From Bugula neritina (taxonomy: Eukaryota; Animalia; Bryozoa): a DNA stretch of 64,000 nucleotides. The stretch covers positions 10,902,722-10,966,721 of the forward strand of contig OZ037766.1 of the NCBI GenBank assembly GCA_964035545.1, in the 5' to 3' direction. Under the pieces are notes generated by a model. It was not told the origin of the DNA, made no database searches, and worked only from the letters and a program-made list of their open reading frames with translations. A program made the position numbers and the translations under genes. Positions 1-64,000 of this stretch are shown one piece after another. Each line of letters opens with the position of its first letter. Position 1 is the stretch's first letter.

Positions 1-4
1 ATTT

Positions 5-3000
5 TCAACCCAATATCGAAACTTGCCTACATGAGCGTAGTAATAAAAGAAATATAACAAATTGCGGTACTTACTTTATGGTACCGGTTGGAGAGGGGGG
101 TGTAGTAGTACTTGTAAATTTCACAGACGTTTCACTAGTGGGTTTGGTTCTCAAACTAAAATATTAAAAACATACCAGATGACAACTTGCTTGTTATTAT
201 GACAAAAATATTGTTCTAATCATTACTAAGTAAAACATACTGTAAAACACCATTTAAAATTTCTGAAAAAGCTACAATGAGTTGGAATTTGTTTTATGAT
301 CAATTCATAAAAAAAATTACTTTACTTTAAATAATGTATTATTTTAAATACTTTATATAGCACATAATTCTTAAACTATTGAGACATAGTGTCAACCAGT
401 TTACTTTGCCCTGACCTTGTAGATGGTACTGTCGTAGTGAAACAAGGCACACGATTTCCTTTGTCATTGCAACAGAAATTGTTTTCTATTTGGTGTACTT
501 GAAGTGGGTCAGCAGTACATTGGGGAAGATGGCTGAAGACATGCAGTTTGACTCCTGGAGCTGTTATTGTTTTGTTGTAGTCTTCACAGACAGAGTCACC
601 TGGTTCCAACAAGTATGTATATCAAAGTTAATGCTAAGCTTACATTCATTACCTTATTTACTATTCCTAGCATTAAAACAACAAACTCAGCTTGAAAAGT
701 GGAAAACATCCTTTACTTCTAGCCAGCCTCTTATAACTAATTTGCTTATTTTTACTATATATACATATATACAATATATAAAACCAAGAAGCTATTATTA
801 CTCTAAAATTTACAATTTGTTGTTGCAATTGCTTGGGGTTTTGTTATATACGCTTGTGCAATTTCTATAGTATTGTAACTTATTTTTAAAATCATGTTTA
901 ATAGTGCAAGAAAAATAGTTAGAAGTAGGATTTTTTTATTTTGCAATCACCAGTTCAGATTTTATGAAATAGTTGTATAGCACAAGAAGTTACTCCATCC
1001 ACTAACTGAAAAGTCCTAGATCCAAACTCCGAGTTAAGAGACAAAATATGGTAGCTATAAAAATTCAGTTGTTAAATATGTCGTGAATTGTGGCACATAA
1101 TATATAACCTTGACTTTGTGGTTATTTATTTAACATAGGTTTCAGCTTCTTTCTGTTTTAATTGAATGTAACCACTAATTAGAAAAAACTCAACTTCATT
1201 TAAAGTCCCTAATCCTGTAAGAAACTCTGATGGTAGGAGTTTTATGCAGCCTTATAGGGGCAGTGCTGCTCAAACCACTTTAGTTGGGTTTCGGGTAGTT
1301 CAAAGTAGTACAGCAGGAATGATGACTGCACCAATAAATCACTATGAATTCGCACTTATGAACTAGTGTGTAGGCTAAGCCAGTGCTTTAATTACCAATA
1401 TGCACTGAGGCTGTTCTCTGAATGGCCATTTATGAAATACTAAATATAAATAAATTGCTAAACTTGAAAGCAATGTTAAAAGTCTCAGTTTTTTTAAAAT
1501 CAAATACGATATACAACATTTTAATAATATTATATTTAATAATTATGTGCCATGCTTAAACCATACGCTGCATAAAACAATATTATAGCTGCTTATTATG
1601 TGTCATAATAAATAAAATACCTAGAGGCTTCAGCAGCTGGGGTCGCTGACTGGGGTCAAGTTGAAGGTACTTGAGGAAGTCATTCCTTGTGACAATCATA
1701 TCCAAATCGTCACTACTGCTCACCCTTGTAACAACGTCTGCAAATAAATTCATAACTGCTATACCAATTTTGCATCACATCTCTTTTTTTCTGTAAAATT
1801 ATATGTTATTTTGGATAACCAGCTTTAATCTAGTTTTATATAGTAGTATGACTTGTTTGGCAATCGTCTTACATAATCTGACGTAGCAGTATAATACTAA
1901 ATTAAGCATTTTATACTTTAGTCTGATGCAAGAGTGCAACCACAACATGATTTTCCACAAATAAATACATTTTTAGGCAGTTTTAATTTTGAATAATTTG
2001 CCATACAATAAACCCCCACCTCTATATTAGAGGTAAATGTTTATACAATTATTAGATAAAACATAACAAAAAAGCACACTTACAAAGTTGACAAAATTCC
2101 GTACACCTGGCTTCGGCAAACGAGCATGCTGACTTTTTAGATGACAACGGCAAGGTAATAGCATAAGGTAGCTGAGGAATGATAGTTGGAAATGTTTTAG
2201 AGATATGGTAAGAACCTTGCTGTCTAAACCCTAAAGAACAGGTGCATTGAAAAGATGTTGGGGTGGTAGATACTGTGATTGTTGATAAAGTTGATGGTTC
2301 AGTTGTTGGTTTAGTTGTTGGCTGAGTGGTTGGCCTAGTAGTTGGTTTAGTGGTTGGCCTAGTTGTTGGTTTATTAGTTGGCCTAGTAGTTGGTTTAGTG
2401 GTTGGTTTAGTGGTTGGTCTGGTAGTTGGGTGAGTGGTTGGCCTAGTAGTTGGTTTAGTGGTTGGCCTAGTTGTTGGTTTATTAGTTGGCCTAGTAGTTG
2501 GTTTAGTGGTTGATTTAGTGGTTGGTCTGGTAGTTGGTTTAGTGGTTGGTTTAGTTGTTGGCTTAGTTGTTGGTTGAGTGGTTGGCCTAGTAGTTGGTTT
2601 AGTGGTTGGTTTAGTGGTTGGTTTAGTGGTTGGCCTGGTGGTTGGTTTAGTGGTTGGCCTAGTGGTTGGTTTAAAGGTTGGTTTATTAGTTGGCCTAGTA
2701 GTTGGTTTAGTGGTTGGCCTGGTAGTTGGTTTAGTGGTTGGCCTAGTGGTTGGTTTAAAGGTTGGTTTATTAGTTGGCCTAGTAGTTGGTTTAGTGGTTG
2801 GTTGAGTGGTTGGCCTAGTAGTTGGTTTAGTGGTTGGTTTAGTGGTTGGCCTGGTAGTTGGTTTAGTGGTTGGCCTAGTGGTTGGTTTAAAGGTTGGTTT
2901 ATTAGTTGGCCTAGTAGTTGGTTTAGTTGTTGGTTGAGTGGTTGGCCTAGTAGTTGGTTTAGTGGTTGGTTTAGTGGTTGGTTTAGTGGTTGGCCTGGTA

Positions 3001-5177
3001 GTTGGTTTAGTGGTTGGCCTAGTGGTTGGTTTAAAGGTTGGTTTATTAGTTGGCCTAGTAGTTGGTTTAGTGGTTGGTTGAGTGGTTGGCCTGGTAGTTG
3101 GTTTAGTGGTTGGTTTAGTTGTTGGCTTAGTTGTTGGTTGAGTGGTTGGCCTAGTAGTTGGTTTAGTGGTTGGTTGAGTGGTTGGCCTGGTAGTTGGTTT
3201 AGTGGTTGGTTTAGTTGTTGGTTGAGTGGTTGGTTTAATGGTTGGCTTGGTAGTTTGTTCAATGATTGGTGGTGGAAAAGTTTTTGATACAGGTTTAATT
3301 GGCACAGGAAGGGCGCTGAGTTTGGTTGTCAATTCTTCTTGCTGTTCTGTATGCTGCACTGTTGTGGTGGTCAAATTTTCTGTGAAGCCAGTATTATCAG
3401 AGCCAATGGTGGTGGGAATCAATGGCCACTTCAGTTCCTCTTCAGCGTTAATCAGCTCTGCAACATTTCAGGCAAATTTTATAGCATTTTTATTTGTTGT
3501 TGAAATAAATGTGTACCTCCAGCAACACTATCTTTTTTGTTTGCTCACAATAGGATAGCAATAAAAACTATATAGATTGAATGCTTTAAGCTGTATTTAC
3601 AGAATTCAAAATACTAACTAAGAATATTTTTTCATGATGCTTCGCATAAAACAGAACTAGTTATATGACAGAAAATAATATGGTATAAGGACTTGATACT
3701 AAAATTTAATAATATTTCTAAAACTGGAAGATAAAGAGTTGTCTGATGTGCACAACAATAAATAACAGAATTCTTTATAACGAATAATTAGCAAATTTTA
3801 AATTGGTGAAGAAGGATGGCTTGACAAATAATTTTAACAGATAAAGATCTTACAAATGCTGAAAATGAAAAATGATGACTATTGAAGCGGTTTCTATTGA
3901 CTTTAATCTCAAAAAAACATCATTATTTTAAACAGCTTCAAACTTGAACATATCAAATCTTGTCAACAATTCATTTTAATAAGTGGTAAAAGTTAACAAC
4001 TGAAACCCATACATGAAACCAGCAGCCTATATATTTCATTGACGGCCACAAACAATCACCACATCTTCTATTCAAATATTGGTAAAACAGTAACTGCAAG
4101 TGAATTACATACTAGTACTATAGTCAAGAAGTAAATCACTCTGCTGCCATGTATCCTTGCCATTATGTTCAAAACGGAATTTGTATGCAGTGGTGTCACC
4201 ATCAAACGTTAAGGGCACTGGCTGAGCCTCAAATATCTTGTTGCCACAAAAATATGGAGACGATGAAAAAATCGGTTCATTAACACCATTTTTCTGGTGC
4301 CAGATCTGCAGTGTTGTACTACATTCAATAAAATCTATCATCTGCAACATATGTAACAACTTCATCATTAATAAATCATGTAACTTCATCGTGAATACAG
4401 AGTTATAATACAAATTGAAAAGTTGTGTGCTTTATATAATTAAAAAAGTCTAACCGAAATTGGTTCATGGGGAAATTTTATCATTAAACAATTGTAACAA
4501 CTGTGTAAAGTAGGTCTATATAATTATTAGCTTTTAGAAACAAGAATGTGCCTAAAGACTTCTAGGCACATTTTTGTTTAAAAAAATATTTAGCAGATTT
4601 AAATATGTTATACTTTAAGAGTAAAAACATACAATAAGGCGTATATGCAGAGATAGGCCTTTTCCAGCTACCAGTCTAACTTCACAGCTATTAGGGATAG
4701 AACCTGTGACATCGCCATCTGACTGCAGGCTGACAAATCCATTTACTGATGACTCACCAAGAACTACTGTCTCCGCACACTTATCAAGAAGTTTCACTAT
4801 AACGTAGCAACAAATAAGTCTTTCAATAAGTGTAATAAAAATAGAATACATCTTTTCTATAATCTGGATTATATTTTGCTATAAGTAAGGCAGGCAGCTT
4901 GACATATAATACTGGAAATGCTAGTCTATAAAACAGCATATAATATATATTTCTTTCTCACCTTTCTTCGCCATTTTTTGATCAGGTGGCGAAGCATACA
5001 ATATATATAAATTTTGCAATTTGGATTTTATATTTTTGCCGAAGCAGCTCTGTTGAACCTGCAGGTCTGCTTAATATTTGTAATTAAAGTAGTATTATAA
5101 GACTTACCATCAAATGTCTGCAAGGAAGAGCCGGCATTAAAAATACCAAACAGCAAGAGTAACAGTTTAAAAGCCAT
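5..5177 (-). CDS. Secreted mucin-like protein: signal peptide, CUB-like Cys domain, PTT(K/R/Q) repeat, C-terminal Cys-rich domain
   Basis: Phase-consistent exons 5177-5108 (MAFKLLLLLFGIFNAGSSLQTFD), 4796-4633, 4341-4113, 3457-2084 (repeat exon), 1737-1621, 599-416, 155-75, 26-5 (TGA). All GT-AG. The last two exons are less certain. Confidence 0.8.
2300..3250 (-). repeat. Coding 12-bp tandem repeat (GGTTTAGTGGTT variants) encoding PTTK/PTTR/PTTQ/PTNK/PTFK
   Basis: Visible 12-bp periodicity; ORF 2052-3422. The overlapping ORFs in other frames are by-products of the repeat. Confidence 0.95.
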
Positions 5178-7134
5178 TCTTGATCTTAGTTTTTATTAGT
5201 ATTACTTCAATAACCCTGGTGAAAGATGGCAGCTTTTGTCACAGTTTATTACTTATCTGTTTAATTAAGTATGAAGTGGATGCTAGAGAGTATTAGTGCA
5301 GTGTTAGATTCATCTGCAAACTTCAATATCATGAATATCAAAGGTGAAGGTTAATCTGATAAAGGCAGGAAGATAACTTTTGGATTTAAGAGACATTGTG
5401 TCTATGAGGTAGCCAAAAGATATAAATAGAGTGGCTGATGTCACCAGATTGCAATCTTCATATTATGATCAACAGGGTCAATGTCAAGTGATGACAACAG
5501 ATAACATACTAGCAGATATAGTTAAACTTTTGTAAATCCTTTTATACTAAGAATAAAAGTAATGCTTATATTATTTATGAGATCTACTAAAAGAGTACAA
5601 GTTGTCTTCTTTTATTAAACAAGTGAAACCCAGTCTAATATAGTTTTTTGCTAATTAAATAGGAAATGTTTATGTGAACCAACAAGGGATTTGGCTATAA
5701 AAACATGATTAGAGCATTCTTAACCATTTCTATGTTATTGCAAACCTGCCCACACATCTCTGTCCTCTATACAGATGTCTTTATAGTTTAATAGAATATT
5801 TACATGCTGTGAAAACAGGACTCACTTCTGTTGAAAAACATGAGCTGGCACTGTACCTCAACAACGGTGAACTTACTTGACAAAGTTACACTTTATTAGA
5901 AAGATTGCAACTTGTGAGGCTTGCCTCAGCTTTTACTTTTCTTGAGAGATAACTCCAGAAAGCCAAATGTATATATTTTTGTTACATTACTCAGCACAAA
6001 GTGATGCAGAGCAATCACATTTTTGTGAAACGAGTGAAACTTTTCTCCACAAAAATTTTGCAAAACCAGCTGGTGGTTACTGCCCTATAAATATAAAATT
6101 ATTTTGAGCAACCAAAAGACCTCATCCGATTCTTATTCTGCCCTAATCAACAATTGATCAACTTTAAGAGTAGTGCAGTTTGAGCAAGGCTTTAGGAATA
6201 TGGTAAAGATATAGTAAAGTTGGTCTCCTATAGGCCTAGAATATACTTTTACTTTTTTACTATGCAATTATTTGTATATAATGAGAGATCTCAATAACAG
6301 ATCTGTACAATACTTCACACGGGAAGTAACTAAGCCACAAATTCATATAAAGCACAATAATATTACTAGCTGATGGATATAGGTATACAACATTAAACTA
6401 CACATGTGGCATTAATAAGTCAACTAAGAAAATCTAGCCTAAATCTCTCTCTACTCAAGTCTTTCCTTGACGACAAATTATAAAATATGCTTCATTTTGT
6501 AACTTAATTGGGTTCACAGTTGGTTTCAGTTTATCAACAACTAATGAACAGAAGTACCAGCCTGTTTGAAATATAGTGCAGTGTGAAAAAATGAGAAAAT
6601 AATATTAATATATTACATAAATTTTATTTAAATATAGAGACAAATGTTGTTTATGAATGAAATGCTTTCAGAGTCAATAAGAATCAATATTTATAACCTT
6701 TTTATTAAATTAAACCATGGCAAGCTGGCAAACTTTGCAAACATACATAAATTTACATATGGCCATTAAAAAGATTAAATCACAACCAACTTCCACAATA
6801 TCTTCAAAACCAAACTAACATCTCTAGACTCTGGTAAGAGAAGAGGTTTTGTATATCAGAATGTACCAGTAAATTAGTAAAGAGTTCATTAAATACTGTT
6901 CTAATAACAAAGTTGTCTTCCCTAGAAAACAGCAAGTGTTTCACTCCCACATGCTCATTTATATTGCCTACGTGGATGCGACTACTTATTAAACATAGTG
7001 ATATACGTATATTACCTAGATTACAGTAGTAAGCATACGTTTACAACCGCACAAATACATAAATACTTGAATGTTAAATGATTACAAAAATAATGTCATT
7101 TGCCACAATTTTTATATAAATAAAATTCAATTCA

Positions 7135-8224
7135 CTAGTCCTTCTTTTTATCAGCAACGTCAGCTGTATGTCCATTCAACTTCACATCTTGAGTAACACC
7201 ATTTTCATGTGGATTTTCATCACCCTGGAGAATAGAACATATACTCAATAGCAATTTAAAGAATAGTGTGAGCAACTGTTAACAAGCATTACAATAACCA
7301 ACTTTCAATAAATCTTATTCAGTTGTCAGAAATAATATAAATGATAAAACTCTTTAGAAGTGTACATACTCTTGAAACACTAACACGGTTTCACAATATA
7401 TGATATTAGCGACGTAAAAACTTACAATAATGTAACTATGTTATTACATAACTGGCCGAAGCTATTTGTTTTTTTTTAAAAATCATCTTGTACCTAACAT
7501 CAAACTTGCAGAATTTTATAATATTTTCATAACTCGGCTCAACAGCCAGCCATGATCACCTATATTATGTGTTTGTAAAACAATAATTTGATCAAACTAT
7601 ATCATCTTCCAAATAACCTTATTTCATCTAAAAAATATAAAACCCCATCAAATGTTGAAAAAACGTTATTGGTAGTTTACCATAGCAGTAACTATAGAAC
7701 AAAAATAGCATAAGAAAAAACCTGACAAAGAGGCTGCGTGACTACTTGGCATACCTGCTAAGTGAAACCGACAGCAGTTGTCATGAGTAGGCAACTTACA
7801 TTCTATTCAATTATCGTGGTTACTAAGTTAGATCTAATGCAAAATATTTAAGATAAGAGCCTTTACCAACTGTATGAACAAATGATAATCCCACAGTGGA
7901 TATGAAAACATGTAAGCATAAGCTAAATGTTGCTAGCATTAAACCTATCATGTCTAAAATTGTTTAATCAATTTTGATTATTCACAAGAAAATCAGGTAG
8001 GATAAACAACAAACATTAGATACCTTTGATGTACTAAATGGACATTTTAAGCCAGCAGTAGAAGAATCCTGTGCCGATTGAGATGTATTTTCGTCAGATT
8101 TTGTAACAGCCGGGGTTGGAGTAGTTCTGAAGTATTTGTCTATTATAGGCATCACAAATGGGCGAATCCAGGAGTGCCACACGTAGAGTAAGGCAGGGAT
8201 AACAATGCAAGATATACAAACCAT
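7135..8224 (-). CDS. C18orf32: UPF0729 protein C18orf32 homolog (~96 aa)
   Basis: Exons 8224-8024 (MVCISCIVIPALLYVWHSWIRPF...) and 7224-7135 (...ADKKKD*). The N-terminal MVCIxCIVIP and C-terminal KKKD match the family. Non-coding first exon with GTAAGT donor near 8883. Confidence 0.9.
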
Positions 8225-8883
8225 ATTGGTAACTTACAGGTAGTCTGGGAGAAAGCTAAAAATACAGTAAATATTATAGATGGATATGTATACTTGCTAA
8301 GTTAAGAAATTTTTATAAATTAGTTTAAGCAAAATAACCGCTGTAAACGTAGTAAATGAACATGATCTAGATATTAAATCAAAACTGTTCAAAGGATTGT
8401 CTTAATAAATATTCAACACTAGTATAAAATTCACTGCCTATAGGCCTACATGAAATCGAAATACATGGTGTTTACATGCAGTAGAGCAATTTTTTTGTGG
8501 CAACAAATAAAAAGTCTGTATCAGTATTCAAAAATTGAAAAACCCACATGAAAAAGCATTTCTAATTACTGTTTGATTTAAAGCCCATTTAGAGAAGGTT
8601 GCAAATTTCATTGCTATCTCTTTAACCATTGATTGCAAAAACTTCCAATGACAAATAGAAAAACAATGAAAACAATTTCACTATTAGTATTACTATTACT
8701 ATTACTATTAGTATTACTATTAGTATTACTATTAGTAATACTGTAAGTGTATTAGTATTAGATTTATCATTTAGTATTTAAATTACATTTACAATTACTC
8801 TACTGATTAAATTTACTTTTACTTTCAATCATTACTCATTTTCATTTTAGAAAAAAAAACTAATGTAGCTGTAAACAACTTAC

Positions 8884-9313
8884 TTGAATTTTCAGTGTAA
8901 CTACGTCTACTAACTATGAAGTATGAGTCAGAGTAAGTATCACAAGAGGATATCTGAATAATTCTCTTGATAAAATTTACAAAAAAAACTAGCAGCTGTT
9001 GTAACAAAGACGGATATACAGATAATCACAAAATGTAATAAAAATTATCGGAGTCATCCAAGAGTGAGTCGAAAACTTAGGGGGAAAAATACAAGATTAC
9101 TCAAAACAATTTAATGGAATCATTATACACAAACGGTAATACTATCGTCCTTTATAGTTATAATGCTGATCTATTTATGAATGGTAGTATATGAGCTAAA
9201 AAGAAAACCTAGAAAGTAACGTTAGTATAGTGTCGCTTTCACTTTCGAGCGAAGCTTGCAGCTTCTCACCATGAAAAACTACAAGAGTCAACTAAGCCCA
9301 CTATTACTATAAG
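8884..9313. promoter_or_regulatory. Bidirectional promoter and non-coding first exons of C18orf32 and MBOAT
   Basis: Head-to-head genes; donors at ~8883 (-) and 9314 (+); locally more CpG. Confidence 0.55.
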
Positions 9314-11468
9314 GTAATTTCACTAATTGCTCGGGGCTTTATTTTTTACATTTTTTTTGTAAAATTAATTTAAATTAAAGTTTTAAGTTTTTAGTTTATT
9401 ATTTTTGTTGGCTTACAGTTGGTGTTACTCCTACTCCTAGCGCTTTTGCTTTGCTGTAACAGTGTAAGACTAAGACTAAGAGTGTAACTGTAAGACTAAG
9501 AGTAAGAGTAACTCAAACTCAAACTGTAAGACTAAAATTAACAGTAACAGTAACTCAAAGTCAAACAGTAGCATTCACTCAATCATTCAGTATCACACTA
9601 TAAGTATAGCTGTCAGTGTTAGTAACAGTTACACTTACTCTTAGTGACTTACAGTTACAGTAAGTGTAATCTAATTCTAAGTCTAAGTCTAAATCAGTAA
9701 GTGTAGCACTAACTGTAAGTGTAAGTGTAAGGGTAAAACTAAGATTATGTCAAATTATATCATTATTACTTCATACTTCAACTTGTTTTATGGATTTGTT
9801 GATAGTATCATACATAGTCAATGTCATTGTGGCAGTGTTTTGTATATTCAATATTGTGAGATTATATTTATAATATGCTATATTCATATTAGAAGATAAA
9901 ATTATCCAAAATTAAAATACTGTTGAATTTAAAATTAATATTTTACATTGCAGTTTGCACAGCATGAACATAACCATAGTGATACTGATAGTGGTAGTTC
10001 ATAGACCCACAGTTACAATGATAACGCACTCAAAGATTCATAGAGCACCTACTGACCTTGCATTTGCCCTTTTGGTTTTATACCATAGAATTTATTTTTA
10101 AAACAGGAATTTGCATGTAGATTGACTTAGCACATTTACAGCTGTCAAATGCTGATGGTGAAAAAATGCGGTAAATGAAAGAAACTTAAAGTTTATAATA
10201 TTATTGTGAATTAATTTTGAAGAGAAAGTTGAATGATTACGTATGGTTACTGTCTTTGAAATTCTTAAAGTTAATCATTAAATTAGCTAGGGTTTTAATA
10301 AAATCCCAGCTGTAATTGAACCTGATGCAAAATTTTAAATTGCAAATTTCTTTTAATAGTTGTTGGGAATATTTTTTAACAGAAAATTGTTTGTCTCAGT
10401 GTCTTTATTGTGATATCCAAACCTAGTAGGACTAGGGAAGTTTTTTGTGTACAGAAGATAGAATTTGATAATTTGCTTTTAGTTCCATTGTTGTTTTTAA
10501 ATTCTTGCCACTTTCTCTTTGGCTTTATTGCACCATCTCATGGGTGACCACTGGCTTTCATGGACAGCTTGTTTAGATTGCATCATAACAATCTTATCTA
10601 TTTTAATTAATCTTTGAATGGAATAATTCAAATAGCTAGCTATTATTTTTTTTAGTTTATGTAACATATTTTATTAACCAGGTAGATTTTTTAAAATTTA
10701 GATTCTTATATTCTCATGTCTTTGAAAATTAGATAATTTGTTTGCACCCTCAGAAGACTCACTTGCAGTAGATAAATTATAATTGTTAGAGACAAGCTGT
10801 TTGTCAGCTAATCAAAGCCTTCACTTCTACTCCGGTCTTTTTAACAAAAAAAATCATACACTAGAAACTAGCTTTTATACAAATGAGTAGAGGGTTCAAA
10901 TCTATCAACTTACTGAGAATATAAAATTAGCTGCAATAAAAGTAGCTAATTCTTGCAGGTAATTAGATGTTATTACTCTCAGGTGAAGATCTCATTATCT
11001 TATATAGCTACATATTCTAAAACCTGGAGCATGAGTGAAGTTATAAGGGCATACTGTAAAGACTGTTGGAATAACATAAAAATAGATCATAGTTTATCCG
11101 TTGTTATTGAACTTACAGTTATACTGTAGTTGCTTTCTACCACAATCTAACATATATATGAAACATAAGCTATAAGCAACTCTTCTAATTTAGCTTTATA
11201 TACTATACTTAAAAGGTAGGTATGCCGTATACACCTCGCCATTGTTACCCTAAAGTCAAAAGGATGCATTTTAAAAATTGAAATATTTTAGCTACTGAGT
11301 AAAATATCAGAACATTTACATGTGTTAGATCGCACCTGTTTTGTTTTCACCGCTGTTCTATTTTGATTGTAGAAAAAAGTTATTAGTTGAGCTACTGTGG
11401 CTGACACTGGTAGTTGTATTAGTCAAGCTGAATGGCATTATATTTGAGTAGTAGTAGTTGGTCTGAAG

Positions 11469-14400
11469 ATGTTGTCCATACTACAGGGTATTCCATCAGA
11501 TCAGGTAGGTAAAGAGCATGTGTATACTAAGCTACATAGATGTAATAATCAGTGTAAACATTTCTTTTATTCAATCCATAGCCATAACACCAAACAAAAC
11601 CAGAAGTTGAGACAATGATACCATACATTATTTGCTTGATATGCAGGCAGTGATAAAACACCCGCACATGATGACTCATCAAACCTTATCATTATTCCCT
11701 TATATATTATAGTTTCAATTTAATTGTCAGCTATTAAAATATATTAGTTATATATGCCATTCACCTATCCAGCCTGTTGCTAGAATATTCTACTCCCAAA
11801 ATAACAGGAGAAATGAATTGTTATCTATTTCTCACAGTGATAATTTGCCTGAGTAAATGTGTGTTACACAGGCTAAATAAAGTTTGATATCAACACACTA
11901 TCTGTCTCTGTATTGTAGCTCACAGCTATGGGCTGTCAGCTGTTAACTTTGATGGCAGGGGTGCTCTTTTATCATGTCTTCCACACCAAATATAGCAGCA
12001 CAAATACTCGTCATCTAATCTCATTGACAATTGGCCTGACAATCGCTATATTATGTTATAAAACGTAAGTGTAGACTAACTAGACTTTATCTGTGTGCAT
12101 AAACTGGGCTATTGGGAATAAGTAAGTAGGAAAATGCAGTTTGCAAACGTTTAAATTCAAAGAGACAATGAGTACACTTCAAGCTACACAACACCTCGTT
12201 TCTGAGGAAGATGCAGTAATGGAGAAGTTGAGGAAAGCCTGTGTTCTAGATTAGAAATGTAGCAAAGGAAGTTATGTTCTCGAGAGAATTTCAACTGAAC
12301 TCACATTTAATAAGAAAATTAGAGAACTTAGGCTATCTCAATTTTTCCACTCCTGCTCCTAAATGTCATTTATTGTGTAATAATTAGTGTACATGTTTAT
12401 TATTATAAATCCACTGGTTTCTTGCCTGAACTTGCATTTTTCTCCTGTATTTTTTTATCTTGAATCAAGAGTTGATGAAGTCTAGGCATAGCATCTACTA
12501 AATACAGTTTGAGAGTATCTCGGTTACTAAAAGTCAAATCAGTTCTACTAACTCAGTCTGTAGTCTTTAACCTTTGTTATTAATAAATTATCCAAACATT
12601 CTGCAGCTCCATATTCATGATGATTTAGATTGAGTATGTGTAGCTAGTATTATTAAATCAGAGATAAAGTCAAAGGTTAAAATGCTATCAGCTGTTGTGA
12701 CACATTGTTCTATTTCAGATTTTGAATTAATTGTTAATGCTTTAAGTTGTACATATGTCAGTTTTCTCTTAGAATTTTCCCCTTAAAACATTTGGTAATT
12801 TTATCTTAACTCTGCTGCAAGAGTTATGCAGGCCCAGGCTCATATAATTGGCCGGATTTTAATAAATGCAAACAAGTTGTAATAGCTTGGGCTTTGTAAA
12901 TATACAAAAGCCAATTGTCTCAGTGCACGCAAGGTTTTGTGTAAAATTACGCTTATTCAAATATTTGACTTTACAAGTTTTTTAAAATACACCCAATGGA
13001 CTAGTTAAGATAGAGTGTTAATTAACAATTTGGCTGCGTTTGGTTAGTAGCAATCAGTTGCTCTGTTTAGGCCACTGTTAACTGCCCCAACACTGTTTGT
13101 TGGTGAAGGAGGAGTGATATCATAGCCAACAATATATATGAAGTTGTATAACGCAGTGAAATCAAATATTTATGAAAGTACCAGTGTTTTTTCTAGAAAA
13201 TTGGTTTGTTGAAGTTCAACTTCATTACATGTAAATAAACAAAGCTCATTTGGTTAATATCCATTTTACCCCTGGGAGTAGTTATTACTGCTACTTATTA
13301 GATTTCTAGTAGTGTAAGAAACCACAAACATTCAAATACCCTGTACCTGAGTATTATAACGTACAGTTGTAGCTTTGTTGCCTGGCAACACAAGTTCTCA
13401 ATGACCAATTTATATTATAGACTAATATAAACAGTGAAGCTGTTAATTTATTGATGAGTTATTCTGCATTTTCTGCAGCTGGTAGTAGTATGAAGTTGTT
13501 TATTGTTCATTTGCAGAAGCTTTATTCATCTGTTGGTGTTATGTATACTAAGCTACACAGTCCTGCTGTACGTTCCTGTGGGATTCCGTGGATGGTAAGG
13601 CAACTCCAATTATTGCCCACTTACTAAAAAGTTTAATATCTAAAATCTATGTTCTCAATTCTGAAACTGTTGCTCTTCAAATAACTATTGTTATTCACAG
13701 TTATAAGGAATAGTTTATCTTAGACACAATGTTTTGGGTTGTAATCTGTTGTTATTGTCATTTGATGTGTGGATTTTAGACTTTTACCTTTCTGCCATCA
13801 TTTGCTTCTTTATTTATAGGCTAACATTTGCATTGTGTTTTGGACACGTGCTTTTGGTACATTTAGATAGCTATGTCAACCACTACATGGAATTTCGGGT
13901 GGAAATCAGCAAGTAACTATTATATAATCTCCTTTCTTACTTCTTACCTCGGCTGCAAATTGCTCTGTTTCTGGGTTTTTATGGTCAATAAAGCCGGTTC
14001 CCTGAACAGTTCAAGCTATTAAATACAGCAAGTTTTTAGTTATGAGTTGTATATTGCAAGTTCCAAGAGTTAGCCTAGCATTTGGATATATCAGAAAATT
14101 TGCCATCTGGTTACACAGCCCTAACAATAATGGGTTGTTTACTGTAAAGTAGGGTTTCAGCATACCGACTGATGACTTTAACTTACATGTACATTTAAAA
14201 CCGGCCATTCACTGTACAACTACAGCTGTATTTTTCTAGCTACCTGTTTGAAACTTGGAATCTCCTATCTTACCACTTGCCCCATTACCTCTGTCATGGG
14301 TCTCTGAAATTTCAGATGACCTTTGAAAGTGGTCAAAGTGAAGTTAATAGTTGGTTATCATGAAAGACTTGGCCATTTCCAGTCTTTTCAGACTTTCTCA

Positions 14401-17400
14401 GACTTAATTAAGAGCCAACTGTTCCCATAGCTTCCTACTTGGTCAGTGTAGAGTTATAAGATAAAGTTTTTGTTTTGTACTCAAAATTTTCTGATAGGAG
14501 AAAATTCTTAAGAATGTTTCATACCTACAGTTACTTGAAATTTTTAAAGTCAATTTAATAATAAGCAGATTTCTTGTGTCATATAACTGGACAAAGCAAC
14601 ATTTTAGTATTAAAAGTGCGTTAATTAATTAGATTTTGAACTTTTATTGTTGTAACTTGTTATTTTTTGTCTGATTCAGTTATAGATTGATTGCCTGTAC
14701 TATACATATGTTGTGTCTTTTCAGACAGTGTGCTACATAGCTAGTGAGGTGAGTTTATATGTGTCATCACTGTCTATCACAACATTGAATGTTTTAGCTC
14801 ACTAATGGTGCTTGCCAGTAAAGTATCGTATACTGCATTCTCACTTGATGATAACTTCAAGAGATCTAAACTCACACCAAATCAAGTTAAATATAAACTA
14901 ACGTAAGCCATACTCTCTCTCTCTCCATTTTTGCTCTCAACTTTCTTAAACTAGCACTTTTCCTGGTTCTATTAGTAAAATTCTGTTGCACACTTTTCTG
15001 AGGTTTTGCCACATAAAGCAATTTTTATTTTAAGAAGGATTTGCTTGTGATGTAGTGGTGTGCTGAATGAGGTTTGGGTTACAAAATTTGCCAATATTAG
15101 ATTTCATTTTTTAAAAGTAATAAAGTTATTGGTTGAAAATATGTTTTATAATTTTACTGCTTCAAGTTAACCATCTATTATAGTGTGATCACCATTATTA
15201 TTCTATTTTGTTTATGTATTATTTATTTTTTTACATTCATTTCGCCAAGTACACTCATTTTTGCACGAAGCTCTGCTTTATCTGGCAATACCTTTACTCT
15301 CTATTAACTCCCATGTTATTTCCTTTCAACACAAGCAATACAAGTGGTGGTTGGGTTTCTTTTGCAGGGCTACTCCAACCTTTTTTGAATATTTTTCGTA
15401 CTGTTTTTGTTTCCTGGGAATTCTGTTTGGTCCATGTTACCACTTCAGTGAGTACATGAGTTTCATTCGAGGCGACCAATACAAGGAGAAATGGCCAGCT
15501 GTAAGTTCCACTTGCTATAACTATGACTTCAGCGTGAGTTATTAACAGTGAGTTATTAACAGTGAGTTATTAACAGTGAGTTATTAACCGTAGTATATCA
15601 TAATATTTCTGTGGAATGTCCTAAGGGGCAGCTGCAGTCATGTATTCACTATTGAATTAGATGACCTTTGTAAGACCTCAGCTGGAAGTAAAATCAACTT
15701 GTGACTTGAAACTCAAAGAACTGAAGACTGGAGAGCTTTAAATGGGCTCTCAACAATAGACTACAGTGTTTCTTGTATGAGTCAATTGCTGTCACACGAA
15801 GTACTGCCCCTAAATTAACAGAGCATACATGATTACTGCCCTTTAATTTCAATGAATAATTTAAGGCAGAATGTCTAAACGTGAATATAATTTTATGCTG
15901 TTTATTTCTTCATTTAAAAACTAGCTTAAAAAGGTCTTTACTGCTCATACACCGAATGAATTTTTTAAAATTTATATGTTGTTTCTAGCACTTGGACAAA
16001 ATTATCTTACATTGTATATTTTGATGTATTGAACTTGCATACTTTAAGATAATTGTCGAATTCCACAGGTTATGTTGAGTGTAGTTTTAATGTATGAGGT
16101 ATTGTATATACTATATGCTTTGTTTTACAGCGTAGAGCCTTCAAGATGCTGCTTGTTGCGCTGACTTGTCTCCTTCTCCATTTTATTTTTTCTCAACAGT
16201 TCAGTGCTCAATACAATTTATGTAAGTGTTTCTTTAGAATATAGTATATTTGGGTGCAGATCATAGGTATAGGCAGTCTCTTTCCACAGCCTTTGTTTTA
16301 AATAAATTGGCAATTTCCATGATTTCGTAGCTTCTAGATAACCTATAAAGACTTGGTACAATATTTGGATAGGTGTAGGTGAGCAAAGCAAAGCCAGGTG
16401 TCTTGCCAAGTCACATTGAACTGAATACTTGCTTTTATATGAACTTGAGATTTAAGTGTTTGAAATTTATACTGGACCAATTTTAAAATTATTCGATTTA
16501 TATTTTAAAGTTTGACATCGAAACTTTTTGACTATATCTATATTTATGGAACTTAACTGAAGCTATTCCAAGTAATTTAAACATTAAACCTTTTTCAGTT
16601 AGGAGCTTTGCTGGTTAGCATACATAGGCAATAGTTTTATATTACATTGACCTAATTATTTAATTATTCTTCATTTATTGTAGATGCATTATTATTTTTA
16701 TGACAGTTAAACTGCTAATTAAGTCTGACATTTTCAGATTTCAATCAAATGTACACATAAATACTTTACAGATGATTGCTAATATTGAAATTCTTGTAGG
16801 TCAATTCAAATCAACTAGTGTATTTAGGTCATTTCTTTGTTTGACATGATTGGTTTTTTTTCTGGCCCATTACTTGATTATAGTTTCAAAGATGTCTACT
16901 GCAGACAGCTCTATAAAGTATACATAGTCTCGCCTCACATTTCATTGCCAACAATACAAGGAAATAAAATTAGCGCTATTTGCTGTTGAACTTAAAGTTA
17001 TCTTCTTTTTAGCTAAGCATGTCTGCTTCTCTCATAGAAAAACACTTTTCATCTCAGATGCAGCTGGTATCTATTTGCTAAGATGATGATCAACTTAATT
17101 ATAATTTCAGAAGTAGGCAATGAAATGAAATATAAGGGATGGAGATAAAGTTTTTCAACTTAGAATGTCCCATACTCTTGTAATTTACTACCCTTAGCAT
17201 TTTACAGACTCCTGTTTTAAAAATACAATTTCTGTAATTTAGCTCCAGCAGTGGCTGATATGCCCTTCTTAAAGAGACATGTGATTTTATGGCTCACCAT
17301 GTTTCTGGCGAGGTGCAAGTACTACTTTGGCTGGTTGTCATGTGAGTATGTGCTGTGTGATCACAACGTTAGTATTTACTTGGTAACCATTATTTCACTT

Positions 17401-20400
17401 ACTGACTGATATCATTTCAAATTAAAAAATTGCTATGTTTCTCCATAACACAAAACTTTCAAACTGCTAAAACTCATTAAAAACATATCAAGATAACAGA
17501 AATTACTTACATTGAATTCTAATTATTTATTGCTCTGTGCCTGGTCTAGCTACAGTGTTATTGTGCTATAGGCCTGGTCATCAATGCTTTTTAAATTATA
17601 TTTCTTTTCCACATCAGATTGATTTATAAAACAAGTGAACTAAGAAGATCTTTTTTGGTACCGAACATGTCAAGTTCTAATGAAGAGAATATAAATATTG
17701 GCAGGATTTTTTGTTGAGTGCAGCACTTGGATGGCTGAGACATGATGGCCACATGCAGCTATGCTGTTGCTTATTGGTCGTATAGCTTGCTGCTAGTAAA
17801 AACAGTTATTTGAGTTATTTTAGCAAAACTGATTGTGTTATTTTTTCTATAAATTAATCTAATTCCACGTGGTGTGTTGTAGGAGAATCATTGGAGATCT
17901 ATAGGAGTTTTGAAGACTTGTAGTCTTGCAGGAGCCTGTAGCATGCATCACTGTGTGAGGCTCAACGTAATTTTCTGCTTATTTGTTGTAGCCGAGTCTA
18001 TCTGTCATCTTAGTGGCCTTGGCTATGAAATATCAACCGATTCTGAGTGGAAATCTGCTATTCCCACTGTTAGAGTTCTTGGTGTTGAGGTTAGTAAATA
18101 GTAAATACTTGCACAGATGAGAGTGAAATGTCTTTTCACAATTGTTTCTTATATATTTTTGAAAATTCGTAGCAAGTTGACCTTGCCGTAATAGTTTGGA
18201 TTAGTCAAGCGGCTTTTTTAGTAATATAGTAGATACATCTTACTGGTAAACCTAAAGGATTCAACACATTTTATAGGATGACAAAAGCGAATGCTCATTT
18301 TTATGCACACTCAACATCTTATTAGTTATAGAGTTGTGAGACATGTATGGTGTCATTGAGAAAAGATGTACCAGCACGAGAAACAAATTATCTACTTTTT
18401 TTTAGCTAATATTATAGTTAAGAAAATCGTAAATATACAAAAGTATATATATACATTGAAAGTATTAATATTTAAATACCCATTCATTTGTGTAAATAGA
18501 TTGGGCTATCCACTTTTCCTCAATTATGTTGCCAAAACTCTTTTTGATTACCTTCAATATGAGTATTATGCTTTTTTTAGGTTTTTAAAATATTGTACTA
18601 TCGAGTTGAAATTTTTTAGGTTACTAGTTTGTCTTTGAAACTATATTTTCAATACAAAGTCTAAAGCTACACATGTAAATGCCGAAAATATGGTGTAATT
18701 GGAATAGATGTTTCCCAAGTTTAAAGCAACAATTTGTAAAAGATCTCAAGTTTTAGTTTTTAAAGTTGGTTTCATAGCATTATTTATAAACCTGAACAGA
18801 CTCTACTAGCTGGGTCCCAAGGCTAACAGAGAAAAAGAATTAATTAAAAAAATTGTGACAATTTTTCACTTGATACCAATATTGTCCACTTGTGAGATCT
18901 GTCATTCTACATGTACCTTTATCTTTGTTTTTATATATTTTGTATCTGCAGGTTGCCACAAGCCTAAAAGTGTTTTCTGACAACTGGAACATATTTACAG
19001 CTCGTTGGTTGCATTTTTGTATTTATGAAAGGGTGCCACAATACAAAGTTCTTTCAGTGTTTATTTGCTCAGCAGTATGGCATGGTTTCTATCCCGGCTA
19101 CTACATGATGTTTGGGCCTCTTGCGGGTGGTGTTTTATTGGGGCGAAAGGTAGGACTAAGGCTATATAAAAACTTCAATTACTCAAGCTTTTCTATAAGC
19201 AGCCTGATTTGAAGGTGACTGAGTGCAATAGTTTAGGGTCTCGTTTTTGGAGTTAAAGTTCAAAGTTTCGTCTTAAACCCTTAACTCCAAACTTGAGAAC
19301 TTTAAACTACTGCACTCAGTCTCCTCCAACTCCCCGCTGCTTATATCAACTTTCCAATTACTCATGTGCTGTAATATTTTCTCTGTAGCATCACTTTCCT
19401 ACTTGCCTTTTAACTCTACATGTAGGTTCGGCAGACTATACGCCCAATGTTTCAACACTCAAAGGCTACTAAACTTATTTATGATGTCATCACCTGTTTG
19501 GCAACCATATTAGTGATTGCCTTCAACAGCTGCGCTTTCGAGTTGAAAGATTGGCAGCTGATTTATCAATTTCAAAGGTTTGCACTGATTATTTTGCTAT
19601 ATTCTTTTGCCAATAATTTTCTTTCAGCAATCTATATATGCTGTAATTGTTCAGTTTCCACACCCACTCCCATATGCGGGGATATACATTTCATTAAAAC
19701 AAAATTGACTGATAATCTAATTTGGCCAAAATTTTCAACTGAAAGATACTGAACCAAAAGTAATTAATTTGTTAAAATGATATTTATTTTTAGAAATTTG
19801 TTGTAACCAATAAAACTTAGCAGTTGGTAATTCCGTAATAAAATAGAGTATGCTGTAAAAAGGTTAGGCTCACCTGTCATGAAAATTAAACTTGTAGGTG
19901 GCTTATTAAAGTGTAGCTGAGATATTTACCATGTCCTACGACCTACGCTACCAGCAATAAGATATAATAATGGAAGCTGTTGTGTAAATTTAGGATAGGA
20001 AAAAATATTGTTGATTTTACCAGTTTTGAAATGCAAGCTACGGAGCTCAGGTCCCTAAAATGAAGGAATGGCAACTCCAAACTCCCCCTGTGCGAAGTTT
20101 GGCCGATCAATGAAGTGTTGTATAATAGAATCACACCAAACTCGTTGGCTGTGGTTGTAGAATTGTATAAAAATAGTTTATTAAAATGAAAAACTCTCCG
20201 ACAGATATATTTCTACGCATCCTATTGATCCAACCAAACCATACAAAAAATAACCAATTTCACTCCCCAGCAACATTACTGTATGCCATTATTGTAGGTC
20301 TCTGTACTTTTGGCCACACTTCGTTTTGCTCATAGGATTGATTCTGGTACCCAACAAGAAAGCAATTGGCCAACCAATGCTGAATGGCAATCAGCATAAA

Positions 20401-20415
20401 AGCCATCTATCATAG
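11469..20415 (+). CDS. MBOAT2: Lysophospholipid acyltransferase, MBOAT1/2 (Oysgedart-like)
   Basis: Exons 11469-11504, 11919-12064, 13517-13594, 13820-13912, 14798-14902, 15368-15500, 16131-16221, 17243-17341, 17992-18089, 18952-19149, 19426-19577, 20298-20415. Motifs GIPSDQ..CQL, RCKYYFGW, WNIFTARWL, SAVWHGFYPGYY (catalytic His). MBOAT1 and MBOAT2 cannot be distinguished. Confidence 0.9.
12204..12360. mobile_element. ~160-bp MITE-like element, family A
   Basis: Imperfect TIRs (TGCAGTAATGGAGAAGTTGAG ... CTCAATTTTTCCACTCCTGC); close to the reverse complement of 50457-50618. Confidence 0.75.
15534..15588 (+). repeat. 14-bp tandem repeat GTGAGTTATTAACA x4
   Basis: Direct reading. Confidence 0.95.
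19194..19345. mobile_element. Fold-back (near-palindromic) MITE-like element
   Basis: TATAAGCAGC...GACTGAGTGCAATAGTTTAG...TTTGGAGTTAA pairs with TTAACTCCAAA...TAAACTACTGCACTCAGTC...GCTGCTTATA. TA at both ends; partial copy at ~62610-62660. Confidence 0.7.
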
Positions 20416-20602
20416 CAGCTGTTCTATTTATATTTTTTACAAGTATCATTTATGGTGAAATTTTTTACAGCTAGTAATGTTTATATTTGCAGTTGAAATT
20501 TTATATTTATTATTAACTTAGTAATTGCAGATTATTGGACTGTAGGAATTTATTTTTTTCTTATTTTTTATTACACTTCAATACATCAGCACATAGACTA
20601 CA

Positions 20603-22002
20603 TTATTGATTCTTGAAATGTTCTGTGAGAATATCCATAGCTTGTGAATCTTTGCCATAGTCTTTTACAACCACACAACTACAGCCAACAATCTTTCTTG
20701 GGTTTCCTTCTTTGTCTATCTTGCACAATCCAACCCACTCTCCCAGCTTCTTTTTGTCAGCAACCTGCACAAGACAGATTACTATGTAATACATTATGTG
20801 GTTATAATAAGGAACTTTAGCTATAAAATATAGGAATGGAAATATTACCTTGATGAGGTTGATGCTATGCTCAGCGCATAGAGCCTCCACCAACTTGCTA
20901 TACTGCGCTTCATCACAGTTCTCAGCTAGGACACAGAAATGGGCTTGTCGCCTAAAATAATTATTACATGCATTAGCATTACAGTGTTAAAATCACAATG
21001 GGAAAAGCACATACATAGATGTGCCAACTTGAGAGCCAGAGAGTGTGAATCTAAGTGCAATAGTGTTGATTTCACATTTGAAATGCATAGAATAATGAGT
21101 TGCAGTGAATATAAAAAAATAAATATAGACAAAAATTTACGGGAATTTGGAGCAAAAAGTCAGTGCGAAACCATAAAAGCTACTGAATAGCAGATGTATG
21201 TAGAAAAATAACAGCCAACTCACTAAGGTAAAGGTAACACAGAAGGCATCATTAGCATTTTAAATGGCACCAACTACAGCCTTACTACCCTACTTTTAAA
21301 GATTTTACTTCGATGTTGCCATGTTAATGATTTTCATGTTCTTATGCTAACAAGAATACTTTTCTGACTCTATTTAACAAAGGTACATACTTGTCAAGAG
21401 CCTTGACACATTCTCGAACTCCTTTAGCTAGCCCATCATGAATCATTGCAGTTTTCAGCACCTCTTGTAGGGCAGTATTTACATCCATGGAACCACTCTG
21501 AGTCTCATCTCTAAAAATATCACCAGTTGAACAATGTGAACTCAACAAATGTAAAAATACTAAAACATTTAATCGTTTCAACAAGGCTCAACAAAAACTA
21601 TCTTCACAAATATCAGAGATAGAACAATTTACTAAATCATCATTGCCTTGTAAATAATAATGCACCTGCTGTAAAATTCTAATTTTTATTAGGCCATTCA
21701 ATTTCTAAGAAAAACAAAAACCTTTACTTGTAGTAGTTATCAAATTAGGCTTTAAGTTTCACAAGTTTTTTTGAAGATGAAGTAATGAAATAATTAACAA
21801 TAAGTATAACTTTAAGCGTAAGGTGAAAAATATTTTATATGTATATTTGTGGCAATGACTAAATCGTTACCCATACAGTAACACACAAGTAAAATTTCTC
21901 CCTGGTGCACTATAACAATAACGTAATTTAACGGTTTGACAGAATCATAAAGGATCATCATCATAATGATAATTGAGCAAAATCTACATACCCTTCCTGC
22001 AT
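20603..22002 (-). CDS. RPS12: 40S ribosomal protein S12 (eS12)
   Basis: Coding exons 22002-21992 (MQEG), 21510-21391 ([14 protein letters not shown]...[11 protein letters not shown]), 20951-20849, 20764-20603 ([33 protein letters not shown]). Non-coding exon 1 ~22185-22144. Confidence 0.98.
21581..21651 (-). ncRNA. Candidate intronic box C/D snoRNA in RPS12 intron 2
   Basis: ACAAGGC-A-[ATGATGA]-TTTAGTAAATTGTTCTATCT-[CTGA]-TATTT-[GTGAAGA]-TAGTTTTTG-[TTGA]-GCCTTGT: boxes C, D', C', variant D and a 7-bp terminal stem; 70 nt from the 3' splice site; sense to host. Confidence 0.7.
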
Positions 22003-22143
22003 TTTCAGGACGTCCTCCTACAAGCAAAAGGAAATAATAACACAAACTGTAGCTGACAACATCTAGAAAAGTATTGTGCTACTATTCAACGCGATGTCAA
22101 TATTCTACATGAAAAAAATTAGATGAAAATTGAGGACACTTAC

Positions 22144-22200
22144 GATGAGTTCACGTTTTCTTCTCAATAAAATACAAAAAAAGGGCTTGAAAACCGGAAA
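22144..22200 (-). promoter_or_regulatory. RPS12 TCT/5'TOP start and ETS-like site
   Basis: Minus strand reads TTTCCGG...GCCCTTTTTTTG, then a short exon ending at a GTAAGT donor (22143). Confidence 0.7.
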
Positions 22201-23799
22201 TCTGATATGATCTCGAAAAAAACGATCAAAATCGTTTTTATTTGAAAAAAATTATAATAAATAACTGCAAAAAATAAAAATAATTTTTAACATTACTAAA
22301 TAAAACATTTTAATTTTTTTCAACACTGATGATTCATTTTACGCTTTTTTAGTAGAAAAAAGAGTTTAGAGAGAAGACAAGTCCTAACGTAATGCTTTAT
22401 TTGATGCAAATATGTAATAAAACATCTACTATCTCCATTACCATGTGAGCTTCTAATGTTCAAGGGTTTTCAGCCGGCTAAGAATTCTGTCTTTCAACAT
22501 ATAGATTGAGAAAAGTATTAGTTTTCTTTATATTGCAAAGGTGTTAGCCATTAAGTACTCTGTGCCAACCATGGGACAATGTTGAAACAGCTTTTGTAAG
22601 GAAGTTGTGTTGTGTGTGCGTGCAATTTATGCAATTGTAGCTGAAGGTTGTTTATTGTTTGAGGTTTTTGTGTATCTATCATTTCGCTGCCAAAATATAA
22701 TGCATACATCTTTCCGGAACAATATATGGCATTTAATTGAGCAAAAAGAAAGTAGGTGCTGATTCAAGAAATATGAAAAATAACTTGGTACTTGCACATA
22801 ATAAGAAAGATAATGCAGGATCAAAGTTGGAATAGCCGTTAGATGGGTAAAATATAAAACAATAGTAAAAGATTTGCTACAAAATACCAAAAAAAAATGA
22901 AGTCATGTGAACATGCTTATTGAATGATAACTAGACGATAGATCAAAATTTCAAGACCCCTATATTTGGAAAAACAAGAGGGAGTTAGAATGGAGTATAA
23001 TATATCCTAGGGAATCATATCCTGAAAAAGAGTTCAACTGCAAAACCGATCATATTTTTGAAAACGATATGCAAATGTCAACATGAACAATGGGACATAA
23101 TCATAAGGTTATAAACAGCATAGCTAATCTCTATTGTAGTTTTAGATCTAAATCAATTGGAGTATTAAGTTAAATCGAGCTCTCAACTACCACCAAATTA
23201 TAATAAACACTACTGTCGTCACGCATAGTGACACCATCTGTACACATTTCATTATATTCTAAAATATTTCAGTTCACTAGTTATTCTAAAATTTAGGTAA
23301 TAAAACTCATATAATCTTTAACATATGTAATATTAATTTTTGGCTCCATAGTCTCATACGTCAGAACCACAATAGTATAATTATTCTACGACTTGGTTTA
23401 CACACCATCATTAACCTTTAATAATCAAAATATTGCCAGTAATTTTAAAATAAAAAGTCGATAGGTTGCATATATTATTTATACATATAAAATTGCAAAA
23501 TATTTATAAAGTCTCATGCATTCAGTAGCAACGTTATAGCAAGGCCTTGGACCAAAGTGAACTGCCTTGCATGCTGCAAACCAAGAAACATTGATTAGAT
23601 TAATTTCCTCTAAAGGTAAAAGTGCACATCTCTTTGTCTCATATGTTATGTCATTACTCAATCATTTTTTATCAAAACTTGAAGCACAGACCTTACAGTT
23701 GTACAATTTGCTGGCTGTGCTCATATAGAAATGCTATCTGCAAAAGGAAAACTGCATTAGCAATGTTATTATTGATCTAAGTTACTAAAAGTGTGCAAG

Positions 23800-24027
23800 A
23801 TGAAGACAAATACCTTTTATAAACGATCTGCTGCAAACGAGAGAGAAAGGCAGAGAATGAAGCAGCTAAATGAAGCCTATTTACAACTGAAGCATAGTCT
23901 GCCATGGATACCAAATGATACAAAGCTGACAAAGTTAGAGATTCTACTATTTGCTATCCAATATATTTATGACTTAACCTGGGAGCTTGATACTGAACCG
24001 AACATAGTCAACACATGTACGTGCTGA
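23800..24027 (+). CDS. Small bHLH transcription factor, TCF21/musculin (MyoR)-like, 75 aa
   Basis: RSAANERERQRM..LNEAY..LK.SLPWIPNDTKLTKLEIL; LPWxPxDTKL is typical of TCF21/MyoR. AATAAA at 24197. Confidence 0.85.
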   Translation: MKTNTFYKRSAANERERQRMKQLNEAYLQLKHSLPWIPNDTKLTKLEILLFAIQYIYDLTWELDTEPNIVNTCTC

Positions 24028-26849
24028 ATGCAATCTATGAATGGAGGTAAAATTACATGATCTTAAACTTTTCAAATCTTAATCTTAGCAACCTATTATG
24101 AGTTCGAAAACTTATGATTGCACTATATGATACATAGGATGTGCAGTCATGTATTTATAATTGTATATGCAATTCATCTGATATAAAAGTTTATAAAATA
24201 AATGTCACTGATTAGGATAATCTTCGTTGCAGGTGCATCCAAAAATATGTAATGAGGCCATGGTACATGAAATTCTTTAATTTTTCAAATAGATTTTTAG
24301 TTGTTGAGAACTCACTTAATACCTTTTAATGTACATAATATATATAAATATATTATTATAATGTTGGCAAAGCTAATGGAAAAAACTAAATACACACATG
24401 CATACATTTCATACAAATTAAAGTAGAATATTAAAAATTAAAGCAACTTTACTTTTTCTTATAGTTTGTTGGAGTCTTCTTATAGTTTCTTCAGAGACTC
24501 AGATCATGAAGTAAAAGAAATGTTCAACTGACAACAGAAAGGGAACAACTTCTATTTTAAATTATTTATAATTATTTTAACAATAATTAATATAAATTAT
24601 TATACAATATAATTGTGAACCAACAATATAACATAGTGAGGTAGACTTTCTTGCAATGCAACTTATTTTAGGATAACTGAAATATTATTTACATAATAAA
24701 CATGCTTCAGCTAAAATTGAATTTCTAAACAATAACATAAGAATTATAAAGCATATTATATGCTTTAGAAACTAACCAAAATGTAGACAGACTGAGAAAA
24801 CACTTCAATTCAAAACCAAAAGTTTTAAAACATTAGTTTACAAAATGAAATCTGAATATACAAATAAAGGATCAAAACAATTTTACACATAAATATGATA
24901 ATATAATAAAATATTTTTAACCATGCATGAGAATTTGTAATATGATCTGGTTAAATGAAAAAAACTGGATGGCATAACTTTTCAAAAGCAAATTATAATG
25001 ACGACAGATTTACACGCTATTGAGATTTTTAAATATAAAAGTAAAAAATATATCAATAAGACACCATAAAAAGTTTTCAATTATTTACTCTTAATTACTT
25101 CAACAGATATATGCTTTCAAAGATAATTTCATGAAATTTTCAGGCATAAAATCACACATATTAAAAGCTAAATTCTGTGCTTTTTACGAATATTATATTA
25201 GTTTAAAATCTTGTATCAGTTATGTAATGGAAGGAATTTTTAATCCATAAAATTAGCACAACTTATGAGCCATTGTCTATCAATAACAACTGCCAGCTCT
25301 TCATTGAGATTCTTGAGATGTAGCATATATGCCTCCTAATGATAGATTTCCTGAATCATCACCAACTTAGAAATACTCTCAGTCTGGTGCTGCAGGCAAC
25401 AGTGTAGTGTAGCATCACCTACAGAATGAAATGCATACTATTATAATTTTATTCTAGGAATGACTATTCATAAAATGCTGTATTGCATATCAAGAAAAAC
25501 TTGAGGCAATTTTTTGGAAAAACACTCGGCATTACAACTTCATAGGTCAAAATCTAAATATAATTTTTCTTCATTATTGCAAACAATAGAATAGTAATGT
25601 ATATTATAAAGTTGCAATTAATATCACTTATTTTTAACTATTTATTATACTCTAGACTGCAGAAGCAGGCTGTGGGCTGTAGAAAGCAATGCCTCTAATC
25701 GATGGCTGGCAGGTTTGGCCTAGCATGTGGTAGTGTACATCTGGTAGTATAACCTTCATTTATAAAGTTATTTTTAAAAGAAACAGCATTTTAAAAACTT
25801 TGTTGTAGTTAGAGCTCTGGATAGCAAAAATCTATACATAAAATACTGCTACAGTATAAACTATATAGTTTACAGCAGGTTTTTCGGTAATTCATTATTC
25901 AAAGCACTTTACCATATAATATAATCTTAACTCTTTAAGTTACATATTTACTCTGGGGGTAGTATTTGACTATAAAATGATAAACCCTAAATTCACCATC
26001 AAAACAGTCGAGTAAACATGATAACCTTTTATTCTTTTTCAACTGCATGTAATTCATGTATATACATGTCTGTATATGGCAAGGTTGCACCTGTTAAGTA
26101 AAATTAGAAATCTAGTAACAAGAATGACGATATATTTGAGCTGCTGTGTAAGTTAGCAACATGGGAACTGTCAAGATAGAAGCTATTATGACAACATTCA
26201 AGTCAACAAAAGCCTCACTAAAACCTTTGATAATCTACATGACAAATCTATCTACAGATTTTATGCCTTTAACTCCTGTCTTTAGGATACCTGCACAGTC
26301 ACATGCTGAATTGTACAGGATTGGCTGTTATAACTCTTGAAAAAGAGTACTTTTCTGCAACTACATGTTATATCAAATGATTCTAAAGTCATAGCATATT
26401 TAGCCAAATGATTAGAAATTACACCTAAAGGATTATTTCAACTTAGAAAAATTTTGAGCAAATTCTTCATCAACATAGCCAAATATTGCATCCACCTACT
26501 TATTTGAAGAGCGTTAGGTACAGCCAGAAAAGACAGATATGTAGATAACCCCAAACTCAAACTTGAACAACAATAGCAAACCCTCTTCATACGTAGAGTG
26601 CGAAATAAATCAAACAATTACAGTATAATGCTGCACGCCAAAACTAAATTAAGTGTTTACTATTCTTAATTATTCAATTTCTAATATTTCTTGTAAACAT
26701 ATTTTTCGATTATAAACATTAATTAGGTATACAAAAATAGAGAATCCAAAAGTACTCTTAGTTATAGATTCCATGGAACTCAAAGTAAGCCTATAGCCGT
26801 AAATAGGGTGCTAAGAATTTGATATAATAGCCATATGTATTACATCTCA

Positions 26850-27295
26850 GCTCAATATCTCAGCTTGATTGGTGTTGAGATTATAAAATCGAAAATTAAA
26901 CTTAATTTCGATACTTATTATAGTGCCAATAGGCTGCATGGCATCAGTCAATTTATCATGTGAATCCTGGCCAAACAAACGATTCGATTCAAAGGAGCAG
27001 AGGAGACCGCTACGGTTATATTGCATTTTAGAGGAGACAACTTGATAAATCACACTGGCAGTGCGAATACTGCCAACGCTGAAACAGCGAGCCACTAAAG
27101 TTTCGGTATTTGAATTATCCAGTAGCAAGACGGCTTAGGTACTAAACACTGATTGGGTTGCCAATCGCGATGTTTACATTGGTAGCGCATTAGAAGCACA
27201 TGCTCATGCTGTTGGCCTGAACATCTTCATAATTATTTGACTGATCTTTCAACGCTAATCCAGAATCACTTCTAGTTTCTCTGAGAGTGAGTAAG
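26850..27295 (+). promoter_or_regulatory. Likely SLC5 promoter and non-coding first exon
   Basis: CpG-enriched, several CCAAT/ATTGG boxes including the palindrome GATTGG-GTTG-CCAATC (27151-27166); ends at GTGAGTAAG donor-like sequence ~27287-27295. Confidence 0.5.
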
Positions 27296-29109
27296 CACAG
27301 TTTCATTATATTTCTATAGAGTATTAGTCATTGTAATTATCTAAATTCATATGACCTATTTTTTAAAGCCCTAAAGGCTATGTTTAACTTTAAAAGTGTA
27401 TTGGTACATTTGACTTTGAGGAAAGCATTTGCTTTTATCTTAGCATTATGATTATCATTATCATGTTCATAATGATAACCATAATGATTATGGTTATCAT
27501 TATAAATTTTAAATTCCATGAAAACAAAAATCTACCTTCATTTTTAGTTTTGCTTCAACTTGCGCCTGTAGTTCAATGGTAACACTACTTTCAATTATAT
27601 TTTCATATTCTTGTTGTCTTTGAGTTTGTGAGAATTATTATTATTACTCTTTACTCTTTAGTTTTATGATTTAATTTTATGACTATTGAATTTGATTATC
27701 ACATATACTATATAAGTATCAGCATAGCCATTACACCAACAGTTGCAATTCAATGTTTTCAGTCATAATGATAATCATAGTAGCTGTTTTTCTTTTCAGA
27801 GGGAGTAATTATTGTTTCAGTTGATGTTACAACTTACAAGGCTATTAGTATTATTTTACCTCTGTCTGAATCTCATTTTGTGTCAATTTAAATCACGCTC
27901 AGTGCCACCTTTAAATGATTTTAAAATTCATTTTCATTTTGTGCTTTTAAAAATAAAATTAGATTAGTAATTTACTTCAGTTTTATAGAAGAAACTAAGA
28001 GTAAGTTAAAGTTATCATTACATTGAATATCAAATAAAAGCTAAAAGCAAAAATACTAGAACATAATAAATATAATAATTGATTTAATTTAATAATCCAA
28101 ATCAATGATTCTGACAACTAATTTACTAGCATAAAAGATAATTTATTGATAAAATACCTGCTGACTGTGTAAGCAAAATTGCTTGATTCAACTTCAACCA
28201 TGTCCATTGTTTAACAAATTGGTTTGACTTTGTTTGATATTTTTGTTATCTGATTTACTGCAAATTTATGATATTGTCATGTGAAGTTTTTAAACTGTAA
28301 AATGTTGATATGCAATGCAATTGAAATTTTTATAGCTTATGCTGGAGTTAGAAAAAAATTTTATTTCATAAGTAATTTATAACCCAACCATGTTGCATGT
28401 TACAATAAAATATGTGGTGGCCTTTGATTTTACCAAACACTAACATATTATACAGAAGCACTAAAGCTCTCTAGAAAGCTGTAAGGAAATGTTGAAAAGT
28501 ATGGAGTTTTGTGAATATATAATGAATATTGTGTGAAGTAAACTATGCCAGTATGTAGATGTGTGCTATGCCTATTTTTGCAACCTAAACAGAATGTAAA
28601 AGCTGCAAAACATCAAACAAAATCTCAAAACCAATCATTTATAGCAAGCAATAGAATGTAACATCTAGTGCATGCAAGTGTTTGCCTTAAGTTTGTGGAA
28701 AATATCTTCAAGTTTGAGTAGTTAAGCTATCATTAGTCAAACATTATGGAGGCTGAATCTTTGAGCGCCTATTATTTGCTAATAGGATCTTCAGAATACA
28801 TTTACATTAGTATTTTAATATCAACCCAAAGAGTGTTGCTTTTATATGTGTTTATAACACACAGCATGATTACAGCCAGCTTATAGTTATAGTTTGCATA
28901 CTTATGCTTATATTTTGCATAAAATATTTACTATTTCATGTGAAATTTTAGTTGCTACTTGTTAGAACTGGCTCTAGGGTTTATAATGTTCACCATTGAA
29001 TTCTCCAAATTATGGACTATTTTAGGTGGCTGACTGTTTTATTTCATACAGTTTTAAGTATTGTATCTGTTTTTTAGCATTTCATCTGATTTTATGATAC
29101 TGTTTAGAA

Positions 29110-32100
29110 ATGTCTGACTCAGCTTATGAAGTGCCCAAGTTCCAAGTGTGGGATTATGTAGTCTTCAGTGGTCTGCTATGTGTCTCGGCTGGCATTGGGG
29201 TTTACCATGCGTTTGCTGGTGGGCGTCAAAGTACAACAAAAGAGTTCCTGCTTGCTGATAAGAAAATGAATGTAGCGCCGGTGGCAATGTCAATGTTGGC
29301 AAGTTTCATGTCGGCCATTACTCTTATGGGCAACCCTGCAGAAATTTACAACTATGGTACACAGTTTTTCATCATTGGGTTGTCGTATGCTCTTGTCATC
29401 CCAGCCGCTGCTCACATATATATTCCTATATTTTACAACCTCAACCTTACCAGCGCTTATGAGGTGAGTTGTATTTTCTCAATCTGTTTAGTAAGTTTAA
29501 AGTATGTTGAATTCTTAGAGTTTGTATATAGTAGTTTATTACCACTTTTCTGAATTGTGGTTTGCTGACCGACTATCTGTCGCAACCATAATAGTATTCT
29601 CAGCTTGCTTGTTTTTTGTAGTATTTAGAGCTGAGGTTTAGTAAAGGAGTGAGACTGGCTGCTTGCTGTACATTCATACTGCAGATGGTGAGTGTATGCC
29701 AGGTTCATTGTATATAATGTCTTGTAATCTCTTGAGCAGCTGCTGTCACTTAAATTTGTCTCTGACAAAAACCACATGTTGGTCATGAATTGGGTCAGCT
29801 ACACTAGCAAATGATTGATTTTCCAGTTTTTCTATATTCTTCAGTCCTGTATTATAGGTTATAATGCCTGTAACTGGCAAGTATACTAAAATTTATGACT
29901 GGCAATAAGTTCTTGCTTATCAATTTTAAAATTGTATTACGCAACCAACGTCAACAGAAATCATTGTTCACTACTCAACATTGTATTGTTTTATTAATAA
30001 TCATTCAGCAATTCCTCCCCTTTAACCCCTTGTTCACCCACATGTGACAAAGTGATTGGAAAGGCATGTATACTGTATTTTGCAGGTTTTTTATATGGCA
30101 ATTGTATTATATGCCCCAGCACTAGCTTTAAACCAAGGTAAGCGGCTTGCTCTGCTAAGCAGTGCCTTTTCTGTGTCTGTTTCACCATCAACTTATTATA
30201 ACAAGAAACTTAAAGTCTCCAGTATGTTCTAGTGTGCAATACTGAGTATAAATGGTTTGCTTAACTGACCGAATTAAAACAACTGAATAGACATGTCATT
30301 GTTTCATGTAAGAAGTAACATATATTATTATATTGTCAATCACTTTCTTGTCTGGGTTGTAATAATTTGATTTAAGTTGACTGCTTATTGATTGATTTTT
30401 GCCATTGTTTGTAATCATAATTGAGTAACCGCAACTACTCTTGTTACAGTTTGTTCGTGTAGCTTTACATGCATGATTATCTGCTATTAGATTCATCGAT
30501 CTCATGATAACGATAACGCGATAGGAGAGGAATTTATTATAATATGCTGCTCTAGTTTATCTTTAAACCTAGTGTCAACTTTAAAGTTTATTGCACTAGT
30601 GGTGCACTGAGTTATTTTATGGCTTACTGAAATGTAGTTCTATATATAATAGGCAACTGGTAATATTATTTCACTTGACAAACCCCTGTCTCTATTGTTA
30701 AATAGGTCATCATGGCCGAAGGTGTCAAGCTGCAACTGTCACAGCTTCTATTTCTAGAGATGTAATTGATATAACAGTTTTTCACTTCAACTTTAGCTCT
30801 GAACTTGAGCAACCTTATACAGATTCTAAAAATAAACAGCTGGTTTCAAACATGAATATTTATGTTATCTTTTAGCCTGGGATTCTTCCATTATTTAGTT
30901 CTAAGTCTGCAACAAGTTTTACTATAGTGTCCCATATACTAGAGTTTACTACATACTATACACCTGGTATTAGAATTTACTGTAATATTAGAGGTGTACA
31001 AGTAGAAAAACAAGCTTCAGTATTATTAACTTAGTTGCATTACATTACATCTAGCCTCTTCTACATAGAGTATGGTATTAATATTACACAGATGTTGTTA
31101 CTTGTACAAACTAAACCATATTTTTTATAATTGTTCTTTGAAGTGCTGTTTATATGCAATAATATAATATGTTGTAGTAACTGGCCTGAATGTGTGGATA
31201 TCCGTGCTCTCCGTGGGCCTGGTGTGCACCTTCTATACTGCTTTGGTAAGTTATTGATAGCAGCAGAGCACTGGAGGCAGCTGCAGGAACTAGCGCTCTG
31301 CTATTATTGCTATATATCAATGTAATGTGTGCTGGTAGCTAGCTATGCACAAGGCGCAGGGATTTTATTAACTCTTTGCTTCGTTGTAAACAACAAATGG
31401 GGCCATTAACCATTTGTGGTACAAAAAATCCCCCCTTGCCCTTATCATTTAGGAGTCTAAACTTACCAGGGCAGTGATAAATTTAATATTTACCTGCTAA
31501 TTCTTAGTGTTGCATCAAACTGTGGGGAAATATAATTTTTGACTTCCTTTTAATACATGGCAGTGCTTAATTTCTTATCTTGTTAATGAATCATAAGAAT
31601 TGCTTATAAACATGGAACACCTTATTGAAAAATAATAACATTTTTGTATACATTGATGGAATTAGATTTCGTATTGTAATCTTTGAAACTGTCAAAAATT
31701 AGGGCATTGCTAGCAATTGCAATGTAATCATTATAGTACTAACCTTGTGTAAATATTTGGCGTTTACTATTTAGATCTGCTCTTTTTTGCCTTTAAATGC
31801 ACCAACATTGCTGCTTATTTTACTAGTTGTTGATTATTTCTATGCACAAATTTTTTATCATGTTAGCATAACCAAGTCCATTTTTGATTAAGAAATACTT
31901 AACGGCAATAAAACAATTGCATATAGAATGCTACTGTAAAAGTTACTACAAATATTTTTGTAACACTGATTTAATGTGATATTAATTATCTTGTTAAAAG
32001 ATAATCTCTTTGTAATGTTAGTTGTTAAAATTCCACAGGCTCATTATTTTAAGTATACATGACAAACCAAACATGGATGAGTAACTTAAACATGCCTTCT

Positions 32101-35100
32101 TGCAGAGTTGATGTGTTAACCTGTGTATCACACTAACTAACATCATACACTTGTTTTATCTTATCTCAATAACTTCTCCGAGCTTTCCTCACTGACTAAA
32201 GTACTTTGAATTAATTAATTATAATTGGCAGGATTCCATAAACAGCTTATTGGTTCTTCCTAAATATAGTATGCTTTACAAATTTCTTTTTACACGTTTT
32301 TTAGACTACCTTGTTTATATATTATCCCAAACTTTGAATTAAATTTGCTTTACATGAGACTGCCACATGTCAACTTCAGTGTGAATATCCTAGAGACCTA
32401 GACCTTGCGGTCATATGACCTAGTTATCAATGGGCAGCTGCTACGTATCAAGTTTACTACTTTACAATTTCTAGATGCAGCCTGTAGTTTCAAGATATTT
32501 TGACAGTGTCATGATATACTGTTCCTGTAGGATAACTGAATTTGTTTACTTTTCTTAGGAATTGATTTAACTATAATGATTAATTTAGAAAATTCGTGAT
32601 GAAAGTATAGCAGCAATATGAGTATGTAGTAGAAAGGGAAAATTTATTTTGTCACTCTAATGAAGAAAAGGGGAGGGTCTCTTGTGCTTTAAATATTTTA
32701 AGGAATTGCAACTTGCAATGGATGCACCAGGGCTTATCATTTATCACTGATTAACTACTGAAATTATCAGCTTCAAACAGAATTTTATGAAAGTAGCTGT
32801 TAAAGAGGATGTTGCTGAGGTGAATGTTACTCCCTGTACTAATGTGAAGCATGCTTTTTGTAGGGAGGGATGAAAGCGGTCATGTACACGGATTTGCTGC
32901 AGATCATCATCATGTTTGCTGGTATGATAGCTGTAGTAATAAAAGGCTCCATGGACGTCGGTGGGTTTGGTGAAGTTTGGCGCATTGCTGGAGAAGGTGA
33001 TAGGTTAGAGCTTTTCAAGTGAGTTTCTTTAAACATTGCTTTTAGGTAGTGAGTTCTAAAGGTGACTTACTGGCAAACTATAACTGTAAAGATAGTGGCT
33101 GGCCCAGTTGCGAGAAAAATGTAAGACATGATTTATAGGAAGTTGAACAAATTGAATAGAACAGTTTCAAAATAACCTGCTTTGAAATTCAGTCACGTTA
33201 TTTTCAAAAATTTTCTAGAGCAATGTTTGAACGCAAGTCACGTATACTTAATGCAATAATGTAATGTTGTGATTAGCATAGTAATGGATTAGTTTATTTT
33301 TTGTCTAAAGGTAACTAAATATCGTATACCATTAAAATGTAGCTCTTGCGTAATTATTGCAGCAATACTATTGCTCCCAGCTGCATAGCCAGTATTGAGT
33401 TTTATTTGTTTGTCCCTTAATAATAATATATAAGCTACTTAAACGCGAAGCAACTTATTTTTTACAGTTAGCTATTGCGTTTATTTCTTCTATGTATTTC
33501 TATAGGGCAAAAAACAAAAACACAAGCTCCGGTTGCTCAGAAAATAGATTATGAAAACAAAATTAAGTGTTTGTATATACGCGTACATGTTTTGTAACAA
33601 ATGTTTGGCATGTAACTAGTCTATTGTATAAAACTACTATTACTCCCAGGCTTAGTTAGTGGTACCCTAGAATTTCAAGATACCCCTCTACAATATATAT
33701 GCTCTACATTACAGCATTAGGAAATAGAATATAAGGGAGCAGCCGTGGTCTAGGGGTTAGAGCGTGGTCTAGGGGTTAGAGCGTTTGCCTAGTAAACACG
33801 GAGTCATGGGTTTGAACCCTAGTAAAGGCCATTGGTGATGTTAGAAAGAGCATCCAGTCATAATTGCTCCTGTGCCACATCTTAAATTCCCTTAAATTTT
33901 CTCGTATGTATGTTTTTTTCGTGTCAAATAGACGATTTCGTGTGATTCTCACAATGGTGAGGCCAGGCCTTTAGTCCTTAGCTCCATTTAACAAAAACCC
34001 CTTCCTTTCAGGGGCTCTCACAGGGATGGCGACTATAAACTTGCATGAGGTTATTAATGAATTGGTATATAAATACATTATAACAGTATAACATCAAGAT
34101 ACGGGATATATTGTAAATAAAGATAATATCTCCTAAATTTTTCCCCAGTTCCCCTCAAGCTCCGGTTTGGGTACCTCTCAGTTATACAAAGTATTTTAAC
34201 CTCTGGTATTCTACTGGTACAGTCAGTTTATTAAAATTGATTTGCTGTGGATTAGTTGTTCTACTGAGTGTGGCATAGCCTTAATTTGAAAGTAGAACTT
34301 TAATAAGTAGCTAGACATGGCTCATTTTTAGTGAGTCTTTTAGACCCACTCAGCACACATCAAGTGCCTGCTGGTAATGAGGCATTGTTTCTGTAAATAA
34401 AGCTTTCAAATTTTCTTTTGTAACAAAAGCTCTCTGAAAGTCTTATTGATGAATGTTTTTTACTCGGTTAGTAATAGAACCCCACTTATTCAATTAACTC
34501 TCAAATATTTCAAGATAACTGAATACACGATGGGTTGTTTGTGTCCAGTTGCTATCATTTATCCTAATGTTTCAGCTTCGATCCAGACCCTAGAGTTCGA
34601 CACACTTTTTGGACTTTGACGTTTGGAGCTACTTTCACTTGGCTAGCTATTTATGCAGTAAATCAAGCTCAAGTACAGAGGGCTCTGTCCACACCGTCCC
34701 TGAGACATGCTCAGATGTGAGTTGCACTCAGTCTAATATATTAAATCTGTCCTTGATTATTTATTCACAATATAACATGGTGTTCCTACTAGTTTTCCTT
34801 TGAAGGCTTGCAGCCTAAAAAGTAGAGTTCTTTCAAAAGTATAGTGAGATGACATGCCTCTAAATTATTACTTATGTTAGATATATGATAGACTAAAGTT
34901 GTAGCTAAAAATATAAAATAAGTTGCGTGCACACCCTTCATAGCATATAGCAAACTGTTTATATGCATAAGCATATTGAAAAATGCAAGCTCAAGGAAAA
35001 TTATTCAAATTTATTCATGACTTGATTTTTAGACTTCTTTATTGTATATTGTATTTTACTGAAATTCTTAGTTTTTATTTGTCTCCCCATGCTAATAGCT

Positions 35101-38100
35101 CTGCAACTACAAAAACTATACAAAGAACTATTATAATAGCTTTATGTTATGTGATTTATGTATCAAGTATGGGAACATTTTCCAACACCATTTTTCTCAA
35201 ACCTGATGGTACAATGAACTTGTCAAAGAGGGCATGTCCACATTAAATCATGTTTGTGAAAACTATGGCTATTGAAACCAGTGTCACCAAAACCTAGGTA
35301 GAAATACATTGTGGTGGTGAGGTTTTTTGAAGATGTCATTTTCTGGGTGGCATAATTTTGTGATTCAATAGGAATAGAAGATAAGCTTGTTTGCTTAAGC
35401 TGCTCAGCTACTAAGCATTTGCTGGTTTGAGACGTCACGGTTTTAAAAAATATGACGTAAAGCTGCTTTCTACTGAATTGTCCCATCAAGAGCAGGCTAT
35501 CTGATGAGTCATTCTCACTCTATAGTGACTTTCGGAATAACTCAAACCTACTGTGTGGCTACCATTTTTAGTTACATTTTTAGTTGTAAATTACTACCAT
35601 AGCTAAATGTGCTTATAGGGTGCACCAGGGGGTACTCAGTGTAGCGTGGAGTGACCGCTTAGGAAAGTACTCCACCATTTTAGGGTGGGGCTAATGTGCA
35701 GTTGATAGGGGCCAACTTTATGCTGCTAAGAGGCGTTGTTACATTTCAACTTGGCTGAAGGCATCTTATTTTCTTCACATTTCATTTAACAGCTATTAAT
35801 CATTGAGTCCATTTTCAGCTCACTAAAAAAACTTAGGTTTATTTTGATTTTGATTTGATTTACTAACGTTTAGATTTTATCATTTCTCTGCATTCTATGA
35901 TAAACATTAATCTGTAAGTAATTTTTCTATGTATTTAATATAACATTTTATAAATTTTCAGAATTCATTTAGGACTAAAGCTATTAAATATCACTTTCTA
36001 CTCATGCTGAATATACTATTTTAGTAATGAACTGTTGGCAACTAGCTGAAAATAGAACAATATAAAAAGCATGTGTTGATTGACTAATAATATTGAAAGC
36101 ATCTGAAAATGTATCCATGTAGCTAAAAATTATTAAAATTAAACTCTGTTTTGGCTAGTTTCCTAAAAATAAATAGAGTTGCCTTCTTTTTAACTAGCTC
36201 CGCATGTCTCTAGACAAATAGAAAGGGCGAAAAGTTTTCTACTCAATAAAGTATATTGTAGCAGAGGTATTTTATGTAGATTATGTTGCATTTAATGAAG
36301 CCAAATTAATTATGTGGTTACTATTAACACATCAGTATATGCATTGTATTGTTCTCTCTATAGTTATAAGTTATACATAACTAATTATTGTCATTATTTT
36401 TGTTACTCATGTTGCTTATATTTATTATTATTGGTTGATTAATAACTTTTACTATAATCAATTTTAGTATTTTTACTGGTACTATTAGTATTAGAAATTA
36501 TTATAATTTAAGAAAAAGTAAAAAAGCTCAATATATAGTTATTGGAATTAAAAAAAATGTTATTAATATTTGAATAAGCATAATTATATTATAATATTTA
36601 TCTCCATTGTACTTGCTATAATATTATATCATAAATATTTTTTACTATTTAAATATTGCTTTCAATAATATTTGAATAATAAAAATATCTATTTAATTTG
36701 TTACTAGAATTTTTGTGATGCTTCTCAGTCAGTGTCTGTTGTGTTGTTCCTACATATGCAGGATACGAGTATGGAATGGCTACAGACTGTTGTGATAACT
36801 TGTTATATTAAGTTGGTTATACTTAGAAAGATAGATGTTTCTCTAATATTTCAATTTTATTATTTTAAGTTATTTAGTATTTAGAGTATTGAGCTAGAGG
36901 TTTATGGTCTTTATGTAAAATATTATATAATATTACTTTTTGTAAATGCACTAATTCAGAGTTGTCTTTTCGAAGTGATTTTATTTTACAAGTTGTAGTT
37001 GTCTTCTTTTTGCAAGGGAAAGCAACTTCTTATTTAGTAAATGTGCAAAGCCCATACAAAATCAGATCATATAAAGGTTTATTGAAGTGAATTAACCTAA
37101 TATTTTGTATTCAACTAATATTTTGGTAATGGGAGGTGTGGCCTAGTGGTTAGGGCTCTATACAATTTTGCGCTAGGTCAGGGGTTTGGATCCCAGCAAG
37201 GTCATAGGTGATCTCAGGATGAGCATCCAATCATAATTGATCCTCTGCCAGCTTGAGAAAGTCCTTTCTCACAGGATGGAGATTTCAGACAAAACATGAG
37301 AGATAATTATTTTGTGGTTATCAGTTACCATCTTTGTAGCTCAAATATTTTAATATATAGATGTAGCTCACCCTTCCAAAGGCATTTACAAATGTATACG
37401 ATGTTCATGGTAAACTTTTTTATTGTGAAACTGATTGCTCTGATCAACATGTTCAGATAAAAAAATTATAGAAATAATGGTTTTATATATAATACTTTTA
37501 AGTTAAAGCTATTTACATTTAGTAAATAATGTGGGGTATGTACAGGTTCAGAAGTTACACTGAGTAAAAATAGAAAAATATGAACAATAAATGCACAATA
37601 TTAAGTTGATTGGGATTTGCATGATTAAATAAATCTGACTAGTTTACATAATAAATAACAATTTGGAATGACAACCAATTATTTCAAATACAAAGTAGGT
37701 CACCCTTCATTCCTCCAAATAGAAATAATATCTTGCGTTGAGGGAGTCGTCTTCTTTCTAGCGGCTTGCTGAGCTAGTATGTAAGTATCGATATTAAAGG
37801 AGGTTGGTCCATTTAATAAATTCTGACGTGAAGTTCTGTGATGATGTCTAATAGGATTGGAGTGTTGGTTATCATAAGTATCTAGTTGTTGTCTGATAGA
37901 GTTCAGGGTTATCTCCACTTCGTCTGTCTCCAGATTCTCCTGTAGTAGTAGCTGTTCAGCTGTTAAACTTTCTGTAGCACTTGAGGAGTCTATATTTAAA
38001 TTTGTTACTGGATTCATTTCTGTTCCTCTTTTGATGCGAGTTTGAATGTGTCTGGCTTCCATAACTCCTAAGAGAGTTAACATTGTGACTCCCTTGAGTA

Positions 38101-41100
38101 ACCTGCAATCACAAAACATTCAATGTTAGTTGGGTTTTTCTAAATTACAAATAGAATTATAAGAATTCAAATCAATTGACTCGCACATTGTTCCATCAAA
38201 GTGCTAACAAACCCTCACAAATTTACACTATTTTTGAAAAGATTAAACAGTATCATTTTAACAGCCAGTATTAGCCTATTTTTGCAGCATTTTAGTAAAC
38301 CAGTTATTATTCTAAATTGTGGAGGGAACAGTTGTTTTAGTAGTCGCATGTCTTTATAGATAAATCTGAAAATCAATTATACTGTTTTGCTGTACATAAT
38401 ATGCAGGTTTTATGATACATGGTTTTAACATACCACATTAAAAATTTTATTCAAATTAACTTTATAGACAGTTTTTTTATTTAAGAGGAACAATATTTTA
38501 TTTACATACCAACTTAGAAAGACTACACTCAAAATAAGGTTTATAATATCTAATCTAAATTAGCCATTTTATTATATTTACTATAATTATTTAACATTCT
38601 TTCTCTACTGTTAAACTTCACAGTTCAGTATTTATACTAGAAATATGCATTAGCTGAGTTGCATGTTTATAGAAATTCTAAAACTTTGTTTATTATGACT
38701 TCCCACTATATGCTACAGCTAGCTAGCTGCTTTTAAAAAGCCTTTTTAAAAAGTTAAAAGAATTTATTAGGAAACTTTTATTTATAAATATAAAATTGAT
38801 TTCAAAAACAGACATAAAAGGAAAACGTTACTTGATTTCATATTAAGGTATATAATTGTTGATGAGAATGGCAAAGTATTTCTTCTCAAAATAGATTATT
38901 TCTGTCATAAATTACTCACCACAAAAACAAGTTTGAAGAATGCAGGCTGTGATGGTTCATGTTTTTGTTATAAGCGCAACGTATGTCTTACGGAGGTACT
39001 TTCCAGAATCTGAATGACCCAGCCCACCGCTGTGCTGCACTTATATATTGCTGCAGTGGATCTACAATTAGCTGTACACACTTAACTCACTACCAAATTA
39101 TAATCATTGAGTTACTAAAAATAGAAACAATTGAAGTATTTATGGCACTCTTTCTAACCAATACAAGACCATGACATAAGTTAGATTGGTACAACACGCT
39201 GTTCGTTGTCTCCCCTTTTGTCTCCGCAACTGTGAAGTGCAGACGTTACTTATCTCAGTATGGCGCAATGTCATTTGTGACATTGAGAAAACTTCAAGAG
39301 TTCAGGCACCATTGTATACCTGTAACTCGTACATTCTTGTTGGTACTTATTTTTAGTAAATTAGAGCTAAGCTGGCATACTGAATAATGTAAGAATGCCA
39401 AACGGGTCAAAGAGCCATTTTTAAAGTTTACAGCCTAAATATTTGAAATATATTTCCTGTAAAATATCCACCTACATTCACCTAAGTTTTTAATGCAAAT
39501 AACGTTACTAATAATAAATTGAAATGCTGGAGCAACAAAATTGTATTTGTTGTATTCATTTTTAAACTTAATTTGTTTTTGTAACATGGTAATTTTATGA
39601 TTTTCTCCTATAAACATTTAAACAACTTTTTGTAAAGTAGAATGTGAAACTTGTAAACCAAAAACTATGCATTTTTGCTACAAATTATTTTTAAGTAATT
39701 ATTTGATAAGTGTGTAACAATAGCATCAAATTGTATTATATGCAGTTCATATTTGAAACTATATTTCAGATGAATGCATTTATATTAAATTGTAGTATAC
39801 CATACTTAGCATACATAAACTTTTATGCTTTGCTTGATTTGCAGTATATATTCCAATACTTGAGTGTAATGCTTTCAGTTATACATGTACTGTTGATACA
39901 CATGTTTCCATATGTAAAAAATTCTAATATAGTATATTCTATATACTATTATGTGTATGGTAATAAATGAGGGGCTCATACCAATGTTTCTCTTCTTCCT
40001 TTAAAATCTGATCCAAATACAAGGCAGTGGAACTATAACGCTTAATATTCAAAAATGTAACTTTTCCTGATATATGAACATGAATACTTTACATTAAATT
40101 TAGTCGCATGAATTCCAATAATGTTTGATTCATTATATATCTTTGGCTCAGTTTTGACCTAGATATTTGTGATTTTATCACACTGGGTTTGGAAATGTCT
40201 CTGTATATATCTTTATCATGTACTTCTAGTAGGGTATAAACCAGCTCTGGTCAGCCTGTAAATTGTTGACATTTTAACTGTGAGGTGTTCAGATACAATC
40301 CACTTGACTTGAAGGCGTTTAGGGCTCCTATTTCTAATCTATACAACCCATCATTCACCAACATTTTGATGAGTGTTTTGTGACTTTTAGAGTGTGTTCT
40401 CCAAGTATTTTGGTCAGCTAGATGAAGTATAATGAACATAAATGATTGTATGTTGAAAAATATTTACATGAATGAGTTTTTGTTTAAAAACTAAAACTAT
40501 TGTTTTGGTTTGTTACACTTTAGTTAAGGTCAAACCATTAGTGCATGCAGTAGATTCAGATACAAGTTCTGTTACTTTTTGAGGATTTTATCATTTTTAT
40601 AATACTTACATTAGTTTTTGTTTTGACAAAGACATAGTAATCGGTTAGAAAAGATTAACAGTTCCTCGTTTTGCTTTTTTATGATATTATCTGTATAATA
40701 TTTTGCCATAGTAGTTATATATTATGTACAAAAAAAGGATATAAATTTTGTAGAGCTATATATTTAAACATACCTGGTTTGATTGGTCTACTTGTGGTCA
40801 CCGTAGGCTGTGGTCTTGTCATCTATGCTAACTATAAGGGCTGTGACCCAGTCACCCTTAAAAGAGTTGTTTCTGCTGACCAGGTAAGCCATACAACAGT
40901 TTTAATTATATGTTGCATTTTATGTCACACTTTTTACTCAACCATTTGTGCATTTTTAATAGCTTCTGTTTTATTTTGGAAATATAACGAGAAACTATGC
41001 ACTGCTCAAATCTAACACCAAAGTAGTCCTAGCAAATTTTGATTTTTTTTTTCACCATCATCAACAAAATAGTAGCGTGGAACTCTTTTACTGGCATTGA

Positions 41101-44100
41101 TACTGGCTGCTTTTAGAAAATCGTTTTATTTTGCTATTATATAAGTTGAATGTATTTTTACCCAAAGTTCGAGAGAAATCTATGTTGCTAATTAGCAGTC
41201 AGATTGATGGTTCTATTACACAAACTTTTTGCGAAGTAAAATCTTTAATGCTTGAAAAGACAATTCAATAGAAACACCCAAAGTTTAAATGCACAGTTTC
41301 TTTATTCCTTGAGTGAACAAGTGACGTGATGAATCGATTTTGGCTCTTCACTAGTTTGGTTTTCAGTTGGTGACCAAATTACTGCGCTCCTTGAGACATA
41401 CTACATATATGTTTATGGTGAAAAAGTCAAGTGTGGGTATAGCACACACTCTTGTATATATATATACAGGCTACAAGCTTCATGTCATCTTATACACACA
41501 CCTACCTTTAAATGTGCTCCAGAATTACGCTCTTTATAAGAAATGTTTGGCAATTACTTTAATCTAAAAGGGTAATACTTGATTATGTTTGAAGTTACAA
41601 TCCTTGTACGAACCTGCATGTGATGGTAAAAGTTTTTAGACAGTCTATGATTTATTTCTTCAATTTATACTGGCAAAGAGACTTTTTACTCTTCCTGGTG
41701 TCATTAATAATTGTAAAGCAATTTAATTAACAAAACTGATATGTCCGGTGTGAATTGAGACATGCCAAAGTACACTAAGCCATAGCTGCTCCCTATCTTA
41801 GTCTATATTATATTAGTCTATATTATGTACATAACGTCTTGTATGTTTTTAGCTGGTGCCTCTCTTTGTCATGGAAAGTTTGGGGGCATTCCCTGGTGTC
41901 CCGGGCTTATTTGTATCGGCTATATTCTCAGGAGCTCTCAGCACCCTCTCTTCAGGGTTCAATTCGCTGTCTGCCATCGCTTTACACGACATTATCAAGA
42001 GTTACATCAAGAAAGATATGACTGAGAAACAGGCAACTCTCACAGCTAAATTACTTGGTATGCATTCTCTTTGTTGTGTCACAGAATGGTTCGATTAACG
42101 TAAAATGTTTGATTTTAGTATTTTTCTTTTATGCTTAATTGTAACAGTTTTAAGAAAGGTTTATAATAAGTTTTTTATTGATAGCTTGTAGTTAAAACAT
42201 TCTGTTACCTTCCAAGCAAAAACATAAGCACGGTAATGGAGGAATTTGAAAAGTATGTGTTGCAGATGTGAAATGTTGCAAGAGAAGTTATGGTTTTCTT
42301 TTGTTTTTAACCAGGAACCCAAACCAAAATTATTAAAAACAATTAATGAATTTAGGCAATTAAAATTTCTCCATTACTGCACCGAAATGTTGAAGTAATA
42401 ATTCATTTGTTAAAACTGCTTTGTTTGTAGCTGTGGGGTTCGGAATATTGTGCATTGCTCTGTCTTATGTGGCATCTTTTCTTGGTGGTATTCTCCAGGT
42501 ACGCTTCTTCTTTAAATCAAGGTGCATCATTTTTGTCTACATACATGATCAGCACATGAAGGTTTCAAGATTTACGAAATTTAACCTTCAGCTCAAGTTT
42601 AAAAAAAATGTTTCCTATGTGCATATTTGCATTCTTTGAAGTGAAAAATGGTTAAATGCAGTTCAAAGGTTTTATGAATAATTAAGATGAAAATTTCAGC
42701 TGGAGGTCCAGTAAGGTCAACATTTGATTGAAAATCAAAGTCAACGGGCCACCTGTGAATTATTGAATTATTAGTATATTTTTAGTGCTTTGTCTAATTT
42801 TATTCAATTTTCTAGGTGATCAATATCTTATGTGGCAAAACTGTGATTTATTTCTTAATTAATGTAGTGATCGGAATTCAATATCAGCTCTTATCAAATT
42901 GTTGTGTTACTCAGAAGAAGCATTTCAAGTGTAAAATTATTTTTTGCTGCTTCCTCATCGCGTTCATAGTCCAGTAATGGTTCAGTAGTATTTTACTGGC
43001 TTATAGCTGGACTGGCTTAGTAAGCTACATAAACAGTATGGAGACCTGGCCAATACATTGGAGTTGTATGCTCAAGCAGAAGTTGAGAAATTTTTTTTTC
43101 AATTTTTCTACTGCAGTACTTTTCTAGTCAACTGAGTAATAAGTTTTTACTAGCAGGAGAGAGTCTTTAGTTGTGATGCTAATGAAATTATCACATCTTC
43201 TCTCTCCACGAGATCTTAGTATTTATCTTTTTAGATTCCTCAGTCCCTGCAAGTTGCTTCCCAGTCTCATTGGAAGAAGTAGTTTATATACAGCATTTGT
43301 TAATATTTTAGGCTGCTTTGGCACTGTTTGGAATTGTTGGTGGACCACTTCTGGGATTGTTTACGTTAGCAATGTTTTTCCCCTGGGCTAATTGGAAGGT
43401 AAATATTTTCTTGAGCACATTCAAGTCCTTCAATGATGTTGAAGAGTTGTCCAGGTTTCAACACATTAGCTTTTTCAAGCAGTTGTTTTTCATCCATATT
43501 CATGTAATTGGCACTGTCAAGCATCATCATGGCGGTGAAAGAATAATTTATTGTGACAGTTTTGTTAATAAAGACTATCATAAACAACTTCAATAATTTA
43601 TATACTGTCACTTTCATAATTTTCTCATGTCTTTGAGGTAATAAATACTTATATACATCCATAAACAAATTTACTGCTATGAAATTACTAGTAGATAAAA
43701 TGTTGTTCAGTCTTTTTAAATGTACATAAATAGTGTGTTTGTGCAAAGATAGCTTTTGTGATTAGCTTCTCTAACAGACTTCACAATAATATGATCTCAT
43801 ATTTTGTTTCTAAGTTCATCCCATGGTTGCTGCATTTTAGTAGTCCACATACACGCTGCAGCTGAAGTGTAAGGCTTTCCTTGTGTATTTTGCAGGGAGC
43901 ATATGCTGCTCTATTTGGCTCTTTAACTACCACCCTATGGGTTGGACTTGGTGCTATACTGCAATACAAGCCTATAAATCCTATGAAACCTTTCTCTACA
44001 GATGAATGTTCGGCGAACAATCTGACTGTATTCACCAACTCCTCTACTATGATGTCGGAGTTGCAAAACGCAACAACAACGTTGGCACCGGACAGGTACT

Positions 44101-45169
44101 CTCGCATACCTGAACTTTGCAAAAAATGTTTTGAAGCTTAAAAATGCAAATGTTGAAACACCTAAATATGTTATTTATAAAATTTTCTTCATGGCAGGTA
44201 GATTGTGTTTTACTAAAATGTTCAAGGTAAAACAACTTCACCAACACTGCCGTATTGTTGTAGACCACCAATAGCAGAATGGTATGGCGTTTCCTATCTA
44301 TATTATAGCACCATAGCGATTATAATGTCTCTCGTTCTTGGGCTAACAGTCAGCTTTATCACAGGTGAGAATTCATCTCCTTACGTTGACACAGAATACT
44401 TGTTTTGACATGTTTGGTTCATATTTCCTGAAATATCACCAACTCTGTTACAGGAGCTCAGGACCCGAAGCAGATAGATCCCAGACTGGTTACTCCATTT
44501 GTAGCAAATCTATTCTGTTGCTTATCAGCAGAGAAAAAGAAGGCACTGTGGTGTGGTGTTCGGCATGACCAAGTATGGTTGTTAATTGTTTATTAATACC
44601 ATTAATCCAAGCCATATTTCCATTTTATATATTGTTTTACATGTTGATGTATTTGTTGATAAAAAGAAAGATCTGTGTTAAATTCATCTGCTTTTCCTCT
44701 CCCTCTTCGGGCTATTAGCAACTAACGTGCTTGTGATAAAAACTAATATTTGTTGTGTACTCAGTAGCACTTTTGTTCTTTACTTTTTTTCAATGCATCT
44801 TTTGCTTTGGTTTTTCCTAATGTAGTCCTTAAGTATACTTATTCTCTACTTTATCATCAGTTCCGAAGTGTTGCCTTATATTACTATATGTTCATTCCAC
44901 TCTGCACAATATATTAGCATGTCCCTATTGAATATTGAAGCTTTTTATTAAAATATCTACTAGTAATGTGTAAACAAACCAACAAAATGATGTATAGCAA
45001 ATGATTCATGCAGGTGGAGACAATGAGCTCTACTGAAGAAATGGCTCCAATGAAGAGTAACGATGGAGATTCCCCACGAAGCAATGGAGAAGTGACATTT
45101 GTTGATGAGAATGGAAAATCTAGTTCAAGTGAAATTTATCCCGATTTAAAAGACACAAAATTAGAATGA
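29110..45169 (+). CDS. Sodium:solute symporter, SLC5A6/SLC5A8/SLC5A12 clade (SMVT/SMCT-like)
   Basis: Exons 29110-29463, 29622-29687, 30086-30137, 31178-31245, 32864-33018, 34576-34716, 40754-40883, 41853-42057, 42431-42498, 43312-43398, 43896-44095, 44264-44364, 44454-44572, 45014-45169. Motifs [56 protein letters not shown]. Confidence 0.95.
33735..34050 (+). mobile_element. tRNA-derived SINE
   Basis: A-box-like TGGTCTAGGGG (inside a 19-bp tandem duplication) and B-box GGTTTGAACCC (33809-33819); body homologous to 37131-37290. Confidence 0.75.
37131..37290 (+). mobile_element. tRNA-derived SINE, same family as 33735
   Basis: TGGCCTAGTGG A box and GGTTTGGATCCC B box; shares GAGCATCCARTCATAATTG and TCTCACAGG(G)ATGG segments. 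Confidence 0.75.
37700..38960 (-). CDS. Nested neuropeptide/prohormone precursor (147 aa), putative CRH/DH44/ELH-like
   Basis: Exon 1 38960-38920 ([15 protein letters not shown]|gtgagt) joins in phase to exon 2 38102-37700 (tgcag|[17 protein letters not shown]...). Signal peptide, KR and RTSR sites, terminal Gly before the stop. Confidence 0.8.
39010..39047 (-). promoter_or_regulatory. TATA box and Inr of the nested prohormone gene
   Basis: Minus strand TATATAAG at 39047-39040, TCATTC ~30 nt downstream, ATG at 38960. AATAAA at 37424-37419 after the stop. Confidence 0.65.
42228..42384. mobile_element. MITE family A copy (diverged)
   Basis: GCACGGTAATGGAGGAATT ... AATTTCTCCATTACTGCAC termini. 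Confidence 0.55.
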
Positions 45170-46572
45170 ATCTAGAATGGATGTTCAAGATCTGCTAGCC
45201 AATTTTGGATAATGAAAAACAACTTTTTTATTGATATTTTAGTATAACTTGTTCTTATATTTTACAAGTTTTACATAATTATACATATATCAGATTTAAG
45301 TTTTAGATTGATGCATTTCATTGTCAATCACCATTGTTCACTTTAGGGGCTTCATTGCAGGTTGGATATCATTCATGATTTACCCTCACGCCCTAATGTT
45401 AGTTAAGGGCTAATGTTAGTTAACTTTAACCTTTCCAGCATTTAATTTTTGTTTAGTTGCCACTCGGTACTCAATTCCAGTCTTATTATTTGCATCAACA
45501 AACAATTTTTACTTTAACACGCATAACTTTATTATATTTTTATGGTAGAACTATTGTAGATGTTTAATAAATTATAACTACAGCAACAAAAATTTCTAAA
45601 TTACAAATATTATATGGTTTTAATCAATAACAAACTACGATACAATGCCTTGTTTGAAGTTTGATTTAAAAACTATACAAGCAGTACAAGAAGCAATTAT
45701 TTTAATGTTTTAAATAATTCAAACTGAATTATATGGGGAATACTGAGCATATTATATTTTTGATTATAATATTAAAATATAATATATTTTTTCCAAATAC
45801 TTTTTAAATGAATTTTTTGATCGCAGTACAAGGCCTTTGTACAATTTCACTTTGGAAAAATAAATATTAAAAACCAATAAAGATTTTGAAGAAAGGCTTC
45901 AATATACTATTTTGACTAAAAATGTTGAAAAAATTATGAAGAAAGTAAAAAATTGGAAGAGATATTTTGACCACACATGAAAGAAAATCTTATCTATTTT
46001 ATTCTTATTCGTAATGTCTGGTGCAAGAAATCTTTGCCGCAGTATGAACAATACGCATCTGCTTCGAAAGTAAGTAGGACAGCCTCAGTCTGGTAAAACA
46101 TAACCAGAATTCATACAAGTTATGTATGCTTACTATATACACAGTCAACATAATGTGGCATCTCAGGCCATCTGAAGCAAATGAGATACTTCGATAAAAA
46201 CAGATAACATTTAGATATCAGGACACTTAATTTTCTTTTAATCAAAGTTTTACAAAATTCATAGCAACTAAAATTACAAATATGATACTTACAAAGAATT
46301 CCACAGCACAAGACTAAGCATAGCAAATTCAAACCGAAATACTGAATGCATAAAATGCATCCAGTATAAAAAATCACCTTCCTATAAAAAGGACCAGAAA
46401 TCTTGACCCTCAAGTTAAAACTGTTCAACTGATGAAAGCCAAGAATGTTACTAAAACTAATAGCATTGCTTCAACTGAGCAATATTACCATATAGTCAGT
46501 TCAGCAAGAAAATGTTCTGCAGATGTTGTGAAATAAAGTCATACATACATGAAGCATGAGGAATCATGCTCA

Positions 46573-49500
46573 CTATTGTTTGCTCTCCTTTCCAAATAGC
46601 AGAGTTTTTAACTCAGTTTCGGACAAACTTAAACCCAAAGGTTGGCGTAACTTTTCCAGATCTTTTTCCGCTTGGTTTAATTTCACCATCAGAGAATTGT
46701 AGTGCTCCACGTCATAATTTCTCTTTCGAGCTTGTTTATGGAAATGAAGCAAGAATGATCTATCTCTTGCATCAGGAAAGAAATATTCCTGAAATATAGT
46801 AGAAAAAAACACAATATTAGATTTATGAAATATGAGCCCTTTGAGTGTTACTTGCTGGTATAAGACATGAAATGCATTTCTAGCTTATGGATGGCACAGA
46901 CTACAAAGAAAATATCAAATGTGAACTAAAATTTAAAAAGTATTCAATAAAAATGACCTGCCATGTTTTGGAGACCATAAATATAAGCGTTGCATAGAAA
47001 TTTATATATAATTTAAAATGAGTTTGATTATTTAGAGCTAAATTTTAATGAAATATTTGGGCTCGATTTAGACCACTCAAGAGTTGTCTACCCTTCATAC
47101 ATGTTGGAAATTGTAGCAATATGTTGGAGACACAACTCTCAGGCAATGCAAGTTTTAAAAGGTGAAAGAAGTTATCTATAAAATAACTTTTTTGATTTCT
47201 ATTCTATAATATAATATTTAAAAGCTTGTTACCACTGTTATAACATTTATTTGTATTAAAACTTTAACAGAGAAAAATTTAAACAGCTAAATCTGTTCTA
47301 GATTTTGAGTGTGAAAGTGACTCCATATTACTATTCCAGTTCTTTTCACTATATGCTGGAGAACTAATTATAGCTTCAGTAAATAGTCAATGATAAACTT
47401 TAAACATTAGTTTAATTCTTTAAATATCAATGTATTAGCCTATAATCTTTTGGTTTCTCTTCCTGGCATATTAGCCTCACTAAGTAAAGTGACAAATTGT
47501 AGTTCCAGAAAAAACTAGACTTCACACTTTTCCTACCCAGTTGTGAATAATATATAGCAACGGATGTGAATTACTTAGTTAAGCGTGGCCCACACCAACC
47601 TGCTTTGTGAGAATGTAATAAGCAAAGAAAACCATAGTAGTGCCATAAGTAACGAAGTATGTGACTGGCTCCATAATATCCCAGGAATACTCCCACCAGG
47701 TCAGTCTAGCAAATGCTCCAAACTGTACACCCATCAGGCCTAGTCCCAGCCAAGTTAGATTATTAGTCCTTTTATTAGCATTGTCCACCAACTCTTCTTT
47801 GAGCTGAGTAATAGAAAGCCACAATAATCTTATCTTGAAATATCTCATACAGTTAGTTCTATGACCTTATTGAGCAACCATATAATATACAGTTAAGGCC
47901 AATCGGCAGATAAAATAGTACCAAGGCAACTTTGTCTCCATGCAGTTACACTCTGAGCTGAAGTAGTTCAACTAACTGCATTCTTCTACAAAAACATATT
48001 ATTTACTAGACTGGGAAATTTAAAAACAAACCCTCACAAATATTTACAACAACATTTATATAAAATGATTAGTAGAATAAATATTTAAATTAGAATTATT
48101 ATAGCTGGAGCATTTCTTGTAGTTCATCTTTAATTAAACAATATTATTACCATGAATGGTTTAACCGTGTAAATATTGTTCCAAATTTACTGTCACTATT
48201 CAACTGTTTGGTTTTTAGTTAACTTGTTTTTAATTATCATAAGCTAAATGTTACAAGCTAAGTTGATTTTCTGATACTATGGGATTGCATATAATACTGA
48301 ATTAACATGAGAAATTAAAAGTAACCAAAATAATCTTTTAAATTTTGGAGTTATGTCACTTTATTGAATGGGAATTTCCAATTATTGACATGAAATTTAC
48401 CTCATCAGCGACTTTGAAAATGTTTAAGCTGTCCAATAAATAAAACTTGCACTGTGGGACATTTGAGCTCTGACATTTATGAAAATGGCTGACATTCACG
48501 TCTCCGCGAACTCGGTTTAAGTCTCGAAATTACATGATATGAAGTTCAGTAAAGTTTATCGTATTACAAGGAAAGTGCATGAGCCCACAACTACAGTTAC
48601 TTAAGTAGTTGCGCAGGTAGAATACACAGTTACACAAACAGCTGAGCACATAGGATACACAGTCACATGATTACTGAGGGCCATACCTGCTGGTAAGGAG
48701 CAAGTTCATGTTTGATTGTTTCTAGAGATTTTATCAGTTCTTTCTCCCGGCTGGCTTGCCACTCTGTCAAATGCATTTGAGTATAGAGCTGAGAAACCAA
48801 GTCCTTCACCCTAGCCAGGTTACCCTCCTCATCTCTCTGTATATCTAAAAACACCGGAGATTCAGTAAACATAATACTTGGGAGAGAAAACAGCAGTTTG
48901 CTACTCTGCATCTACCTCTGCATTACCCTTATGTAATATTCTATGTCATTTTAGTGTTAGATGCCGTGATAGCTGGGTATATTTTGTAGTTACTGGGTTC
49001 TAACAGCTCCCTGTTGTACAGCAACGGTGAGCTGTTGTACAGCAACAGCTCCCTGTTGTACAGCAACGGTGAGCTGTTGTACAGCAACGGTGAGCTGTCA
49101 TCATTTAGCTGTAGTAGCAGAGAAATTTTAATAGTCTAAGGTTTTATTTTTGCTAATAAATGTTGGTTTGGAGCAAAGGTTAAAAGTCTTGTAAAAACAT
49201 AACTTCCTTTGCTAATCTAGAACACAGAGTTTTCTCAATTTCTCCATTACTGCACCTCCCTAGCTGTTATTCACTGCATCACCACACTGAGTGCAGCAGC
49301 AATACTTCAGCAACAAATATGCTTAGCTCTCTTTAGGACATACTTGTGCAAATCTTGCTTTTGCAAACATTTCAATCTAACTAGCTTATATGTAAGAGAT
49401 TACATTGCTACTACCAGACAGTTATTGTGTAATATTGGATAGAGAAATGAGCTTATATAATATTATGTAACTGTACAACAACCTACTAATTCTAACATTA

Positions 49501-52500
49501 ATAAAGCATAGCTTCCTCCTGTGTTACTGAACATAGCATTATAATAACGTTTACTTTGAAGAATACATAACCATTAATTAACTGAAATATTGCGAAACAC
49601 ACTGAGCAAAGTAGAACTCAATGCAATAAAATAACTATAGTAATCTAACATACACAGTCCCATGCTAATAGTATTATACTAGTGTATGCTAATAGAAGTA
49701 TACTAGGTGTGAATATGTTTACAGTAAGTAGCTTCCTTGACAGGCCATCTGTCATTCTGTGAGCCCACTTCAGCATTGACAAAAACTTTGAGGCAGTTTT
49801 TAGGAATCCTTACTATATAGTAGCAAGATAGTACATGGAATACATGCATACGGCACGCAATAGCCTGCAAGCTGACTTGAAGTGACAAAGAATGGTACAG
49901 TAAGGGCACAATCACAGCAATTTGAAGATTTTTCTTATTCTAACCAACACAGACATGTGCCACAAATTAAGGGAAACAAAATGTGGAAAAAGTATCATTT
50001 TACTTCACCATTTACTTCCTTCTAGGAGAGGCTTATGAAATATTTATGCACACATTTTTGTGCCAATGAGATCCAAGAAGCATTCTAATAGGTTAAACTT
50101 ACCCAGTTTAGGAGGAGTTACAGAAAACTTCCTAGAGTTGATGATTAGATCAAAGTCATCATGTAGCAGCATATCAATAGTAGTTGCTTTGGATATCTTT
50201 GAACCATCTACAAGTACACCACAAAGGGAGTTGGCATTTAATACATCCTTGAGTTTACCAATTTGTTACATTGGCTTTAATAAAATATGAAGTATATTTT
50301 ATACACAGGGAACAAATCGCTACCTTGTAACTGCCCCATTATACAGATTTGTAATAAATTTGCAATTGTAAAAGCAACAGAGTCCTGAAGTTTCTATTTC
50401 CAGAATATTAACTGAAATATGGCTATACAGATTTTGCAGGGATATTTCTAACTAACAGCAGTAGTGGAGAGACTGAGATAGCCTAAGCTCTTTAAATTTC
50501 TTTATAGATTTTGGCTTGGGGGGGGGCGGTTAAAATTATTGTGAGAACATAACTTCTTTCGCTACATTTCTAATCTAGAATACAGGCTTTTCTCAACTTC
50601 TCCATTTACTGCACCTCACTCATACTACATTGTTATATATACTGTGGGTATAATTTTACCACAGAAAATACCAACTACGAGTACATCATGTAGTGTATGT
50701 AGTACAAAGTCACATTTATATGGGATACATAACCAAATCCATTAAATCTGAGTCAGCCATCCTGAAAACATATTAACACTACTGTATTTTGCAGTTAGCC
50801 AGTACATTGCGCAATGTAATTGATCTACTGATCGTTTGATACAGTCCAACCAATGTTTACCAACACAAATGTTTTTAATTCCAACATTAGCTACAAATGT
50901 CCAGTCTTAGTAACTTGAGCTATGTAATTGTATGAATGTAAGTACTCTACACTTACATCACCATGAACTTACCTTTACGATACACAGATATATTCTCCAC
51001 ACCACCATCTTCATCCTTTACCATTGCAAGAAATGTTCCAACTGTGTCTGTCAGAGGTCTTAAGGCAAAAAGACATCGCTCGTCTCTAGATGGCAGCATA
51101 ACGTTCACAACCGGCACACCATTTCTATACTGAACGGTGGTCTCTGGAAGTATATGTTACAGAAGTGATTGGAAGGTGCGTAGGTGTTCAGTTTGCTTCC
51201 CAATTTTTAGTAGTTAGTACAGTCATTTTACTAGTCATGCTTGAGTGAAAAAAGGTTTTAGAGACATAATATTTTATCAGTGGCAATATGATGTATAATA
51301 CACTACGAGGAATAGGTGTTGACCTACATTATCACTGGTACGATGGTATAAGCCATAAGGGTACAAAATGATGGATGAAAATGCTGGCTATGACAGGCTG
51401 CAATTAGTAATACAACTGGTACAACATTATATCCTGCTATGCCCAAAACATAATTGGCACACAGTGCACTTCATATCACATGCACACATCATACCTGTAT
51501 AATACATGTATGCCTCACTTACAATGACAATCTACCAAGAAATTGCATTTGTTTCTCAAATAAAACATTTCTGCTTAATTTAATGATTACAGGACTCAAA
51601 ACAATGCTTCAAACATGTCTTCTTCAAAATTGCTAAGCTCTGACCCATCAGCTCATAAGCATAATATATGCAGTAATGGAAAGGTGGTAGAAATCATAGA
51701 ATATTTTATTACACCCATCCTATGACATCTACCTTCCTAATTCCACCTAGATCTTAATCAAGTGGAGTGGGAGGGACTTGTGAACACCCTCTCCACCATA
51801 TCACAAATACCTTTTTAAGTCTAGCAACTAGCAGGTTGAGTTGAATAACTATAGTAGGAACTTAAATCTTTGGTTCTCGTAGATGTACCTAATGATGATA
51901 TGATATTTCAGCCGAGAATGCAGGGAGAGATGTACCATAGTGTAGTACTAGCTACTTTTATTCACTAATAGGTTCCATAATAAGTTCCCTAATAAGGTCT
52001 GACATAAAGTAGAAAATCAATGCAAATCCTACCATGGAGGTATGTAAACAAATGTATTGTAGCTGTGACAATGAAAATTGCAGTATGTTGAAAGGCAGCT
52101 CCAAGCTTTGAGAAAGGACTATTCATAAGCTATGCATGCTGCCAACTAGCAGCCGAAAGGGCAAAAGTTCAAAGTAACAGGCATAGGAGTAAATAAAGCA
52201 GGCCTTTTTACCTAAGAGCACCAGTACACTTCTTAACAGTATATTCATTTGTTACAACATAACATAATTTTTATGGTTTACTTATAAATTAATCTAAAAA
52301 ACTCCCCTATTTTGCAATAATATTATTAGAACTTATAACCCATAGTTTCATATGCCTGAAAACTCATATTTGGCAACATAACGACCTATTCAAATCTTTA
52401 CATCAATAAATTCAGAGATTGGTAAATCTGTTAGTCAAACATGTCTAGCTATAATTTGTATATATAAATTTCCTTTGAAAAGCAACTATACCTTATATTG

Positions 52501-53384
52501 GTCGAAGTATGCACAAATAAAATTCATAATTTCCTTCCATTCAAATTAGATCAAATAAATGGAAAAACTTAATTGTTAATAGAGGTGAATTCTGTAAGTA
52601 GCTTACAATAGTTATTCATTACTTGACTACTGATTGTGAGCGTGCAAACTAGCCTCCACCCTGCAGTCAAGTAACAAATACTAAAATAAATTCTGGCAGG
52701 CATATTGTTCGGTAAACTAGTGCAGTGCTAGTGCAGTGCTAGTGCAGTGCTAGTGCAGTGCTAGTGCAGTGCTAGTGCATTGCTGGTGCAGTGCTAGTGC
52801 AGTGCTAGTGCAGTTATTTAAGCTAAAAGAATAATTTATCAAATTTTGTGTTAAAAAACTAGCAATGAAATTACTTTCTTCTCCAAACTGTCTATATTAC
52901 ACACCTACGGCTAATGACAAAGTAGTGACTGCAGGTTAATATAAAAGTAAAATAACTAACCCTCTTGCTCATAAGGTAAATTAGAAGAACAGTACGATTG
53001 ACTCAAAACTCTCAAACTTGTCTGCAACCTTGGAACCTATAAATGAAAAAATGTAAATGTTTCCTTTGTCTGGCATTGTATTGGATAAAAGAGAAAAATT
53101 GTTAAATATTTCATGAATACAATATAGTTAAATATTTAAAGACTTAGACTACAATTCAACAATTAGTTTACACATGTTTCCACTGAATAGTTAGTATTAG
53201 TATTAGCCAGTTTATTCTGAGCACAAATAAAGTATCAACCTTAAAGTTTACTTACCAAACTAAAACGACTTTTTAATACTGGCAGCAGCTGGGAAGCTTG
53301 AAAGTGCATAAAATTTGAACTGAATCGTTTATTACTTAGCTGAGCAATCTTGCAAGAAGTAGAAGCAAGTGTCACAAAAACCAT
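46573..53384 (-). CDS. MCU: Mitochondrial calcium uniporter
   Basis: Exons 53384-53256 (presequence-like), 53036-52961, 51143-50973 ([21 protein letters not shown]), 50207-50103, 48844-48687, 47803-47600 ([19 protein letters not shown]), 46788-46573. Confidence 0.97.
49002..49098. repeat. Composite ~21-bp tandem repeat (CTGTTGTACAGCAAC core)
   Basis: Core alternates with GGTGAG or AGCTCC spacers. Confidence 0.9.
49108..49260. mobile_element. MITE family A copy
   Basis: CATAACTTCCTTTGCTAATCTAGAACACAG..TTTTCTCAATTTCTCCATTACTGCACCTC matches the 50457-50618 copy. Confidence 0.65.
50457..50618. mobile_element. MITE family A copy
   Basis: Reverse complement aligns by eye with 12204-12360 at both ends. 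Confidence 0.75.
52717..52813. repeat. 11-bp tandem repeat CTAGTGCAGTG (~9 copies)
   Basis: Direct reading. Confidence 0.95.
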
Positions 53385-54138
53385 TTCTATTTTAGCCAAT
53401 AAACTTTACTCAAACTCTTCTTTGCTTTTATATTAGCAATTAAAAATAAAAATAAAACCAAGTCAAGATAAAATTATTTTAAATTAACTATTCAGATTGT
53501 CACCTGTGCCTGTGGCATAAAAGTACAGTATTTACAAAAATTTAAACTAATCAGTCACAATAACTGTTGAATACCATATCAAACTAGCTGTATACTCATA
53601 CTTATAGCAATAAAAATAGTACTTTTTTTAATAAAAAATAAGCACGCTAGTAGTAGTAATTGTACTAAAAACCGAACAATTATTTGCACAACCCAAAACC
53701 TCAATTCAATTCCGGAAGTACACAATTGTTTACATTAGTAGAAACAACTGTCGGCATTGCTGTGTTGTAGAAATAAAATGCAGGTAAAAAAAGCGACAGT
53801 AGGTTTTTGTGATAGTCGTTTGTTACTATGGAGGAATTCGCGGTCGCGATTCGGCTGCAATCTGTCGCAAATTTGGAGACAGATAATCAATGAACTCAGT
53901 AATAATATCTTTTCCAGTTCAGTGCAAGTAATGTGTTCAAAAAATGAGTGGCCCCAATGCAAACGAAAACTTGCTCTTGCTGCAAACTGCAGCACAAAAC
54001 ACTCACCCCGATTTATCGAATGGCTGCCGAAAAACAATTTATTTCATTACATACCTGACGGCGTTCGAGAAAGACAACTCCATAATGCCACACAAACTCA
54101 CTAGCTGTGGCTTTGCTCTTGCTATAATTCTGCATTAT

Positions 54139-54443
54139 AAGGCAAGAAGCGAAAGTAATGAATGTGTTAGAACTGATGAGAAGAAGGCTACAGTGGTTTG
54201 GACATATCTGCAGAAGAGAAAAAGAGGATGATATCAGAAGAGTGCATGAAATGAAAGTTGCGGGAAAGAAAATCCGGGGACGCCCAAAGCACAGATGGCA
54301 CGATACTATCAGAAAAGACCTCCAATCCTGTTCCCTCAATGAAGAGGACGCTCATGACAGGGTTAGGTGGAGAAGCCTAATTGAGCTAGGCCTCTGGCAG
54401 CCACCCGCTACTCATACAGAACAAAGCGGAGATAGGTGAAAAA
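54139..54443 (+). mobile_element. 5'-truncated RTE-type non-LTR retrotransposon with 15-bp TSD
   Basis: ORF end RRRLQWFGHICRR...GRPKHRWHDTIRKDL...DRVRWRSLI; stop followed by a short A run; TSD ATAATTCTGCATTAT at 54124-54138 and 54444-54458. Confidence 0.9.
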
Positions 54444-55026
54444 ATAATTCTGCATTATTTTCAGCAATAAGTCATTTTTATGAAGTTTACCTCAGTTCTC
54501 TTAACCTGACCACAGCCACCTTATGAGTTCTCTAACATTCAACTGCTGACATTAAATTATTCAGCTAGAAGACATGTCCTTTGAAAATGATGTTTTATAA
54601 ATAAGTATACATAACTCAACTTTTTTATTTCTGACCACTTTATAATATTGTAAATTTGTGATTGTAACTTCATATATATTATGTAAATATATGCATGCAG
54701 CTAAAAGCTTACGTATATTCAACATTTTTAAAATTTTGTGACCATCCAAGCAATTGTTGTTGCAGGCATAGTTTTTATTAAACAGTGGAACAATAATTTA
54801 TATCGTAACAGCTTGATATATAATTATGCATGAATAAATACACCGAGTTTAAGCAACAAAGTTGCTTGAGTAAGATATTACAGTTGGTATTAGAAAGTAT
54901 AACGATTTCTGGAAAAAGTTGATTAGTTGCACTTTTATTACCGTCAACACAGATTAGAAAAAATAATTAAAAAGCAGCTGGGTAATAGTAGTGTTTCTAC
55001 TGCAATGCCTTAAAGTACAGTACACA

Positions 55027-58000
55027 CTACATTTGCTGTGTAGAGTTTCCATTCCATGTATTTTGATCATCACCATCGGGAGACAAATCCGAAAGTCGAC
55101 CAACTCTCCTACGCGACCTTTCTGATGGCGAATCAGAGCGCTGCGTATCCTGTTGCTGATTCCTATAATGAAATTATTTAGCCAATGAAGTTACTGCAGT
55201 AAATAAAATCCTTAATAATTATATAACATAGCCAACGTAGCCTGTGTAGAAAATCAAGGTCACACAGGGGTCGACATCAGCTGACAAGATACAAAATACA
55301 CGCATCACAAGAAAAATATTTATTTTCAACATTTGAAGATAGGTTTTTAATATTAGCACACTTATTGCAAAAGGTCGCAAAACATTCACAAAATATCAAA
55401 AGACTGCTTATTTGTTGTTTCCAGTCTTACAAGCATTTGTGATGAAACCTAGACCATATGAAAAAGAGGCTAAGAATATTGCTGTTGGATAAAATCATCC
55501 AATGGCCGAATAATTTGTTATAATAAAAATATCCTTACTAAAGTGTAGAGAGACGAACCTGAATTATTATTCAAGTTTGGAGAAAAGAAAAACAGCTTTA
55601 ATGAACTATTCTAAATTGAAAAATTGAAGAAACAAACAAGCTGAGAATTATGGTAATGTCATATCTCACCCATCAGCTGGAGTCCGTGTCTGTACACTTT
55701 CATTAGAGCGAGCAGGCTGGGCTGCACCAAATATGAATCTCTGTATATATTGCCATATTAGAATAAGGGGAGCGAATATAGCATTGAATATCATGGTTAG
55801 AGAGCCAGTAGAGGCAGATTTGACAGCACCACTTCCTGAAGCCTAAAAATACAATAGGGTACACAGTCTACGATTTTGATGCTGTTGGCAGTTTAGAGGG
55901 TAGCCCCTTGGCAACACCACAAACCTTCTAACCAATAAACCTATGTTCGATGCCATTCTACTTGCAGCTACTGGTAGAGCTTGAAACGTAACATACTGCA
56001 ATGTTGAATTGTTTTATCATTCTAATGGCTATTATAAGAGGTTAAATAGGAAGTCTTTACGAGACTGTTGATGGTAATTTACTAGTCATCTTTACAATTC
56101 ACTGATAACTGCAAGTACTCAACCTCTACAAATATCCGACAATAAACTGTTAGTAATTGTACAGTTTGGTTCGAGCCTATCAATTTTGTAAAGCAGTGTT
56201 ACGCAATAAGTCTTATAAAGCTATATTCAAAATATATGAATTGTATATACTTCTCACTAAGCAAATACCAAATATGAAAACACTAGCATGCAAAATTCAG
56301 AACTTCCTTGAAAAATAATGGCAAGTCCCATCCCAACAAGAATCATTCATCATCAATGACTAAAACTCTAATTTACCAAAGCTTTGGGAAATCTCTTTGA
56401 ATGAGAAGCCAACAATTCTTTTTTGTGAACATATTATATTCACCTAGCTTATTCCATAGGAGAAAGTAATATAACGCAGCTGTGCAGACTTTAAGTATAA
56501 CTTTCTATGCCTTTCTCTAGAGCATGTGTAAGACAAATGTTTACTAGAATGTAATCAATTTTCAAAGCCAGGTATCGATTACTTTTACTATTATATACTG
56601 GATGAACCCAATACCAGATTTGAAACATAAAATCTGCGATACCCTTCCTATCAACACCTGACTTGGCCCCTTCAAATCCTAGCCCTAATACACACACATT
56701 TTGCAATACCTACCTACATTGGAAAAACCTTCTAACATAACTGAGTGCTGGAAAGGTAAGTACATGTGACTACATACCGGTGGAAGTACTAGCAGTGCGC
56801 TGGTAGGAACTAAAGACAAGGTCCTGAATGAACTCGGGTAATCATTGCCTTCAAACACTCTCCGGGGATATACAGCAGCTAGTCTGAAATTTCTACCCAT
56901 GGGATGGGATGGATGCTACAACACAATGACATACACAAGTAGGAAATTAACCTGGTATCTTTTAAAGTGCATTCAATTACGATACTTGAAAAAGCCAATA
57001 CTTTTAAAATGCATATATATAATTTAGCTCTAGTAGGTTAGCGTTAGTTCTTGTCATTTTTCAAATTTTTTTGGCACTACATTTGATGAAAATATGTGAG
57101 AAATGGCGTATACTGCAGTGTAACAGCCATGTAAGGGTGCTCGTTGCACTGACATACAGCTACGTGATAGCAGAATTAACTGGAGCAGAGTGAGTTGGTA
57201 CACAAAGCAAGATGTAGCATTAAATGACTTGTATTAAAACTACAGTTGATAATTTATATGTACTATATATTATAATACGGTCTGGGTAGAGCCACAGAAA
57301 TCACTTAGATACCAGCAGCAGAGTAGCTGCCAATAATGGAATATTTTACCGATACACAAAAATGTACTTTATGCTTGTATAATCAAAAGCTGAAAGCAGT
57401 GACACAATACATGCTATTGTAGTCCACTGTTCAACAGTATATGGTATGAAAAGGCTGAAAGAGAGCACCAGTCAGGCAAAGTTGAAAGACTGTAGGAAGT
57501 AGAAACTCTATCTCACTCACGGAGACAAGGAAGTCCCAGGCAGCCTGCAGCGTGTCATCGGCATCAAATATATGGTTGATAGTAGAGCCATCAGGGAGTC
57601 TAAACTGTATGCGAGCTCTTTGACTGCAACCAAAGGTGAATTTTCAATATACTACATAACAGCACACACATGACAAAAGTACCAATTGATATGCAATACC
57701 AATGACAGTCAATTAGAGTTTTTATCATTGAAAATTGAGTTGAATAAATAATGCTCACTGTTTTCTTAATATAATTTTCAGAAAGCTATGCCTAAGTTTA
57801 GTGAAAAACAACAATTTTTAAACTCTTATTCATATTATATCCAAAATCTCTACATTGTTAAGTATTGTATTAGTAGTTAACCCTCAACATTTATAACTCA
57901 TGAAACAGTAGAAAGATTATTGCTGTGAAAATTCAAATACCCAACATTGACTTAGAAACCATCACCATCATAGTACACTAATACATGGGTACACACTATC

Positions 58001-61000
58001 AATATTTTAGCATATCACTACAGGTGGGGGGGGAGCGTAGAGAGAGGCATTGATATTACCTGTTAGCAACAGCTATTCTTGCCGCTTCTTCAGACTCCTT
58101 TGCTAACTTCTCCTGCTGCTTTTTTAGTAGTTCTTCTTCTTTTGCTGCCTTTTCTTGTTGATACTTCGTATTTCGGGCCTCTCTGACAAAAAATGTTATG
58201 ATCTCATCTTTACAATATAATATCTAATAACCAACTCAAAGCTGGAGAAAATAGCATTTAATTTTTAGCTAGACATACCTATCCTTTCGTATTTGCTCTT
58301 TAACCTTTTCCCTAGCAATTCTTGTTTCTTCTTTTTCCTTTCGCAAAGCATCCCTGGTTTCCTTAGCTTCCTTTTCAGCCTGATATTGTTTCAACTTTTC
58401 AAGATCTTTACCCATGCGCCGTCTTTCAATTTCAGCAGCTTGAGCTTTCTGCCAAAAAACATGCTGTAATAACCAGGTTACATTCTGCGTGCATTACGTG
58501 CAGCAGCGTGTGAAAGGTACGTACCTGTTTTTCTTCCTCTAGTTTTTGTTTCTGTTTCTCTTCAATCAATTCTTTTACTCTACAACATACATGTTATACT
58601 AATCAAAACACATGTAATCATTCATTATATTAGTGATACCCACATGTAGCTCCAGTGATATTAACTATGTATATTGCCAGTATACCTCTGAACTTTCTCA
58701 TCTAAATTCTCTGCCGTACTGTCTCCAACTGCTCCACCGACAGCACCTTCAGACTCTGATGCCACTGCTAGAAATCACAAATTGGAGCAAATTCTATTGT
58801 GCTGAACCGGTAAACACACGGCCAAACCTTAATTAGTGCAACAAAATGTTTACATGAGTTAGCAAAAATTAAATAGCTCTAAAAAATTGCCCCAAACAGT
58901 GTCTATGATGTCCAATTGTCAATTAGTAAACCTAACAATTAATCATTAATCATAAAGTAGAAAACTAGTCTGAGTATTCAGGACCTCGTACAAAGACCCA
59001 ACATATCAATTGCTATGACTTTATTCCCCACTAGCTATAATTTTATTTTATTTCAAGTTTCTAAAATATATGACACAATTTATACCATCAACAAAGTTTT
59101 ATTTCATATGTGATATAAAGATGTTATTTTTTAGATTAGTTCTGATTAAAACAGAGAAAAATACTTGAGAGGTATTTTAAACAATATTATGAGTATGAAC
59201 TATATTATTATGTATATGTTATATAATATGCATATGTATATGTTATATGAATATGTTATATGAATTAAACGTATTACCAGTTGCACTTTGTGGAGAGGGA
59301 GAGACAGATGGTTCTGCTGTTGGTTGAACAGGTTCTGGCTGTTCTGGGCTCTGCTGTTCAGATGGTCTCTGTGTATTATAAATAAATAATACCCTAAATT
59401 CAACTGTTAAGGCTTTTCAGCAGCATATCAAAAGTTAATATTTTGTGCTTTAAAATAATATTACTTGGAAATTAAAAGTGGTAAATTGTATTGCAGCACA
59501 GATTGTGTTTTAGTTTGTTGTCTTCAGTGAACCCTGAACTTAAAGCCAAGATATGTGAAGTGTTGCTATATTATATCATACTAAAATATGCTACCTTTAC
59601 ATTTACTACTACTACCACTACTACTACCACTACTACGACCACTACTACTACCACTACTACTACCACTACTACTACTATCACTACTACTATCACTACTACT
59701 ACCACTACTACTACTACTACCACTACTACTACTATCACTACTACTAGCACTACTACTAGCACTACTACTACCACTACTACTACCACTACTACTACTATCA
59801 CTACTACTATCACTACTACTACCACTACTACTACTACTACCACTACTACTACTATCACTACTACTAGCACTACTACTAGCACTACTACTAGCACTACTAC
59901 TAGCACTACTATTAGCACTACTACTACCACTACTACTAGCACTACTACTACTACTACTACTAGCACTACTACTACCACTACTACCACCACTACTACCACC
60001 ACTACTACCACCACTACTACCACCACTACTACCACCACTACTACCACCACTACCACGACCACTACTACCACCACTACCACGACCACTACTACTACCACTA
60101 CCACGACCACTATTACTACCACTATCACTACTACTACTACTACTACCACTACTACTACTACTACTACCACTACTACTACTACTACCACTACTACTACCGC
60201 CACTACTACTGCTACTACTACCGCTACTACTACCGCTACTACTACCGCTACTACCACCGCTACCACTACCGCTATTACTACCGCTATTACTACCGCTACC
60301 ACTACCGCTACCACTACCGCTACCACTACCGCTACCACTACCGCTACTACTACCACTACTACCACTACTACTACTACCACTACCACTACCACCACCACTA
60401 CTACCACCACCACCACCACCACCACCACCACTACCACTACTACCACTACTACCACCACTACTACCACCACTACCACGACCACTACTACCACCACTACCAT
60501 GACCACTATTACTACCACTACCACTACTACTACCACTACCACTACTACTATCACTACTACTACTACTACTGATGCTGCTGCAGCAAAATCCTAAAGAAAA
60601 TCACCTGTGGCAATGTTGATAATGCTTTTTCCATTAACTCTTCTTTTAGACAGCAGCCCAGCGTAACAAGAAGCTGTCCATTTGAGCTGATGAAATGTGT
60701 GCTGGGAATTGAAGTGACGGTGTCTAGAAAATCTTAAGGAAACTTAACGAAATTACTGCTACATCTAATTTAACAAGTAGCCGGGCAATACTTTCAAAAT
60801 TTAAACCACTAAGCTACATTATATAGACTTACATAGAGCATGCAACTTCTAATAAAGTGATAAAAAGGATACAAATCTGTGAGAATTGTTGTCCACCAAT
60901 GCTACAAAAACAAAATCAAAATGATTCTGGTTGACATGCTACCAAGTAACTACTCTGCTTTATATAACATTATCTGCGAATAGTCGAGTTTGAAATCTCA

Positions 61001-62307
61001 ATCACCTATACAAGTGTAAAGTTGGTGGAGTTCCATAATTATTTCACCCAACAATTTGTAAAGTTCTACATCTTTAGAAAGCAAATACTTGTATAATCAA
61101 TAGTATTTTTGCATTGTTTTCTAAAATATAGGAGGTCAAGCAAGCCATTTTTGCCATCCCATATGATTTAACTTTTGTTTTAATGAACATATCTTTACAC
61201 CTAACGAATCCCCAATTTATCAAGCTTCCTTATGATACGATAGGTGGCAGGCAGCTGAAGTTATAAATAGCTTACAAAAATGTTTGCCATGCAAACGAAA
61301 GTAAACCAAGGTTGACTTGACTGGCTGATGACTTGAAATACTGCCACGATTATTACTCAAAAAAAAGATTAGCCTGAAAGGTACTTCCTAAATTAACAAA
61401 ATAAACACACCTACCTATCTTTTGAAAGCATTAAGGGTATGCATAATCTATCAATAAATATCTGTGTGATCTCCTCATCTTCCCAGACTTTATTCATTTG
61501 CTTAGATTCCTCACCATCATCTGAGTAAAGGTAGCCACATTTGAACATTTTATTTAAAATATAATCTTATCAATTGTTTTTTCTCATCTGCAACTAAACA
61601 ACTGTAAACACCATGAGAAATCAGTTTCCTAGTTACCTTCGCTTTTTAAATTTAAAATGAACAAAATATGTTTATTTTCAAACATGTCCCAAATAAGAGC
61701 AGTGCACTGTGCATAAGCATTCTTTAAAAATGGGTAGCTTTGTGCCATAATACTATGTTAATAAGGGAAGCACCTGCCAGCTGTATTTCAGTGTTAAATG
61801 CTAGCGGAGCATTCAGTTTCAATTCTTGAGAGATATCACTATGACTATCAGTATGAGTACGACTATGAGTACGAGTAGTTAGTGTCAGTAATGCAACTGT
61901 TACTCATATTCATTATTCATAACAGTGATAACTCACTAGACACTACTGACTACGTCTACTGACACTATTACTGTTAGTGTTACTCAGTGTTGGTGCTACG
62001 CCTACTGTTAGTGTTAGTGTCACTGTAAGTGTTACTGTTAGTGCTATAGTTACTAATACTAATACTAATAGTGTTAGTGTTGGTTACTGTTAGTAGCACG
62101 TTAGTGTTATTGTTAGAGTCGGAACATTGACACAGTGACAGAGTCAGAGTGAAGCTAGACCTAAGATAAGAGTAAGACCTGTCCGTGTCAGTGTGAGTGT
62201 CACTTAGTCTAACTCTAAGTCTTACCAAAAACATACACAACAAGTACTCCACCATCTGTTTTACATTGAGATATTGCAGATACGATATTGCCAGTATGCC
62301 ATTTCAT
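55027..62307 (-). CDS. UBXN4: UBX domain-containing protein 4 (erasin)
   Basis: Exons 62307-62226 (MKWHTGNIVSAI), 61520-61415, 60901-60873, 60723-60605, 59368-59278, 58767-58686, 58579-58525, 58448-58279, 58182-58060, 57623-57521 (ARIQFRLPDGS), 56915-56778, 55842-55670, 55162-55027 (NTWNGNSTQQM*). Confidence 0.96.
59604..60569. repeat. ~1-kb imperfect (ACT/ACC)n microsatellite, intronic in UBXN4
   Basis: Direct reading; includes a near-exact 120-bp higher-order duplication (59641-59760 vs 59761-59880). Confidence 0.97.
60724..60872 (-). other. U12-type (minor spliceosome) GT-AG intron in UBXN4
   Basis: 5' splice site GTATCCTTT; branch-site-like TTTCCTTAAG 9 nt before the end of the intron. 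Confidence 0.85.
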
Positions 62308-63391
62308 TTTTAAAAAATGGTAGTCTAGTTGAAAGCTTAATTTAATAGATACTGCAAAATTTAAAATTTTATGTTCAACTAAAACTGACACTTGAGTGAA
62401 TTATTTCTTCTACAGTTTCTACACGGACAAAAATTAGTTAGATACAGCGAGCCAACATAACGCTCTTTGGACAAAAAGACTAGAATTATATAAAAAGCTC
62501 TGACCAATAGTAGACAAGAATTAATTTTTACTAAAAGCAGCACCAAGTTGGTGGTTACTAAGTGCAATAACATGTAAGAATCAAGTGTAGAGTTAGTTAG
62601 GTGGTTTAAATTTAAACTTTAAGCCTCAACTCTTTATTTGAGACCCCGAACTACTGCATTGAAGTGGTTACTAACTTGGCACCCCCTTTAGCAACTTTTC
62701 AGATTAAACTCTTGTTTGAAAGTGGCTCAAGACTCAAGTCAAATATTAGTACGGTATTACTATACTGTACAAGTTCCTCTAAACAATTATACAAGTAAAC
62801 TTATGCCAAAAAAGACAGTGACAGTGTCGAGTGCTAGGCCTAATAAACTATAAACTTGTAAACGTGGGGCCTGCTGTCAGTATTACTATTAGTAACAGTT
62901 CTAGTCACAGTAACTGTAAGGCTGTTTAGTGTTTAACTTTGACTTTGAGTATAAAATAAAAATTAAATTACTGTTAGACATCAGTAAAACTAAATAACAT
63001 TAAGTTTAACAATCACGTTAAAATTTAATAATTAACTAAATAACTTTAAGACTTAAAATTAATAATAAAGTATAGCATAAAACTAAGTGTTAGAAGTATA
63101 AGAGCTAGAGTTGAGCGTGAGATTATATGAAATTAAAATTATCAACATAGTCATAGTGTATTAATATTATACTTATAGTTATAGTCATACTGATAGTGAT
63201 ACTCAGTATCAGTATGGCGTGTAGTCACTAGTGGTACTGATAGTAATAGTTCATAAATATAATATTGATGCAACTTGAAGTTGATAGTTTAAAACAGAAA
63301 TTACAGAATTAAGTGATTGACTAAAAGTAAATTTAGCAATAGTAAATAGCAATAAGTTAGTATAAGCAAATAGATACTGATAGTAATGACC

Positions 63392-63532
63392 ATGGCAGCA
63401 GAATATAAAATTAAAAGAGAACCTAAACCTGAGCTCTTGCTGCCAGTATCACGTGTACGCACTATTATGAAAAGTTCTCCTGATGTCGAAAATATTTCTC
63501 AAGATGCCCTAACTGCTGTGACAGCTGCTACC
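63392..63532 (+). CDS. CHRAC1: Chromatin accessibility complex protein 1, first coding exon (partial gene)
   Basis: MAAEYKIKREPKPELLLPVSRVRTIMKSSPDVENISQDALTAVTAAT|gtaagt; histone-fold LPxSRxRxIMKSSP motif. Confidence 0.85.
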
Positions 63533-64000
63533 GTAAGTTGATAATGAAAATAATAATTCATAATAATAATTTATAATTCATAAAGTATATAACTATAGAT
63601 AGTTATTATTAATAATAATTTAATAACATCATCTATATGATTCGGTGTAATTCTAATAGTAATTATTGTAAAGCTTACTGAAGCTTCAAATCTTAGTGTG
63701 TGACTTAATTCATCAGCTTTAACGTTGTACAATATTTAATGATGATGATGGATAAAATTTAGCTGAGTGATATGAAGTTTATGATAAATTATATGCCTAT
63801 TTTATTGTTTTATGCCAACAGTATTGATAGTTGAACTAATCATATTTTTTAACGTATCTACATCATATCAGTATTATAATTATAAGATGTTCTATTAATG
63901 AGGTTAACAAAAGTTAAAATATTGCAGTTGCCATGTGCAATACTGTGTTAATATTGTAAATTTCACTACTTTGCTTTTCTTATCAAGGGGTCATCAGCAG

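Follow-up and report, generated by a model that had tools for sequence, protein, structure and literature searches.

A spliced gene nested antisense in an SLC5 transporter intron of Bugula neritina encodes a predicted prohormone without detectable relatives

The window analysed here, a stretch of 64,000 nucleotides from the bryozoan Bugula neritina, carries a sodium:solute symporter (SSF/SLC5) gene whose exons match the Pfam family SSF (PF00474). Spliced contigs of this gene contain an exon at 40754-40883, their loose end matches 34687-34716, and the intron in between has GT at 34717 and AG at 40752-40753; these contigs come from the same RNA runs as those of the nested gene described below, and they confirm the intron boundaries (34717-40753) that an earlier note, made from the sequence alone, had proposed. 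Entirely within this intron, on the opposite strand, lies a second transcription unit of about 39047-37417 (Table 1). The earlier note had named a TATA box with initiator, an exon 1, a phase-matched exon 2 and an AATAAA for this unit, and direct reading of the minus strand located every one of these elements where it had placed them. Host and nested gene each have spliced contigs of their own, and both are therefore transcribed. The unit resembles other opposite-strand nested intronic genes in being complete from promoter to poly(A) signal inside the host intron and in that both genes are expressed. Opposite-strand genes nested in host introns are common in animal genomes, and there is nothing unusual in this arrangement.

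Table 1. Features of the nested gene and of the intron that holds it (positions within the window).
Feature	Position	Strand	Basis or remark
Host intron, 6037 nt, sodium:solute symporter (SSF/SLC5) gene	34717-40753	+	spliced host contigs
Conserved block upstream of TATA box	39041-39640	-	identity to sister-lineage contig L002 (see text)
TATA box TATATAAG	39040-39047	-	direct reading; same letters in L002
Initiator-like TCATTC	39012-39017	-	direct reading; same letters in L002
Predicted transcription start (A)	39015	-	32 nt past first T of TATA box
Predicted 5' untranslated region, 55 nt	38961-39015	-	placed from initiator position; without upstream ATG
Exon 1 coding part, 13 codons + 2 bases	38920-38960	-	start of predicted signal peptide
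Nested-gene intron, 817 nt, GT..AG	38103-38919	-	splits codon after second base
Exon 2 coding part	38102-37700	-	direct reading
Predicted signal peptide, exon 2 part, residues 14-30	38054-38102	-	hydrophobicity
R-I-K-R site (furin/convertase type), residues 36-39	38027-38038	-	same in all haplotypes
Acidic spacer propeptide, residues 40-102	37838-38026	-	charge and variability
R-x-x-R processing site, residues 103-106	37826-37837	-	conserved Arg pair
Predicted mature peptide, 40 residues, Gln first, ..W-R-N-E last	37706-37825	-	between R-x-x-R and Gly-stop
Internal R-K-K, candidate extra cleavage site	37751-37759	-	sequence reading
Gly codon (predicted amide donor) and TGA stop	37700-37705	-	kept in all haplotypes
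3' untranslated region	37417-37699	-	under RNA contigs ending at 37417 (X4, X5) or 37428 (X3)
AATAAA	37424-37419	-	kept in L002; poly(A) site itself not fixed by contigs

Minus-strand RNA contigs from three independent studies cover 37417-38100 of the nested gene. They measure 711 nt in runs X4 and X5 (two studies) and 653 nt in run X3 (the third study), and those of X4 and X5 jump from 37417-38100 to 38918-38945, omitting 817 nt. The skipped segment shows CT..AC ends on the plus strand, and with the cut moved by the 2 positions that it allows, the result is a GT..AG intron with exactly the 38920/38102 junction predicted for a spliced minus-strand gene in the SLC5 intron. The donor GTGAGT directly follows the coding part of exon 1, the acceptor ..TTGCAG lies at 38103, and no RNA contig covers the intron. 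The reading frame carries on across the junction, with exon 1 joined in frame, and yields a predicted precursor of 147 residues without Cys or repeats; the gene is present once in the genome and has no paralogue. The 139-residue frame listed in the ORF track (37700-38119) starts within intron sequence and, as had been suspected, misses the true start. The contigs enter exon 1 by only 28 nt, with the ATG at 38960 and the transcription start site lying beyond RNA cover; we placed both there because they are conserved in the sister lineage and this ATG, which has an A at -3, is the first of the predicted mRNA past the initiator. Part of the nested-gene stretch was present in every RNA-type run listed for the organism (10/10).

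The sister lineage, represented by contig L002, is about 89% identical in DNA and keeps the TATA box, the initiator, the ATG, both splice sites and the AATAAA. Identity reaches 94-99% in the exons as against 74-87% in intron and flank (the nested-gene intron stands at 87%, with indels), and the 3' untranslated region is 95% identical to L002 compared with 74% immediately downstream. Within the coding frame, 10 synonymous differences over about 95 sites were found against 6 non-synonymous differences over about 343 sites (pS 0.105, pN 0.0175; Fisher p 0.0004), making synonymous changes six times denser, and the only indel between the lineages is the deletion of one whole codon in the spacer. 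Frame length alone is weak evidence, since about 0.33 open frames this long are expected within the window from composition; it is the combination of splicing, conservation footprint and synonymous excess that makes chance untenable. We regard the unit as almost certainly a real, single-copy, two-exon protein-coding gene. Upstream of it, the block at 39041-39640 is 93-98% identical to L002 compared with 72-87% in the intron around it, and neither transcript contigs nor Rfam families nor repeats were found there; judged by its conservation, it probably serves the nested gene as promoter or enhancer.

The precursor has the prohormone-like layout that the earlier note had described, with a hydrophobic N-terminus, basic sites, an acidic spacer, a 40-residue segment beginning with Gln, and a Gly before the stop. 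Its sole hydrophobic segment is N-terminal (residues 11-28), and candidate signal-peptide cleavage falls after residue 26 or 30. As a signal peptide the segment is non-canonical: the core is moderate (Kyte-Doolittle peak 1.95) and interrupted by Lys, the N-terminus is without a nearby basic residue, and Met occupies position -3 of the best cleavage site. The R-I-K-R site carries one synonymous change, in codon 36. Most amino-acid differences between haplotypes, and the one-codon deletion, fall in the acidic spacer; the segment 40-106 (spacer plus R-x-x-R site) has a net charge of -7. At the R-x-x-R site four haplotypes share both Arg (P1 and P4) but differ in the middle residues, TS, IL or IS (RTSR in the window, RILR in L002 and L003, RISR in RNA contigs).

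The 40-residue peptide is identical as protein in all four haplotypes, where a single Tyr codon differs synonymously, and the stretch that encodes it together with the Gly and stop codons (37700-37825) agrees with L002 at 125/126 nt, compared with 94% identity in the remainder of exon 2. None of the roughly 10 amino-acid-changing differences among the four haplotypes lies in the last 41 codons (p 0.038, from few substitutions). The peptide and its Gly are thus conserved and, on the sequences compared, form the most constrained part of the precursor, the contrast with the spacer being based on few substitutions. The peptide has a net charge of +1, and its maximum hydrophobic moment of 0.52 was reached by 919 of 2000 shuffles, a weak method. 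The AlphaFold model of the precursor has a mean pLDDT of 39.5 and no stable fold, as expected for a propeptide; in this low-confidence model there are two short helices with a break at K-K-T-T-P, and Gly-Pro at peptide positions 6-7 and Pro at position 29 break the helix.

The reading that we favour, and consider rather probable, is that the gene encodes a secreted, prohormone-type precursor of a signalling peptide without detectable relatives. A signal peptide of about 30 residues would bring the precursor into the secretory pathway, convertases would cleave after R-I-K-R and after R-x-x-R, and the acidic spacer would be thrown away. In the C-terminal 40-residue product, the N-terminal Gln would become pyroglutamate and the C-terminal Gly would give rise to an amide; alternatively, R-K-K would also be cleaved, for which the predicted products are a 22-residue peptide and an amidated 15-residue peptide. 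The product would then act as an extracellular signal on some receptor. All of these steps, from secretion through cleavage and amidation to the signal itself, are inferred, as is expression in neurons or endocrine cells, and "neuropeptide" is a putative label. In favour of the prohormone reading are the Arg pair of the R-x-x-R site, kept while its neighbours vary, the N-terminal place of the only hydrophobic segment, the acidic spacer and the Gly-stop end of the frame. Orphan spiralian neuropeptides (such as the phoronid-specific LKFL and the nemertean-specific ND peptide and PSLamide; Thiel et al. 2021, PMC8557429) likewise combine a prohormone layout with a lack of relatives beyond a narrow clade. 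Mass spectrometry confirmed in other lophotrochozoans that cleavage takes place at a single Arg if another basic residue precedes it by 3-6 positions, the type of site that R-x-x-R represents; theirs are backed by peptidomics and several species, whereas ours draws on genes and transcripts of one species complex. The Bugula genome also carries processing machinery: 7B2 (PF05281) has one match above the cut-off, and copper type II monooxygenase domains occur at many loci, PHM and DBH-like members taken together. Against the prohormone reading we counted the moderate, non-canonical hydrophobic core, the 5' end beyond RNA cover, the lack of a homologue in other species, conservation known from one species complex, and the C-terminal Glu-amide, which is unusual. 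Bugulids may have gained the gene by de novo origin within the SLC5 intron and later recruited its product as a secreted signal.

Searches for relatives among 5.8 billion proteins and among 1.84 billion representative proteins returned only the gene's own sister allele, and the only entry in public protein collections is the frame that begins in the intron. The want of any family resemblance to a neuropeptide would also suit a small secreted protein or peptide that is no hormone and serves, for instance, in defence, in adhesion or the matrix, or in larval settlement; the Gly and the basic sites would then not be used as predicted. Presence of the transcript in all RNA-type runs is easier to explain for a broadly or strongly expressed gene than for one expressed in a few neurons, and we counted on the same side the published emphasis on how rare the neuropeptide transcripts of Bugula are in data from whole larvae (PMC4990251). 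However, constraint is focused between R-x-x-R and the Gly-stop with the Arg pair kept, which is the pattern of a processed peptide; the low positive charge and the lack of an amphipathic signal are unlike a typical cationic antimicrobial peptide, and there are neither Cys nor repeats. A non-hormonal role is in our view unlikely.

The earlier note had proposed a divergent member of the CRH/DH44/ELH family or, failing that, a new family. The peptides of the CRH/urocortin/sauvagine/DH44/ELH group have 36-46 residues, lie at the C-terminal end of their precursors as the 40-residue peptide does, and are released at basic sites with Gly as amide donor, as predicted here. A P-x-S-hydrophobic-N-I-D motif near the peptide's N-terminus also resembles this group, as a lead rather than a test, and sauvagine also begins with pyroglutamate. 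No profile or pairwise similarity accompanies these likenesses. With hmmscan at E up to 10, neither Pfam CRF (PF00473) nor ELH (PF02323) gave a match, the former for the exon 2 product and for C-terminal pieces of 41 and 45 residues. A six-frame genome search with PF00473 gave four weak unrelated matches that did not include the nested-gene locus; the ELH profile gave no match in the genome, a search that was also silent in control genomes. A phmmer comparison of the peptide with every chain in the Protein Data Bank, which should contain CRF-family peptides, gave 0 matches at E up to 10, and an Atlas feature search found none either. Members of the family dock into a class B1 receptor as a continuous amphipathic helix. 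By the weak methods used, the peptide does not look notably amphipathic, its hydrophobic moment being no higher than that of shuffles; its middle is interrupted by Pro and Gly residues and by R-K-K, and the helix breaks of the low-confidence model lean in the same direction. In CRF-family peptides LAQQA stands about 12 residues farther from the N-terminal motif than it does here, and the two resemblances are therefore not colinear.

Five class-B1-like receptor loci found in the genome were typed by single TM3 exons against solved structures. Four of these exons had their best matches to secretin/PTH, calcitonin, PAC1 and adhesion/GHRH receptors, respectively, with CRF receptors 7-15 bits lower where present. 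The fifth (C4:6843565 region) was ambiguous among subfamilies, with GLP-1/VIP/PTH receptors best and CRF receptor 2 only 4 bits behind. A CRF receptor was never the best match among the five loci, each judged by one exon. The conserved receptor set of lophotrochozoans includes DH44/ELH receptors, while neither brachiopods nor phoronids yielded DH44/ELH propeptides (PMC8557429), which makes a very divergent lophophorate ligand conceivable. The family assignment nonetheless fails every sequence test run and is not supported, whereas the other half of the proposal, a new family, fits the evidence. That the peptide is a divergent member of this family acting on a class B1 receptor of CRF/DH44 type seems to us quite improbable, and that lophophorates have in it, in extremely divergent form, their missing ligand of DH44/ELH type (class B1) would be a long shot.

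The non-canonical signal-peptide features, and an exon 1 ATG that lies beyond the RNA contigs, leave some room for a small intracellular protein, either with an uncleaved N-terminus or with a later Met start. Against this, the ATG at 38960 is conserved, has an A at -3 and precedes any other ATG of the predicted mRNA; exon 1 continues in frame into exon 2, no fold is predicted for the protein, and the basic-site layout with its terminal Gly would have to be a coincidence; we hold such a protein to be very improbable. A non-coding or spurious transcript with a chance open frame, which the expected number of such frames and the lack of homologues would allow, is scarcely credible given the synonymous excess, the whole-codon indel and the frame that spans the splice junction.

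A survey of Bugula neritina (Wong et al. 2016, PMC4990251) reported 11 precursors: FDSIG-like, pedal/orcokinin-like, vasopressin-like, NPF, GPB5 and six insulin-like. The nested gene is absent from this published list, and the present genome encodes the published vasopressin-like peptide exactly. Our precursor comes from the same organism group and shares the common design of signal peptide and basic cleavage sites, but its 40-residue peptide resembles none of those reported. Most neuropeptide transcripts were missed by this survey, the only one dedicated to bryozoans (PMC4990251), and bryozoans are among the least explored phyla for peptide signalling. Gene callers miss genes of this kind: the public frame begins in the intron and thereby misses the true start, which sits in an exon of 41 nt. 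Should the peptide prove to be a class B1 ligand, it would help with the open question of what became of the DH44/ELH ligands in lophophorates and, if of DH44/ELH type, would illustrate how far such a ligand can drift. The validated gene model provides a candidate ligand that can be synthesised, a long, predicted-amidated peptide without relatives, which could help to deorphanise receptors and to study how the larvae of a major fouling organism settle.

All of the minus-strand elements that the earlier note had described within the largest intron of the host transporter gene (the TATA box, initiator, both exons, and AATAAA) were present when we read the sequence directly, and their positions are listed in the table at the end of this section. 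Translation of exon 1 gives 13 residues and that of exon 2 gives 133 residues and a stop. The true start is indeed missed by the ORF list, in which the gene appears as an ORF of 139 residues, the first six of them derived from the intron. By composition, approximately 0.33 open frames this long are expected in the window, so ORF length by itself is weak proof. At 471 and 369 codons, respectively, the frames at 2055-3467 (minus strand) and 59485-60600 (both strands) are the longest in the window without a stop. These two frames are open on both strands and GC skew in them is strong (+0.47 and -0.28 to -0.36), a pattern suggestive of repetitive, low-complexity coding sequence that may be mucin-like.

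We compared positions 35200-41100 with the assembled contigs of four public sequencing runs (X1, X3, X4, and X5) from four studies. Contigs of 711 nt (X4, X5) and 653 nt (X3) spanned the nested gene from 37417/37428 to 38100, and those of X4 and X5 resumed at 38918-38945 after a gap of 817 nt. Read on the minus strand, this gap has GT..AG ends (CT..AC on the plus strand), and its boundaries can slide by two bases; the junction is thus 38920/38102, the splice that had been predicted for a minus-strand transcript. Contig coverage was absent from the nested intron and from the remaining host intron of the compared stretch. The RNA contigs are from the sister lineage rather than the window's own haplotype, extend just 28 nt into exon 1 with the ATG and start site outside their direct coverage, and carry no strand, expression level, tissue, or true transcript ends. 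Ten RNA-type runs from three studies contain part of the compared stretch.

The same runs contained the host exon (40754-40883) in separate long contigs, whose flanks exit the window at both exon ends. The 5' flank of these contigs matches 34687-34716, which shows that the runs include spliced RNA and places the host intron at 34717-40753, bounded by GT and AG. The host exons match the sodium:solute symporter family. In the X1 run, described as a 'symbiont metagenome', the matches were limited to the host exon and short repeat-like pieces, and the nested transcript was absent. Pieces of 30-50 nt from many unrelated contigs, 90-95% alike and in some cases at high depth in X1, matched positions 37199-37250 and 36622-36651. 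A small dispersed repeat is the probable explanation for these two sites, which lie in the host intron immediately downstream of the nested gene.

The Logan genomic contigs L002 and L003 are the source of the sole related protein in public collections (P0001, the sister allele, with 95-96% identity). These contigs are approximately 89% identical to the window in DNA overall and represent either a divergent haplotype or a sibling lineage. L002 retains an intact TATA box, initiator, ATG, donor, acceptor, and AATAAA. Using the Nei-Gojobori method for the window and L002, we counted 9 synonymous and 6 non-synonymous changes in the 106 upstream codons (pS 0.133, pN 0.024) and 1 synonymous and 0 non-synonymous changes in the last 41 codons, with a synonymous excess overall (Fisher p 0.0004). 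The RNA contigs supplied two more haplotypes, for a total of four, and the approximately 10 amino-acid-changing events among them, one a whole-codon deletion, were all upstream of the peptide (p 0.038), a contrast between peptide and upstream sequence drawn from few substitutions. The C-terminal peptide and Gly, which the earlier note had singled out as hormone and amide donor, are conserved in the sister lineage (125/126 nt), with no amino-acid change in the four haplotypes. Ahead of the peptide, the haplotypes carry RTSR, RILR, or RISR; both Arg are invariant and the two middle residues vary, a pattern that would be expected of a processing site if the peptide were the functional product.

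The 600 nt upstream of the TATA box (39041-39640) are 93-98% identical between the lineages versus 72-87% in the neighboring intron. A repeat or RNA-family origin of this region was rejected after searches for both, and no transcript, RNA family, or repeat was found in it; it is probably a regulatory region of the nested gene. Public reads labeled as the same organism (L002/L003) diverge from the assembly (34687-40783) by approximately 11% for introns and 4-5% for exons, and every RNA contig compared belongs to the other lineage, consistent with a cryptic species complex.

The prohormone layout in the earlier note stood for the basic sites, the acidic spacer, and the Gly-stop end, and was softened for the signal peptide. 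The sole hydrophobic segment of the predicted 147-residue precursor (residues 11-28) is moderate, includes a Lys, and has no basic residue ahead of it, features compatible with a signal peptide, though not a textbook one, with candidate cleavage after residue 26 or 30. It is followed in order by R-I-K-R, a spacer, R-x-x-R, the 40-residue peptide, Gly, and the stop, with a net charge of -7 for the spacer including R-x-x-R and +1 for the peptide. In other lophotrochozoans, mass spectrometry has confirmed cleavage at an Arg that has another basic residue 3-6 positions upstream of it (PMC8557429). We also found 7B2 and many copper monooxygenase domains in the genome. From this architecture and these processing genes, we read the nested gene as a prohormone-type precursor with a putative signaling role. 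The signal peptide would lead to secretion, cuts at R-I-K-R and R-x-x-R would release the 40-residue peptide, and the Gly after it would provide a C-terminal amide. Alternatively, the R-K-K inside the peptide may also be cut, which would yield a 22-mer and an amidated 15-mer. AlphaFold gave no stable fold (mean pLDDT 39.5, too low for a fold search), as would be expected of a propeptide and not evidence in itself.

We counted 24 places with copper type II monooxygenase (PHM/DBH-like) domains in the studied genome (G000), among them C3:32009414-32022322, C4:5716422-5730349, C9:5516342-5544697, and C5:12637422-12646775, and several are in tandem arrays. The family is larger than usual for an animal with such a genome size (216 Mb).

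The assignment of the peptide to the CRH/DH44/ELH family, which the earlier note had offered alongside a new family, was not supported by the tests run, all of which were negative or undecided. The Pfam CRF and ELH profiles had no match up to E 10 in the exon 2 product or the peptide alone. Over the whole genome, the CRF profile did not select the nested-gene locus (its four weak hits lacked precursor features and were rejected as junk) and the ELH profile had no match. No match came from phmmer against all solved chains, nor from ESM Atlas features, which were searched with the exon 2 product in full and with its peptide part. The hydrophobic moment of the peptide is ordinary for its composition, and its helix in the low-confidence AlphaFold model is broken at K-K-T-T-P. 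On the other side, Thiel et al. reported DH44/ELH propeptides in nemerteans and did not find them in brachiopods or phoronids (PMC8557429), a gap that a very divergent ligand could fill. Taken with the negative searches, we consider membership in this family quite improbable.

Five class-B1-like receptor loci were found in the genome. Their single TM3 exons best matched secretin/PTH, calcitonin, PAC1, GLP-1/VIP/PTH, and adhesion/GHRH receptors; a CRF receptor was the top match at none of the five, in a comparison of single exons rather than a tree that left one locus without a clear subfamily. Two HRM loci (C1:9898616, C4:5506083) proved to be latrophilin-like adhesion receptors, and C3:31882732 was a G-type adhesion receptor. 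Separately, nine or more 7tm_2 (class B/adhesion-like) receptor genes, all intronless and with open frames of approximately 700 residues, cluster within 85 kb at G000:C2:6302208-6386374.

A published neuropeptide survey of Bugula neritina lists 11 precursors, the nested gene not among them, and makes no mention of ELH, diuretic hormone, or corticotropin-type peptides (PMC4990251). The vasopressin-like peptide of that survey is encoded exactly, twice, by identical DNA on the same strand 7 kb apart, either because the vasopressin/neurophysin gene was recently duplicated in tandem or through an assembly duplication.

Protein searches used the exon 2 product or the peptide region, exon 1 (13 residues) being too short to search. 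Both a word-indexed search of 5.8 billion proteins (exon 2 product; peptide region alone) and an exhaustive phmmer search of 1.84 billion representatives returned only the sister allele. No paralogue was found in the genome, where the gene is single-copy, and public collections contain it solely as the mis-started ORF. As a type of gene, the nested gene is ordinary, a small gene for a putative secreted-peptide precursor that lies antisense within an intron; by sequence, it is an orphan.

Features of the nested gene, identity between the window and L002 (sister-lineage contig), and copies of the vasopressin-like peptide
Feature	Position	Strand	Detail
TATA box TATATAAG	39047-39040	minus	direct reading
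Initiator TCATTC	39017-39012	minus	A at 39015; direct reading
Leader		minus	55 nt, ATG-free; direct reading
ATG	38960	minus	A at -3; direct reading
Exon 1 coding part	last base 38920	minus	41 bases, then GTGAGT; direct reading; 95% identity
Acceptor ..TTGCAG	directly before 38102	minus	direct reading
TGA stop	37702-37700	minus	closes open frame; direct reading
AATAAA	37424-37419	minus	direct reading
600-nt block upstream of TATA box			93-98% identity
Nested intron			87% identity
Peptide with Gly and stop codons	37700-37825		99.2% identity (125/126)
Rest of exon 2			94% identity
3' UTR			95% identity
Just past poly(A) signal			74% identity
Vasopressin-like peptide copy L008	G000:C5:7281486-7281520	same as L009	
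Vasopressin-like peptide copy L009	G000:C5:7288519-7288553	same as L008
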